DNA of 63,947 nt, filler included, from an uncultured Gemmatimonadota bacterium (GTDB lineage Bacteria; Blakebacterota; Blakebacteria; Blakebacterales; Blakebacteraceae): assembly GCA_964576115.1 (NCBI GenBank). It is 4 parts of 4 records of this genome, joined end to end, with 100 filler letters (N's around TTAATTAATTAA, not from the genome) between each part and the next. Parts side by side here need not be neighbours in the genome. Positions count along the whole stretch, not along the records: positions 38,340 to 57,191 come from CAZNUA010000058.1; 3 more parts are not named here. The stretch is one strand, 5' to 3'. The position numbers were made by a program, and so were the translations under genes. Shown piece by piece: positions 1 through 63,947 of this stretch; position 1 is the first letter of the stretch, and each line of letters opens with the position of its first letter. The notes beneath the pieces were generated by a model. The model ran no database searches. It saw nothing but the letters and a program-made list of their open reading frames with translations, and was not told the DNA's origin.

Positions 1-1
1 C

Positions 2-187
2 TGGGCGGCGTATGCCGGTTTTCAGGAAGAGGTGACGGGAGTGCTGCGCCCCGGCATGTTGGCCGATATCACCGTCATGGATATCGATCCCTTCGTGCTC
101 GGTGACCGGGCGCCCGATCAGATTCTTGGCGGCCGGATTCTCATGACCGTGGTCAACGGCCGGGTGCTGTACGAAGCCGAGCGTTGA
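2..187 (+). CDS. C-terminal fragment of an amidohydrolase (amidohydrolase_3/YtcJ-like), truncated by window start
   Basis: Frame 2 reads WAAYAGFQEEVTGVLRPGMLADITVMDIDPF...ILMTVVNGRVLYEAER*, the typical G-x-L-x-P-G-x-L-A-D and T-V-V-x-G-R-V-x-Y amidohydrolase end. Confidence 0.75.
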   Translation, partial: WAAYAGFQEEVTGVLRPGMLADITVMDIDPFVLGDRAPDQILGGRILMTVVNGRVLYEAER

Positions 188-367
188 ACCGGCGACAGAC
201 CTTACTGCATGAATACGCCTCCACGATGACAACCGATCCGGTCGCCGGGTCGTATCACAGTCAGTTCTCGTGACATCCGGTTCCCGTTCCACACTCCGAC
301 CGATCCGACCTGCACGGCGAGATATGCGCTGCAGGCTGCGATCGGCCTCCGGCAGGGAGATTATGCC

Positions 368-1288
368 ATGAATCGTTCCGTGAACCATACCGCCGCCGTT
401 GTCGGCCTGCTGGCCGTCACCTTTCTGAGCCTGGGCTCATTCGTGCAGACCGCGCCTACGGTCGAAGCCCCACCCTTCATGTTCTTTCCCGGGGCCAATT
501 CCCGCCCGACGTACTGCAGCGTCCACAACGTCCGGGATGCCTGGGAGATCTCAAAAGGGGCCGGGATCAAGGTCGGCATTCTCGATCATTCCTTCGGGGT
601 CGAGGTGCACGAGGGGCTCTATGCCGGAGGGGAGAACTTCCAGAGTGGGGAATGGGGGGAGTCGTACGACACGGGGAGCCACCACGGGTTCTGGATGGCC
701 TCGGTATTGCGCGAGATGGCCCCGGAGGTCCGGATCTACGCCCTGGGGACCTATTCGAGCGACGAAGACTCCAAAGTGAATGCCATGGTCCAGGCCATCG
801 ACTGGGCCATCGAACACGAGCTGGACATTTTGACCTATTCCGCGGCGCGTTTTTCCGCCGCCGTACGCCCCCGGCTCGATGCCGCCGTCGAAAGAGCCCA
901 TGCAGCCGGCATCGTCACCACTTTCATCCACTACCCGCACCCGGGAAATATCCTGCCGACCTGGATCGGCCCTCGCAGCGGCGACGACGAGCGCGAACCG
1001 GACCTGAATGTCCTGCATTATGACTACCAGGTCATCTTTACCCAGCGGTACCTGGCTTGGCTCGAGGATCCGGCCGGGAGTGGCCACCGCCCGTTCCTGT
1101 CGGTCTCCTCGACCTCGCCGGTCACGGCCGCGTTCGTGGCCATGCTCAAGAGCGTGCGTCCGGAGCTCTCGGCTCAGGACTGCCGGCGGATCCTGCAGGA
1201 AACCAGCCGTGTCTTCGAGCTGGAGGGAATGACCGGGACACGGACGGTCGACATCGCCGCCGCCCTGCGAAGTCTCACCGGAGGTTGA
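368..1288 (+). CDS. Secreted subtilisin-like (S8) serine peptidase, atypical
   Basis: Signal peptide; AWEISKGAGIKVGILDHS (Asp), HHG (His), SVSSTSPVTAAFVAML (Ser region); RBS GGGAG. Confidence 0.75.
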   Translation: MNRSVNHTAAVVGLLAVTFLSLGSFVQTAPTVEAPPFMFFPGANSRPTYCSVHNVRDAWEISKGAGIKVGILDHSFGVEVHEGLYAGGENFQSGEWGESYDTGSHHGFWMASVLREMAPEVRIYALGTYSSDEDSKVNAMVQAIDWAIEHELDILTYSAARFSAAVRPRLDAAVERAHAAGIVTTFIHYPHPGNILPTWIGPRSGDDEREPDLNVLHYDYQVIFTQRYLAWLEDPAGSGHRPFLSVSSTSPVTAAFVAMLKSVRPELSAQDCRRILQETSRVFELEGMTGTRTVDIAAALRSLTGG

Positions 1289-1330
1289 TCGTTCACCGAT
1301 GACCGGTCGGAGCGGTTCTCCCGCCTCTCT

Positions 1331-2026
1331 CTAATCCCTGCCGCGGAGCGATTCCCGCAGGGCCTGGGTCCAGCCGCTGCCGGGAAAGCGCTGCATGAAG
1401 TACTCGGCCGAACGCGGCCGGTCGAAGGAGTAGGGTAGATCGAAGGTTTCCCCTCCGATTACATCCCGGTGGTGATAGAGAATATCGGTCCCCGAGGAGA
1501 CGATGAAGACGTTGTGGCCGAAGTCGACCACCCGGCCGTGCTGGCTCTCGCCCTCGACTTCTCCGGTGAAAGCCGGAACCATCGACCAGTCCTGACGCTG
1601 CCAGCGGTCGGTGCCGTAGCGCATGGGGTGCCAGATGAGGAAATAGGGCATGCCTTCCCAGCCGTACTGGACTCCCTTGAGGACGTAGTCGCCGGGGGGA
1701 GCGTTCTCGATGGCGAAGAAACCGTTGGCGTCGGGCACGACGGTCAGGCCGACCCGTTCGGTCTGCCCGTCGCGTTCGATGTCACCGGCTATATAAACCG
1801 CCAGCGGCTCCAGCCGGCGAACCTCGTTGACGCTGCCGACGATGACACTGCCGATGAGCAGGATGCCCTCTTCCTGCGGTTCGGTCAGCGTGGTTTCGAA
1901 CATCGCCATCCCGCCGGCGCAGGCTGTCAGTGCGGGCAGGAGCGCGGCGAAGAACAGCCAGGCCGGGTTGAGCCGGGGTCGCCGGCGACAGGGTGGACGG
2001 AGGCGATCGAAGACGTGAAATAGCAT
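1331..2026 (-). CDS. Hypothetical lipoprotein
   Basis: 231 aa ORF with RBS AGGAG, basic N-terminus, hydrophobic stretch and lipobox LTAC; PDANGFFAIENAPPGDY resembles a prealbumin-like beta-sandwich. Confidence 0.6.
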   Translation of the reverse strand: MLFHVFDRLRPPCRRRPRLNPAWLFFAALLPALTACAGGMAMFETTLTEPQEEGILLIGSVIVGSVNEVRRLEPLAVYIAGDIERDGQTERVGLTVVPDANGFFAIENAPPGDYVLKGVQYGWEGMPYFLIWHPMRYGTDRWQRQDWSMVPAFTGEVEGESQHGRVVDFGHNVFIVSSGTDILYHHRDVIGGETFDLPYSFDRPRSAEYFMQRFPGSGWTQALRESLRGRD

Positions 2027-2161
2027 GATGGATCTCCTGAACGTTTCGGGGTGACTGTCGCAAACCTACACCCGACCGGGCAGGGGCCGGAACCGGGAAG
2101 TTGGCGTGGCGGTCGGAACCGGGAAGTTGGCGGCGACGCTATTTCGTGCCATCTTCACGGC

Positions 2162-2779
2162 ATGAATCGGGCGATCCTCATTCTCGGTCCCACCGGCAGC
2201 GGCAAGACTCCCCTGGGTGACGAACTGCAGCGGCAGGGGTGGGGCGGGCATCGCTGCGTGCATTTCGATTTCGGCGAACGGATGCGCCGGCTGGCAGGGG
2301 CTCGTACCCCCCCGCCGGGCCTGAGCGGCGACGATCTGAACCTCATGCGAGAAGCACTCGAGTCCGGCCGCCTGCTGACCGACGGGGAGTTCCACCTGGT
2401 GATGAAGATCTTCAACATTTTCACGATCGAGGAATCGGTCGGAGCCCGGGATCTGGTGATCCTCAACGGCATGCCTCGCCATGCCGGCCAGGTCCGCGAT
2501 GTGGCCGGCCTGACCGATATCCGCCTGGTCGTTGTTCTCGAGGCTGCAGGGGAGACAATTCTCGAACGGATCCGCCGCGATACCGGCGGTGACAGGGTGG
2601 GGCGGAGCGATGACGAGCCCGACCGGATCGGGGAGCGGCTGGCCCGTTACGAGGATCGTACCCGGCCGCTGATCGCACACTTCCGCGCCCTCGGCACATC
2701 GATCGTGACCCTGCCGGTCGAGGCCGACACAACCGCGACCGATCTGGCGGTCCGACTCGGTCGTATGACCCTCGACTGA
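2162..2779 (+). CDS. Adenylate/nucleoside monophosphate kinase family protein
   Basis: P-loop ILILGPTGSGKT, LNGMPR (cf. LDGFPR), short LID GRSDD, RLARYEDRTRPLI; ATG 2162 preferred to 2051. Confidence 0.75.
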   Translation: MNRAILILGPTGSGKTPLGDELQRQGWGGHRCVHFDFGERMRRLAGARTPPPGLSGDDLNLMREALESGRLLTDGEFHLVMKIFNIFTIEESVGARDLVILNGMPRHAGQVRDVAGLTDIRLVVVLEAAGETILERIRRDTGGDRVGRSDDEPDRIGERLARYEDRTRPLIAHFRALGTSIVTLPVEADTTATDLAVRLGRMTLD

Positions 2780-2904
2780 CGGGATTGTCGGCCCGGATTC
2801 GCCCGTCGTTCTTCACGCCCGCGAACACCCGTTGCTTTTCACTTCTGTTTTTTCATTGCAACCACTGCCGGCAACGCGGCGTATCTATCGGATGGAAAAC
2901 GATA

Positions 2905-2923
2905 TATCTCGTATGTCGACATA
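2905..2923. promoter_or_regulatory. Candidate PadR operator TATCTCG-N5-CGACATA
   Basis: Imperfect 7-5-7 inverted repeat (contains perfect palindrome TATGTCGACATA 2912-2923) 26 bp before the padR start; similar sites precede two other padR genes. Confidence 0.55.
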
Positions 2924-2949
2924 GGTTGCGTAGAGGGGCGGGACACAGA

Positions 2950-3276
2950 ATGTCGAAGAAAGAAAAGGAACCGAAACTCAGTCTGGGGACAGTGCTCATT
3001 CTGCATGCTTTGGCCCGGGGCCTGAATTACGGCTTCGACATCATGGAGGAAACCGGGCTGGCCAGCGGCACGATCTATCCGGCCCTGGAGAAACTGGAGC
3101 GGCTCGGGTATACGGCCTCCCGGTGGGAGGATCCCGCCATCTCCCGGAGCGAGAAGCGTCCATCCCGGCGCTACTACGAGATTACCGACGAGGGCTGGCA
3201 GGTGCTGGCCGCGGCCCTGGAGAAGCACCGCTCCCTGGCGCCGGTGCAGTTCCCCGCCTCTTCGTCCGGAGCCTGA
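2950..3276 (+). CDS. PadR family transcriptional regulator
   Basis: YGFDIMEETGLASGTIYPALEKLE...RRYYEITDEG; ATG 2950 after GAGGGG; directly upstream of an ADOP permease. Confidence 0.9.
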   Translation: MSKKEKEPKLSLGTVLILHALARGLNYGFDIMEETGLASGTIYPALEKLERLGYTASRWEDPAISRSEKRPSRRYYEITDEGWQVLAAALEKHRSLAPVQFPASSSGA

Positions 3277-3283
3277 GACGAAC

Positions 3284-5938
3284 ATGACCGAGCAGACCGA
3301 CCGGCACGACTCCGAACCCGCACCGCGGGAATCCCGGCGCTGCCTCAGGTTCATCCGGGTTGCCGCCCAGCTGGTGCCGCTCGGCCGCCGTGAGCTGTGG
3401 CTCGAGCAATGGACCGCCGACACCATCTACAGGGCGCGGCGCCGCTCCGAGCGGAAAGCGGCGCGAAGCCGCAGCGGCCGTTCATCCCTGTCCTGGCTCA
3501 TCGGCGCTCTCACCCATGCCTGGTACATCTTCTGGAGGGAGTACACTGTGGATACTGTCTGGCAGGATGTGAAATACGGTTTGCGGGCGCTGCGGCGCAG
3601 CCGGGGCTTGATCGTCGTCGCGGTTCTCTCGCTCGCGATCGGAATCGGCGCCTGCGCTACGATCTTCAGTGTGGTCGATGCCTTCATGATCCGCCCTCTC
3701 CCCTATCCCGAATCCGACCGCCTCCTGGCGGTGTGGGGCACCAATGCCGAAAGGGGGTGGAACGCGGTCACCATCTCTCCCGGTGATTTCCTCGATCTGC
3801 GGGAGCGCAGTACCACCCTGCAGGTGGCGACGATCATTCAGAGCGGTCTGAGTGTCGCTTCCGACGAGATGCTGGAGAGGGTTGACGGTCAGGAGGTCTC
3901 GGGAGACTTCTTCGATGTTATCGGGGTTGAGCCGCTGCTCGGGCGGGGATTCACCCGGGCCGAGGAGAGAGTCGGAGAGAGTGCCGTCATCATCAGTCAC
4001 GCTCTCTGGCAGAGATGGTACGGCGGCAACCCGGATGCCCTGGGAACCACCCTGCGCGTTGACGGCGTGTCGAGCACTCTGGTGGGAGTTATGCCGCCGG
4101 GATTCTGGTTCGACCAGCCAGAGGCCGAGGTCTGGGTGCCCCTTCAGATTCCGGAATCCGATTTACGCAGCGGCCGGTATCTGCGGGTCGTGGCCCGATT
4201 GAACGACGGCGTGACCCTGGAACAGGCCCGCGCCGAATCCGAGAGCATCATCGCCGCTCTGGCCGAGGAATATCCGGAAACGAATGCCGGGAACGGTATC
4301 ACTCTCTTTCCCCTCCGCCGCGACATATTCGACGAAGGATACCGGAGCGGCTGCCTGATCGCCAGTGTGGCGGTCCTTGCCCTGCTGCTCATTGCCTGCG
4401 GCAACGTCGCCAGCCTGCTGCTGACCCATGCCGCCGGCCGGGAGAAGGAAGTCGCCCTGCGGGGCGCCCTCGGGGCGGGACGATCCCGGCTCTTCCGCCA
4501 GTTTCTCACTGAATCTTCACTGGTGGCATTCATGGGCGGGGGACTGGGGCTGGTGCTGGCCGTAATCGGTATGCAGGCCTTTCTCTCGATCGCACCACCC
4601 TATATGCCCCAACTCGATACGATCGGCCTGAATCTGCGGGTCGTCATCTTCACGGCCGGGATCGCCCTGCTGACCGGTGTCGTTTTCGGCCTGGCGCCTG
4701 CCTTCCAGGGTATGCGGGTGAACATCCTCCCGGCCCTCGGGGACAACCAGCGGGGTGGAGAAGCCCGCAGGGTACCGCGGGTCAGAAGGATCCTCGTCGT
4801 GGCCGAGATCGCCCTGGCCCTGGCTCTGCTGGTCGCCTCGGGGCTCCTCCTGCAGGGGTACCGACAGCTGCGGGTTGCCGATATGAATCTTGATTCTTCC
4901 GACGTTCTCACCTTCGAGATCGACCTGCCCGAGGCGGCCTATCCCGATCTGACCTCGATGGCCACCTACTGGGAAGCACTCAAAGAACGGCTTGAACGCC
5001 TGCCTGGGATCGATGGTCTGAGCGCCGTCTCGCTTCTGCCGTCGAAGTCGAACTACGCCACGTATTACTCCCTGCCGGGAGTGGAGATCACCGAGGACAG
5101 CCAGCGGCTGATCACTGGTTACCGGCACGTCATGCCGGGCTTTTTCGCCGCTCTCGACATCCCTCTGGTACGGGGACGCGATTTCTCCATGGACGACCGC
5201 CAGGGCGCACCGTCGAGACTGATGATTAACGAATCGATGGCCGAGCGTCACTGGCCCGGGGAGGATCCGATCGGCAAGGAAATCCTGCTGAGTGACCGTC
5301 CCTGGGTCATCATCGGAGTCGTAGCCGACAGCCGCGACGGACCGCTCGACGACATCATCCGCCCGAAGATCTATCTCTCGGCCCTGCAGGCCGAGTGCAG
5401 ATCACTCTACTGGTGCATGGAAACATCGCTCCCCTCCGGTCCACTCGTGGAGACGATCCGTACCGAACTGGCGGCGCTCGATCCCGATCTGCCCCTGTTC
5501 AATGTCATGAGTCTGGATGAGCACATCGGGATCGACCTGGGGGCTGACCTGATCATGGCTAGAATCATGGCCGTCATGGCGGCGATCGCGCTTGTTCTCT
5601 GCCTTGGCGGCGTGTACGGCGTGATGGCCTACAGTGTTTCGCAGCGCAACCGGGAGATGGGGATCCGCATGGCTCTGGGGGCGCAGGGGGGCGATGTCGT
5701 CCGGATGGTGGTCAGGCAGGGGATGCGACTGGCGCTCATCGGGATCGGGATCGGTTTGTTGCTGGCCGCCGGGATAAGCAGCGGTCTTTCCCACTTTCTC
5801 TGGGGCGTCAATCCCTTCGATCCGCTCACTTTCGGGACAGTCGCGCTGCTCCTGTTCGGCGCTGCCGTGACGGCCACCTTCATTCCGGCCCGCCGGGCAA
5901 TCGGGGTCGATCCGATCACCGCTCTGCGGAGCGAATAG
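3284..5938 (+). CDS. ADOP-type duplicated ABC permease (2x MacB_PCD/FtsX) with N-terminal extension
   Basis: WQDVKYGLRALRR, LAIGIGA, PLPYPESDRL, REMGIRMALGA, C-terminal VDPITALRSE. Confidence 0.92.
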   Translation: MTEQTDRHDSEPAPRESRRCLRFIRVAAQLVPLGRRELWLEQWTADTIYRARRRSERKAARSRSGRSSLSWLIGALTHAWYIFWREYTVDTVWQDVKYGLRALRRSRGLIVVAVLSLAIGIGACATIFSVVDAFMIRPLPYPESDRLLAVWGTNAERGWNAVTISPGDFLDLRERSTTLQVATIIQSGLSVASDEMLERVDGQEVSGDFFDVIGVEPLLGRGFTRAEERVGESAVIISHALWQRWYGGNPDALGTTLRVDGVSSTLVGVMPPGFWFDQPEAEVWVPLQIPESDLRSGRYLRVVARLNDGVTLEQARAESESIIAALAEEYPETNAGNGITLFPLRRDIFDEGYRSGCLIASVAVLALLLIACGNVASLLLTHAAGREKEVALRGALGAGRSRLFRQFLTESSLVAFMGGGLGLVLAVIGMQAFLSIAPPYMPQLDTIGLNLRVVIFTAGIALLTGVVFGLAPAFQGMRVNILPALGDNQRGGEARRVPRVRRILVVAEIALALALLVASGLLLQGYRQLRVADMNLDSSDVLTFEIDLPEAAYPDLTSMATYWEALKERLERLPGIDGLSAVSLLPSKSNYATYYSLPGVEITEDSQRLITGYRHVMPGFFAALDIPLVRGRDFSMDDRQGAPSRLMINESMAERHWPGEDPIGKEILLSDRPWVIIGVVADSRDGPLDDIIRPKIYLSALQAECRSLYWCMETSLPSGPLVETIRTELAALDPDLPLFNVMSLDEHIGIDLGADLIMARIMAVMAAIALVLCLGGVYGVMAYSVSQRNREMGIRMALGAQGGDVVRMVVRQGMRLALIGIGIGLLLAAGISSGLSHFLWGVNPFDPLTFGTVALLLFGAAVTATFIPARRAIGVDPITALRSE

Positions 5939-5945
5939 GGAGCCC

Positions 5946-5975
5946 ATCATACTGTTACATATGTAACATTATGAT
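5946..5975. promoter_or_regulatory. 30-bp near-perfect AT-rich palindrome, candidate operator
   Basis: ATCATACTGTTACAT/ATGTAACATTATGAT, 14 of 15 positions complementary, perfect 16-bp core TGTTACATATGTAACA; 70 bp upstream of 6046. Confidence 0.6.
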
Positions 5976-6045
5976 CTTCTTTCCGTATCTGAGGGGGATT
6001 GTTCCGTGTGTTCTCTGACTGTCCCTCATACGGGAAAGATGCCTT

Positions 6046-7107
6046 ATGCTACACATATCCGTTCCGCTCATCCTGGTGACTTTTTCTCTTTACGGGCTCC
6101 CGACACCTTCCCGGGCCCAGACACCACTCCCTCTCGATATCGAACGGGTCAGCGAGCAGGTGCTGGTCATGACGCCGAAGACAGGCAATGCCCGGGTCGT
6201 GGCGCTGGATTCCGAGCAGGGTCTGGTCATGATCAACTGCGGTTTCTCGCCCTCCTTCGCCCGCCAGCTCCGGGGCGAGGCCGAACGCGCTTTCGGCCGC
6301 CGGGACTGGAAGGCCGTGATCCAGACCGATGCGGGTTTCCTCAACAACGGTGGGGCAGGGGCTTTCCCGGACGCCGTCCTCATCGCTCATGAGGGGCGTC
6401 GGGAATACCTGCTGGCCACTGGTGAAACGAACTCCAGGGCGCTGGACGGACAGCGACGGGAGTTCGAGGAGCGCGTCACGCGCTCGCAAGCCATGCTCGA
6501 CACCCTGCAGGGCAACCCCGAGCGGCGGCAGGGTCTCGAGGATTGGATCGAACTCTGCCGGCGAATCGCCGATGACCTGGCCCGGCCATATGATATCCCC
6601 CTGCCCGAACTGACCTTCAGCGACCGTCTCACCCTCGACCTGGGCGACCTGACCCTGGAATGCCTCTGGTTCGGCGAGACAGCCGAGGGAGCCGACGTAC
6701 TGGTGCGCGTACCGGAGGAGAACCTGGTCTGGATGGGGGATGTCTTTCACGCCATGCACGTCCTGCCCTACGGCCGCTACGGCGACCGGTCACCGGATGT
6801 GGACCGCTGGCTGGAGGTGATGGATGTCATGCTGGACGGCGCCCCGGAAACGATGACAGTGTACCGGGCCAACGGCAGCGACGTCTGGACCCGGTGGCAG
6901 ATCAGCGATCGACGGCGATTGATCGCCGATGTCCGGGACGCGGTTCGGGCCGCGCAGGAGAGGGGTGAACCGCGAGCGGCCTTCATGGAGCGTATCGCCG
7001 AGGCAGGCACGCTCTTCCCCTATGTGCGCGAGTGGGAGAATACCAATCTGAACCTGATCAGCTCCGACGTCGGCCGCCTGGCCGCCGGTCTCTGGCCGGA
7101 ACGGTGA
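6046..7107 (+). CDS. Secreted metallo-beta-lactamase-fold protein with degenerate metal site
   Basis: Signal peptide; GLVMINCG, AFPDAVLIAHE, PELTFSDRLTLDLGDLTLE, VPEENLVWMGD; HxHxDH replaced by DAGFLN. Confidence 0.7.
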   Translation: MLHISVPLILVTFSLYGLPTPSRAQTPLPLDIERVSEQVLVMTPKTGNARVVALDSEQGLVMINCGFSPSFARQLRGEAERAFGRRDWKAVIQTDAGFLNNGGAGAFPDAVLIAHEGRREYLLATGETNSRALDGQRREFEERVTRSQAMLDTLQGNPERRQGLEDWIELCRRIADDLARPYDIPLPELTFSDRLTLDLGDLTLECLWFGETAEGADVLVRVPEENLVWMGDVFHAMHVLPYGRYGDRSPDVDRWLEVMDVMLDGAPETMTVYRANGSDVWTRWQISDRRRLIADVRDAVRAAQERGEPRAAFMERIAEAGTLFPYVREWENTNLNLISSDVGRLAAGLWPER

Positions 7108-7110
7108 ACG

Positions 7111-8430
7111 TCAGGTTGCAGCACTCCGAGGCGGACGCAGGACCAGGGCGATTCCGGCAGCCACCAGGCACGATACCCCGGCGATGATGAAGGGCGTGAG
7201 CCAGGCCCGGACGTCACCTCCCTGAGCGGCATCCTTGAACCAGCCGGCGATCTGCGGCCCGGCGATGCCGGCCACCCCGTAGGCCAGGAAGACCCAGCCG
7301 TAGTTGCGCCCCACGTTCCGGTTGCCGAAGAAGTCGGCTGTAGCGGCAGGGAAGAGCGCGAAATTGCCGCCGAAGTTGAAGCCGATGAACGAAGCGCCGA
7401 TGATCAACCCCGCGGCCGAACTTCCCAGCGTGAAGAAAAGCAGCATGATGACTCCCTGCAGAGTGCACATCAGCAGCAGGGAGAGCCGTCGGCCCAGTCG
7501 GTCGGAAACCGTTCCCCACACGATCCGTCCCAGGCCGTTGAGGATGGCGTACCAGGCCATGGCGGTGCCGGCGACTGTGCCGGCCGCGGCAGTCGAGGCG
7601 GCAGCCCCGCCGGCCTGCAGGGCGTCGATGCCGAAGAGCCGGATACAGTAGATCACCATCAGTCCGGCCAGGGCCGAGCCGGTGAACATCAGTACCAGCA
7701 TCCAGTACTGCGGGGTGCGCAGCATCTCCCGGCTGCTCAGTTCGACCGCGCCGTTGACCGCCCCGGTACTGTCGGGGGGTGGGGGCTCCCATCCTGCCGG
7801 TTGCCAGCCCTCGGGGGGATCGACCATGACCAGGCTCCCCAGCAGGACCAGCCCGGCGAAGACGATCCCGTAAATCACGAAGACGCTCTGCACTCCCGGC
7901 AGGCCGAAGAGGTGGGTGGTGTTGAGCAGACCCCCGAACCAGCTTCCCGCAAGCTTGACCCAGATGGTGGCCCCGAAACCGAAGCCGGCCACCGCCAGGC
8001 CGGTGACCATGCCCTTGCGGTCGGGGAACCACTTGACCCCGATCGCAATCGGCACCACATAGGCTAGGCCGATCCCGGCCCCGCCCACAAGGCCGATGCA
8101 GATCAGCTGGGCCGCGAAGGAGGTGCCGAGCAGGCCGCCGCCGACATACCCCAGGCCGAGCACGATGCCCCCGGCCACTGCCAGCTTCTGCAGCGAGATC
8201 CGGCTCTGCAGCCGTCCGGCCACGACCATGACGACGGCAAAGGAGGCCAGTCCGGCCGAGAAGACCCAGGCCGCCTGGCGGGCGCTGAAACCGTAGACGC
8301 CGCCCGCGGCCAGGGACAGGGTCAGCCGATCGGTGAACACACTCCAGGCATAGATCGCCCCCAGTGCCAGCTGGATGAGCACAGCGCCGGCAACCACCAG
8401 CCAGCGGTTCATGACCTTCTCGTTCGCCAT
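7111..8430 (-). CDS. MFS transporter, oxalate/formate antiporter (OFA) family
   Basis: GAIYAWSVF, KWFPDRKGMVTGLAVAGFGFG, NGLGRIVWGTVSDRLGR, GGNFALFPA, NYG; about 12 hydrophobic segments. Confidence 0.9.
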   Translation of the reverse strand: MANEKVMNRWLVVAGAVLIQLALGAIYAWSVFTDRLTLSLAAGGVYGFSARQAAWVFSAGLASFAVVMVVAGRLQSRISLQKLAVAGGIVLGLGYVGGGLLGTSFAAQLICIGLVGGAGIGLAYVVPIAIGVKWFPDRKGMVTGLAVAGFGFGATIWVKLAGSWFGGLLNTTHLFGLPGVQSVFVIYGIVFAGLVLLGSLVMVDPPEGWQPAGWEPPPPDSTGAVNGAVELSSREMLRTPQYWMLVLMFTGSALAGLMVIYCIRLFGIDALQAGGAAASTAAAGTVAGTAMAWYAILNGLGRIVWGTVSDRLGRRLSLLLMCTLQGVIMLLFFTLGSSAAGLIIGASFIGFNFGGNFALFPAATADFFGNRNVGRNYGWVFLAYGVAGIAGPQIAGWFKDAAQGGDVRAWLTPFIIAGVSCLVAAGIALVLRPPRSAAT

Positions 8431-8628
8431 CGTGGGAGCCCTTTCGGGGATGCCGTTCTTCAGGGATGCAATTCGGGCGAACCCAAGGTAGTGAGCGATC
8501 GGATTGAACTCAACCGGAACGCCGGCCGGGGGCAGACCCGACCGGCGTCTCGACGGTTCGTATGACCGAGCGCGCCCGCTCTGATCGCACGGAGGGCCTG
8601 CCCGATTGCAGGCCGAAGTATCCGATCC

Positions 8629-11600
8629 CTACCGTTCCTCCGGCCCTTCCTGAGGCGGCGGGTAACGGAAGCGGCGGTCGGGGTAGGGCGGCGGTGGCGG
8701 CACCTCGCGCGGATCCTCGGCGATCCGTTCGAGCAGGTAGTCGATGGCTGCCTGCAATTGGGCATCGGAACCGTTGAAAGTGGCGTGGGGCAGGTTATCC
8801 ACCTCCATGTCGGGGACCACGCCGATCTGCTCGATCAGCCATTCTCCCTCGGGCCCGTAGACGCCGTCCATCGGGGCGCGAGCCAGGCCGCCGTCGCTCA
8901 GCCGGTTCGACGAACTCAGCCAGATTTCCCCGCCCCAGGTACGCATGCCGATCACCGGGCCCAACCCGAGCCGGCGGAATCCTTCGGCAAAGGCCTCACC
9001 ATCAGAGGCGGTGTTCTGGTCGACCAGCACCACCATGTACCCGCGGAAGGCGTAGTGCATGTTCCAGGTCGGCTGTCCCGCCCGGTCCTTCCAGTACATC
9101 CACGCCTTGCGCATCAGCTTCTCCAGGATGAAGCTGTCGATGTTGCCGCCGCTGTTGCGACGCACATCCACGATCAGACCGGGGCGATTGAAGACCGGGT
9201 AGAAGTTGCGGTACCACTCGGTCAGATTACCGCCGCCCATCGCCCGCAGGTGCACGTAGCCGATCTGTCCCTCACTCTGCTCCTCGACCTCGAGCCGGCG
9301 GGTGTACTCCCAGTCGCTGTAGCGCAGCCCCGACTCGCTTCTGAGCGGTTCGACGATCACCTGGCGCCGGTCGCCGGTGCGGCCCGAACGCAGGCCGAGT
9401 AGAACCTGTCGGCCCGCCGAGTTGCGGAGCAGGTTGCCGATGTCGAACGCCTCCAGGGTGCTCACCCCGTCGATCGTCTCGATGATATCGCCGGCTTCGA
9501 TGGCCAGATAGGGATCGGCCAGCGGCGAGCGTTCGTCGGGGTAATCGGGATCGGATCGATAGATGTAGTCGATCCGGTAGCCGCCCGCTGCGGGATCCTT
9601 GAAAAGCCGGGCGCCCAGCGAGGCAACGCTGACGTCGTCGGGATCCTGGCGGACATCGCCGCCCCGCACGCTGGTGTGCAGGGCCGAGAGTTCCCCGACG
9701 ACCCGCCCGATGAGATCGGAGAGTTCGTTACGCGTGGTGACCCGGTCTATGAGCGGCAGGTACTTGTCGCGCACCCCTTCCCAGTCCACGTTGTGCATCC
9801 CCGGGTCGTAGAAGTAGTCCCGCTCGAGACGCCAGGCGTCGATGAAGATCTGCCGCCAGTCCTCACGCACGTCGATCGAAAAGGCCCAACCGCTCAGGTC
9901 GATCCGGTTGTCGGCCAGATTGTTGGCCCGCTGCGGGCGGGCGTTGATCACCGAGATGTTGCTCCCCTGGCGGATCATCATCCGCGACCGGTCGGCGGAG
10001 AGTTCGTAGGAACCTGTCCCGCTGGCGACCTCGACCGGTTCGGGATCGTCGTTGTCGATGGCGAGCGCCATCAGGGACGTTCCCGACTGGCCCCGGGATA
10101 CCCAGTAGAGGGCATTGCGACCCGCTGCCAGGGAACTGTAGTTGCCCGACGGGACCGGTACCTGGTCGATCCGGGCCATCAGGCCTTCGACGTCGATGCG
10201 CACGGGGACCGGTTCGTCACCCCGCTCGCGTTCTTCACCGGCGGGTTCGGAGTAGAGTTCATCATCGGGGCGGAAGGGCGAGCGCAGACCCGACCGCAGC
10301 GCCACGTGGAAGATCTCCATCTGGCGGTCGAAGTAGGGTTCGGGCTGGCGGGTGCCCCACGGGCTGCTGACCGAGGAGCGCAGATTCCGGTCCGAGAGGA
10401 AGTAGAGGAAGTCGCCGTCGGCGTCCCAGCTCGCGCTGAAGCTGTTCACCCGGTCGCTGGTGACCGGGATCGTGGTACGTTCCTGCGTGTCGTACAGCAC
10501 GATCTGCCGGAACGAATTCAGGGCCGTCATGCTGTAGGCCAGCCAGCGGCTGTCAGGGGACCAGGCCAGGTCGCTGGCACCCTCCTGGTTCAGCGAGATC
10601 CGGCGCTGGCGACCCGATTCGACCTCCAGGAGCCAGAGATTGCGGTTGTTGTCGGCGTAAGCGATCCGTTCCCCGTCGGGGGAGGGCACTCCCTGAAACC
10701 GGAGCACCTCGCCGTCATCGGTCAGAGGCTCATCGGGGCCGATCCCATCGGCGGGCAGGGTGACGAACTCCAGCTCGCCCGATTCGTCCGAGAGGCCCAG
10801 CAGCCGTTCTCCGTCGGGCATGAACACCACGTCACGGAAGCGAACGCCGTCCTTGCGTGAGGCGCGGACGAGGCGCCCGCTTCCCGCCGGAGCCACGAAG
10901 ACCCGGCCCCGGGCGGTCAGGACCACGCTCTCCCCCTCGGGGTGCAGGTGCACCGACGTCAGGAACTGCTGGGGATCGTCCTCCCACCTCTCGCGGAGCT
11001 GATCGAAGTCCGAGGCCAGCGTGATCGGGATGAGACTCGACCGGTCCGAGGCGATATCGTAGAGCCAGAGATCCGCACCCAGGTTGTAGACGATCCGTCC
11101 GTCGGAGAGATCGGGCCACTTCACATCCCAGCCGCTGTGCCGGGTGTGCTGCCGTACGTCACTCCCGTCTGCGGCCATCGACCAGATGTTCATGGTCCCG
11201 TCCCGGTCGGTGACGAAGTACACCCGGTCTCGCCACCACATCGGCGAGTGGCTTTCACCGTCATAGTCGCCGGTGAGTTCGACCGCTTCATCCATGCCGG
11301 CGCCGAACGTCCACACGTCACGGGCCGTGCCGCCCGTGTAGCGTCTGGTGACGTTGTTGTGAAAGGCGGGCCGAACGAAGTAGAGGGTGCGTCCCGGGCC
11401 GTCGTACGTGGCCTCGCTGGCGGTCGAGAGCGGGACAACTTCCCGGGTGCCATCCTCGAGATCGACGATGGCCAGCTGGGGCACCGGGAGGGTGGCGTAG
11501 TGGGTCGTCTCATAGACCAGGCGACCGTCGGGAGTCCAGGCGGTGGCGATCGAGCTTTCCGATTCATAGCTGCGTCGCACCGGTGCTCCGCCCGTGATCG

Positions 11601-11931
11601 GCATCGTGTAGACCTCGGCCGGTCCTTCATAACGGGCCGTGAAGGCTACCAGGCTGCCATCAGGTGAGATGACCGGGTCGGTTTCCTCTTCGGCATGGGT
11701 GGTCAGGCGTCGGGCCAGACCGCCGGCACTGGAAACGCACCACAGGTCGCCCTCGGCGGCAAAAACGATGGTCTCACCGTGCAGGGCGGGGAACCGGTAA
11801 TAGCCCGGGCGGCCCTGCTGCCGGGATTGGGCTGTTGCCACGACCGGGCCTGCCAGTGAAATGAGCGCGAACAGGATGAGACCGGTCAGGCAGATCGTGC
11901 GGGATCGGGATCGGAACATGACATACCTCAT
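8629..11931 (-). CDS. Tricorn-like S41 protease (beta-propellers, PDZ, S41 domain)
   Basis: GYYRFPALHGETIVFAAEGDLW, ELSALHT, IGYVHL, DVRRNSGGNI, TASDGE (catalytic Ser), GMRTWGG; signal peptide. Confidence 0.93.
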   Translation of the reverse strand: MRYVMFRSRSRTICLTGLILFALISLAGPVVATAQSRQQGRPGYYRFPALHGETIVFAAEGDLWCVSSAGGLARRLTTHAEEETDPVISPDGSLVAFTARYEGPAEVYTMPITGGAPVRRSYESESSIATAWTPDGRLVYETTHYATLPVPQLAIVDLEDGTREVVPLSTASEATYDGPGRTLYFVRPAFHNNVTRRYTGGTARDVWTFGAGMDEAVELTGDYDGESHSPMWWRDRVYFVTDRDGTMNIWSMAADGSDVRQHTRHSGWDVKWPDLSDGRIVYNLGADLWLYDIASDRSSLIPITLASDFDQLRERWEDDPQQFLTSVHLHPEGESVVLTARGRVFVAPAGSGRLVRASRKDGVRFRDVVFMPDGERLLGLSDESGELEFVTLPADGIGPDEPLTDDGEVLRFQGVPSPDGERIAYADNNRNLWLLEVESGRQRRISLNQEGASDLAWSPDSRWLAYSMTALNSFRQIVLYDTQERTTIPVTSDRVNSFSASWDADGDFLYFLSDRNLRSSVSSPWGTRQPEPYFDRQMEIFHVALRSGLRSPFRPDDELYSEPAGEERERGDEPVPVRIDVEGLMARIDQVPVPSGNYSSLAAGRNALYWVSRGQSGTSLMALAIDNDDPEPVEVASGTGSYELSADRSRMMIRQGSNISVINARPQRANNLADNRIDLSGWAFSIDVREDWRQIFIDAWRLERDYFYDPGMHNVDWEGVRDKYLPLIDRVTTRNELSDLIGRVVGELSALHTSVRGGDVRQDPDDVSVASLGARLFKDPAAGGYRIDYIYRSDPDYPDERSPLADPYLAIEAGDIIETIDGVSTLEAFDIGNLLRNSAGRQVLLGLRSGRTGDRRQVIVEPLRSESGLRYSDWEYTRRLEVEEQSEGQIGYVHLRAMGGGNLTEWYRNFYPVFNRPGLIVDVRRNSGGNIDSFILEKLMRKAWMYWKDRAGQPTWNMHYAFRGYMVVLVDQNTASDGEAFAEGFRRLGLGPVIGMRTWGGEIWLSSSNRLSDGGLARAPMDGVYGPEGEWLIEQIGVVPDMEVDNLPHATFNGSDAQLQAAIDYLLERIAEDPREVPPPPPYPDRRFRYPPPQEGPEER

Positions 11932-12213
11932 TTGCGTGCGTGGAGACTGATGGCCGGAACAGGTGAACTGCGGAACAGGTCATTCACATTCATGCCGCAT
12001 TGTAGCAACCCTATTCAGAATGTGAAATTCGCTCCTTGGGCCTTCAGTGGGCGCTGCCAGGCGAAGGCTCAGCGAGAATCCCCCTCCGGTATAGCGTAAC
12101 TCCGTCGTGTCTGCTCCGTATGAGGAAGGAACAACAGAACGGTGACTCCCGGATCGATGCCTGTACTTTCTGGATATCGCATATTCGGGGCTGTGAACGG
12201 AGGGAATCAGACG

Positions 12214-13110
12214 ATGACCGCACGGGCGACGCTGGCGGGTATTCTGTTGACCGGGGTTTTCCTGTCACAGCTGAACGCGCAGGAGGTGGAATTCCTGGAC
12301 GTGGCCGGTCCCTATCTCGGTCAGAATCCACCGGGGAATGTGCCCGAGATTTTTGCCCCCGGTATCATATCGGTCGACGAAAATTTCGAGCACAGCGCGG
12401 CCGCCGTTTCCCATGACGGCCGTGAGATCTTCTGGTGCACCAACGTCGACTGGTATACCGAACACAGACAGCAGGGGATGCTACGTCTGTATTACTCGGA
12501 GATGATCGACGGACGATGGACTGCCCCCCGGATTGTACCGTTCACCGACGAGAGCGTGGAAAGGCCGATGTTTTCCCCCGACGGGAACAGTCTCTACTTC
12601 GAGAAGATCCGCGCGCCCGATCAGGTGGACAACATGGATATCTTTGTCGTCCACCGCACCGGCGACGGCTGGTCGGAGCCGGTTCCGGTATCGTCGCTGA
12701 TCAATTCGCCGGCCATCGAACGGCTGCATTGCGTGGCCGGTGACGGCTCTCTCTATTTCGCCCGGGATCCCTTCACCAGCCGGGAAGAGATATTCGTGTC
12801 CCGGCTCGCAGACGGGGAGTTCACCGAGCCGGAAGAACTGGGTGAGAGTTTCAACTCCGAGGCCGGCGAACTGGCCCTGATCCTCTCACCCGATGAGAGC
12901 TTCATGCTGATCGATGTCATGAACGATCACTACACCAGCGATCTGTACGTGTCCTATCGCAATGCCGATGGATCGTGGTCGGAGCGTGTCAGGACTCCCT
13001 ACGAGTGCGGCGGATTCCTCTCTCTGTCAACCGACGGCCGGTATCTGTTTCTGCTGGGGGAGGGTATCTGCTGGGTCAGCACCGCCTTCGTGGAGGATCT
13101 GAGGCCGTAG
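12214..13110 (+). CDS. Secreted PD40/TolB-like beta-propeller protein
   Basis: GPYLGQNPPG..PEIFAPGIIS, repeated FSPDG/SPDE/STDG motifs, GWSEP; ATG 12214 after GGAGGG. Confidence 0.75.
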   Translation: MTARATLAGILLTGVFLSQLNAQEVEFLDVAGPYLGQNPPGNVPEIFAPGIISVDENFEHSAAAVSHDGREIFWCTNVDWYTEHRQQGMLRLYYSEMIDGRWTAPRIVPFTDESVERPMFSPDGNSLYFEKIRAPDQVDNMDIFVVHRTGDGWSEPVPVSSLINSPAIERLHCVAGDGSLYFARDPFTSREEIFVSRLADGEFTEPEELGESFNSEAGELALILSPDESFMLIDVMNDHYTSDLYVSYRNADGSWSERVRTPYECGGFLSLSTDGRYLFLLGEGICWVSTAFVEDLRP

Positions 13111-13192
13111 TGCCCTGAGTCACATATTCGTTGTCATTCGTGTTGCTGGACTGCAGGTGAGTAAACACGGTCATATTCCCGGTAATAGCCGT

Positions 13193-15913
13193 CTATTCGC
13201 TCCGCAGTACCGCCACCGGGTCGAGTCGGGTGATCCGGTGGGCCGGGAGCAGGGCGGCCAACCAGGCTACACCGGTCAGGAGCAGGGCGGTTGAAAGGAA
13301 AGTCGCCGGGTCGGTCGTCGAGACGCCGTAGACGAGTCCGGCGAGAAGGCGGGCAAGAGCCGCCGCCCCGGCCAGACCGAGCCCGATCCCGATCAGCACG
13401 GTTCCCATGCTCTCCCGTACGATACCCGCTCGCACCCGGGCCACGGTCGCGCCCAGGGCCAGTCTGATGCCCAGCTCGCGCGTGCGCAGGCTGATGGCGT
13501 AGGCGACGATTCCGAACACGCCCACCGCAGCCACGATCACAGCCACGGCCGCGAAAAGCCCCAGCAGCAGGGCGGCCGACCGTTCGGCGCCGATCGAGGC
13601 GCCGGTGACTTCGTCGAGGGCGTGGATGTCGAACAGGGGCAGGTCGGGATCCATCTCGTGAACAAGGGCTCGCACAGCAGGGAGCAGGGCGTAGGGATCA
13701 CCGCGAGTACGCGCGATGAAGGTCATGTAGGTGCGGTAGGAGAGATTGTAGTAGGGGGCGTAGAGCACAGCCGGGGTTTCATGCTCGCGCAACCCGTGAA
13801 CCTGCACGTCCCGCGCGACACCGACGATTTCTGAAGGCGGAATGAGCGGGTCGTCGGGGACGCCGATGGTGACCCGTTTGCCGAGGGGATCCTCATCGGG
13901 CCAGAAGTGCCGGGCCAGACTTTCGTTGATGACGACCACCGGCCTTTCGAAGGATCGGTCGTCGGATTCGAAACCCCGGCCCGCGATGAGGGGAATCTGC
14001 ATGGTCTCGAAGTAGCCGGGGGTGATCGAACGGTAGGCGATCATGGGAGGGCTGGCGTTGTCGCTGGCACTGCGTCCCTCGATGTTGAGCCAGGCGCCGT
14101 GGCGGTCCCCCGAGGTGGGGATGATTTCGCTGGCGGCGACCGAGACCGTGCCGGGCAGGCGGCCGAGGCGGTCCAGGACCTCATCAAAGAAAGCCACCCG
14201 TTGAGCATAGGCGGTATATCGGCTGGTCGGCAGAGTCACCTCGAAGGTCAGGGTGTCGCGGTCATTGAATCCGGGATCGATACCGTGAAGGCGGGTAAGG
14301 GTGTTCACCATCAGGCCGGCCCCGATGAGCAGGATGGTCGCCAGAGCGACCTCGGTTACGATCAGGAGTCGGCGGATGACACTGGTCCGCTTGTCGCCCG
14401 CCGTGCGGCGCAGCATCCCTCCGGCGGATTCCTCGGGCAGGTTCAGAGCCGGGACGATCCCGAAGCCCAGACCGGCCAGCAGGCTCAAGACCAGGCAGAA
14501 GGCGAGCACGGGAGCGTGCAGGCCGATCTGACCGACCCGGGGGATGTCGCCGGGCAGGGTCGAGAGCAGCAGGTGCAGCAGGACGACACCGAAACCGATG
14601 CCGGCCGCCGCCCCCAGCAAACCCAGTACGCCCCCCTCGGTCAGCATCTGGCGCAGGAGCCGGCCGCGCGAAGCGCCCAGGGCCAGGCGGGCAGCGACTT
14701 CGTGCCGCCGGCGGGCCGCCCGGGCCAGCAACAGGTTGGCCAGGTTCCCGCAGACGATGAGCAGCACGAAAGCGACCGCGCCCATGAGAACGAGCAGGCG
14801 CATCTCGACGCCGGCGACGAGGTGATGGCGCAGGCTGATCAGATGCAGCTCGGTCCGCTCGTTGACCATCGGGTCGGCTTCACGCAGGTGGGTTTCGAGG
14901 GCCTCGAGTTCGGCTCGGCTCTGCTCGAGGGTGACGCCGTCGGCCAGGCGGGCGACGACCGAGAGCATGGTCTGGGTGCGCACGGTCAGGAACGCATCGG
15001 AGTACCGGCCGGCGATCCAGAGGGCGGCCTCTTCGTCGGGAAAGTGGAAGGTCGGCGGCATGACGCCGACGACAGGCAGGGTCATGCCGTCCACGGTAAT
15101 GGTGAGATCGTCGATGTCGGGTTCGTCGGCGAAGAGCGTACGCCAGGTGTCATGGCTCAGAACTACAGCCAGTTCAGAAGCCGGACCGGTATCATCGCGG
15201 GTGAAGGTGCGCCCGACGAAGGCCGGGACTTCGAGGACGTCGAAAATCGAATCGATGCAGAAGATCACGGTTACCAGACGGGGCTCGCCGCGGCCGGTCA
15301 CGGTCATGTCGGCGGCTTGAAAGGCCGCCATGGCCGAGTAAGAGGTCGAGAGGTCGCGCAGGTCGGCGTAATTACCGGGGGAGGTAGGCATCAAACCGCC
15401 GGTCTCGTTGAGATGCCAGAGGGTCGCGAGCCGGTCCGGTTCGTGGTAGCCGAGCGGTTTGATCAGCACGCCGTGCACGACACTGAAGATGGCGGTGTTC
15501 GCACCCACTCCGAGTCCGAGGGTCAGGATAGCCACGGCCAGGAAGCCGGGGCTGCGGCGCAGGGTGCGCAGGCTGAAGCGGAGATCCTGAAGCAGGTCGG
15601 CGGCCAGACTACCGGCCGGGCGCCGGACTCGTATCATTTCTTCGGAGTGCTGCAACCGGCGTTCGGCACCAGGGGTGCGGCGCGAGCGACGGGAGCGCAC
15701 GATCCGGTCCGCCAGGTCACCGTGATCAACCACAACCGCCCGGGCCTGCTCCTCGGCCTCGGCGGGTGATGCCCCCCCAGCCAGGGCGTCCTGATAGGTC
15801 TGCTCCAACTCCAGAGCCAGTTCCTCGATGACTCGCCGACGGTATCCATCCTCGAGCTCGGTGAGAGGCAGAAGAGTTGCGAGGTAACCGGCCCAGTCAG
15901 GCATCTCAGGCAT
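13193..15913 (-). CDS. ADOP-type duplicated ABC permease with N-terminal helical (permease-prefix/HAAS-like) domain
   Basis: EELALELEQTYQDALAGGASPAEAE N-domain; QDLRFSLRTLRRSPGF; GANTAIFSVV; RELGIRLALGA; LDPVAVLRSE; start overlaps padR stop. Confidence 0.92.
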   Translation of the reverse strand: MPEMPDWAGYLATLLPLTELEDGYRRRVIEELALELEQTYQDALAGGASPAEAEEQARAVVVDHGDLADRIVRSRRSRRTPGAERRLQHSEEMIRVRRPAGSLAADLLQDLRFSLRTLRRSPGFLAVAILTLGLGVGANTAIFSVVHGVLIKPLGYHEPDRLATLWHLNETGGLMPTSPGNYADLRDLSTSYSAMAAFQAADMTVTGRGEPRLVTVIFCIDSIFDVLEVPAFVGRTFTRDDTGPASELAVVLSHDTWRTLFADEPDIDDLTITVDGMTLPVVGVMPPTFHFPDEEAALWIAGRYSDAFLTVRTQTMLSVVARLADGVTLEQSRAELEALETHLREADPMVNERTELHLISLRHHLVAGVEMRLLVLMGAVAFVLLIVCGNLANLLLARAARRRHEVAARLALGASRGRLLRQMLTEGGVLGLLGAAAGIGFGVVLLHLLLSTLPGDIPRVGQIGLHAPVLAFCLVLSLLAGLGFGIVPALNLPEESAGGMLRRTAGDKRTSVIRRLLIVTEVALATILLIGAGLMVNTLTRLHGIDPGFNDRDTLTFEVTLPTSRYTAYAQRVAFFDEVLDRLGRLPGTVSVAASEIIPTSGDRHGAWLNIEGRSASDNASPPMIAYRSITPGYFETMQIPLIAGRGFESDDRSFERPVVVINESLARHFWPDEDPLGKRVTIGVPDDPLIPPSEIVGVARDVQVHGLREHETPAVLYAPYYNLSYRTYMTFIARTRGDPYALLPAVRALVHEMDPDLPLFDIHALDEVTGASIGAERSAALLLGLFAAVAVIVAAVGVFGIVAYAISLRTRELGIRLALGATVARVRAGIVRESMGTVLIGIGLGLAGAAALARLLAGLVYGVSTTDPATFLSTALLLTGVAWLAALLPAHRITRLDPVAVLRSE

Positions 15914-16238
15914 TGCCCGGCTCCACGATGGCGTTGACGGCGTCGATATACTCGACCCAGGTCCGACGGCGGGTGGTGAGTGCCTTACGGCCCCTGGCCG
16001 TCAGGCTGTAGAAACAGCGTCGGCGCTGGCCCTGCTTCTCGACCCAGCGGCCCTTCAGCCAGCCCTTTTCCTCCATGGCGTAAAGGGTGGGGTAGAGGGT
16101 CGAGGCCGAAAAGGAGAGGCGCTCGTCGGAGAGGCTGCGGATCAGCTTGCCGATCTCGTAGCCGTGCCGGGGCTGGTGCTCGAGCAGCGAGAGAATGAGC
16201 AGTTCGATGTTTCCCTTCTTTAGATCGGGCGTGAACAT
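15906..16238 (-). CDS. PadR family transcriptional regulator
   Basis: LKKGNIELLILSLLE..RHGYEI...TLYPTL...RRRCFYSLT; ATG 16238 after GGAGG. Confidence 0.92.
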   Translation of the reverse strand: MFTPDLKKGNIELLILSLLEHQPRHGYEIGKLIRSLSDERLSFSASTLYPTLYAMEEKGWLKGRWVEKQGQRRRCFYSLTARGRKALTTRRRTWVEYIDAVNAIVEPGNA

Positions 16239-16264
16239 AGGCGCCTCCATAGTTCTGCTGTGTA

Positions 16265-16283
16265 TATATCGGCTGCCGTACTA
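16265..16283. promoter_or_regulatory. Candidate PadR operator TATATCG-N5-CGTACTA
   Basis: Imperfect 7-5-7 inverted repeat 26 bp upstream of padR 16238, same spacing and pattern as 2905-2923. Confidence 0.5.
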
Positions 16284-16345
16284 TACGGGAGAAAGGCGCA
16301 CTTTGTTTCCTGATCACGTACCGCGTATCAGGGGGATGTCAGTAT

Positions 16346-16377
16346 TGGTAGCGGGGGCCCGATTCGAACCTGCGATC
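16346..16377 (-). other. 3'-terminal tRNA-like fragment (tRNA-Met/fMet-like), possible att remnant
   Basis: Minus strand GATCGCAGGTTCGAATCGGGCCCCCGCTACCA: T-loop GGTTCGAATC plus acceptor 3' strand and CCA; no 5' half, T-stem mismatched. Confidence 0.6.
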
Positions 16378-16439
16378 TGTGTATCACGGATCGCTCATTG
16401 ATGCCGCCCGAAGGTTTCAACCCCCTAGCTAGATTCGAG

Positions 16440-16598
16440 ATATTGGTGAAGGCTGCGCCGGCGATAGCACCGGTCATCGTTCAGGCCAGGGTGGCGGCCG
16501 CCAGGGCCCGGAAGGCGACGGCGGTCGGCGCTGAAAAGCCAGGCGATCGCGAGCAGGATCGGGATCCCGGCCAGGCTGATCAGGTTCCAGGCTTCCAC
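16440..16598 (-). pseudogene. Internally deleted NupC/CNT nucleoside transporter remnant
   Basis: N-terminus VEAWNLISLAGIPILLAIAWLFSADRRR joined out of frame to C-terminus FRALAAATLA*TMTGAIAGAAF; both match the ends of CNT-family transporters. Confidence 0.65.
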
Positions 16599-17635
16599 AG
16601 CACTTCCCACCGGGCTCCTCGACCTCGGCCGCTCAGGCGGACCTGGCCGGCATGCTTCATCTCCGCAAGTATCTTCTTGATGAGTTGTGGACTGACAGAG
16701 GGCAGTTGAGCCTTGAGATCCGACAGAGTGAATTGCCCCACCTGATCCAATACTGTCCGCCTGACGAGTTCGCTTTTTGCGGGTCGAGCCTGTGCCGATT
16801 CCAGCTGTGCCTCGAATTCCCGATAGGCACGGTGGAGTATGCCCAGGAAGTGATTCCACCAGGGGATGATCTCATTCTTTCCGTCGTGCCAACCCTCTGA
16901 GCATTCGAACAGAATCCGGTAGTAGTCTTCTCTGCTCTCCTCGATGAGACGTTCCAGGCTTATGAAACGCGGGACGATATAGCCCTCCGATTCAAGCATC
17001 AGCGTCGTGAGAAGTCTTGAAACCCGACCGTTTCCATCCCGGAAGGGGTGGATACAGAGGAAGTCGAAGATGAAAGTCCCGATACCCAACAGAGGTGGCA
17101 GCACTCCATCAAGACCTGTTGCGGCGAGGTTGTCACACAACTCATCAATTGCACCGGGAGTTTCTCTGGCTGTTGTCGGTACGAATCGTACCCGCCTATC
17201 ACCATCGGGCAGGATTTCAATGATCTCATTGTCCTTTTCTTTCCATTGGCCTGCGTCGCCGACGGAAGTGCCCTGAGTGAAAGTGTGGAGCCGTTGTATT
17301 ACTGCTGGAGTGACGGCAACCGGTTGACGGCGGGAGAATATCCACTGCAGAGCCCTGCGATAACCTAGAAGCTCTTCTTCGGAGCGATCCCGCGGTCGGA
17401 CCTTCCCCAGAACCACAGGACGCAGACGCTCCGGTGTGACCGTGACACCCTCGATTCGGTTCGACGATTCAACGCTCTGTATGATGGCCTGCTCCCGGAG
17501 TACTGCGACGATTTCAGGTTTCTGCCTGGTCCAGAGGTCCTGTTTCCCCCTGGCTTCCATACAGGATCCCAACAGCCAACTTGTGCTGACAGGCAGGGAG
17601 ATACCGGTCAGCCTCTCAGGATGAAGAGTGAGCAA
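16580..17635 (-). CDS. Fic family protein with C-terminal winged HTH
   Basis: Catalytic HPFRDGNGRVSR; N-terminal inhibitory motif SNRIEG; TTG start after GAGGAGG; lower GC than flanks. Confidence 0.92.
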   Translation of the reverse strand: MLTLHPERLTGISLPVSTSWLLGSCMEARGKQDLWTRQKPEIVAVLREQAIIQSVESSNRIEGVTVTPERLRPVVLGKVRPRDRSEEELLGYRRALQWIFSRRQPVAVTPAVIQRLHTFTQGTSVGDAGQWKEKDNEIIEILPDGDRRVRFVPTTARETPGAIDELCDNLAATGLDGVLPPLLGIGTFIFDFLCIHPFRDGNGRVSRLLTTLMLESEGYIVPRFISLERLIEESREDYYRILFECSEGWHDGKNEIIPWWNHFLGILHRAYREFEAQLESAQARPAKSELVRRTVLDQVGQFTLSDLKAQLPSVSPQLIKKILAEMKHAGQVRLSGRGRGARWEVLWKPGT

Positions 17636-17987
17636 ATTAAAGCACCTCCTCGGAATAGTAGCCTAATAATAGCCGTTTATGAGCGGAGTAGCCAATTCAA
17701 AAATTGGAGGCTCAATTGTGACGGGCCCGGCGTGTTTTTTCGATAGAATCGCACCGATGCTCGGTTGCTTTGGGTGGTGGACACATATTCCTCACAGGCC
17801 TGCCAGCGACATCGCCGGATGCTGCAAATCCCCAGGATCGAAGTGCTGGTGAAGCCGCCTGCCGGGACTGCTGGAGGATCTGATGCACTTCAGGTATGGA
17901 ATCTGTTGCAGGGGAAAGAACGCAATGGTTGAATAGGCAACCAGCACCGAAGGTGGATCGTGGCTATGTCTTCGAGGAGGGATTGCA

Positions 17988-18989
17988 ATGATTTTCCCGA
18001 CAGCTATCCTGAGTTCCCGCAGGGGAGGCATACTGGTTCTGTTCCTCTCCGCCGGTGTCGTGATCTCCTGCAGCAGGCGGGACCATCAGGCCAGCAGGAG
18101 TGACCTTTCGGACGCCAGGATCGACATCGTGACATTCGTTTCTCACGATGTACTGGATGCCGTTGTCGAGGGGACGGTGAAGGGGCTGACCGAGACCTGG
18201 GGGGTGATGGAAGAGAACATCCGCCTCTTCAATCCCGAAGGGGATCTCGATGCGATCACGTCATATATCGGGACACTGAACCGCAGGAACACCGACCTGC
18301 TCATCACCGTATCCACTCCGGCCAGCCAGGCAGCTCTCGCCGTCCGCCCGCCGGGGGTGCCGCTCATGTACAGCTTCGTCAGCGATCCTTCCGCTCTCGA
18401 ACCACCGCAGGGTGAAACAGCGCTATCGAACTTCACAGGTATCAGCAACATCATCGATTACGCCGCCGGTTTCGGTCTGCTCCGCGACATCCTGCCGTCG
18501 ATCGGATCGATTGGCGTTCTCTATCATCCATCGGAAGCGAATTCTGTCTACAGCTACAACCGGATCCTCGATCAGGCGGCGAGGCTGATTCCCCCCCTGA
18601 CGGTCACCGCCAGGCCATTCACCGAGGTCGGCGAGATCCGAACGATCGCGCAGTCGATGTCGGGAATCGATCTCTTCTACGTCGGGGGCGACAACGTTCT
18701 GAACGCAAACATCGATCTCCTTCTCACTGTCGCACGGGGGCAGAAGCTGCCGGTTTTCGCATCGGATGAAGGGAGTGTGCGGGCCGGGGCGATCGCCGCG
18801 TACTCCATCGATTATCAGGCCTTCGGTGCCCGGGCGGCGCAACTCGCGGCCAGGATCCTGCGTCAGGGATCCGTAGAGGGGATCGAGCCGGTCCTGTATT
18901 CCGAAGGCAGGTGTGTCATCAATATGACCAGCCTGGCGTCGCTCGGGATCGCGTACGAGGCCGGCCCGGATTGTATCACGTATCGTTGA
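17988..18989 (+). CDS. ABC transporter substrate-binding lipoprotein (ABC_sub_bind, aromatic amino acid type)
   Basis: SHDVLD, DLLITVSTPASQA, FVSDP, IGVLYHPSEANS, LPVFASDEGSVRAGA, SIDYQAFG; lipobox-like VISC; RBS GAGGAGG. Confidence 0.85.
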   Translation: MIFPTAILSSRRGGILVLFLSAGVVISCSRRDHQASRSDLSDARIDIVTFVSHDVLDAVVEGTVKGLTETWGVMEENIRLFNPEGDLDAITSYIGTLNRRNTDLLITVSTPASQAALAVRPPGVPLMYSFVSDPSALEPPQGETALSNFTGISNIIDYAAGFGLLRDILPSIGSIGVLYHPSEANSVYSYNRILDQAARLIPPLTVTARPFTEVGEIRTIAQSMSGIDLFYVGGDNVLNANIDLLLTVARGQKLPVFASDEGSVRAGAIAAYSIDYQAFGARAAQLAARILRQGSVEGIEPVLYSEGRCVINMTSLASLGIAYEAGPDCITYR

Positions 18990-19159
18990 ACGGGGGATCT
19001 CCGCTTTACATCTGGCAATCCGGATTCTTCAACGGCCGCAAGGCCGGTCTCTACTCTCGGACAGAGGCCGGGTTCGCCCTTCTGCCGGTCGCCGCCTGAA
19101 CCGCTCGCCGAAGATCCGGAAGCGGGAAAGCTGCACGGGGACCGGCACGTAGCAGAGCA

Positions 19160-19259
19160 NNNNNNNNNNNNNNNNNNNNNNNNNNNNNNNNNNNNNNNNN
19201 NNNTTAATTAATTAANNNNNNNNNNNNNNNNNNNNNNNNNNNNNNNNNNNNNNNNNNNN
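19160..19259. other. Artificial contig linker (N44-TTAATTAATTAA-N44)
   Basis: 100 bp, stops in all six frames, identical at three positions. Confidence 0.98.
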
Positions 19260-19621
19260 AATCCGGGACGCCGGGCCAGGGAGCGGATCGAGTGCCGCAA
19301 ATCATTGCCGAGATCGGCCAGAGGTGTCTGCTTCGGTTCGGTCCGCGGCCCGGCCGGAGGACAGTTGTCAAACCAACGATCCACCTCGGTCCGGCTCGAG
19401 CGCTGTTCGGAGCGGATCAGATCGAGGGCGGCCGAATCCAGATCGCCCAGCTGGCGGCGGACAAAATCTTCAGCTTCAGCCTGTGATGCGCCGCAGCGCA
19501 GAGCCTCGGAATACAGGTCTTCGAGATGATCGGTTACTTCGCTGACAATCCGATCGTCCTTGAGCCCCTCGAGCTCGGGCAGGGGCAGATTCTCTCTGAT
19601 GAACTCTTCCCAGTCACGCAT
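19260..19621 (-). CDS. 5' part of ADOP-type permease with N-terminal helical domain, truncated by contig end
   Basis: EVTDHLEDLYSEALRCGASQAEAE, NDLRHSIRSLARRPG; start overlaps padR stop. Confidence 0.85.
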
Positions 19622-19946
19622 GGCTCTCTCCCATCACATCTCTGACCGCTCCGGTGAAGGCTTCCCATTCCTGCTGCTGACGGGCCAGTACTTTTTCGCC
19701 TTCGGCTGTCAGGCGGTAGTAGCAGCGGCGTCGTTCTCCCTTCTTCTCGACCCAGCGGCCCTTGATCCAGCCCTTGTGTTCCATGCGGTAGAGGACCGAA
19801 TACAGACTCGAGACGAGGAACTCGAGCTGGCCGCCTGACCGGCTCTCGATCAGTTTGCCGATCTCGTAGCCGTGGCGGGATTGGTCTTCGAGGGTGGCCA
19901 GGATCAGCATTTCCATGCTGCCCCGTTTCAGTTCCGGCCTGAACAT
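19614..19946 (-). CDS. PadR family transcriptional regulator
   Basis: LKRGSMEMLILATLE..RHGYEIGKLI...SLYSVL...RRRCYYRLT; close paralog of 15906-16238. Confidence 0.92.
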   Translation of the reverse strand: MFRPELKRGSMEMLILATLEDQSRHGYEIGKLIESRSGGQLEFLVSSLYSVLYRMEHKGWIKGRWVEKKGERRRCYYRLTAEGEKVLARQQQEWEAFTGAVRDVMGESHA

Positions 19947-20009
19947 CTTTATTCTCCGTGTCTGGATTACTAGTCGCTGCCACCGTGAGCCGCGGGTGTC
20001 ACTCCGTTG

Positions 20010-20058
20010 TACTTCGCGCCACGATACTCCGTGGCATGATAGTACGTAGCATGGAGTA
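20010..20058. promoter_or_regulatory. Three overlapping candidate PadR boxes with 15-bp period
   Basis: TACTTCGCGCCACGA / TACTCCGTGGCATGA / TAGTACGTAGCATGG starting at 20010, 20025, 20040, upstream of padR 19946. Confidence 0.45.
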
Positions 20059-20104
20059 ATACGATGCGTGGGAGGAAAAAGTTGGCGGTGAAATAATGCG
20101 GATG

Positions 20105-20141
20105 AAAAAACAGCCCCCGGAGGTGCCGGTTCCGGGAGCTG
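20105..20141 (-). terminator. Rho-independent terminator after ADOP 20173-22917
   Basis: Minus strand CAGCTCCCGGA-N9-TCCGGGGGCTG (11-bp stem, one G-U) followed by TTTTTT. Confidence 0.8.
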
Positions 20142-20172
20142 CGGTGAGAAAGCCGCGGCGTTGCCTCTCTGC

Positions 20173-22917
20173 CTATTCGGTGCGCAGACAGTTCACCGGA
20201 TCGAGCCGCGCGGCCTGTATCGCAGGTAGCAGGGTGGAGAGAGTGGCAACCGCAAGGATCAGAACAGTCACGATTCCCATCGTGAAAGGGTCGAGAGGGT
20301 CGACGGAGTACAGCAGGCTTCTGATCGAATCGCCGAAGAGGAGCGCGGCCAGGACGCCCGCAACGAGTCCCGTGACGGTACCGAGCGCCGCTAGAATCAG
20401 GCCCTGTCTGAGCAACAGTCCCGTGACAGAACTCCCCGTGGCACCGCAGGCCATCCGTACCCCGACCTCCCGGGTTCGCTCTCCGACGACCTGCGACATG
20501 ACACCGTAGATCCCGAGCGAGGCCAGGATAATGGCGAAGAGAGCGAAGATGACGAGCAGGAGCATGATCGTGCGTTGATCTCCGATCGAAGCGGCGATCA
20601 GATCTTCGATGGTGGCGATGTTTGCGATCGGCAGCTCGGAATCGATCTCGAGGACGGCTGCCCGTACGGCCGACACCAGTGCCAGAGGTTCACCTGTGGT
20701 TCGCAGGATCAGATTTCCGCCTCCCCGGGGTGATTGACGGTTGCAGAAATAAAACTGGATCCTGATGTCTTCGAGCAGGGTCTGCTGCAGGGCGTGTCCG
20801 AGGACCCCGACAATGGTGAACCAGGTCCCGTTCGGGTCATCGGGATTGCCCGGATCGCCCCATCCGATCCGCTTGCCCAGCGGATCCTCGCCGGGCCAGA
20901 AGCGATCAGCGAACTCTTCGTCGACGATGGCGACCGGCCGGGTGTCGGGTCCGTCGGAGAGCTCGAAGGAGCGACCCCGCAGCAGAGGCAATCCCAGGGT
21001 CTGTTCGAAACCCGGACCGCCGAGCCTGATGTCGCCCCACGGTTGGGGATGGTCGTCATCGGGGAAGTACCCTTCTACCGACAGAACGGTCGTACCCCAA
21101 TTGCCGCTGAAGGGAACGTGCGAGACCATGGCGGCACTCTGAACCCCGGGCAGGGTTCCGAGACGGGCCTCGACCTCATCCCAGAAGGCTATCTGGCTGG
21201 CGGGTTCGGAGTATTGCGAGGCGGGCAGGTTGATGTTGAGACTCAGAAGGTTGCGGGGGTCGAAGCCGGTCTCGATCCGTTGTAGCCCGTGGATGGTACG
21301 CACCAGCAGGCCCGCTCCGGTCAACACGAGCAGGGCCATGGCGAATTCCGCGGCGACCAGAACACTGCGCAGTCGGGCTCCGCTCCGGTCGGCCTGACCG
21401 CTCTGCCCGCCTTCTCTCAGAACGCCCTGGATATCTGTCCGGGAGACCTGAACAGCCGGTGCGAGACCAAAGACTACGCCTGTCACGAGTGTGATCAGCA
21501 GCGTGAAGAGGATGACGGTCGCGTCGATCCCGATCCCGAGGATCCCGAATTCGGCCGGACCGAAGGCCACGATCGCTTTGAGACCCCACCAGGCGAAGAC
21601 AAGTCCCGCCAGGCTGCCGAGTCCGGCCAGAACCGCGCTTTCAGCCAGGAGCATCCCGATGAGCGTGCTCCGACCGGCTCCGATCGCCCGGCGCACGGCG
21701 ATTTCCTTGCGGCGGCGGATCGAGCGAGCCAGAAGCATATTGGCGATGTTGGCACAGGTCAGCAGCAGGACGAGGGCCACGGCAGCACCGAGCAGCAGGA
21801 AGGGGGAGCGATACCCCGACCGGGCCCGTTCGATGAGGGGAGTGACCGGCAGGCTCCAGTCCTCGGGTGTGAACGGGGCTCCCTCTTCACGCAGGACGGC
21901 AGCCTTGGCGTCCATCTCGGCCTGAGCTGCCTCGAGGGTCACATCCTCGGCCAGCCGTGCCACGGGAGTGAGCCATTCCTGAATGATACTGGTATTGGCG
22001 AGTTGATCGGGAGTCAGGGCCAGCGGGGACCAGAGCACGCGAAAGGGGCTGAAGTAGTCCCGGAAGCCCTGCGGCATGACCCCGACGATATCATATGACT
22101 GACCGTTGAGCTGGATCGTCTGCCCGATCACCCCCGGATCGGCCCCGAAGCGGCTCTTCCAGAACCCGTCACTGAGGATGACCACGTTCGAGGCACCGGC
22201 CACATCCTCCTCGGGAGTGAAGGTTCGGCCCAGAGACGGAGCGACGCCGAACACATCGAAATAGTCCCAGGTGACACGCCCCCCGGTGAGGCGCTCGGGA
22301 GGCCCGAGGCCGGTCAGGTTGGGAGCCCAGCCGGTCGTGACCGCCACCCGCTCGAGACTCTCGATGGTATCCCGGTACTCGAGAAAGCCGCGGACCGAAA
22401 TATTCGACATGAGGTCTTCCGGCGGATAGTAGTGGTTGATCGTCACGAGCCGGTCGGATTCGGGGTAGGGCAGGGGCCGGATGAGAATCGCGTTCACCAG
22501 GCCGAAGATCGAGATGTTGGCTCCGATCCCCAGCGCCAGGATGAGCACCACCAGGGCCGAGAAGCCCGGGTTTCGCCGGAGCTGCCTGAGAGCGTAGTGC
22601 AGGTACTGACCGAACTGGTCCACGACATGACCCTTTCTCTCGGGTGAGGCACCCGCCGGTGTCCGGCGGCGGTATCGTTCGGCATCGAGGACCACATCGA
22701 CCTCACGGGTTTTGCCGTGCCGGATGGCGTCCAGGCCGTATCTCGTCAGGAGCGAGAACGCAGCTCGCCAGAGCCAGAGAGTGGCGTGCAGGCGCCCGTA
22801 CCGGGGCAGGATGTGTTCGAAATACTGTTCCTCCAGATCGCCGACGAGGAATTCGCGCTCGTGTCCCGGCAGGGTCAGTTTCAAAAGGCTCAGGGCGATA
22901 CCGGCCGGCGGGCTCAC
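20173..22917 (-). CDS. ADOP-type duplicated ABC permease with N-terminal extension
   Basis: PPAGIALSLLKL..REFLVGDLEE N-domain; YALRQLRRNPGF; PLPYPESDRL; REVGVRMACGA; LDPVNCLRTE; GTGA overlap with padR. Confidence 0.92.
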   Translation of the reverse strand: MSPPAGIALSLLKLTLPGHEREFLVGDLEEQYFEHILPRYGRLHATLWLWRAAFSLLTRYGLDAIRHGKTREVDVVLDAERYRRRTPAGASPERKGHVVDQFGQYLHYALRQLRRNPGFSALVVLILALGIGANISIFGLVNAILIRPLPYPESDRLVTINHYYPPEDLMSNISVRGFLEYRDTIESLERVAVTTGWAPNLTGLGPPERLTGGRVTWDYFDVFGVAPSLGRTFTPEEDVAGASNVVILSDGFWKSRFGADPGVIGQTIQLNGQSYDIVGVMPQGFRDYFSPFRVLWSPLALTPDQLANTSIIQEWLTPVARLAEDVTLEAAQAEMDAKAAVLREEGAPFTPEDWSLPVTPLIERARSGYRSPFLLLGAAVALVLLLTCANIANMLLARSIRRRKEIAVRRAIGAGRSTLIGMLLAESAVLAGLGSLAGLVFAWWGLKAIVAFGPAEFGILGIGIDATVILFTLLITLVTGVVFGLAPAVQVSRTDIQGVLREGGQSGQADRSGARLRSVLVAAEFAMALLVLTGAGLLVRTIHGLQRIETGFDPRNLLSLNINLPASQYSEPASQIAFWDEVEARLGTLPGVQSAAMVSHVPFSGNWGTTVLSVEGYFPDDDHPQPWGDIRLGGPGFEQTLGLPLLRGRSFELSDGPDTRPVAIVDEEFADRFWPGEDPLGKRIGWGDPGNPDDPNGTWFTIVGVLGHALQQTLLEDIRIQFYFCNRQSPRGGGNLILRTTGEPLALVSAVRAAVLEIDSELPIANIATIEDLIAASIGDQRTIMLLLVIFALFAIILASLGIYGVMSQVVGERTREVGVRMACGATGSSVTGLLLRQGLILAALGTVTGLVAGVLAALLFGDSIRSLLYSVDPLDPFTMGIVTVLILAVATLSTLLPAIQAARLDPVNCLRTE

Positions 22918-23249
22918 GACACTTCTCCCAGCACCTGTTCGAGTCCGGCCGACAGACGCCGGACCGCACCAAGGGCTGTTTGTACCGCTTCCAATCCCTC
23001 GGGCTCCACGCGGTAGAAACGGCGCGGCCGTCCTCCGCGCATGGCCCGCGAATCACCCCGGCGCGAATGCAGATACCCTTTCTCTTCGAGCCGGTTCAAA
23101 GTGGTATAGACCGCTCCGCTCGAAACCGCACGCCCGGTGCGTTCCTCGATCTCGCGGGTGATAGTGACGGCATAGGCGTTCTCACCAAGCCGCAGAATTG
23201 CGAGAACGATCAATTGCTCGAATTCACCCAGAGGTGTGGCGTGGCCCAT
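22914..23249 (-). CDS. PadR family transcriptional regulator
   Basis: LGEFEQLIVLAILRL..AYAVTI...GAVYTTLNRLEEKG...RGGRPRRFY. Confidence 0.92.
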   Translation of the reverse strand: MGHATPLGEFEQLIVLAILRLGENAYAVTITREIEERTGRAVSSGAVYTTLNRLEEKGYLHSRRGDSRAMRGGRPRRFYRVEPEGLEAVQTALGAVRRLSAGLEQVLGEVS

Positions 23250-23261
23250 GTCTCCCCCTTT

Positions 23262-23334
23262 TTCCCTACAATGTCTGCCCGTTCATACGAAGTACGTCGG
23301 AGTGAAGTTTCAAAATTCCCTGCATTGTCGGGAA
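23262..23334. promoter_or_regulatory. Two related candidate operator sites upstream of padR 23249
   Basis: TTCCCTACAATGTC (23262-23275) and palindromic TTCCCTGCATTGTCGGGAA (23316-23334). Confidence 0.5.
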
Positions 23335-23423
23335 AGGGTGAAGTTGGGAGTGAATCCGGACCCGCGGGATAGTAGACTCCCTGCGGTTCAATGTCGCAGC
23401 CGCTGTACCGGGAGGAAGAATTC

Positions 23424-25328
23424 ATGAGCGATACCGTGCCGGTCGTCGAGCAGCCCTTTGCCGGCGCCGAAGAGATCTACCGTACCGTTGTTGAAAACAC
23501 CTCCGACGGTATCGTCCTGGTCCAGGACGGCCGGATCGTCTTCGCCAACCGACGGGTCGGCGAGATCCTGGGCGTTCCGGCCGAAGCTCTGCAGGGCCGG
23601 GATTTCATCGGCTTCATCGCCCCCGGAGACCGGACCGAATTGCTCGACAAGCATACCCGGCTGCTCTCCGGCGACGATCCCGGCCGGGTGCATGAGATCG
23701 GGTACCTGCGTGAGGGAGAGAGGACCGGTTCGGCACTCATGAGTGTGACTCCGGTCGAGTGGGCAGGGCGTCCGGCCATTGTGGCGATCTTCACCGATTA
23801 TACGGCCCGCAAAGCGGCCGAGGATGCCCTGGCGGCCAGCGAGGAGAAATTCCGCAGCCTGGTGACCGACATGCCGGTCGGTGTCTTCGAGACCACTTCC
23901 GACGGGCGTGTTCTGCTCTGGAACCGGCGCTGTGAAGAACTCTCCGGCTATTCCTTCTCACATATGCAGACCATCCGCATGGAAGAGATCTACAACGATC
24001 CCGCCGAACGGGAAGACTTTGTCCGGACCATGCGTGAAAGGGGGGTAGTGAGGGATTATGAAATCACCATCAGGAATGCTCACGATCGCCTGCGTACGGT
24101 TCTGGTCTCGGCTCACATCGGAGAACGTGAAGGAGAGAATGTCATCCGTGGTTCCTTCGAAGATGTGACCGAGCGCAAGCAGCTCGAAGAACAGCTGCGC
24201 CAGTCGCAGAAGATGGAAGCAGTCGGACGGTTGGCAGGGGGAGTAGCCCACGATTTCAACAATCTGCTCACGGTCATCATCGGCAATGTGCAGATGGCGG
24301 TCATGGACCCTGAACTGTCGACTAAATTGCGGAATCGGTTCGATAGTATCCGGAAGGCGGGGGATCAGGCCCGGCTCCTGACCGACCAGTTGCTGGCCTT
24401 CAGCCGCAAGCAGATGATCCAGCCCCGCATCGTGAACATCAACGAACTGATCCGTGAATCCGAAAACCTGCTCACCCAGGCTCTGGGCGAGGATGTGATC
24501 CTGGATATGCATCTGAGCGCCGAGGAATGTCACGTGCGCTTCGACGCCGGACAGTTCGGCCAGGTTCTGATGAATCTGGCGGTCAATGCCCGGGATGCGA
24601 TGCCGAATGGCGGGAGCATTACGATCGCGACCTCTCTGGTCAGCCTGGACGAATACTATGCCGCCTCGCATCCCGATTTCCGCGTTGGCGAGTATGTTCA
24701 GATATACCTGTCAGACACTGGACACGGTATGGACGATCAGACCCGCCAGCTGATCTTCGAACCCTTCTTCACCACCAAAGGGGAGGGGGGGACCGGGCTG
24801 GGTCTCTCGACCGTCTATGGCATCCTGAGGCAGAATGGCGGTGATATTTCGGTTGTGAGCGAACCGGGAGCGGGAAGTACCTTCACACTCTACATCCCCC
24901 GGGTCAGCGATCCGACCGAGGTGGTCGACGACGAGGCCGAGTCGGAGTTTCTCAAAGGGACCGAGCGCGTCCTGCTGGTCGAAGACGATAATCTGGTCCG
25001 TCGGCTGGCCGAGGAAATCCTGCATCGGGCGGGATATACGGTCACCAGCTTTGAATCGGCTCCGGAGGCGGTCGCCTGGGGTCGGGAGAACCTCAATGCG
25101 ATCGATCTGCTGATCACCGATGTCGTCATGCCCGAACAGAGCGGGAAAGACGTGGCCGACGTGCTGACCGGTCTGAATCCCGCCCTGCGGGTTCTCTACA
25201 TGAGCGGCTATACCGATGAAGCCATCTCACACCACGGTGTCCTCGAGGAGGGTGTCTCGTTCATCAACAAACCCTTCACCCCTCGCTCGCTGACCGAGAT
25301 CGTCCGGGAGGTCATCGAGGCCGACTGA
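23424..25328 (+). CDS. Hybrid sensor histidine kinase/response regulator with two PAS domains (CckA-like architecture)
   Basis: [21 protein letters not shown] (H-box), [24 protein letters not shown], receiver [21 protein letters not shown] 23424 after GGAGG. Confidence 0.95.
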
Positions 25329-25400
25329 GATAGTGCCGGAGACGCAGCGCAGACCGCTGCCGGTGGATTGCTCCGACAGGTTACCGGGACCGGTCGTGCT

Positions 25401-27815
25401 CTACTCCACCTGCAGAGCCCTGACCGGATCGACTTTGGCTGCCCGCCAGCTCGGCAGCAGACAGGCGGCCAGGGCGATGACGACCAGGAACAGGCTCACA
25501 CCGACAAAGGTTGTCATGTCACCGACACCGATGTCGTACAGCAGGTCGGTCAGAAGCCGGTTGGTGCCGAGCGCGCCGGCAAGGCCGACCAGAAGGCCGA
25601 TTCCGACCAGCACCATACCCCGCGTCATGATCATGGTGATCACCCGCGAAGCGTTCGCTCCCAGCGCCAGGCGCACGCCGATCTCTCGATAGCGACTGTT
25701 GACGTAGTACGCGAGCACGCCGTAGAGACCGGTGGCCGACAACAAGAGCGCAATCACGGCGAAAACGGCCAGCAGACCGGTGATGATCCGCGTCGTTCCC
25801 AGCGAGTCGGCGATGATCGTCTGCATGGTCATCGGTTCGGCCAGCGGGATGTTGCGGTCGAGCCGGGCGAGCATCTCGCGCAGCGGTCCCACCGCCGCTG
25901 TCGCCGCGCCGGTGGTCCGGATCGCGAGTTTAACGTTGGCGATGGGCGAGAGGGTGAAGGGGAAGTACATCGACCGGTAGGGATTCGAGGATATGTGCGA
26001 AATCCGGGTATTCCCGACGATACCGATGATTTCGAAGTTGACCGTTTCTCCGATATTGACGGCCAGCTGTTTGCCGACCGGATTCTGGTCGGGGAAGATG
26101 GTCTCGGCCAGGCGCTGGTTGATCACGACCAGAGGCCGCCCAGAGGTCATATCGGCGCTCTCGATGCCCCGGCCCGCGATGAGCGGGATCTGCATGGTCT
26201 CGAAATACCCGGGCATGGTCAGGCGGGCATATGCCGTCTGCCATTCGCTCGGGTCCACCGGCGGCTGGTCGGCATCCCAGATGTAGATGTCACCGCCGCT
26301 GTCGCGCAGCGGCAGGCGGTCTATCAGGCCCGCCGACGCCACCCCCGGCAGGGCTCGGGCTTCGGTCACGATCCGATCGAACATCTGATAACGCTGTCCC
26401 GGGTCGGGGTAGGCGTCCTCGGGCAGCTGCAGTTCGGCGGTCAGCAGGTTGCCGGTCGCGAAGCCGGGATCGACTCCGCCCAGCCGGGCGTAACTGCGGA
26501 TCAGCAGGCCGGCACCGATGAGCAGGAGGACCGACAGGGCAACCTGAATCGTGACCAGGGCGTTCCGCAGCCGGGTTGTGCCGCTGGCCTCGGTCGTGCC
26601 CACCCCCGAGCGAAGATGATCGGTGAGGTTGACCGGGGTACCGCGCCAGGCGGGGATGATCCCGAAGATCAGGCCGGTCAGCACCGAGATGGCCAGGGCG
26701 AAGAGGAGCACCCGGGGATCCATTTCCAGACCGGTGATCCCCAGTTCGTGCAGGGGCATGAGGCGGAGCATCACTCCCTGCAGTGAGGCGGCCAGCAGGA
26801 TGCCGGCGATACCGGCCGCGATGGCCATGAGGAAACTCTCGGTCAGCAGCTGGCCGATCAGACGACCGCGCGCCGCGCCCAGTGAGGCCCGCACCGCCAT
26901 CTCGTTCAGGCGGGTGGTACCGCGGGCCAGCAGCAGGCTGGCCACGTTCCCGCAGGCGATGAGCAGGACCAGAGCCAGGGCCGCGGAGAGCAGGACAATT
27001 CGGGTTTGCCAGCCTTCGGTGATGTACTCGTTCACGGGCGTGAGCAACAGCCCCTTGTTTTCGTTGGTGTCGGGATACTCCGCCGCCAGTCGCTCGCAGA
27101 GCAGGTCGATTTCGGTCTGGGCCTGTTCGATGTCGGATCCCGGGGCCAGGCGGGCCACCACCTGGAAATTGTGCCACTGCCGGCCGTCGGCCCAGGGGCC
27201 GTCGCGCCAGGTCGGACGCCAGATGTCGGCGTCAAACAGGAACCAGAAGTCCTCGGGCATGGCGCCGACGATCGTGTACGGGGTGCCGTCGACGAGCAGG
27301 GTCGAGCCGACCGCCGAAGCGGATCCCCCGAAACGCTGCTGCCAGTACTCGTAGCTGATCATGACCACATTGGTCAGCCCCCCGGCGGTGCCTTCCTCGG
27401 CCGTAAAATGGCGGCCGATGACCGGATCGACCCCCAGGGTGTGAAAGATGTCCCAGGTCACGTAGCAGCCCTCGACCCGGTCGGGTTCGGCCTCGCCGAG
27501 AATGGTGTGCCGGCGGGTGAAGCTGGTGATGGCGGCCAGATGCGTGAAAGACCGGCTCTGTTCCCGGTAATCGTAGAGATCGTACCCGGAGACATTGGGG
27601 CCGATGTTGCCGCTGAAGGTCGAGCGGCCCATGACGATCTCGCCGGGCTCGGCATACGGCAGATCCCGGAACATGATCGCGTTCAAAGTGCTGAACATGG
27701 CCGTATTGGCGCCGATACCCACCGCCAGGGTGAGGATGATGGTCAGCGTGAACCAGGGGCGTTTCTTCATGACGCGCAGGGCGTATCCGAGGTCGTGGCG
27801 CAGGTTCTTGATCAT
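25401..27815 (-). CDS. ADOP-type duplicated ABC permease, no N-terminal extension
   Basis: Starts MIKNLRHDLGYALR; GIGANTAMFS; REIGVRLALGA; VDPVRALQVE. Confidence 0.92.
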   Translation of the reverse strand: MIKNLRHDLGYALRVMKKRPWFTLTIILTLAVGIGANTAMFSTLNAIMFRDLPYAEPGEIVMGRSTFSGNIGPNVSGYDLYDYREQSRSFTHLAAITSFTRRHTILGEAEPDRVEGCYVTWDIFHTLGVDPVIGRHFTAEEGTAGGLTNVVMISYEYWQQRFGGSASAVGSTLLVDGTPYTIVGAMPEDFWFLFDADIWRPTWRDGPWADGRQWHNFQVVARLAPGSDIEQAQTEIDLLCERLAAEYPDTNENKGLLLTPVNEYITEGWQTRIVLLSAALALVLLIACGNVASLLLARGTTRLNEMAVRASLGAARGRLIGQLLTESFLMAIAAGIAGILLAASLQGVMLRLMPLHELGITGLEMDPRVLLFALAISVLTGLIFGIIPAWRGTPVNLTDHLRSGVGTTEASGTTRLRNALVTIQVALSVLLLIGAGLLIRSYARLGGVDPGFATGNLLTAELQLPEDAYPDPGQRYQMFDRIVTEARALPGVASAGLIDRLPLRDSGGDIYIWDADQPPVDPSEWQTAYARLTMPGYFETMQIPLIAGRGIESADMTSGRPLVVINQRLAETIFPDQNPVGKQLAVNIGETVNFEIIGIVGNTRISHISSNPYRSMYFPFTLSPIANVKLAIRTTGAATAAVGPLREMLARLDRNIPLAEPMTMQTIIADSLGTTRIITGLLAVFAVIALLLSATGLYGVLAYYVNSRYREIGVRLALGANASRVITMIMTRGMVLVGIGLLVGLAGALGTNRLLTDLLYDIGVGDMTTFVGVSLFLVVIALAACLLPSWRAAKVDPVRALQVE

Positions 27816-28177
27816 GATCAGGTTGTCCTCCAGCTTGAATCCCGGTCACCATCATCCGTCATTGGACTGAGAGATGCCGGTGCTCCCCACGCGGGATCAT
27901 ATCGTACGGGTCACAAGGGCGGTACTGTTGATGGCATCTGATACGCAGAAACGCATCCCTCTGTTTAAATAAACCGGGAAACCTGTTGTGCAATAATTTT
28001 ATAAAAGAGTCGTAGTGTGGTTGCGTCATGAGGAAACTTCACAGCCCTCCCAGACGTACCAGAAGATGATCGCGGGCCGGTTCACGTACGGGTTCGCACA
28101 CACATTCCCGGACCTCATCGAGCGGTACCGTGTGGGGGATGCAGGCCGGATCTGTTTGAGAACAGATGGAGTCTGCC

Positions 28178-30628
<2,451 letters not shown>

Positions 30629-30779
30629 GAAGGGAAGCGTGCCCGCCGATCGGGATAGCGGAGATATTCGCGAACGTCGTTGTGAATGTGCGGGATAATC
30701 CGCAACGTTATGTATGATTGTATGGTATATCCGGGTTGTAGAGCCTATCCGGGAGGGCAGTCGGGTACAGGAAAAGAGA

Positions 30780-32255
30780 ATGACACCGATGCGATCACAC
30801 TTGAAGAGGACTTTCAGCAAGAGAAACTTCAGCCGGTTCATGGTCGTTCTGCTCGGTTTCTGCGTCGGACTCGGTGCGAAGGCCCAGGAATCCGGCGGAA
30901 TTCAGGTGGGCGTCGGCCGGAGCGGTAGCTGGCAGCAGCAACTGCGTAACAGCCTGAACGAGAAAGGGATATATCTGAGTCTGGTCTATACCGGCGATGC
31001 CGTTGCTACTCTCACCGGCGGGAACCGGCGCGGACTGACCGGACTCGGCGTGGCCGACATCATCGCTCTGGTCGAGCTCGAGCCCGTGCTGGGATGGCGC
31101 AACGCTACCCTCGGGATCGACCTGGTGGGCATTCACGGCCAGGATCCCGGACGTTATACCGGCGACCTGCAGGGGGTCAGCAACATCGCAGCGCCTGCGG
31201 CGGTGCGGTTGTACGAGTGGTGGATACAGCAGCGACTCTTCTCCGATCGGCTTTCGGTTCTGGCGGGAGCGTACGACCTGAACGCGTCCTTCGATGTCAT
31301 CGAGACCGGTGTTCTTTTCCTCAACGGTTCGGCGGGTATGGGACCCGATTTCGCCGCCCACGGCCGCAACGGCGCACCGACCTACCCCTATCCCGCCCTG
31401 GGAGTGAGGGTGGGAACCAGGCTCTCGGAGCGGCTGTCCCTGCAGGCCGCCCTGACCGACGGCGTGCCGGGCGATCCGCGCGATCCGGAATCCACCAGCT
31501 TCCGCTTCGCGACCGGCGAGGGCGTCCTGCTCTGCGCCGAGCTGGATTATGTCGTGGGAACCGAACAGCTGACCGTGCTTCCGCCCGTTTCCCGTCGGGT
31601 TCAGAACCGCCGGGGCCGGGTCGGTTTCCCGCGCGGCCGGGGATGGGGGGGAGAGCGAGGTTCGGGATCGGGCCGCGGCTGGGGAGCGGGCCGGGGCTGG
31701 GGCCGTTTCCGGGGCGGTCTGGAAGAGCCGGGGATCGAGGTTCCCGCCGAGACCTACCGCAAAGTCGCCCTGGGACTCTGGCGGTCGACTTGCGAGTTCA
31801 TGACCGCGCCCCCGCCCGGGGGGCCGGGCACCGGCCTTCAGAAGGGCACCTGGGGGGGCTACCTGCTGGCCGAGCGGATTCTCTCCTTTACACCGGAGGA
31901 ACCCGGGCGGTACGTCAGCGGATTCGTGCGGGCCGGTTTCGCCGACCACCGTGTCAATCCGGTCGACGCCTACATCGGCCTGGGGATCGTCCGCTCACAG
32001 GCCTTCATCGGACACGACCAGGACCAGATCGGGTTGGCTTTGATGGCGGCTCACGCGGGTGATCCCGTGCAGGCTGCAGCGGGAACCGGTGGGGGGAGCC
32101 ATGACTGGGAGATCGCCTGCGAGCTGACCTGGCGGACCCGCATCAACGCCTGGTTCGCGCTGCAGCCCGACCTGCAGTACATTATGCATCCGGGATGCGA
32201 CCCCGCCCGGGCAAACGCCCTGGTCATTGGTCTCCGGATGGAGCTGGCCCTGTGA
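30780..32255 (+). CDS. OprB-family carbohydrate-selective porin with Arg/Gly-rich insertion
   Basis: GDLQGVSNI, RLYEWWIQQ, FLNGS, PTYPYPALGVR, DQIGL, LQPDLQYIMHPG, NALVIGLR; start uncertain (30714-30789). Confidence 0.85.
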   Translation: MTPMRSHLKRTFSKRNFSRFMVVLLGFCVGLGAKAQESGGIQVGVGRSGSWQQQLRNSLNEKGIYLSLVYTGDAVATLTGGNRRGLTGLGVADIIALVELEPVLGWRNATLGIDLVGIHGQDPGRYTGDLQGVSNIAAPAAVRLYEWWIQQRLFSDRLSVLAGAYDLNASFDVIETGVLFLNGSAGMGPDFAAHGRNGAPTYPYPALGVRVGTRLSERLSLQAALTDGVPGDPRDPESTSFRFATGEGVLLCAELDYVVGTEQLTVLPPVSRRVQNRRGRVGFPRGRGWGGERGSGSGRGWGAGRGWGRFRGGLEEPGIEVPAETYRKVALGLWRSTCEFMTAPPPGGPGTGLQKGTWGGYLLAERILSFTPEEPGRYVSGFVRAGFADHRVNPVDAYIGLGIVRSQAFIGHDQDQIGLALMAAHAGDPVQAAAGTGGGSHDWEIACELTWRTRINAWFALQPDLQYIMHPGCDPARANALVIGLRMELAL

Positions 32256-33211
32256 GAATCCGAACGATCGTTCTCCTGCCTTTCGTTCTCGTCGCCATCG
32301 GCTGTTCGCGCGACAGGGTGAACGAAGGCATGAATCCGGCCGCAGAGTTCGGCCTCACCGCTACCAATGCTTTCTTCTACTACCACGATCTCGAGCGGGC
32401 CGCCGATTTCTATACCCGCACCCTCGGTCTGCGGCTGGTTGCGGACTACGGTTTTGCAAAGATCGTGCAGGTGGCGTCGACCTCATACCTGACCCTGGTA
32501 GACGGCACCGCGGGTATGCATTCGCCCGACGAACCGAAAACCGTGGCCCTGGCGCTCGTTACCGATCAGCTCGAGGAGTGGTACGCCTATCTGCGAGGTG
32601 AGGAGGTCGGCCTGCGGCACGACTTCAATCCCGTCGCCGGCCGACCCCACCACGGCTTCGTGGTTCTCGATCCGGAGGGATACTACCTGGAGTTCGAGCG
32701 GTTCAACGAGCATCCCGAGAACGAGCGCTTCATGCCGCGGCTCGATGCTCTCGAGACACTCGCACCGGCGAGCGGGCAGGAGACCACCGTTCCTCCTGGG
32801 CTCGGTTTCAAAGCCACCGTGCTCTGGCTCTACTACCGTGACTGCGACGCCATCCGGGCCTTTTGGGCCGACACGGTGGGTTTCGAGGAGGTGGTCGATC
32901 AGGGCTGGGCCTGGATCTGCCAGGCTTCTCCTTCCGGTTTCATCGGACCGGTGGATGAAACACGGGGTATGCACAACTGGACGGCCGAGAAAGCCGTCAC
33001 GGTCTCCTTTCTGACCGACGACCTGGAGGGCTGGTTTGAGCACGTACGGGAGACCGGCGCCTTCGATCTGCGTCATACCGACATCCAGGTCGATGACGAG
33101 GGACGCTATCGCGCCTTCGTGGGCTATGATCCCGAGGGGTATTACCTCGAGTTCGATACGTTCCTGCCGCACACCATGAATACCGGATTGCTGGAATCGC
33201 TCGGGCGCTGA
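32252..33211 (+). CDS. VOC/glyoxalase-fold lipoprotein with two internal repeats
   Basis: GTG overlaps porin stop (GTGA); lipobox AIGC; repeated DPEGYYLEFERF / DPEGYYLEFDTF; DLERAADFY. Confidence 0.8.
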   Translation: MRIRTIVLLPFVLVAIGCSRDRVNEGMNPAAEFGLTATNAFFYYHDLERAADFYTRTLGLRLVADYGFAKIVQVASTSYLTLVDGTAGMHSPDEPKTVALALVTDQLEEWYAYLRGEEVGLRHDFNPVAGRPHHGFVVLDPEGYYLEFERFNEHPENERFMPRLDALETLAPASGQETTVPPGLGFKATVLWLYYRDCDAIRAFWADTVGFEEVVDQGWAWICQASPSGFIGPVDETRGMHNWTAEKAVTVSFLTDDLEGWFEHVRETGAFDLRHTDIQVDDEGRYRAFVGYDPEGYYLEFDTFLPHTMNTGLLESLGR

Positions 33212-33330
33212 GCGTCTGCCGGCGTGAAGCCAACGGTCGGGATCATTGCACGATAGAACAGAGACGCGGTATCCACGTGTACAGACCATTCCATGTCCCG
33301 CCCACTCATTCCAGCGGGGGGTTTGAGACC

Positions 33331-36222
33331 ATGTGTTCTTCACGAATACAGACGACGATTCGACTGTTCCTGATCGCTGCGGTTGCGGTGACTGCGGTTC
33401 CGGTTTCAACTGCAGCGCAGGAAACAGAGCACCCGATTTTCGGACACTACAGCTGGCGCCAGATCGGGCCGGCTAACATGTCGGGCCGGGTCAGCGACCT
33501 GGCCGTACCGCCCGGCGGCGAGGCCTCGACCATCTACGTGGCCGCTGCGGCCGGGGGTGTGTGGAAGACGATCAATAACGGCACCACCTGGGAGCAGGTC
33601 TTCGAAGGGGGGAAAACGGCCGCGGTCGGCGATATCGCCATCGCCCCGTCGGATCCCGATGTGATTTATCTCGGCATGGGCGAGCCGCACTCGCGAAACT
33701 CGATCAGCTGGGGGGACGGAGTCTGGCGTTCGACCGATGCCGGCGAGACCTGGGAGCACCTGGGCCTGGAAGACACCCGTCACATCGGCCGGATCGCGGT
33801 CGACCCGCGCGACCCCGACGTGGTCTACGTGGCCGCGCTCGGCAATCTCTGGGACACCGGCGCGGGGGAGCGGGGTCTGTTCAAGTCCACCAACGGGGGA
33901 CGGCGCTGGCGCAAACTGATGGGTTTCGATGACGGCACCGGTTTCTATGATGTCGCCCTCGATCCCTCCAACCCCGATATCGTCTGGGCCACCTCGTGGA
34001 AGCGGGATCGCAAGCCGTGGGTTTTCCTCTCAGGGGGCGGTCCGAACAACGGGATCTGGAAGTCCACCGACGGCGGCGACACCTTCACCCGTATTGAAGG
34101 CAACGGTCTGCCCCCAACCGATCAGAACGGCAAGACCAGTATCGAAATCTTCCCCGACGATCCCCGGATCGTTTTCGCCCGGATTGAGAACTTCGCTACC
34201 GATCCCGACGCTCCCGAGCCGGAAATTCCGGAGGGGGTGCCTCAGGAGTTCCGGGGGCGGATGCGGGCTGCGCCGACCATGAACGGTACCTGGCGCACGA
34301 CCGACGGCGGTCGCAGCTGGGAGCGTCTCGACCGGCGCAACGGCCGTCCCTTCTACTACTGCCAGCTCCGAGTCGACCCCCACGACGCCAACACCGTCTA
34401 CCTGATCGAGACCAACCTCTACCGGGTGGATGTCGACAAGGCGATGGAGTTCGTGGATGACTACGAAAGCTCCGGGCGGGGCGGCTACGGCGGTTACGGC
34501 GGCGCCGGAGGCGGTGAGGACCGCGGGGTATACAACATCACCAACGGGCACCACGTCGACTTCCACGCCATGTGGATCGACCCCTACAACAGCGATCACC
34601 TGGTCGTCGGTTCCGACGGCGGGGTGTCGGTCAGCTGGGACCGGGGCGAGAACTGGAAGTTCTGTGCCAATCTCTGCCTGGGGCAGTTCTACGCTGTCGG
34701 GTTCGATATGGCCCAGCCGTACAACGTCTACGGCGGCCTGCAGGACAACGGCACCTGGGGGGGGCCCCACCACTCGCTGAGCTCACGTGGGATCCTGAAC
34801 AAGCACTGGCGAAACTACTCGGGCGGCGACGGTTTCCACGCCCAGGTCGACCCGGTGGATCCCGACATCGTTCTCTACTGCGAGAGCCAGGGGGGCAGTA
34901 TGTCGCGGATCAACATCCGGACCGGCGAATCATCCCGGATAGTGCCCCAGGCGCCCCGCGAGATGCGACAGCCACGCGGCGAGGCGAGCGAGCAGCAGCG
35001 CCAGATGATGGCCCGCATGGGCATGGGCGGGATGGGGCGGTCGAATATCGTGCCGGCCCCCGAACCGGGGACGCGCTTCCGCTTCAACTGGAGCACGCCG
35101 ATCGTCATGTCGCCCCACAATCCGCGCACCATCTTCTTCGGCGGCCAGTATCTGTTCAAGAGCGTGAACCGGGGCGAGACCTGGTCGATCATCAGTCCCG
35201 ATCTGACGACCAATGACCCCGAGAAGTACGAGGCCCAAAACCGGGGCGATTCGTCGACCGGGGCCGAGAACCACTGCACCATCATCACCATCGGGGAATC
35301 GCCGCTCGTGCCGGGACTGATCTGGGCCGGAACCGATGATGGTCTGGTGCACGTGACCCGGGATGGTGGGGTGAGCTGGACCGAGGTAACCGGCAATGTC
35401 CCCGGCGTGCCTGCCAACACCTGGGTCAGCCGGGTGCGGCCGAGCGCCTTCGAAGCCGGTCGTTGCTATGTAACCTTCGACGGCCACCGCTTCGGAGACA
35501 TCGCAACCTATGTGTTCCGGACCGACGATTACGGTCAGACCTTTACCCGTCTGAGCGAAGGTCTGCCGAACGACGATCCGGCCTATGTCATCACCGAAGA
35601 CCCCGAGATCGCCAACCTGGTGTACCTGGGGACCGAACGGGGGATCTACGCCTCGGTCGATGCGGGGATGAGCTGGACGCCCTTCAGCAACAATCTGCCG
35701 GTCGTGCCGGTCCACGATATCGTTGTGCACCCGCGCGATCGCGACCTCGTCATCGCTACCCACGGTCTGGGGATCTGGGTCATGGATGACGTGGCCGGGC
35801 TGCAGTCGCTGACCCCCGAGGTGATGGACGAGGATTTCGCCCTGCTCGACATCCAGCCGGTCACGGTCTGGAACGTCGCCCGCGAGCAGGAGTACCCGGG
35901 CGACCAGGACTTCCAGGGCCGCAATCCCGCCGGCAACCTGAAGATCAACTACTGGTTGGGCTCGGAGGCCGGAACGGTGCAGATCACGATCACATCGGTC
36001 GACGGCGAGGTCGTGCGTCAGATGGAGGAGCCGGGCCGGGCGGGTCTGAACGTGGTCGAAGTGCCTCTGCGAGCGTCCTTCAGAATGGGGGGGATGCAGC
36101 GTGACCCGAACGCCCAGCGCCAGATGCCGCTGGGAGTGGGCAGCTATCGGCTGACTGTGACCTGCGGCGAGATGTCTGAAACAACGGTCATCGAGTTCAA
36201 ACCAGATCCACGGATCGGTTGA
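33331..36222 (+). CDS. Secreted VPS10/sortilin-like BNR-repeat beta-propeller (putative glycosyl hydrolase)
   Basis: WRQIGPANMSGRV, many SxDxGxTW Asp-boxes, YGGLQDNG, GGDGF, ISPDLT, ATHGLGIW. Confidence 0.88.
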   Translation: MCSSRIQTTIRLFLIAAVAVTAVPVSTAAQETEHPIFGHYSWRQIGPANMSGRVSDLAVPPGGEASTIYVAAAAGGVWKTINNGTTWEQVFEGGKTAAVGDIAIAPSDPDVIYLGMGEPHSRNSISWGDGVWRSTDAGETWEHLGLEDTRHIGRIAVDPRDPDVVYVAALGNLWDTGAGERGLFKSTNGGRRWRKLMGFDDGTGFYDVALDPSNPDIVWATSWKRDRKPWVFLSGGGPNNGIWKSTDGGDTFTRIEGNGLPPTDQNGKTSIEIFPDDPRIVFARIENFATDPDAPEPEIPEGVPQEFRGRMRAAPTMNGTWRTTDGGRSWERLDRRNGRPFYYCQLRVDPHDANTVYLIETNLYRVDVDKAMEFVDDYESSGRGGYGGYGGAGGGEDRGVYNITNGHHVDFHAMWIDPYNSDHLVVGSDGGVSVSWDRGENWKFCANLCLGQFYAVGFDMAQPYNVYGGLQDNGTWGGPHHSLSSRGILNKHWRNYSGGDGFHAQVDPVDPDIVLYCESQGGSMSRINIRTGESSRIVPQAPREMRQPRGEASEQQRQMMARMGMGGMGRSNIVPAPEPGTRFRFNWSTPIVMSPHNPRTIFFGGQYLFKSVNRGETWSIISPDLTTNDPEKYEAQNRGDSSTGAENHCTIITIGESPLVPGLIWAGTDDGLVHVTRDGGVSWTEVTGNVPGVPANTWVSRVRPSAFEAGRCYVTFDGHRFGDIATYVFRTDDYGQTFTRLSEGLPNDDPAYVITEDPEIANLVYLGTERGIYASVDAGMSWTPFSNNLPVVPVHDIVVHPRDRDLVIATHGLGIWVMDDVAGLQSLTPEVMDEDFALLDIQPVTVWNVAREQEYPGDQDFQGRNPAGNLKINYWLGSEAGTVQITITSVDGEVVRQMEEPGRAGLNVVEVPLRASFRMGGMQRDPNAQRQMPLGVGSYRLTVTCGEMSETTVIEFKPDPRIG

Positions 36223-36289
36223 GAGGAGCGTTGGACACTACGTAACCGAAACCAGTCTTGCCGGATTGAGGTATGGTATCGTAGCTTCA

Positions 36290-36319
36290 GAGCCCGCCGG
36301 GAGAAAACCCGGCGGGCTC
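36290..36319. terminator. GC-rich hairpin, possible terminator
   Basis: GAGCCCGCCGGG-AGAAAA-CCCGGCGGGCTC perfect 12-bp stem 67 bp after the VPS10 gene; no U-tract. Confidence 0.5.
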
Positions 36320-36365
36320 CGGGGAAGGGGCCGGATCTGTCCTATAGTACGGAAGCGAGTGCGGT

Positions 36366-36980
36366 TTGACATCTGAGGACAGTACTGTGGCGGTCATCGG
36401 CATCCCCCGCAGCGGGACGACCTGGCTCTTTCGCTCCCTGGCGGATCTGGAACCGGGCTCGACCGTTCCCAAAGGCGAACACTACCGCCGTCTGCCCTTC
36501 ATCAAAGCTCACAGTCTGGCGCCACCGGAAACCTTCGGTGATCCGCGGGCGTCCGAACTCGCCGCTCACTGCGGGCGGGGGGGCAGGTGCATCTTCCTCT
36601 TCGGCGATCCGGTGGAGTCGGTGATCTCGACACGGATGCGCCGGTGGACCGCCGATCACGCCATGAACTGCGGATTTTTCGAGCCGCTCGATTCAGCCGA
36701 TATCTACTGCAGAGACTGCTTCAACTACGAGCGGATGTTCGACAGCTGGATGAAAACCCACCGGTTCCCCGTTCTGGCTCTGCGCTATGAGACTGTCGGG
36801 CGGCATCTGGCCACGATCGAATCCTTCCTCGGTCGGGCGGTCCGATGGAATCCCCTGAAGACGCGCCGCCGATCGAACCGCCGCCGGGTCAGCCGCAGGG
36901 ACCTGCGGACGATCGAAGAAACCTACGCAACGCTGATCGACAAGGTGAACACCGCCCCCGATATCAGTCACCGGGGCTGA
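36366..36980 (+). CDS. Sulfotransferase-like P-loop protein
   Basis: 5'-PSB-like IGIPRSGTTW, IKAH, DPVESVIS, LRYE; start uncertain. Confidence 0.65.
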   Translation: MTSEDSTVAVIGIPRSGTTWLFRSLADLEPGSTVPKGEHYRRLPFIKAHSLAPPETFGDPRASELAAHCGRGGRCIFLFGDPVESVISTRMRRWTADHAMNCGFFEPLDSADIYCRDCFNYERMFDSWMKTHRFPVLALRYETVGRHLATIESFLGRAVRWNPLKTRRRSNRRRVSRRDLRTIEETYATLIDKVNTAPDISHRG

Positions 36981-36992
36981 ATCGGGATACGA

Positions 36993-37922
36993 TCAGCGCT
37001 TTTCCATCCGGATCGGCTGCGTGGTCGTGACGCGGGACCTGACCAGCAGATTGGGAACTTCGACCGTCTTGTACTCCACCGACGACACCCGGAGCAGATA
37101 CCGGCCGGGGGGCACGTTGATGATGACGTATTCCCCCTCGGCATTCGTGAAGGCGCCCAGGTTGGTCGCCGTCCCGTCGGGTTCGAACAGGACCACGTTG
37201 ACCGCCGCCAGGGGAGCGCCGCTCTCGGCGTCGGTGACCGTGCCCCTGATGCGGCCGGTCATGTTGATCGGCATCATCTGGATATCCTGCCTGGTGGTCT
37301 GAGCGGGTGTCACGAGCAGGTCTCGCACATCAACGTGCGTGTAGCCCACCATGGTGGCCCTGAGCATGTAGCGGTCGGGGGTGATGTTGATGATCGTATA
37401 TTCACCGTCGGCATTGGTGAACGCCCCCTGTTCGGTGATCGTACAGTCGGTGGTGAGCACGCCCACATTGACCGCCGCTATCGGTTCCCCGGTCGCCGCA
37501 TCGGTGATGCTCCCGCGGATGATACCGCTGGCCGGTCGGGGTTCGAGCTGGAAATTCTGTCGCGTGGTCACCCCCACGGTCACCAGCAATTCGGGCACCA
37601 TGACGGTGGTGTAACCCGACTCGATGGCCTTGAGCTGATAGCGACCCGGGCCCACGTTGGCGATCAGGTACTCGCCCTCGTACCCGGTGTAGGAGCCGAT
37701 ATTGAGCGGCCTGCCGTCGATCGAGAAGAGACCGACGGTCACCCCCGGCATCGGGACGCCGGTGGCAGTCTCGGTCACTACCCCACGGATCTCGCCGAAG
37801 CGGCCCTGGGCTGGTGCCGAAGCGGGGAGCATGACCAGGATCGCGAGCAGAGCGACCGGAACGCAAAGGGAAGAGCAGTGGTTGAGCGGGGAGCGGGACG
37901 AATTGATCCGGATCGGATTCAT
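36993..37922 (-). CDS. Secreted protein of three tandem carboxypeptidase-regulatory-like (CarboxypepD_reg) domains
   Basis: Signal peptide; three repeats G-x-I-R-G-x-V/I-T..TG.P...V.V...T..EGEY.I.N..P.RY.L....GY; ATG 37922 after GGAGGG. Confidence 0.8.
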   Translation of the reverse strand: MNPIRINSSRSPLNHCSSLCVPVALLAILVMLPASAPAQGRFGEIRGVVTETATGVPMPGVTVGLFSIDGRPLNIGSYTGYEGEYLIANVGPGRYQLKAIESGYTTVMVPELLVTVGVTTRQNFQLEPRPASGIIRGSITDAATGEPIAAVNVGVLTTDCTITEQGAFTNADGEYTIINITPDRYMLRATMVGYTHVDVRDLLVTPAQTTRQDIQMMPINMTGRIRGTVTDAESGAPLAAVNVVLFEPDGTATNLGAFTNAEGEYVIINVPPGRYLLRVSSVEYKTVEVPNLLVRSRVTTTQPIRMEKR

Positions 37923-38027
37923 GACGAACATCCCTCCAGAGTTCGAACGATATGGACGTCCCGTCGGGCAGGAACGCAGAGTGGGAGTCGAGCAGTGTTG
38001 TCGGCCGGGAACCCGGACGAAAAGAAG

Positions 38028-38036
38028 TGGTATAAT
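38028..38036 (+). promoter_or_regulatory. Extended -10 promoter element
   Basis: TGGTATAAT (TGn-TATAAT) about 95 bp upstream of ATG 38132. Confidence 0.45.
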
Positions 38037-38131
38037 GTTTCTGGTCGGTCCCTGTATCCAGGCTCCGGAGGTGAGACGACACCGAGCGGGATGATGTTTA
38101 TCTTTTCAGGATCGTTCGGGAAGAGGTCACA

Positions 38132-38239
38132 ATGAAAAAAACAGCCATATTCGTCATTCTGCTGACTCTGCCTGCCGCTGGTGCGGCCGCTCAGGATTAT
38201 CATTCCGGGATCGGTTTGCGGGCAGGGCTCTTCAACGGC
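38132..38239 (+). CDS. 5' fragment of an exported (possibly outer-membrane beta-barrel) protein, truncated by contig end
   Basis: MKKTAIFVILLTLPAAGAAAQDYHSGIGLRAGLFNG after GAGG; clear signal peptide. Confidence 0.55.
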
Positions 38240-38339
38240 NNNNNNNNNNNNNNNNNNNNNNNNNNNNNNNNNNNNNNNNNNNNTTAATTAATTAANNNNN
38301 NNNNNNNNNNNNNNNNNNNNNNNNNNNNNNNNNNNNNNN
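38240..38339. other. Artificial contig linker
   Basis: N44-TTAATTAATTAA-N44. Confidence 0.98.
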
Positions 38340-38340
38340 C

Positions 38341-38454
38341 GAAGCACCCGAAGCGGAAGACGCGCCCGAGGCTCCCGCAGCGGTCGCGGAGCCCGTCGTT
38401 CCCGAACCGGTACTCGATCCCGAGGTGACCGACGAGGCGGAACGCGAGGCGTGA
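38341..38454 (+). CDS. Acidic C-terminal tail of the upstream gene, probably NusA
   Basis: EAPEAEDAPEAPAAVAEPVVPEPVLDPEVTDEAEREA*, GTGA overlap with L7Ae gene; identity inferred only from operon position. Confidence 0.4.
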   Translation, partial: EAPEAEDAPEAPAAVAEPVVPEPVLDPEVTDEAEREA

Positions 38455-38789
38455 GCGGTGAGGGCGGAGCAGATCTGTACGGTTATCTCGGACTTGCCCG
38501 GAAGGGCGGCAACCTGGTATGGGGGCGCGATGCGGTCCGTGATGCAGTCAGGAGCGGTCGGGCGGCGCTCATCGTCCTGAGCGCCGATGCCGGAACAGCC
38601 CTGGTCAGGAGCATGACCGGTTCCGGGCGGGCGGCGGAGGTACCGCTGCTCGTCTACGGAACCAAAGAAGAGATGGGAAGAGCCCTCGGTCGGCACGAGA
38701 CGGCGGTCGTCGCCGTGACCGACCCGGGACTTGCGGAAGCGGTTCGGAGATCAGCCGGGACCGCACCTCGCAAACGGAGGAACGTTTGA
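38451..38789 (+). CDS. Ribosomal L7Ae/L30e-family RNA-binding protein (YlxQ-like)
   Basis: LGLARKGGNLVWGRDAV, LIVLSADA, GTKEEMGRALGR, VVAVTDPGLA; upstream of infB. Confidence 0.88.
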   Translation: MSGEGGADLYGYLGLARKGGNLVWGRDAVRDAVRSGRAALIVLSADAGTALVRSMTGSGRAAEVPLLVYGTKEEMGRALGRHETAVVAVTDPGLAEAVRRSAGTAPRKRRNV

Positions 38790-41545
38790 CCAAGCAGAAC
38801 CGCGTATACGAGCTGGCGAGACAGTACAAAATCTCGAGCCAGGCCATGATAGATGTCCTGCGCAATCTGGACTTCGAGATCAAGAGCCACATGAGCCCTG
38901 TCAACGAGGACATGCTCGAAGCTGTGGAGAATTATTTCGAAGGCCAGCGGGCCGAGGCCAAGGCTGAAGAGGCCCGCAAGCAGGAGGTGGCCGAAAAGGC
39001 GAAAGCCATCAAAGAAGCCGGGAAGGTAGCGGCCAAGGCCAAAAAGGAATCCGAGGCCGCCGCTGCCGAAGTTGCGGAAGAGGGTGAAAAGCACCCCCGG
39101 GTTCGAGCCGCGGATGACAAAGTCAAACTGGCCGAGAAGCTCACCCGGGCGCGTAGCGAAGAGGAGCGGCTGCGTCGTCAGGCCGAAGAAACCAAGCGGA
39201 AAGCAGAGGAGAAGCTCGCCGCACCGGTCGAGGAAAAGGGCGAGGAAGAGGAAGCGGTAGAGGTCGCCGAGAAAGAGCCCGAAGCTGTGCCGGTCGAGGC
39301 TGCAGAGCAACCAGAAGAAGCCGCGGCTCCCGTCGCCGAAGAGGCTGAAGAGATCACCGAAGCCGCCGAGGCCGTGTCCGGGGAAGAAGCCGTCGGGGAG
39401 GCGGAAGAGGTCGAGGCCGAGGTTGAAGCTGAAGCCGAAGTAGCAGAAGGAGAAGAGGCCTTGACTGCCGGGCGTTTGACCGGGGCCAGCCTGCGCGAAC
39501 GGATCAGGCAGAGCAAGGAAGCCCGCGAGACCGAGGGCACGGGGCCGCGTATCATCGAGAAGCGGGCTCCACAGGTCAAACAGCGTCGTTCGGCCGCCCG
39601 TCCCGCAGCCGAGATTCAACCCCAGCGGAAAAAGAAGAAAAAGCGCAAGAAGGGCCGTCGCGAGGTCGACCAGGAAGAAGTCCGCTCGACCATCAAGGAA
39701 ACCCTGGCGGATATCCGCAGCGGCCGCTCCCGGCCGGCCAAGAAACGCCGCCGCGAGTCGGGCGAGGCAGAGGTGGTCGAGGGCGAAGAGGAGCGGATGG
39801 TCATCCAGGTGACCGAATTCGCTTCGGTCTCCGAACTCGCCTCGCAGATGGATGTGGGAGCCAACGATATCATCGCCGCCTGTTTCCGGCTCGGTCTGAT
39901 GGTGACGATCAACCAGCGGCTCGACATGGAGACGATAGAGTTCATCGCCGACGAGTTCGGGTATGAGGTCGAGTCAATCGAGGAGTACGGGGCCGATTAT
40001 TTCGAGGAGGTCGTCGAGGAAGAAGAAGGAGAAGCAGTCTACCGGGCTCCGGTCGTCACCGTCATGGGGCACGTCGACCACGGGAAGACCTCGCTGCTGG
40101 ACTATATCCGCCGGACCAAGGTCGTGGCGGGCGAGGTCGGCGGCATTACCCAGCACATCGGGGCGTACGAGGTGGAAACCGAAGGCGGCAATGTCACCTT
40201 TCTCGACACTCCGGGCCACGAAGCCTTTACCGCCATGCGAGCCCGGGGAGCGACCATGACCGATCTGGTGGTTCTGGTCGTGGCGGCCGACGACAAGGTC
40301 ATGCCGCAGACGGTCGAAGCGATCAACCACGCCCGTGCCGCCGGGGTGCCGATCATCGTGGCGATCAACAAGATCGACCTGCCCGATGCCGATCCCGACG
40401 GTGTCAAGCAGCAGCTCACCCAATACAACATCGTGGTCGAGGATTTCGGGGGCGAAACGGTCGCCGTGCCGGTCTCGGCCAAGTCCGGAGAGGGGATCGA
40501 CCGTCTGATCGAGATGATCCTGCTCCAGTCCGAACTGCTCGAACTCACAGCCGTACGAACCGGGCTGGCCCGTGGGGTGGTGCTCGAATCCGAACTCGAC
40601 CGGGGCCGTGGACCGGTGGCGACGGTGCTGATCCAGAAGGGGGTTCTCGAGGAGGGCGATCCTTTCCTGGCCGGGCAGTATTCGGGGCGGGCGCGGGCTC
40701 TGTTCGACCCCCGCGGCAAGCCCCGGCGCGACGCCCATCCCAGCCAGGCGGTTCAGATTCTGGGTTTCGACGGGCTGCCGCAGCCCGGGGACACCTTCTA
40801 CACCCTGGCCGACGAGAAAGAAGCCCGGGCGCTGTCGCAGAAACGTCAGCAGATCAGGCGCGAGCAGGAGTTCGCGGTACGAGATTCGACCGCCCTGAGC
40901 GACGTACGCAAGAAGATCGAGGAGGGCGAGATCGAAGCCCTGCCGTTGATCGTCAAGGGGGATACCGACGGTTCGGTCGAAGCTCTGGGCGACTCGCTCA
41001 TGAAGCTGAGTACCGATGAAGTGCAGGTCCGCGTGATCCACAAGGGCGTCGGGGCGATCAACGAAACCGACGTCATGCTGGCCCAGGCTTCGGACGCCAT
41101 TATCGTCGGTTTTCACGTGCGTCCCGCGCGGGCGGCGCGCGAGGCCGCCGAACAGGCCGCGATCGAGATCCGCACCTACGACATTATCTACGAGGCGGTC
41201 GAGGATATCCGGCAGGGGCTCGAAGGACTGCTCAAGCCGCTCATCGAGGAGAACGTCACCGGCACGCTCGAAGTCCGCGACACTTTCCGCGTTCCCCGGG
41301 CCGGCACGATCGCCGGCTGTATGGTCGTAGAGGGTTTGATCGAGCGCAAAAGCCGGGTCCGGCTCGTCCGCGAGGGGGTGGTTGTCTACGAGGGCCGGGT
41401 CGGGAGCCTGAAACGGTTCAAAGACGACGTCAAGGAGGTCAAGGAAGGCTACGAGTGCGGGGTCGGACTCGAGAACTTCAACGATGTCAAGGTGGGCGAC
41501 GTGATCGAGGTCTACGAGCGCGAAGAGATCGCCCGGACCCTGTGA
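38786..41545 (+). CDS. infB: Translation initiation factor IF-2
   Basis: [61 protein letters not shown] start. Confidence 0.99.
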
Positions 41546-41549
41546 GACG

Positions 41550-41834
41550 ATGACACTCGGAACCCTCATGATCGATCTGCACCTGCCCGACTGCCGCTCC
41601 CTGAAGCAGAAGCGGAGTGTTCTCAAGCGTCTGAGTGCCCGTCTGCGGCGCGATTTCAATATCTCTGTCGCCGAGGTGGAGAAACAGGATCTGGTGCAAT
41701 CCGCCCGTCTGGCCGTCGCGACGGTGAGCAACGACCGGGCTTTCACCAATGCTGTGCTGAGCAAGGTCGTCGATACCGTCGAACGCGAACCGGCCTGTTA
41801 TCTGCAGGACTACGTCCTCGAGATCGTTCCCTGA
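41550..41834 (+). CDS. DUF503 (YlxP-like) protein
   Basis: SLKQKRSVLK, FNISVAEV..QD; position between infB and rbfA. Confidence 0.9.
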   Translation: MTLGTLMIDLHLPDCRSLKQKRSVLKRLSARLRRDFNISVAEVEKQDLVQSARLAVATVSNDRAFTNAVLSKVVDTVEREPACYLQDYVLEIVP

Positions 41835-41838
41835 GACG

Positions 41839-42195
41839 ATGAGCGGCTACGACCGGACAGAGCGCATCGCGGACGAGATCAAGCGGCTCCTCGGAGAACT
41901 CCTGGAGCGGGAGGTCCGCGATCCCCGGGTCGGATTCGTTACCGTCATGGGGGTCGAAGTCACCAGCGATCTTGCTTACGCAACGGTGTACGTGACCGCC
42001 GGCGAGGGCGAGGATGTCGGCGAGGTTCTGGCGGGTCTCGCGGCCGCCGCGGGATTCCTGCGCCGTCGGCTCGGCGAGAGTCTCTCGCTACGACATATAC
42101 CCGAACTGCGGTTTCACGAGGATGCCTCGATCGAGCGGGGCTTCCGCATGGATGCGCTGCTCAAGCGCCTGGCCGAAGAGCGTGGCGATGAATGA
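41839..42195 (+). CDS. rbfA: Ribosome-binding factor A
   Basis: RIADEIKR, DPRVGFVTV, VTSDLAYATVY, LRHIPELRF..D.SIERG. Confidence 0.97.
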   Translation: MSGYDRTERIADEIKRLLGELLEREVRDPRVGFVTVMGVEVTSDLAYATVYVTAGEGEDVGEVLAGLAAAAGFLRRRLGESLSLRHIPELRFHEDASIERGFRMDALLKRLAEERGDE

Positions 42196-43186
42196 GACCC
42201 TGGTGAAATTCGAACAGGCCCTGGCCGGGGTGCAGCGGATCCTGCTCACTACCCACGTCAATCCAGACGGCGACGCCGTAGGCAGCACGCTGGCCATGCG
42301 GGCCATTCTGGAGCGGGCGGGCAAGCACGCCGTGGTGGTGATGAGCGATGCAGTTCCCGAGAAATATCGTTTCCTGGTCGATCATCACCTGTACCGGCCC
42401 GGGCCGGGGGCGCTGGACGAGGAACTCGAGGCGGGGCGCTTCGAGATGGTCGTATTCATCGATGCCTCCGAGCGCGAGCGGGTCGGGCCGGTGCTCGAGT
42501 TCCTGCCCGACTGGTGCACGCCCGGGGCCGTGGTGGTCAACATCGACCACCATGTCAGTAACGACCGGTTCGGCGATGTCGTGCTTATCGATCCCGGCCG
42601 GGCGTCGGCAGCCGAAATCGTACATGAGACCGTGACCCACCTCGGGATCGACCTGACACCCTCGATCGCTACTCAGCTCTATGCCGGTGTGTTGACCGAT
42701 ACCGGCCGTTTCAGCTACTCCAACACCACTGTCGAGTGCCTGAGGACAGCCGCCGAACTGGTGGCCGCCGGGGCCGATCCCACCGCCATCGCCGAACGCA
42801 TTTATGCCGAACGGCCGTTGATTTTCTACCGTCTGCTCGGGCGACTGCTGGTTCACCTCGAAACCCATCACGAGGGTCGGACCTGTCTGATGATCCTGCC
42901 CGCCGAGGTGATCGCCGAACTCTATCCCGAAGGGGGCATGGATACCGAGGGGATCGTCGACTACACGGTGCAGATCGGTGGGGTGGAGGTAGGCGCTTTC
43001 CTGCGGCAGACCGGTGAAGGGGCCTGGCGGGCCTCGTTGCGCTCGCGCGGTCGGGTCAATGTCCGCGAGGTCGCCGAAGCCTTCGCCGGCGGAGGGCACG
43101 ATTCGGCCGCGGGCTGCGCGCTGACGGGCGATCTGGAGCAGATACGCAAGCGCCTGCTCGACGAGATCGGAAAGAGTCTGGCATGA
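42188..43186 (+). CDS. nrnA: DHH-family oligoribonuclease/pAp phosphatase
   Basis: THVNPDGDAVGS, NIDHH, TDTGRFSY, SLRS, GGGH; ATG 42188 overlaps rbfA end. Confidence 0.88.
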   Translation: MNETLVKFEQALAGVQRILLTTHVNPDGDAVGSTLAMRAILERAGKHAVVVMSDAVPEKYRFLVDHHLYRPGPGALDEELEAGRFEMVVFIDASERERVGPVLEFLPDWCTPGAVVVNIDHHVSNDRFGDVVLIDPGRASAAEIVHETVTHLGIDLTPSIATQLYAGVLTDTGRFSYSNTTVECLRTAAELVAAGADPTAIAERIYAERPLIFYRLLGRLLVHLETHHEGRTCLMILPAEVIAELYPEGGMDTEGIVDYTVQIGGVEVGAFLRQTGEGAWRASLRSRGRVNVREVAEAFAGGGHDSAAGCALTGDLEQIRKRLLDEIGKSLA

Positions 43187-44139
43187 GCGACACGACCGGA
43201 CAGAGCGACAAGATCCGGGACGGTTTTGTGCTGGTCGACAAACCGGAGGGCTGGAGTTCGTTCGATGCCGTGCGCTGGGTACGCAAGGCTCTGGGGGGAG
43301 TCAAGGTGGGTCATGCCGGCACTCTCGATCCCTTTGCCACCGGGCTGCTGATTCTGCTCATCGGCCGTGCCACCCGGCTGATGCGTTACCTCGAGGAGTA
43401 CCGCAAAACCTATTGGGGAACGATGCGGCTGGGGGTACGTACAGACACCTGCGACCTGACCGGCGAGGTGATCGATGAATCGGGCTCGGCCGCTGTGGAC
43501 ACGATCAGCCGGGCGGCTCTCGACGAAGCCTTCGGGATCTGGTCGGGCGAGGTGGAACAGGTCCCCCCCCAGTATTCGGCCGTCAAGGTCGAGGGGGAGC
43601 CGGCCTACAAGATCGCCCGTCGGGGCGAAGAGGCCGATCTGGAAGCGCGGGCGATAACCATCTACGAACTCGAACTCGAATCGTATACCGCTCCCGATAT
43701 CGCCTTCCGGGCGGTGGTCGAAACGGGGACCTACCTGCGGGCCCTGGCCCGGGATGTCGGCGAGGCTCTCGGTGTCGGCGGTCACCTGCGCGATCTGCGC
43801 CGGACCGGTATCGGGCCGTTTTCGGCCGACGATGCCTTCCCGCTGGCCAGGCCCGAAGGTGAAGGCTACGTGCGCGACTGGGTCCGGCCCACCAGCGAAC
43901 TGCTTCCCCGCGAAATGCTCATCGAGGTCACCCCGGCCCAGGCCAGGCGCCTGGCGCACGGGAACGAACTGCGCCTGCCCGCCGAGGCGGTCAGGCACGC
44001 CGAAGAGTACTCCCATGTCGGCGTTCTCTGCCGCAACGACCTGGTGGCGGTGGGACGCCTGGTGGTGGTCGGCAACGACGGTCTCTTCCAGCCCCGTACG
44101 GTCCTGGCCACGCCGCCCGGTTACGGAGAGCGGTCATGA
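43183..44139 (+). CDS. truB: tRNA pseudouridine(55) synthase
   Basis: DKPEGWSS, KVGHAGTLDPFATGLL, QVPPQYSAVK, GTYLRALARD. Confidence 0.97.
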   Translation: MSDTTGQSDKIRDGFVLVDKPEGWSSFDAVRWVRKALGGVKVGHAGTLDPFATGLLILLIGRATRLMRYLEEYRKTYWGTMRLGVRTDTCDLTGEVIDESGSAAVDTISRAALDEAFGIWSGEVEQVPPQYSAVKVEGEPAYKIARRGEEADLEARAITIYELELESYTAPDIAFRAVVETGTYLRALARDVGEALGVGGHLRDLRRTGIGPFSADDAFPLARPEGEGYVRDWVRPTSELLPREMLIEVTPAQARRLAHGNELRLPAEAVRHAEEYSHVGVLCRNDLVAVGRLVVVGNDGLFQPRTVLATPPGYGERS

Positions 44140-45074
44140 CGGTCCTGCTCGGTCTCGACGCGATACCGCCGGGGTTGCACCGGCCGGTGATCACGATGGG
44201 TTCCTTCGACGGGATCCATCGGGGCCATCAGAAGCTGCTCGAGCGGGTGGTCGAGCTGGCGGCAGAAAACGACGGCACACCGGTGCTTCTGACCTTCGAA
44301 CCGCACCCGCAGCAGGTCGTCGCCCCCGGGACCGCGCCGCCGCTGCTGACAGGCCGGGCCGAGAAACTGCCCCTGATCGAAGAGGCCGGGATCGCCCTGA
44401 CGATCATCCTGACCTTCAACCGCGAACTCAGCGAACTGGCGGCCGAGGTCTTCGTCAGACAGGTTCTGGTCGATCGTCTCGGGGTGGCCCACCTGGTGCT
44501 GGGACACGATCACGCCTTCGGCCGGGAGCGGCGGGGCAGGGAGGAACTGCTGCAGCGGCTGGCGCCCGAACTCGGTTTCGGCATCGAGGTCGTCGACGCC
44601 GTACTCGATGACGGCGTGGCCATCACCAGCACCGTGATCCGCAATCTGCTGGCCGCCGGTGAGGTGGAGCGGGCGGCCCACATGCTCGGACGTCCCTACA
44701 GCCTGGGCGGGCTGGTCGTCCGGGGCGAGGGACGCGGCCGCGAACTCGGCTTTCCCACCGCCAATCTGGCTCTGGAAGTCAATCGCAAGTGCATGCCCGG
44801 GGACGGCATCTACGCCGTTCGGGTCCGGGTGCGCGGCAGTACCCGGTCGGGAGCCTGCAGCATCGGCCGGCGCCCGACCTTCGGATCGGGGGACCGGACC
44901 ATCGAGGTCTACCTGATCGATTTCGAGGACGACATCTACGGCGATCGAATCGAAGTCACGTTCCAGGCGCGTCTGCGGGATGAACTCGCCTTTGAGAACC
45001 CGCAGGAGCTGGTCGAGCAGATGCGCCGCGATGTCGAAAATGTCCAACGGCTCATGTCACAGGAGGAATACTGA
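44136..45074 (+). CDS. ribF: Bifunctional riboflavin kinase/FAD synthetase
   Basis: GSFDGIHRGH, TFEPHP, GRGRELGFPTAN, RPTF, IEVYLIDF. Confidence 0.97.
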   Translation: MTVLLGLDAIPPGLHRPVITMGSFDGIHRGHQKLLERVVELAAENDGTPVLLTFEPHPQQVVAPGTAPPLLTGRAEKLPLIEEAGIALTIILTFNRELSELAAEVFVRQVLVDRLGVAHLVLGHDHAFGRERRGREELLQRLAPELGFGIEVVDAVLDDGVAITSTVIRNLLAAGEVERAAHMLGRPYSLGGLVVRGEGRGRELGFPTANLALEVNRKCMPGDGIYAVRVRVRGSTRSGACSIGRRPTFGSGDRTIEVYLIDFEDDIYGDRIEVTFQARLRDELAFENPQELVEQMRRDVENVQRLMSQEEY

Positions 45075-45344
45075 GTGCCACTGACCAGAGAAAATAAGTC
45101 GGCCCTGATCGAGAAGTACGGCCGGAACAGTGACGATACCGGATCCAGCGAGGTCCAGATCGCACTGCTGACCGAGCGGATCTCCTACCTGACCGATCAT
45201 CTGCGTCTGCACCCCAAGGATCACGCCAGCCGGCGGGGATTGCTGAAGATGGTCGGACAGCGAAGGCGACTGCTCGACTACCTGCGCCGCAAGGACTCCG
45301 AGAGCTACCGCAAACTGCTCGAGGAGCTCGGGCTCAGGAAATAA
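45075..45344 (+). CDS. rpsO: 30S ribosomal protein S15
   Basis: [46 protein letters not shown] start after AGGAGG. Confidence 0.99.
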
Positions 45345-45405
45345 CCGGGTACCAGCGGCGGGAAGGCCCCACCGTGAAAGACCCAACGACAGAGAGTAGA
45401 AAAAC

Positions 45406-47520
<2,115 letters not shown>

Positions 47521-47530
47521 ACGTCCCGCC

Positions 47531-48820
47531 ATGGCCGGCAGCGATCCGGACCCGGGCCTTGCGGCTGACCGCTATCGTTTGACCAGGCTCGAGAGCGGCC
47601 TGACCGTCATCACGGAGGCACTCCCGTATGTACGGTCGGTCGCTTTCGGAGTCTGGGCCCGGGCCGGTTCGCGCGATGAACGTGACGGGCAGGAGGGGCT
47701 GGCCCACTTTCTCGAGCACATGCTCTTCAAGGGCACCGAGACGCGCAGTGCCTTCGACATCGCCTACGAGCTCGAGAAGCGGGGCGGCAACCTGAACGCC
47801 TTCACGAGCAAGGATCACACCTGTTACTACTGCCATCTGCTCGACGAGCATCTGGATGTGGCGGTAGACGTTCTGGGCGACATGATCCAGCATCCCCGGC
47901 TCGATCCCGAAGAAACAGAGCGCGAAAAACAGGTCGTGCTCGAGGAGATCAAGACCTCCTTCGACACTCCCGATGACTGGGTACACGAGCTGTTTTTCAG
48001 CGATCTCTACGGCTCTCATCCGCTGGCTCATCCGGTTCTGGGCGATGGCGAGACCGTGGCTCGACTCGCCCCCGACGATCTGCGGGCCTTCATCGGCGAG
48101 CGCTACCGGCCCGACACCATGCTCGCCGCCGCAGCCGGTTCGCTCGAGCACGAGCAGGTCGTCGACGAAGTGGCCCGGCGGTTCGATGCCATCGGGACCG
48201 AACCCGCCGGGGACCGCCCCGCGGTCGAGGCCAACGGCCGCGGACAGACCTGGCACCACCCCCGCGACATCTCCCAGATCCACGCCCTGACCGGGGCCCA
48301 CGGGCTGGCCTGGGACGATGACGACCGCTACGCTCTGGTCATTCTCATGAACATCCTGGCGGGGGGAATGAGCAGCCGTCTGTTCCAGAAAGTGCGCGAG
48401 CAGCGGGGTCTGGTGTACACCATTGCTCCTGTCACCGCCTTTTACGAAGAAACGGGTGTGGCGGCTTTCTACTTCGCGGCGGCGCCCGGAAATACCCCCC
48501 TGGCGCTGGAACTGATCGCCGAGGAGATCGGCACCCTCACCCGGGTGGGCGAGATCGACGAGGAGGAACTGCTCAGCACCAAAGAGCAGGTCAAAGGAAA
48601 CCTCATGCTCAGCCTCGAAAGCACCTTCAACCGTATGGCGCGCCTGGCCCGGGGGATCATGTTCGAAGGCCGGATCATCGGTCTGGAGGAGACCGTCGAT
48701 CGCCTCGAAGCTGTCACGGCCGAGGATCTCGCTCGATTGGCCTCCGGCCTGTTCACTCCCGACCGGATGACGACCACCCTGCTGGGAGCCGACCCCGAGG
48801 GGGTGGGGCAGGAAGGGTGA
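47531..48820 (+). CDS. M16 (pitrilysin-family) zinc peptidase
   Basis: [17 protein letters not shown] (HxxEH), [23 protein letters not shown] 47531. Confidence 0.95.
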
Positions 48821-48852
48821 GGCGGAGCGGAACCGATACCAAGGAGGATGAC

Positions 48853-49311
48853 GTGCCGGCTCAGGATCGTTGCCGGGTCCGGATACAGCGTCTGCAGTCC
48901 GCCCCCCCGGTCACCCTGCCCGAATACGAAAGCGGGGGCGCGGCGGGCATGGATGTCCGGGCCTGTCTGGAGCAACCGCTGGTTATTCCTCCCGGGGGAA
49001 CGGCTCTGGTCCCGACCGGATTCGCGATCGCTCTCCCGGACGGGTACGAAGCTCAGCTCCGGCCCCGCAGCGGACTGGCGCTGAAACAGGCCTTGAGTCT
49101 GGCCAATACTCCGGGCACCATCGACAGCGATTATCGGGGCGAGGTGCGGGTCATCATGATCAATCACGGCTCCGAGCCGTTCACGATCGAGAACGGAATG
49201 CGCATCGCGCAGATGGTCGTGGCCCCGGTCAGCAGAGTAGAATGGGACGAGGTATCCGAACTGCCCGAAACCGATCGGGGTGCCGGCGGTTTCGGTTCGA
49301 CGGGACACTGA
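48853..49311 (+). CDS. dut: dUTP diphosphatase
   Basis: [39 protein letters not shown] 48853 after AAGGAGG. Confidence 0.97.
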
Positions 49312-49314
49312 CCC

Positions 49315-51279
49315 ATGAGTTCACGGATCGACCAGAGCTATCTCGAGTACTGGGGTTTTCACCGGGCGCCTTTCGCCCTGACTCCCGATCCCGACATGCT
49401 CTATCTCTCCAAGCAGCACCGCGAGTGCCTGCTGCGGCTGCAGTATGCCATTGCCGGCAACAAGGGCGGGGCGCTGCTGGTGAGCGAAAATCCCGGCGAC
49501 GGCAAGACCAGCGTCCTGCGCCGGCTCGAAAAAGATCTCTCGGCCGCCGAGAACGAGGAGTACCGGATCGTCTTCATCGATCATCCCACCCTGACTCCCA
49601 ACCAGATGCTCTGGGAGATGCTCCGTCAGCTCGGTCTGGGTGAGGTGCGGGGCGAAAAGATCCAGAACCTGCTGCAGCTGCGTGAAGCCCTGATCGAGAT
49701 GTACGAGCGGGGCCAGCGCTGCGTTTTCATTCTCGACGAGGGCCAGCTCCTGGCCGACCGCCCCGAACTGATGCAGGAATTCCGGGTGCTGCTCAACTAC
49801 ACCGTGGGGGACACCTTCCTGCTGACCTTCATCTTCAGCGGCCAGAGCGAACTCGAGGGCGCGATGAAGCGCCTGCCCGAATTCTACCAGCGCCTGCCGG
49901 TCCGCTATTTTCTGCACAGCATGGATCTGGCCGATACCGGCCGGATGATCAGCCATCGCCTCAAAGTGGCCGGGTACGGGGGGCCGCCCCTGTTCAGCGA
50001 GAGCGCCGTGCGGGAGATCTATCGTTATTCTCAGGGCATTCCCCGGGTCATCTGTTCGGTGGCCGATCTCTGCCTGGTCGTCGGACACAGCCGTTCGGTC
50101 CGCGTCATCCACGACAGCGAAGTCTTCATGGCCGTGCGCGATCTCGATCGCACCACCCAGGACGGGTATCACTACTACCACTTTCTCCGTTCGGCCGGTT
50201 CGTCCTCGCCGGAGGAAGAAGAGGAGATCCTGGCCGCCGAAGCCGAGCGCGACCGGCAGGAGGCCGAGGCCGCTCTGGAACGGCTGGAGAGCGCAGAGGC
50301 CGGTGAAGATGAGGCCGTGGTCACGACGCTGTCGGCCCAGATCGAGGCCTGGACGCCTTCTGAGGAGGCCTCAGAGCCTTTTGAGGGCGATTCCGGGACC
50401 GCCGTCGTCCCCGACGATGAAGCCGAACCGGAAGCGCCCGTTGAACGGGACCTCGGGGCTGTCGAGGAATCCCGGGACGAACCCGAACCGGAACCGGAAA
50501 CCGGACCGGAATATGAACCTGTACCGGAACCGGAACAGGAGCCCGAGCCGGAACCGGAACCAGAGCTGGAACCGGAACCGGAGTATGTCCTGCCCGAAAC
50601 CGGTGTGGAAGCGGCCGAGGAGGACGTCGTACCGGTCGAGCCCGTCCGGCCGCTCTGGATACGGGATGCAGATGACGAGGCGGAGCTGATTCACTGCCCC
50701 CTGTGCGGTGTGAGCCAGCCGGCCGATCGGACCACCTGCGTGCAGTGCGGCAGCCCGTTGTACTGGATCTGCCCCTCATGCCAGCATCGCAACACTGCCC
50801 ATCGGCCGCGCTGCGATCGCTGCGGTCAGAGCCTGTCCCGGGCGGTGGCCGACGTGGAAGCGGCCCTGCGCGACACCATCTCCACCTCGGCGGCGGCCGC
50901 CGACTGGGGGGTGTTGACCGCCCCTGATTTCAGCCTCAACCTGGCCGAGGGCGAGAAGATTCTGGCGGTCGTGAAAAACAAGCCGCTCTTCGGACGGGGA
51001 ATCACGATTCGGGCCCGGACCGACGCCTGGGGAGAGCGGGAGAAGAAGGCGACGATCGTCCTCACCAATCACCGCCTGCACGTCGTGGCTGCCGAACTGC
51101 AGAGCCGCGTACCCTATCACGAACTCCAGGGAGTGAGGGCCACCCGCGGCAAGATTCATCTCTTCCATGGCTCCGGCGGTGTCCGGCTAAGCTACCCCGC
51201 CACCGATACGGGGGTCTACGAACTCGTCCGGGCCCTGATCGAGTTCCTCGATTTCCAGATCCGCAGGTACCGGGTGTGA
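49315..51279 (+). CDS. ExeA/GspA-like AAA ATPase fused to acidic Glu-Pro linker, double zinc ribbon and PH-like C-terminal domain
   Basis: YLEYWGF..APFALTPDP..LYLSKQH, SENPGDGKT, FILDEGQ, GQSEL, SQGIPRVI; CPLC/CVQC/CPSC/CDRC; IVLTNHRL. Confidence 0.85.
   Translation: MSSRIDQSYLEYWGFHRAPFALTPDPDMLYLSKQHRECLLRLQYAIAGNKGGALLVSENPGDGKTSVLRRLEKDLSAAENEEYRIVFIDHPTLTPNQMLWEMLRQLGLGEVRGEKIQNLLQLREALIEMYERGQRCVFILDEGQLLADRPELMQEFRVLLNYTVGDTFLLTFIFSGQSELEGAMKRLPEFYQRLPVRYFLHSMDLADTGRMISHRLKVAGYGGPPLFSESAVREIYRYSQGIPRVICSVADLCLVVGHSRSVRVIHDSEVFMAVRDLDRTTQDGYHYYHFLRSAGSSSPEEEEEILAAEAERDRQEAEAALERLESAEAGEDEAVVTTLSAQIEAWTPSEEASEPFEGDSGTAVVPDDEAEPEAPVERDLGAVEESRDEPEPEPETGPEYEPVPEPEQEPEPEPEPELEPEPEYVLPETGVEAAEEDVVPVEPVRPLWIRDADDEAELIHCPLCGVSQPADRTTCVQCGSPLYWICPSCQHRNTAHRPRCDRCGQSLSRAVADVEAALRDTISTSAAAADWGVLTAPDFSLNLAEGEKILAVVKNKPLFGRGITIRARTDAWGEREKKATIVLTNHRLHVVAAELQSRVPYHELQGVRATRGKIHLFHGSGGVRLSYPATDTGVYELVRALIEFLDFQIRRYRV
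50479..50583 (+). repeat. Degenerate 6-bp tandem repeat (GAACCG) encoding a Glu-Pro linker
   Basis: EPEPEPETGPEYEPVPEPEQEPEPEPEPELEPEPE within the ExeA-like gene. Confidence 0.8.
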
Positions 51280-52604
51280 GCAGCCGGTTGCGCATGCTTG
51301 CTGCCGCGGCACTGATTGCCGCGCTCCCCGCGCCGGTACTGGCCGGCGATCCCCCCCCGGGACCGCCGTGGACGATGACCTGGTCCGAGGCCCGGACCCG
51401 GGCTCTGGAACGCGGACAGCCGATCTTTATCTATTTCACAAAGACCTACTGACCGCACTGTGTCCCGCTGGAGCGGGACGTTCTCTCCAATCCCGGCCTC
51501 GAGCCCTGGTACGGCCGGGTGACCTGGCTCTTCGCCAATCGCAATTTCGCCTGGGACCACCGCGACGAGATTCTATCCGGACCGGCCCCGGACCTGGCCG
51601 CCGTTCCCGACTCGGTGACGGCCGACCTCGAAGCCCTGCGGATACACGATCGCTTCGGAATATCCTCCTGGCCGCAGATGATCGCCTGCGATCCTCGCGA
51701 TATGCGCCTCTTCGGTTCTCCGGAGCGCACGGTCGAGAGCGTGGAGGCCCTGCTGGACCGGGCCTGCGAAGAGATGGCCGCCGCCTCTTCTCCCCGCCTG
51801 CCGCCGCCGGTTCTGGCGGCCGAGGAGCTCGAAAAGCTCCTGCTGCGGGTCGAGCGCAGTTCGGCCCCGGCCGAAGTACTCAGTACTGCGCAGAAACGGG
51901 TCCTGAACCGGCTCCTGTCCGATGAGGGCAGCGATATCGTACTGCGTCTGCGGGCTCTTCAGATCGTGATCAGGACCGATCCGGCACACGTGAGACAGCT
52001 GGCCCCGGCCCTGCTGCAGGTGCCCAACGATCCCTTCCGCTACGCCGTCATGGGCGTTCTGGCGGCCGATCCCGATCCGCGTACCGAGCCCGATCTGCTG
52101 AGAATCTTCCGGTTGGCGGGCCAGGAGGTTGCGAGCCGCAATCCCAATGTCCTGCGCATCAACGCCGTACGGGCCCTGGGACCCGGCGGCGGTTCCGCGG
52201 CCGTGGCGGCTTTCTCCGACGTGCTGGCCGACCCCGATCCGCGCAATTACCTGCACCGGCTGCTGGTCGAGACCTGCGGCCAGATCGGCGCCCGGACCCC
52301 GAGGGATGCGCGGGGTCCGATCCTGGAGGTACTGCTCGGGGCGGTGCCCGGCCCGGTCGCGGCCGGCGCTGATGAGCAGACAGCGAGAATCGAGGAGCGC
52401 CTGGCTCTGGCCATGGTCCGCAGCGTGCGGACGGCCCTGGCCGCCATGGGCGGCGAGGAGGGTCTGCCCGCGGTCCCTGCACAGTGGGGCGAAGCCGAAT
52501 ATCGGGCCTGGCTCGAGGCCCTGCGGGCGGCAATCGGCTCCAGGAGCCAGCGCAAACCACACCATCGTCGGTTACTCCGACAGACTCCTGCCGCGGTCCG
52601 TTGA
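51276..52604 (+). CDS. Probable selenoprotein: exported thioredoxin-like domain (UxxC) plus HEAT-like helical region
   Basis: GTG overlaps upstream stop; signal peptide; WSEARTRALERGQPIFIYFTKTY-[TGA 51450-51452]-PHCVPLERDVLSNP continues in frame into the ORF called at 51519; cis-Pro loop RFGISSWPQ; SECIS-like hairpin. Confidence 0.8.
51462..51479 (+). promoter_or_regulatory. Candidate bacterial SECIS element
   Basis: GTCCCGC-TGGA-GCGGGAC perfect 7-bp stem; loop starts 16 nt after the in-frame TGA with G at loop position 2. Confidence 0.7.
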
Positions 52605-52629
52605 CTTGTCCCGGGGGCGCGCCTATTAT
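52601..52629 (+). promoter_or_regulatory. Sigma70-type promoter for asnS
   Basis: TTGACT-17 bp-TATTAT, 44 bp upstream of the asnS start. Confidence 0.75.
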
Positions 52630-52673
52630 GCGCTCTCGCGTTCAGACCAACCTTTTCATCGGGTGCGGCGGTC

Positions 52674-53972
52674 ATGGTTGAGGCCTACATCAGCGATATC
52701 GGTGCTCACGAGGGGCGGGAAGTCACCCTCAAGGGCTGGCTCTATAACAAGCGTTCGAGCGGAGGGGTGTGGTTTCTGCTCCTGCGTGACGGAACCGGCA
52801 TCATCCAGTGCGTGGTGCGTTCCGAAGACGTGGCGGAGGATGTTTTCGCCCTCTACGACGGGCTGAATCAGGAAGCTTCGGTCATCGTCACCGGCAGCGT
52901 CAGGGCCGATGAGCGGGCCCCGGGGGGCTATGAGCTGAGTGTGAGCGAAACGGGGATCGAAGTCGTCCAGAACGCCGCCGATTACCCCATCACACCCAAG
53001 GAACACGGGGCCGCGTTCCTGCTCGACCACCGCCACCTCTGGCTGCGGTCCAGCCGGCAGTGGGCCATCATGCGCATTCGGGCCCGGACCATCAGGGCCA
53101 TCCGCGACTGGCTCGACGGCAACGGCTTCGTCAACGTCGACACGCCGATCTTCACCCCCAATGCGGCCGAGGGCACCACGACCCTGTTCCCGGTCGAATA
53201 TTTCGGCGATACGGTTTACCTGACCCAGTCGGGCCAGCTGTACAACGAGGCCAACATCATGGCCCACGGCAAGGTCTACTGCTTCGGGCCCACCTTCAGG
53301 GCCGAAAAGAGCAAGACCCGGCGTCATCTGACAGAGTTCTGGATGGTAGAACCCGAGATGGCCTGGTTCGACCTGGAGGACAACATGGTCGTCATCGAGC
53401 AGCTGGTTTCGGCCATGGTGCACGACGTGCTCGCCGATTGCGCCCATGAACTCGAGGTCCTGGAGCGCGATCCCGCTCCACTCCAGGCCGTCCAGGCGCC
53501 TTTTGAGCGTCTTCATTACGATGAGGCGGTCCGCATTCTGCAGGACGCCGGGCACGATTTCGACTGGGGGAGCGATTTCGGAGCCCCCGACGAGGTGGAG
53601 CTGGCGACCCATTTCGACCGGCCCTTTTTCGTGACCCACTTCCCGGCCGCGGTCAAAGCCTTTTACATGAGCCGCGATCCCGAACGCCCCGAATGCGCCC
53701 TGGCGGTCGATCTGCTGGCCAGCGAGGGCTACGGGGAGCTGGTCGGAGGCTCGCAGCGCGAGGACGATCTCGAGGAACTCGTGAAACGCATCCGCGAGCA
53801 CGAACTGCCCCCGGAGGTCTTCGACTGGTACCTGGACCTGCGCCGTTTCGGGACCGTACCGCACAGCGGGTTCGGGATGGGCCTGGAGCGGGTGGTGAGC
53901 TGGTTGTGCGGGATCGAACACATCCGCGAAACGATTCCGTATCCGCGCCTGCTGCACCGGATCCGTCCCTGA
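52674..53972 (+). CDS. asnS: Asparagine--tRNA ligase
   Basis: [71 protein letters not shown]. Confidence 0.95.
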
Positions 53973-54021
53973 GGTCGGATCAGACGTAAACCATAACATG
54001 ATACATTCAGGCTAAGATCAT

Positions 54022-56565
<2,544 letters not shown>

Positions 56566-56617
56566 CCGGCGCGACCCGGGAGAGCAGACTGGTATCTCCG
56601 GAAGGAGGGCTCTGCCC

Positions 56618-57191
56618 GTGAATCCGGAATCCGAAACCCGTCCCACCCCTGCGCCGCCTCCCGAGCCGGATCCGCAGACCGGACCGGAGGATCCTTTCCT
56701 GCGGGTCAGGGTTCGCACGCTCATTCTCTGGGTTCCATTAATTCTGATGGCCACGGGGATCGCGGCCACCATTGCCGGACACCTGTTCTATGGCGACCTG
56801 TGGGAGACCGATGATGTCATACCGGTCCTTTTCTACGGTTTCGATCTGGGCCTGATCCTCTGGGTGCTGCGACAGAATACACGGGCGGGGATCGATTTCG
56901 AACGGCTGGTCGGTCGGAGGCCGGCCGACTTTCCCTACATCCGGCTCGTCCCGCTGTCACTGGCCCTGATCTTCCTCTCGGTCGCCGTGATGATGCTCGT
57001 CGGCTCTCTGTTCACGCTCCTGGACGTCGTGCCCCCCTGGGTCGAAGCCGACGGCGCCGACGCCGGCTTCGAGGGACTCCCGCTCCTGCACCGGCTGGCG
57101 ATGATTATCCTGCTGGCCCCGGTTCTGGAGGAGATCGTCTTCCGGGGCTATTTTCTGCACCGTTTCGCCGCCAAATGGAACCTGCGGGCCG
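56618..57191 (+). CDS. CPBP (Abi/CAAX) intramembrane protease, truncated by contig end
   Basis: Several TM segments; APVLEEIVFRG (EExxFRG). Confidence 0.85.
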
Positions 57192-57291
57192 NNNNNNNNN
57201 NNNNNNNNNNNNNNNNNNNNNNNNNNNNNNNNNNNTTAATTAATTAANNNNNNNNNNNNNNNNNNNNNNNNNNNNNNNNNNNNNNNNNNNN
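57192..57291. other. Artificial contig linker
   Basis: N44-TTAATTAATTAA-N44. Confidence 0.98.
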
Positions 57292-57814
57292 GGGGCAGCG
57301 TGCCCGCTTCGATCGCCCGCGACACGGCTCCCGAGCCCCGGGCGCCTCCCTGTTCCTCCTCGCAGACCAGGTGAAGCTGCAGGCGGCCGGTCATTTCGCC
57401 GACCCTCTCGGCCAGCCGGGCGGCGGCCCACATCGAAGCCCCCACCCCGCCCTTCATGTCAAAAGTTCCCCGGCCGTACATCCGGCCCTCGGCGATCTCG
57501 GCTGCAAAGGGCGGGTGCTCCCACGGTTCGTCCTCGGGCACCGGCACGGTGTCGAGATGGCCATTGAAGACATAGAGCGGTCCCTCACCCGATCCGAGAG
57601 TGGCAATTACGTTCGGCCGTCCCGGCTCTTCTTCGTAGATTTCGACCTCGAGACCGGCCTCGCGCAGCCAGCCGGCGGCGAAATCGGCGACCTCCTGCTC
57701 GGTGCCGGTCACGCTCCTGATCTGTACCAGCTGCTGTACCAGCCCGGTGAGTTCGGGGGGGGTGTCGTACTCGGGCGGGGGCGTGCCCGCGGCCTTGCCG
57801 GGGTAGTCGGTCAT
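57292..57814 (-). CDS. M20 (ArgE/DapE-like) metallopeptidase, N-terminal part, truncated by contig end
   Basis: GRPNVIA, FNGHLDTVP, GRGTFDMKGG, CEEEQGG. Confidence 0.9.
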
Positions 57815-57973
57815 GTGATCTTCAGCTCCCTCTGTAGCTCAAGTTCATTTGCAGGATGTACGGGGCGGGCAGCAGGCTCATGATAGTGAGCGGTTCCGGA
57901 ACGGTGAAGAGGTAAACCGTCCCGATCGTGCCCGCGTCGTACCGGTACCTATAGATTAAAGGACGGTGAAATC

Positions 57974-59233
57974 GTGATGTCTTCTCCCCGATGGTTTCGT
58001 TCCGCCGGTTCTCTCTCTGCTCTGCTGCTGATTACCTCCCTGGCCGCCTGTTCAGACAGTCCGACCCGCCCGGGGCCCCGCCTCGAGCTGCGCCAGCTGA
58101 CCGAACAGGAAACCCTGCTCGTCTCGGCCGACAACCTCTTCGGCCTGAAACTCTTCCGGGCGGTCAGTGAGGTCGAGGAGGATGAGAACGTCATCCTCAG
58201 CCCCCTGAGTGTGGCCATGGCCCTGGGGATGACGCTGAACGGGGCGGCGGGCGAGACCCGGGTCGGCATGGAGACGGCCCTGGAACTCAGCGGACTGACC
58301 GAAGAGGAGATAAATACTTCTTACAGCAGCCTGATCGACCTGCTTACCGCCGCCGATCCGAAGGTCACCTTCCAGATCGCCAACTCGATCTGGTACCGGG
58401 ATTCATATCCCATCGCTCCGGATTTCGTGGAGGTGAACGAGACGTATTTCGACGCCGTGGTACGGGCTCTGGATTTCTCGGCCGCCGATGCGGCCGACAT
58501 CATAAACGCCTGGGTCAGCGAGAAGACCAACGACCGGATCGAGGAGATCGTCGACTCTCCGATCGATCCGCTGACCATGATGTTCCTCATCAACGCCATC
58601 TACTTCAACGGGGACTGGCTGACCCGGTTCGATGCCGATGACACCGAGGATCGCCCGTTCTACCTGACCGACGGGACTGAGATCACGGTTCCGACGATGT
58701 CGGTCGAAGATGTTTCTCTGACCTGTGACTCCAGTCCGGGCCTGAGTGCCGTGGATCTGGCCTACGGCGACAGTCTGTTTTCGATGACGATCGTCCTTCC
58801 TCCCGTCGGCACCCACCCCGACAGCTTCATCGCCGGTTTCGATCGGGCACAGTGGGAGCAGATCGTATCGGGATTCCGGTCCGAGGAGTTCGGCCGGCTC
58901 CTGCTGCCGAAGTTCGAACTGCAGTACGAGATCACGCTGAACGATATTCTCATCGATCTGGGCATGGATGACGCCTTTGATGAGACTCGGGCTGATTTCA
59001 GCCGGATGCATGCCTCCGGTCTGCCCGATCTGTTTATCAGCGAGGTCAAACACAAGACCTGGCTGCGGGTGGATGAGAAAGGCTCCGAAGCTGCGGCAGC
59101 GACATCGGTGCAGATGGATTACCGGAGCATTCCAGAAACATTCGCCGTCAACCGCCCCTTTATTTTCCTTATCCGCGAGCGCTCGAGCGGCACCATCCTC
59201 TTCATCGGCAAGGTGATGGATCCCCGAGGGTAA
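57974..59233 (+). CDS. Serpin lipoprotein, predicted P1-P1' Arg-Ser
   Basis: Lipobox LAAC; NVILSPLS, INAIYF.GDW, LPKF, hinge/RCL EKGSEAAAATSVQMDYRS, NRPFIFLI, LFIGKV. Confidence 0.95.
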   Translation: MMSSPRWFRSAGSLSALLLITSLAACSDSPTRPGPRLELRQLTEQETLLVSADNLFGLKLFRAVSEVEEDENVILSPLSVAMALGMTLNGAAGETRVGMETALELSGLTEEEINTSYSSLIDLLTAADPKVTFQIANSIWYRDSYPIAPDFVEVNETYFDAVVRALDFSAADAADIINAWVSEKTNDRIEEIVDSPIDPLTMMFLINAIYFNGDWLTRFDADDTEDRPFYLTDGTEITVPTMSVEDVSLTCDSSPGLSAVDLAYGDSLFSMTIVLPPVGTHPDSFIAGFDRAQWEQIVSGFRSEEFGRLLLPKFELQYEITLNDILIDLGMDDAFDETRADFSRMHASGLPDLFISEVKHKTWLRVDEKGSEAAAATSVQMDYRSIPETFAVNRPFIFLIRERSSGTILFIGKVMDPRG

Positions 59234-59278
59234 AAGTGATCGGACCGGGGCCGAAACCGGAAGGAGGTAGAGAGAACG

Positions 59279-60532
59279 ATGAAGCGCATATCCGGAGATA
59301 CCACCAGCCGTCTCCTGGCAGCAGCATTCCTGTTCACGGTGTTCACCGCCTGCTCCGACAGCCCGACCGGCCCGGGCCCGCGCGTCGAACTGCGCCGGCT
59401 CTCTGAGCAGGAAGCCCTCCTGGTCGAGGCTGACAACCTCTTCGGGCTGAAGCTCTTCCGGGCGACAAGTGAGGTCGAGGGAGAAACCAACGTCATCCTC
59501 AGTCCCCTGAGTGTGGCCATGGCCCTGGGGATGACCCTGAACGGCGCGGCGGGCGAGACCCGGACCGGTATGGAGACGGCCCTGGAACTCAGCGGGCTGA
59601 CCGAAGAGGAGATCAATGCTTCCTACCGCAGTCTTATCAAACTGCTCACCGCCGCCGATCCGCAGGTGACCTTCGAAATCGCCAATTCGATCTGGTACCG
59701 GGACTCCTATCCCATCGCGACCGATTTCGTGGGGGTGAACGAGACGTATTTCGATGCTGTCGTGCAGGCTCTTGATTTCAGTGCCGCCGATGCGGCCGGC
59801 ATCATCAACGCCTGGGTCAGCGAAAAAACCCACGACCGGATCGAAGAGATCGTGGATGATCCGATCGATCCGCTGACCATGATGTTCCTGATCAACGCTA
59901 TCTATTTCAAAGGGGATTGGCTGACGCAGTTCGATCCCGATGATACAGCCGACGGGACCTTCCACCTGGCCGATGGTTCGACGGTCCAGGTGCCGATGAT
60001 GAGGCTCTCCGATACCGAAATCACCTGTTCTTCCGAAGCCGGCTGGCTGGCGGCCGATCTGGCCTACGGGGACAGTCTCTTCTCGATGACCCTCATCCTG
60101 CCCCCCGCCGGCACCGACCTGGAGACCTTCATCGCCGGCCTGGACCGGAGCACATGGGAGGCCATCATCGCCGACCTGGCTCCGCGCGAACTCGATTTTT
60201 TCCAGATGCCGACATTCGAACTCGAATACGAGGTCGTGCTCAATCAGGTCCTGGCCGGTCTGGGAATGGCCTGTGCATTCAGTGACGGCGCCGATTTCAG
60301 CCGGATGAACGCCCTGGGAGAGTCGACTCTCCACATCAGCGAAGTCAGGCACAAGACCTGGCTCAAGGTGGACGAAGTGGGCACCGAGGCCGCTGCGGTC
60401 ACCTCCGTCGTGATGGCGGAAGGTTCTGTCGGCCCCAGCTACGTCTTCGACCGCCCTTTCATCCTCGCTATCCGCGAGCGTTCGAGCGGCACCATCCTCT
60501 TCATCGGCAAGGTGATGGACCCGAGCGGCTGA
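59279..60532 (+). CDS. Serpin lipoprotein, predicted P1-P1' Gly-Ser
   Basis: Lipobox FTAC; hinge/RCL EVGTEAAAVTSVVMAEGS, DRPFILAI; tandem paralog of the upstream serpin; RBS GGAGG. Confidence 0.95.
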   Translation: MKRISGDTTSRLLAAAFLFTVFTACSDSPTGPGPRVELRRLSEQEALLVEADNLFGLKLFRATSEVEGETNVILSPLSVAMALGMTLNGAAGETRTGMETALELSGLTEEEINASYRSLIKLLTAADPQVTFEIANSIWYRDSYPIATDFVGVNETYFDAVVQALDFSAADAAGIINAWVSEKTHDRIEEIVDDPIDPLTMMFLINAIYFKGDWLTQFDPDDTADGTFHLADGSTVQVPMMRLSDTEITCSSEAGWLAADLAYGDSLFSMTLILPPAGTDLETFIAGLDRSTWEAIIADLAPRELDFFQMPTFELEYEVVLNQVLAGLGMACAFSDGADFSRMNALGESTLHISEVRHKTWLKVDEVGTEAAAVTSVVMAEGSVGPSYVFDRPFILAIRERSSGTILFIGKVMDPSG

Positions 60533-60628
60533 GGGGTGATACCTGTATTCCATCGGTGGGCTATTACTCCTGAGATAAGCCCTCTCGGTACCGTGCCAAT
60601 CCCGGCCTTTGGGATCGTAGTGGATGTA

Positions 60629-60677
60629 AATTATACTTGAAAAACGAATTGCATTCATTCGATTTTCAATTATAATT
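60629..60677. promoter_or_regulatory. 49-bp AT-rich inverted repeat overlapping a likely leaderless promoter
   Basis: Arms AATTATACTTGAAAAACGAAT / ATTCGATTTTCAATTATAATT (19/21) with 7-nt spacer; TTGCAT-16-TATAAT ends 6 nt before ATG 60683. Confidence 0.65.
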
Positions 60678-60682
60678 GGGCC

Positions 60683-61840
60683 ATGATACCTCGCCAGGCA
60701 CATATGCATCGAGTCCTCGATTTGCTGAACCATAATCCGGTCGTAGCGATACTGGGCGCCCGACAGGTCGGCAAGACCACCCTGGCGGTCGAGATCGCCG
60801 ATCGTTATGACGGTTCCCGGCATCGTTTCGATCTGGAAAATCCCGACGATCTGGCCCGACTGCAGGAACCCATGCTGGCCCTGCGGCCCCTTTCTGGTCT
60901 CATCGTCCTCGATGAAATCCAGCGTCGCCCCGAACTCTTCCCCGTCCTGAGGGTACTGGTGGACAGTCGTGATCATGACGCCCGTTTCCTCATCCTGGGC
61001 AGTGCCTCACCCGACCTGATACGTCAGAGCTCGGAATCCCTGGCCGGTCGGATCATCTACCACGAGCTGACAGGGTTTGATCTTGATGAAGTGGGCCGGG
61101 ATAAAGCCGATCTTCTCTGGCTGCAGGGGGGATTCCCCCGCTCTTTCCTGGCTCCGGATACCTCCGTCTCCTTCGCCTGGCGGCGCGCTTTTATCCAGAC
61201 CTTCCTGGAACGTGATATCCCCAACCTCGGGATATCCATCCCCCCGGTCACCCTGCACCGCTTCTGGCAGATGCTCGCCCACTATCACGGACAGATCTGG
61301 AACGGAGCGGAAATCGCCCGGGCCTTCGGGATCTCGGCCCCGACTGTCAGACGATATCTCGACATCCTGACCGGAGCCCTGGTTATCCGACAGGTCCAGC
61401 CGTGGTTCGAGAACATCTCGAAGCGGCAGGTGAAAGCACCGAAAATCTATCTGGCCGATACCGGCCTGCTTCATACCCTGCTCGGGATCGAGACCCGGTC
61501 CGATCTCCAGGGACACCCGAAGGTCGGCGCTTCCTGGGAAGGTCTCGTCAGACAGGAGATCATCCGGCGTCTCGGTGCCCGTCCGGAAGAGGTCTTCTTC
61601 TGGGCGACTCATGCCGGGGCCGAACTCGATCTCCTCGTGATCCGGGGCCAACGGCGACTCGGTTTCAAGATCAAGCGCACGACGACTCCCTCACGAAACC
61701 GTTCTCAATACTCCGCCCGTTCCACCCTCGATCTCGATTCCCTCGATATCGTCCATGCCGGCGACTCAACCTTTCCGCTCGGCGACGATATGCGGGCGGT
61801 CGCCTTCGACCGGCTCTCTGAAGACCTGGAACCGCTCTGA
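60683..61840 (+). CDS. AAA_14 ATPase with DUF4143 (PD-(D/E)xK-like) C-terminus
   Basis: GARQVGKTT, LDEIQR, LGSAS, ESLAGRI, GGFP, KRQVKAPKIYLADTGL, ELDLL. Confidence 0.92.
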   Translation: MIPRQAHMHRVLDLLNHNPVVAILGARQVGKTTLAVEIADRYDGSRHRFDLENPDDLARLQEPMLALRPLSGLIVLDEIQRRPELFPVLRVLVDSRDHDARFLILGSASPDLIRQSSESLAGRIIYHELTGFDLDEVGRDKADLLWLQGGFPRSFLAPDTSVSFAWRRAFIQTFLERDIPNLGISIPPVTLHRFWQMLAHYHGQIWNGAEIARAFGISAPTVRRYLDILTGALVIRQVQPWFENISKRQVKAPKIYLADTGLLHTLLGIETRSDLQGHPKVGASWEGLVRQEIIRRLGARPEEVFFWATHAGAELDLLVIRGQRRLGFKIKRTTTPSRNRSQYSARSTLDLDSLDIVHAGDSTFPLGDDMRAVAFDRLSEDLEPL

Positions 61841-62045
61841 AAAAAGAATCAACGAGAGACCGTACTATCGCTCGCCGCTTCGGGAACGATCAGCTTGAGG
61901 TGCAGCATAGATTTCTTCACCACACTTCTATCAGACTGACTGTTCTCACTGTGGGACGATGAAGTGATCGAACCGTGTATCATGAACAGGATCGTGCTAT
62001 AGTGCTTCATTGGTACACTATCTGGAGTATCCGGAGCAAAGACGT

Positions 62046-63344
62046 ATGAACAGATCATCCATCTTCTATTCCGCTCTTTTCATTCTCCTGCTCAGTTCGT
62101 GCGCACGCAGTGACGAGTCGGATCCCGTCCATTCGTTTCGGATCTATTCCGAAGAGGGTGTGACGGTCGCCGAAACCAGCGGTGGACCGAAATACAGCAG
62201 CGAGATCTTCGCCTATGAAAAGGTCCTGGAGATCCGGGGCTATCCGTCTGAAGAACGATCCTACCTGGTTCGCCCGAGATCTCCTTCAGTGGATGCCGAT
62301 GGGTATCTCTATGTGCCCGATGTCAACGATAACCGCATTGTTGTTTATTCACCCGATGGTCGCTTCGTAAGGGAGTTCGGACAGGCCGGGGAAGGTCCCG
62401 GAGACCTCCAGTTGCCGACCCACGTTCAATTGGTCGGAGATCGGGTGGTCGTTACATCGGGAATCGTTTCGGCGGGAGTTGCCTACCGACAGCGGATGAC
62501 CTCATTCACACGAACCGGAAGACTGCTGGATGTCTATATCGAGGATCTCTCGCGGGCTTTGAGATCGCACCTGTACTATCTGACCACCTCCGGTGAGCGC
62601 GTTGCGACATGGTGGGAGAACCGGACCCGGGATGGATTCGCGTACGAGAAGGCCGGCGGTATCGTGGAAACAACCTCCGGCGATACCCTGGCCAGCTTCG
62701 GGTCCCCGGATGTCGTCGTGGGAAAGCAGATCACAGACGAATTCCAAGGCCGCATCCGGACCCGCACCGAGCGTTATCTCTTCACCGCCCGACCCCACCT
62801 CCTCTTCCTGCCGCCCGATTGGATCGCACTCTCGGATGGCAACCGACAGCTCCTCCGGATCTTCGATCTGAGGGGCAATCTCGTCCGGGATATCCGTCCC
62901 GGGATCGCACGGGAACCGATAACGCGCGAGGACCGGGAAGGTTTGCTCGCACTGTACGACGAGAAGCTTCATCAACTACAAGGCTATACCGAGCGTACCG
63001 GCGACAGCTTCGAATACGACATTACGGAGAATGCCAAGGAGAACCTGCTCTTCCCGGAGTACAAAGCCATGTGGGATTTACCCCGGTTCGATGACGCCGG
63101 GTTCTTCTGGCTCCGGATACCCGAGGAACGTCCCTTTGATGTCTACGAGAATCAGAGCGATCGCTACCGGGTGATCAGTCCCCAGGGAGAGTACCTGGGA
63201 GATACGGAATGGCCGCCGGTCACCGAAGCGTTGATACAGCGTGGTCATATCCTGGCCATCGTAACCGATCCCGACACCAACGAGGGTATTCCCACCGTTT
63301 TTCGGGTCATTTCGGCGGCAGCAGGATTGCGGTATCCGAACTGA
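62046..63344 (+). CDS. 6-bladed beta-propeller (NHL-like) lipoprotein
   Basis: Lipobox LSSC; VDADGYLYVPD..RIVVYSPDGRFVREFGQAGEGPGD; VISPQGEYLG. Confidence 0.8.
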   Translation: MNRSSIFYSALFILLLSSCARSDESDPVHSFRIYSEEGVTVAETSGGPKYSSEIFAYEKVLEIRGYPSEERSYLVRPRSPSVDADGYLYVPDVNDNRIVVYSPDGRFVREFGQAGEGPGDLQLPTHVQLVGDRVVVTSGIVSAGVAYRQRMTSFTRTGRLLDVYIEDLSRALRSHLYYLTTSGERVATWWENRTRDGFAYEKAGGIVETTSGDTLASFGSPDVVVGKQITDEFQGRIRTRTERYLFTARPHLLFLPPDWIALSDGNRQLLRIFDLRGNLVRDIRPGIAREPITREDREGLLALYDEKLHQLQGYTERTGDSFEYDITENAKENLLFPEYKAMWDLPRFDDAGFFWLRIPEERPFDVYENQSDRYRVISPQGEYLGDTEWPPVTEALIQRGHILAIVTDPDTNEGIPTVFRVISAAAGLRYPN

Positions 63345-63346
63345 CC

Positions 63347-63469
63347 TCATGTCTCGAGTCCGGCCAGCACCTCCCTTTCCAGGTTCTCGGGATCGCTCTC
63401 GCGGGAGCCCACGTGATGTTGCTTGATCCGTCCGTCGCGCCCGATGATGAAGGTGTTCGGGTAGTAAGA
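63347..63469 (-). pseudogene. C-terminal remnant of a TlpA/thioredoxin-like protein
   Basis: YYPNTFIIGRDGRIKQHHVGSRESDPENLEREVLAGLET*, matches P-x-T-F-I-I-x-R-D-G-x-I; frame closed by a stop at 63482-63484 and no CxxC part present. Confidence 0.6.
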
Positions 63470-63504
63470 AGGCGATGATCGTCACTTTCTTCATGGGGAG
63501 TAAT

Positions 63505-63537
63505 TGAAGCCCCACCCCGTAACGGGGTGGGGCTTCA
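63505..63537. terminator. Perfect 15-bp hairpin after the FN3-like gene
   Basis: TGAAGCCCCACCCCG-TAA-CGGGGTGGGGCTTCA, 7 bp past the stop at 63545; no U-tract. Confidence 0.5.
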
Positions 63538-63544
63538 GTGTAGG

Positions 63545-63947
63545 TCACTTCTTCTCAGGGTACACGGCTACTATTTCATGTTCAGACCAACCGCTCCAAC
63601 CGGAGCAATTGTGAGCTTTCGCACGATATTGGTAATAGTCCTCCTCTTCTGGATCAACTGTCCAATCTTGATAGTAAGTATATGAATCGCCGCTTTTATC
63701 AACGACACAACTGTCTATGGTATAGAACTCACCATCAAGACCATCCGCCCGTTGTACCAAATAGTAGTCAACCTCATCTTCGGGATCATTGTCATCCCAT
63801 TTTAGCTGTACATATTCTCCCGCCGGCACAAACCAGCCGTAGAATCCCGTAGGGTAATAGGGAACGCTAAACGCAAAGACGAGTGGAGCACCGAAGAGAA
63901 GAAGGGCAAGAATGGTCGCAGGTGCACTGCTACGCTTTAACTTATCC
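63545..63947 (-). CDS. Small secreted fibronectin type III-like protein, lower GC, start just outside window
   Basis: Frame open to the window end: DKLKRSSAPATILALLLFGAPLVFA signal, VQLKWDD, YYLVQRA, YYQD.TV, YQYRAKAHN.SGWSGWS. Confidence 0.7.
   Translation of the reverse strand, partial: DKLKRSSAPATILALLLFGAPLVFAFSVPYYPTGFYGWFVPAGEYVQLKWDDNDPEDEVDYYLVQRADGLDGEFYTIDSCVVDKSGDSYTYYQDWTVDPEEEDYYQYRAKAHNCSGWSGWSEHEIVAVYPEKK

Follow-up and report, generated by a model that had tools for sequence, protein, structure and literature searches.

The window analysed here (the whole stretch of 63,947 nucleotides) contains a long reading frame that is interrupted by a single TGA, which raises the question of whether this codon is a translation stop or specifies selenocysteine (Sec) in a redox protein that gene calling has cut short. 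We argue below that positions 51276-52604 are probably one selenoprotein gene, miscalled by standard gene calling, and that the product would be a periplasmic thiol-disulfide oxidoreductase with a solenoid tail.

A single in-frame TGA separates the annotated ORF from its N-terminus

The following features define the locus:

49315-51279, + strand: ExeA-like AAA_22 ATPase with zinc ribbons (pepcterm_ATPase, 158 bits, below the cut-off of 324.5)
51276-52604, + strand: probable full coding sequence of the thioredoxin-HEAT (Trx7-HEAT) selenoprotein, begun by GTG and ended by TGA, with the Sec-TGA as codon 59 and 442 residues (whole-length homolog alignment)
51450-51452, + strand: TGA very probably read as selenocysteine, U59, the first position of U-P-H-C (51450-51461) (homolog column; contigs of 4 runs)
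51519-52604, + strand: ORF called under table 11, N-terminally short, 361 residues, from a GTG 81 codons downstream of 51276

The 442-codon frame runs from the GTG at 51276, which overlaps the stop codon of the upstream ORF (GTGA), to the TGA at 52602-52604 and contains exactly one internal TGA, at codon 59. The GTG is the presumed start codon, with TTG at 51288 and ATG at 51294 as in-frame alternatives. An earlier reading from the sequence alone had extended the called ORF by 81 codons through one TGA to this GTG, giving 442 amino acids; translation reproduced the extension, and all the peptides that it quoted (FIYFTKTY-U-PHCVPLERDVLSNP, RFGISSWPQMIACDP, LRLRALQ, FRYAVMGVL, and LRINAVRALG) were found in frame. 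When the window was screened for TGA-bridged ORFs with Cys/Sec-like motifs, 69 candidates were obtained, among which only the one at 51450 had a UxxC motif adjoining a recognisable thioredoxin-type strand (FIYFTKTY).

The protein collection holds a protein identical to the 361-residue ORF (P0002), and the homologs in this collection begin at the corresponding false starts just past the redox motif. The redox domain is thus invisible in current annotation, because the NCBI entries of the family are N-terminally short and labelled as 'hypothetical' or 'HEAT repeat' proteins. The whole family is systematically miscalled in Planctomycetota and in the lineage of the window.

The TGA is conserved at one column and is not a sequencing error

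To the aligned column of codon 59, 74 sources contributed (73 fetched loci and the window), and 71 of them have TGA. Among the 69 distinct homologous sequences that reach the column, 66 carry TGA and 3 carry Cys (TGC or TGT), with no other residue found. The protein is conserved on both flanks of the TGA, the alignment runs through this position without a break, and the sequences with the conserved TGA span two phylum-level groups. Across 401 evenly sampled Planctomycetota genomes, every one of the 28 strong full-length matches (E <= 1e-97), found in about 7% of the sampled species genomes, contains a TGA. Because 66 of the 69 distinct sequences share it, the codon is not a one-off. The check on homologs proposed with the sequence-only reading thus gave TGA or Cys and never Trp between two conserved flanks, and the Cys of the 3 homologs, together with a Thioredoxin_7 match that spans the TGA, agrees with its assignment of the codon to the nucleophilic first Cys of CxxC. 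According to the motif table of PMC13188914, this is the usual site of Sec in thioredoxin-fold selenoproteins.

An assembly error had also to be considered. Logan contigs from 3 studies (4 runs, three of which may themselves be the source of the window DNA) cover the whole gene with 0 to 2 differences, none of them at 51450-51452. A synonymous A>C variant is present in public-run contigs at 51440, 10 bases upstream of the TGA, and a separate metagenome contig (L036), 99% identical, keeps the TGA. As the contigs of four public runs carry the TGA unchanged, it is not an error. Altogether, these sequence comparisons indicate that the apparent stop at 51450-51452 very probably encodes selenocysteine and that the protein is in all likelihood a true selenoprotein.

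The protein combines a Thioredoxin_7-type domain with a HEAT-like solenoid

Read through the TGA, the product comprises these regions:

51276-51347, + strand: signal-peptide-like N-terminus, residues 1-24, with two Arg, a hydrophobic run and then VLA-G (sequence reading)
51351-51371, + strand: conserved PPxGPPW motif where the mature protein is predicted to begin (present in homologs)
51357-51791, + strand: thioredoxin-fold domain, approximately residues 28-172, of Thioredoxin_7 / DsbD-gamma / DsbH / AGR-ERp19 type (Pfam, AlphaFold, VIA-align)
51651-51677, + strand: RFGISSWPQ loop, in which P133 would be the cis-proline across from the active site (invariance; general thioredoxin fold)
51801-52553, + strand: HEAT/armadillo-like alpha-solenoid, approximately residues 176-426 (profile matches, VIA-align, AlphaFold)

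The N-terminal layout is the same in all 35 genome loci. Of the earlier claim that the protein is exported, the signal-peptide-like N-terminus in all family members stood, and export to the periplasm itself stays a prediction from it. With U read as C, Thioredoxin_7 (PF13899) matched residues 32-75 with 34.4 bits against a cut-off of 27 (E 2.4e-8), above the gathering threshold and across the TGA, so that the Thioredoxin_7-like pattern noticed earlier was recovered by the formal model. The AlphaFold model (pLDDT 92.3, pTM 0.88) places the U59-C62 motif between a strand (residues 50-56) and a helix (residues 62-70), i.e., at the start of helix 1. By VIA-align, the thioredoxin domain superimposed on 3f9u, 3ph9, 1sen, and 2ju5 with Z 12-13 and rmsd 2.4-3.6 A over 115-131 residues. 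R126, F127, S131, and P133 are invariant in 43 sequences, and by analogy with the general thioredoxin fold P133 would be the cis-Pro that faces the active site.

In the solenoid, the motifs DIVVRxRAL, VPNDPFRY, and SxNPNVLR are conserved, as are the residues N251, D252, R255, N289, N291, R294, N324, and R340. HEAT_2 (PF13646) scored 21 bits with the window protein, below the cut-off of 27.7, and is precomputed for many of its homologs. The family profile matched alphaRep (HEAT-derived) chains with E 9e-14, and by VIA-align the solenoid resembled designed armadillo repeats with Z approximately 11.8, although among helical repeats a Z of this size is weak evidence. A Foldseek search of the PDB with the whole two-domain model gave no match at E <= 1e-3, whereas the domain-by-domain VIA-align comparison did find matches. 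The C-terminal region thus behaves like a HEAT solenoid, although the window sequence falls outside formal Pfam membership, and the 'helical scaffold' proposed from the sequence is backed by a confident AlphaFold model and by the HEAT/alphaRep and armadillo matches.

Every lineage has a hairpin downstream of the TGA

Downstream of the TGA we identified one RNA feature:

51460-51481, + strand: candidate bacterial SECIS hairpin with arms GUGUCCCGC and GCGGGACGU, 7 Watson-Crick and 2 G-U pairs

The stem of this hairpin has 9 bp, and 6 of the 7 members of the window's clade share it exactly; the hairpin loop (UGGA, 51469-51472) begins 16 nt after the UGA. Because its stem length reached only p approximately 0.09 against synonymous shuffles, and an equally long stem occurs in 2.6% of the gene's other windows, it is a candidate and not a demonstrated element; the window's own hairpin may nevertheless act as a SECIS. 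A point against this is that the E. coli fdhF SECIS has GU in its loop, whereas the window-type loop is without it.

A hairpin after the TGA is present in every lineage. Minimum free energy did not distinguish it from synonymous-codon shuffles (mean z -0.68; p < 0.05 in 3 of 34 sequences; not significant) because the DNA is GC-rich. A test of uninterrupted stem length gave p < 0.05 in 8 of 34 sequences, only of 'type B' plus L010, and underrates type A because bulges are ignored. In the 45 Planctomycetota sequences of 'type A', however, 92.1% of the cells were paired compared with 81.7% in shuffles (0 of 500 reached the observed value), and the covariation score was 0.298 compared with 0.108. 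Compensatory changes were found at three pairs, and all slid controls were lower. All 45 sequences encode the Leu of the loop by TTG, compared with a TTG share of 10.4% gene-wide. In the Cys forms L017 and L063 the hairpin has been lost through synonymous codon changes, while the peptide stays nearly that of the Sec relatives (at codon +8, Lys in place of Arg).

Proposed function and alternative readings

We propose that codon 59 (UGA) specifies selenocysteine, with SelB and tRNA-Sec presumably guided to it by the hairpin that starts 10 nt downstream, to give a protein with a signal-peptide-like N-terminus, the PPxGPPW segment, a Thioredoxin_7-type domain (U-P-H-C), and a tightly packed HEAT/armadillo-like solenoid. 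After export to the periplasm, the U59 selenolate would attack a disulfide or another oxidised sulfur of a client protein, C62 would resolve the mixed selenenylsulfide to form a U59-C62 selenenylsulfide, and a membrane electron transporter of the DsbD/CcdA type would reduce it again, with the solenoid serving as a client-binding platform. The reductase or isomerase role has in our judgement slightly less than an even chance of being correct, and the solenoid as a client clamp is more tentative still. A broader proposal, which we regard as rather doubtful in its entirety, is that Planctomycetota and a small phylum (Gemmatimonadota at NCBI) share a family of periplasmic oxidoreductases with a nearly obligate need for Sec, in which the solenoid would hold exported polypeptides at U-x-x-C as the periplasmic selenium counterpart of a chaperedoxin, and in which at least three different SECIS hairpins would have evolved in the same coding segment, each set by the codons chosen for a conserved peptide.

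The strongest alternative, although still unlikely, is a true selenoprotein that, instead of reducing its clients, acts like DsbA in the periplasm, as an oxidase or a catalyst of oxidative folding. The motif has its P-H dipeptide in common with E. coli DsbA (CPHC), which speaks against a reductase, and oxidative folding is efficiently catalysed by selenenylsulfides and diselenides; both points would suit an oxidase. In five relatives' genomes, however, DsbB and VKOR were found in 0 of 5 and DsbD_TM in 5 of 5, although the absences are weak evidence because these genomes are incomplete. Moreover, the motif His is not essential, because U-P-A-C replaces U-P-H-C in 6 of the 35 genome loci.

We consider it improbable that what the U-x-x-C site of a true selenoprotein binds or converts is a metal, a metalloid (Cu, Hg, As, or Se species), or a peroxide and not a protein disulfide. 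The idea draws on several recently described bacterial selenoprotein families that the available text of bioRxiv 10.1101/2022.07.06.499078 links to metal handling, and on an ABC-2 transporter directly upstream of the gene in 4 Planctomycetota loci. This neighbour is, however, confined to one subclade, no metal-related gene is conserved beside the family, and the fold matches are thiol-disulfide oxidoreductases. More generally, neighbourhood clustering of the 35 genome loci showed no gene neighbour conserved family-wide and thus gives no partner or pathway context; large neighbour clusters were rejected as overlapping-frame artefacts. A functional link to the ExeA-like ATPase is not supported either, since its adjacency to the selenoprotein gene is kept only in L001 and L006.

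It is very improbable that the UGA is decoded as something other than Sec, be it Trp (genetic code 4), Cys, or near-cognate readthrough. Such decoding could be argued from the fact that the Sec machinery is known from relatives' genomes and not from the window's own organism. In the 64-kb window, scans for tRNAs and with Rfam found nothing, and a search for selA, selB, and selD with the proteins of G002 found none of them, the single match being an IF-2 GTPase domain (38786-41545). Over the cut-offs, the five relatives' genomes contained selB in 5, selA in 4, tRNA-Sec in 4, and selD in 3; G002, which shares synteny with the window, has all four, and the fragmented assembly of the closest relative (G001) gave no selD or tRNA-Sec. 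Against non-Sec decoding stand this machinery in close relatives, the presence of Cys and not Trp at the column, and the position of the codon at the nucleophilic Cys of CxxC, the usual Sec site in the motif table of PMC13188914. In addition, TGA is not reassigned genome-wide, because the same gene ends in TGA.

That the TGA is a real stop, leaving either a decayed gene or a pair of genes, one for an exported peptide of 58 residues and one for a HEAT protein from 51519, is scarcely credible: table 11 does call the 361-residue ORF, databases hold many such short entries, and the window hairpin is statistically uncompelling alone, but in every homolog in-frame conservation extends over the 22 codons between the TGA and 51519 (PHCVPLERDVLSNPGLEPWYGR), which complete a thioredoxin fold whose Pfam match spans the TGA, and a nonsense mutation would not persist so widely at one column, here occupied by TGA in two phylum-level groups and by Cys in 3 sequences.

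Novelty and significance

On the Sec-dependent thioredoxin-HEAT reading, the family is new, but the kind of selenoprotein is well known. Thioredoxin-fold UxxC proteins are the commonest bacterial selenoproteins, so the chemistry is unsurprising. No Pfam or NCBIfam model covers the Trx7-HEAT architecture, nor does any entry in the available part of a 2026 inventory of prokaryotic selenoproteins. A full-text literature search, made outside the BSepDB family list (PMC13326102, Table S2), turned up no paper that describes a selenoprotein of the thioredoxin-HEAT type; the available text of PMC13188914 mentions none of HEAT, PF13899, and PF13646, and that of PMC13326102 mentions neither HEAT nor PF13899. 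The caution with which the sequence-only reading had treated novelty was thus borne out, the BSepDB supplementary list aside: no model or listed family for the architecture was found.

That 96% of the distinct members keep Sec implies that catalysis in the cell envelope of these bacteria genuinely depends on selenium. The fusion offers a concrete protein for testing how a helical-repeat scaffold directs an oxidoreductase, and the family is a clean natural data set of SECIS hairpins that are encoded within a constrained peptide and co-evolve with it.

Comparison with known systems

The Thioredoxin_7 proteins DsbD gamma, Chlamydia DsbH, 3f9u, AGR2/AGR3, and ERp19 share the thioredoxin subtype and the motif position of the window protein, and they are exported or ER-lumenal (3f9u is an exported cytochrome c biogenesis-related domain; AGR2/AGR3 and ERp19 are ER proteins), a location comparable to that predicted for the Trx7-HEAT family. 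They rely on Cys, and each is either a lone domain or joined to other partner domains, whereas the Trx7-HEAT family has Sec in 66 of 69 distinct sequences and a C-terminal HEAT-like solenoid. The NCBIfam Trx7/PDZ (seleno)protein (NF041199) is likewise a bacterial Thioredoxin_7-type selenoprotein fused to a second domain, but the partner there is PDZ and here HEAT, and the window protein, with 11.1 bits against a cut-off of 300, is not a member. The motif given for the Trx7/PDZ family in the available part of PMC13188914 is CxxU, compared with UxxC in the window protein. The same part lists a 'Thiol:disulfide interchange protein' selenoprotein family (PF13098) with UxxC; this family also consists of exported thioredoxin-fold proteins, but without a HEAT solenoid, and with Thioredoxin_2 (PF13098) the window protein scored 19.2 bits, short of the cut-off of 27. 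E. coli DsbA shares the P-H dipeptide with U-P-H-C but belongs to another thioredoxin subtype with an inserted helical domain, uses Cys, and depends on DsbB. The chaperedoxin CnoX/YbbN (PDB 3qou; Foldseek rank 14, E 8.9e-3), which has a helical-repeat domain that binds clients, offers an analogous combination of thioredoxin fold and helical repeats (TPR), with evidence of homology for the thioredoxin fold only: CnoX/YbbN is cytoplasmic and has Cys and TPR, whereas the window protein has Sec and HEAT-like repeats.

Reading frame and gene calling

The sequence-only reading had described a hidden selenoprotein, a thioredoxin-HEAT fusion cut by gene calling, with a frame running for 442 codons from GTG 51276 through a single in-frame TGA. 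The sequence matches this description:

51276-52604, plus strand: selenoprotein gene, GTG start, 442 sense codons, stop codon TGA at 52602-52604

The start codon shares bases with the stop of the preceding ORF (49315-51279, plus strand, encoding an AAA_22 ATPase), the overlap being GTGA. Within the frame a stop occurs once, as TGA at 51450-51452 (codon 59), which is flanked by the peptide FIYFTKTY-U-PHCVPLERDVLSNP. A table 11 call of the same frame starts at GTG 51519 and gives 361 residues. Family members are named "hypothetical protein" or "HEAT repeat domain-containing protein" at NCBI, and these entries are N-terminally truncated. A protein search yielded 36 relatives, and the alignment contained 5 full-length proteins (one of them N-terminally cut) reading FIYFTKTYCPHCV. 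Most of the remaining relatives have their first residue at NRNF or right behind the motif (VPLERD..., MLPN...), which is the pattern expected if gene callers stop at the TGA. The proposed interpretation is supported: the locus is a selenoprotein gene that was mis-called, and it belongs to a Sec-containing Trx7-HEAT family, the export of which is predicted from the signal-peptide-like N-terminus.

The TGA in public runs and in homologs

To address an assembly error, which had been raised as an alternative to Sec, we used four public runs from three studies, in each of which 97% or more of the gene's sampled words were present. The Logan contigs of all 4 runs carry 51276-52604 in one piece with 0 to 2 differences, none of them at 51450-51452; the change 51440 A>C, present in 2 runs, is synonymous and lies in a Thr codon four codons 5' of the TGA. 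Three of the runs are possibly the source of the DNA and hence not independent, and the fourth does not carry that flag. The TGA is also present in a separate metagenome contig that is 99% identical (L036).

We then assembled a DNA set of 35 loci from species-representative genomes and 45 metagenome loci, of which 73, plus the window, reach the TGA column (7 end before it). In these 74 sources the column reads TGA 71 times, TGC twice and TGT once, and after deduplication (69 distinct sequences) 66 have TGA and 3 have Cys. Neither Trp nor any other residue occurs among the 69, in agreement with the check proposed earlier, which took Cys or TGA at this position as support. All these loci share a signal-peptide-like hydrophobic N-terminus, PPxGPPW and the strand F-[VI]-Y-[FS]-T-K-T-Y upstream. 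An evenly spread sample of 401 Planctomycetota genomes contained 28 full-length proteins that match strongly (E <= 1e-97), each with the internal TGA, and one weaker match (8.6e-57) without an internal stop. Only 9 genomes make up the GTDB phylum to which the closest relative belongs, and 2 of them contain the family, both with TGA. Family members come from Planctomycetota and from a small lineage labelled Gemmatimonadota by NCBI.

The Planctomycetota genomes G130, G159, G331, G302, G192, G263 and G301 gave weaker matches confined to the Trx domain (E ~1e-11 to 1e-14), also with TGA; these may represent additional Thioredoxin_7-type selenoproteins with different architectures. In the metagenome-assembled genome of locus L006, the homolog (10130-11351; protein P0030) is split into two overlapping ORFs after approximately residue 260, a frameshift or assembly error in the HEAT domain, and the same genome has a second family fragment at a contig end (G002:C205).

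A hairpin downstream of the UGA

In every lineage the TGA is followed by a hairpin, whose sequence varies by lineage. The type A hairpin, analyzed in 45 distinct Planctomycetota sequences, has a bulged stem and the loop AGUU at nt 29-32. Its paired cells amounted to 92.1% vs 81.7% in shuffles and its covariation score was 0.298 vs 0.108, neither observed value being reached by any of 500 shuffles; no slid control exceeded 68% paired or a score of 0.098. Compensatory changes occur in three pairs. One of them is columns 25-36, where the first base of a Glu/Lys/Gln codon pairs with the third, synonymous position of a Leu codon: these columns are A-U in 17 sequences, G-C in 15, C-G in 8 and G-U in 1, and never unpaired. 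The loop Leu codon is TTG in 45 of 45. TTG accounts for 10.4% of Leu codons gene-wide, and 5 of 38 sequences use it for the conserved leucine of NPNVLR.

The 13 Sec forms of type B all have AGG GGT, mostly followed by CTC CTC TCC, and form the stem GGAGAGG / CCUCUCC with the loop GGUCU. Two Cys forms within the type B clade keep the peptide nearly unchanged, with Lys for Arg at codon +8; their codons, AAA or AAG followed by GGG and CTG, abolish the hairpin. The window-type hairpin (n=7) has the arms GUGUCCCGC and GCGGGACGU and a UGGA loop starting 16 nt after the UGA, and 6 of the 7 share an identical stem though the flanking codons vary. Two tests spoke against the hairpin: folding energy was not set apart from that of synonymous shuffles (mean z -0.68, p < 0.05 in 3 of 34 sequences, window p 0.26), and the uninterrupted stem-length test gave p < 0.05 in 8 of 34 (window p 0.09). 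Judged from these patterns, a SECIS is well supported for the family and no more than plausible for the window's own hairpin variant.

Domains, predicted structure and family tree

With U read as C, Pfam Thioredoxin_7 (PF13899) matched residues 32-75 above its cut-off and across the TGA (E 2.4e-8, 34.4 bits); the HEAT_2 and Thioredoxin_2 matches were both below theirs. An AlphaFold2 model built on a 43-row alignment (pLDDT 92.3, pTM 0.88) shows an alpha/beta thioredoxin-type domain (approximately 28-172) and an all-helical domain (176-426). The former aligned structurally (Z 12-13, rmsd 2.4-3.6 A, 115-131 residues) with 3f9u (an exported cytochrome c biogenesis-related domain), AGR3, AGR2, ERp19 and DsbH, and DsbD-gamma was also among the Foldseek matches. 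The latter matched designed armadillo repeats with Z ~11.8, which is not decisive for helical repeats, and by sequence the family profile matched HEAT-derived alphaRep chains (E 9e-14). The window clade has a Trx-domain insertion of approximately 20 residues (95-113, WDHRDEILSGPAPDLAAVPDS) that is missing from the short Planctomycetota forms; further relatives have, in its stead, one of approximately 70 residues between both domains.

In a quick midpoint-rooted maximum-likelihood tree (60 rows of at least 280 residues), the three Cys forms are three separate tips among Sec forms, a placement consistent with repeated Sec-to-Cys replacement. The window clade (window, L036, L037, L001, L006, L039) groups with L010, nested among Planctomycetota sequences, yet the genomes of this clade are placed in another, small GTDB phylum (9 genomes), which hints at transfer of the family between phyla.

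Sec machinery

Within the 64-kb window there was no match to selA, selB or selD, no tRNA and no Rfam match, the sole tblastn match being IF-2. Five relatives' genomes contained, over the cut-offs:

selB, 5 of 5 genomes
selA, 4 of 5 genomes
tRNA-Sec, 4 of 5 genomes
selD, 3 of 5 genomes, two of the three themselves with a TGA

Genome G002, which has the window's gene order (PNPase, M16 peptidase, dUTPase, AAA_22 ATPase, subject gene), encodes all four components. The closest relative, G001, has neighbouring housekeeping genes 76-87% identical to the window's, and its fragmented assembly lacks selD and tRNA-Sec over the cut-offs. Two selD matches have one in-frame TGA each (G002:C273:7717-8634 and G005:C5:104464-105384), so these lineages probably make SelD as a selenoprotein too.

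Neighbourhood and possible redox partners

The genes around the locus are, in order:

38786-41545, further upstream: IF-2
then: PNPase, M16 peptidase, dUTPase, AAA_22 ATPase (zinc ribbons), subject gene
after the subject gene: class II tRNA synthetase (tRNA-synt_2, D/K/N type), then LeuRS

Only L001 and L006 retain this order. The Planctomycetota loci have no neighbour in common throughout, so the context gives no pathway. The AAA_22 ATPase has two zinc ribbons and weakly matches an XrtA/PEP-CTERM-associated ATPase model (158 bits vs a cut-off of 324.5); its adjacency to the selenoprotein is kept in L001 and L006 and not in Planctomycetota. In four loci of one Planctomycetota subclade (L015, L019, L022, L031), genes for an ABC-2 transporter lie directly 5' of the homolog on the same strand: an ABC transporter ATPase and a permease of the ABC-2 type.

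We infer the biochemical role from candidate redox partners. A DsbD/CcdA-type transmembrane domain is present in 5 of 5 relatives' genomes and DsbB and VKOR in none of the 5, these genomes being incomplete and absence therefore not proven. This tilts the interpretation towards a reductase or isomerase kept reduced by a DsbD-type donor. Against such a role argues the P-H dipeptide, which is that of DsbA; 6 genome loci have P-A in its place.

Comparison with known selenoprotein families

Trx-fold UxxC selenoproteins are a very well known kind. In the comparison made here, with Pfam, NCBIfam and a 2026 review, the Trx7-HEAT family is uncatalogued. BSepDB, a further resource, reports 111 families and subfamilies (PMC13326102). 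The 2026 review gives an inventory of selenoprotein families of prokaryotes, each with its Pfam or NCBIfam identifier, and the available portion of its family table contains no occurrence of HEAT, PF13899 or PF13646 (PMC13188914). The same portion includes a Trx7/PDZ family (NF041199, CxxU) and a PF13098 "thiol:disulfide interchange" family (UxxC). The window protein falls below the thresholds of both models: its match to the Trx7/PDZ (seleno)protein model is negligible (11.1 bits vs a cut-off of 300), and no other NCBIfam model matched at E <= 1. By this comparison the finding is a new family of a common selenoprotein kind, mis-called in annotation.
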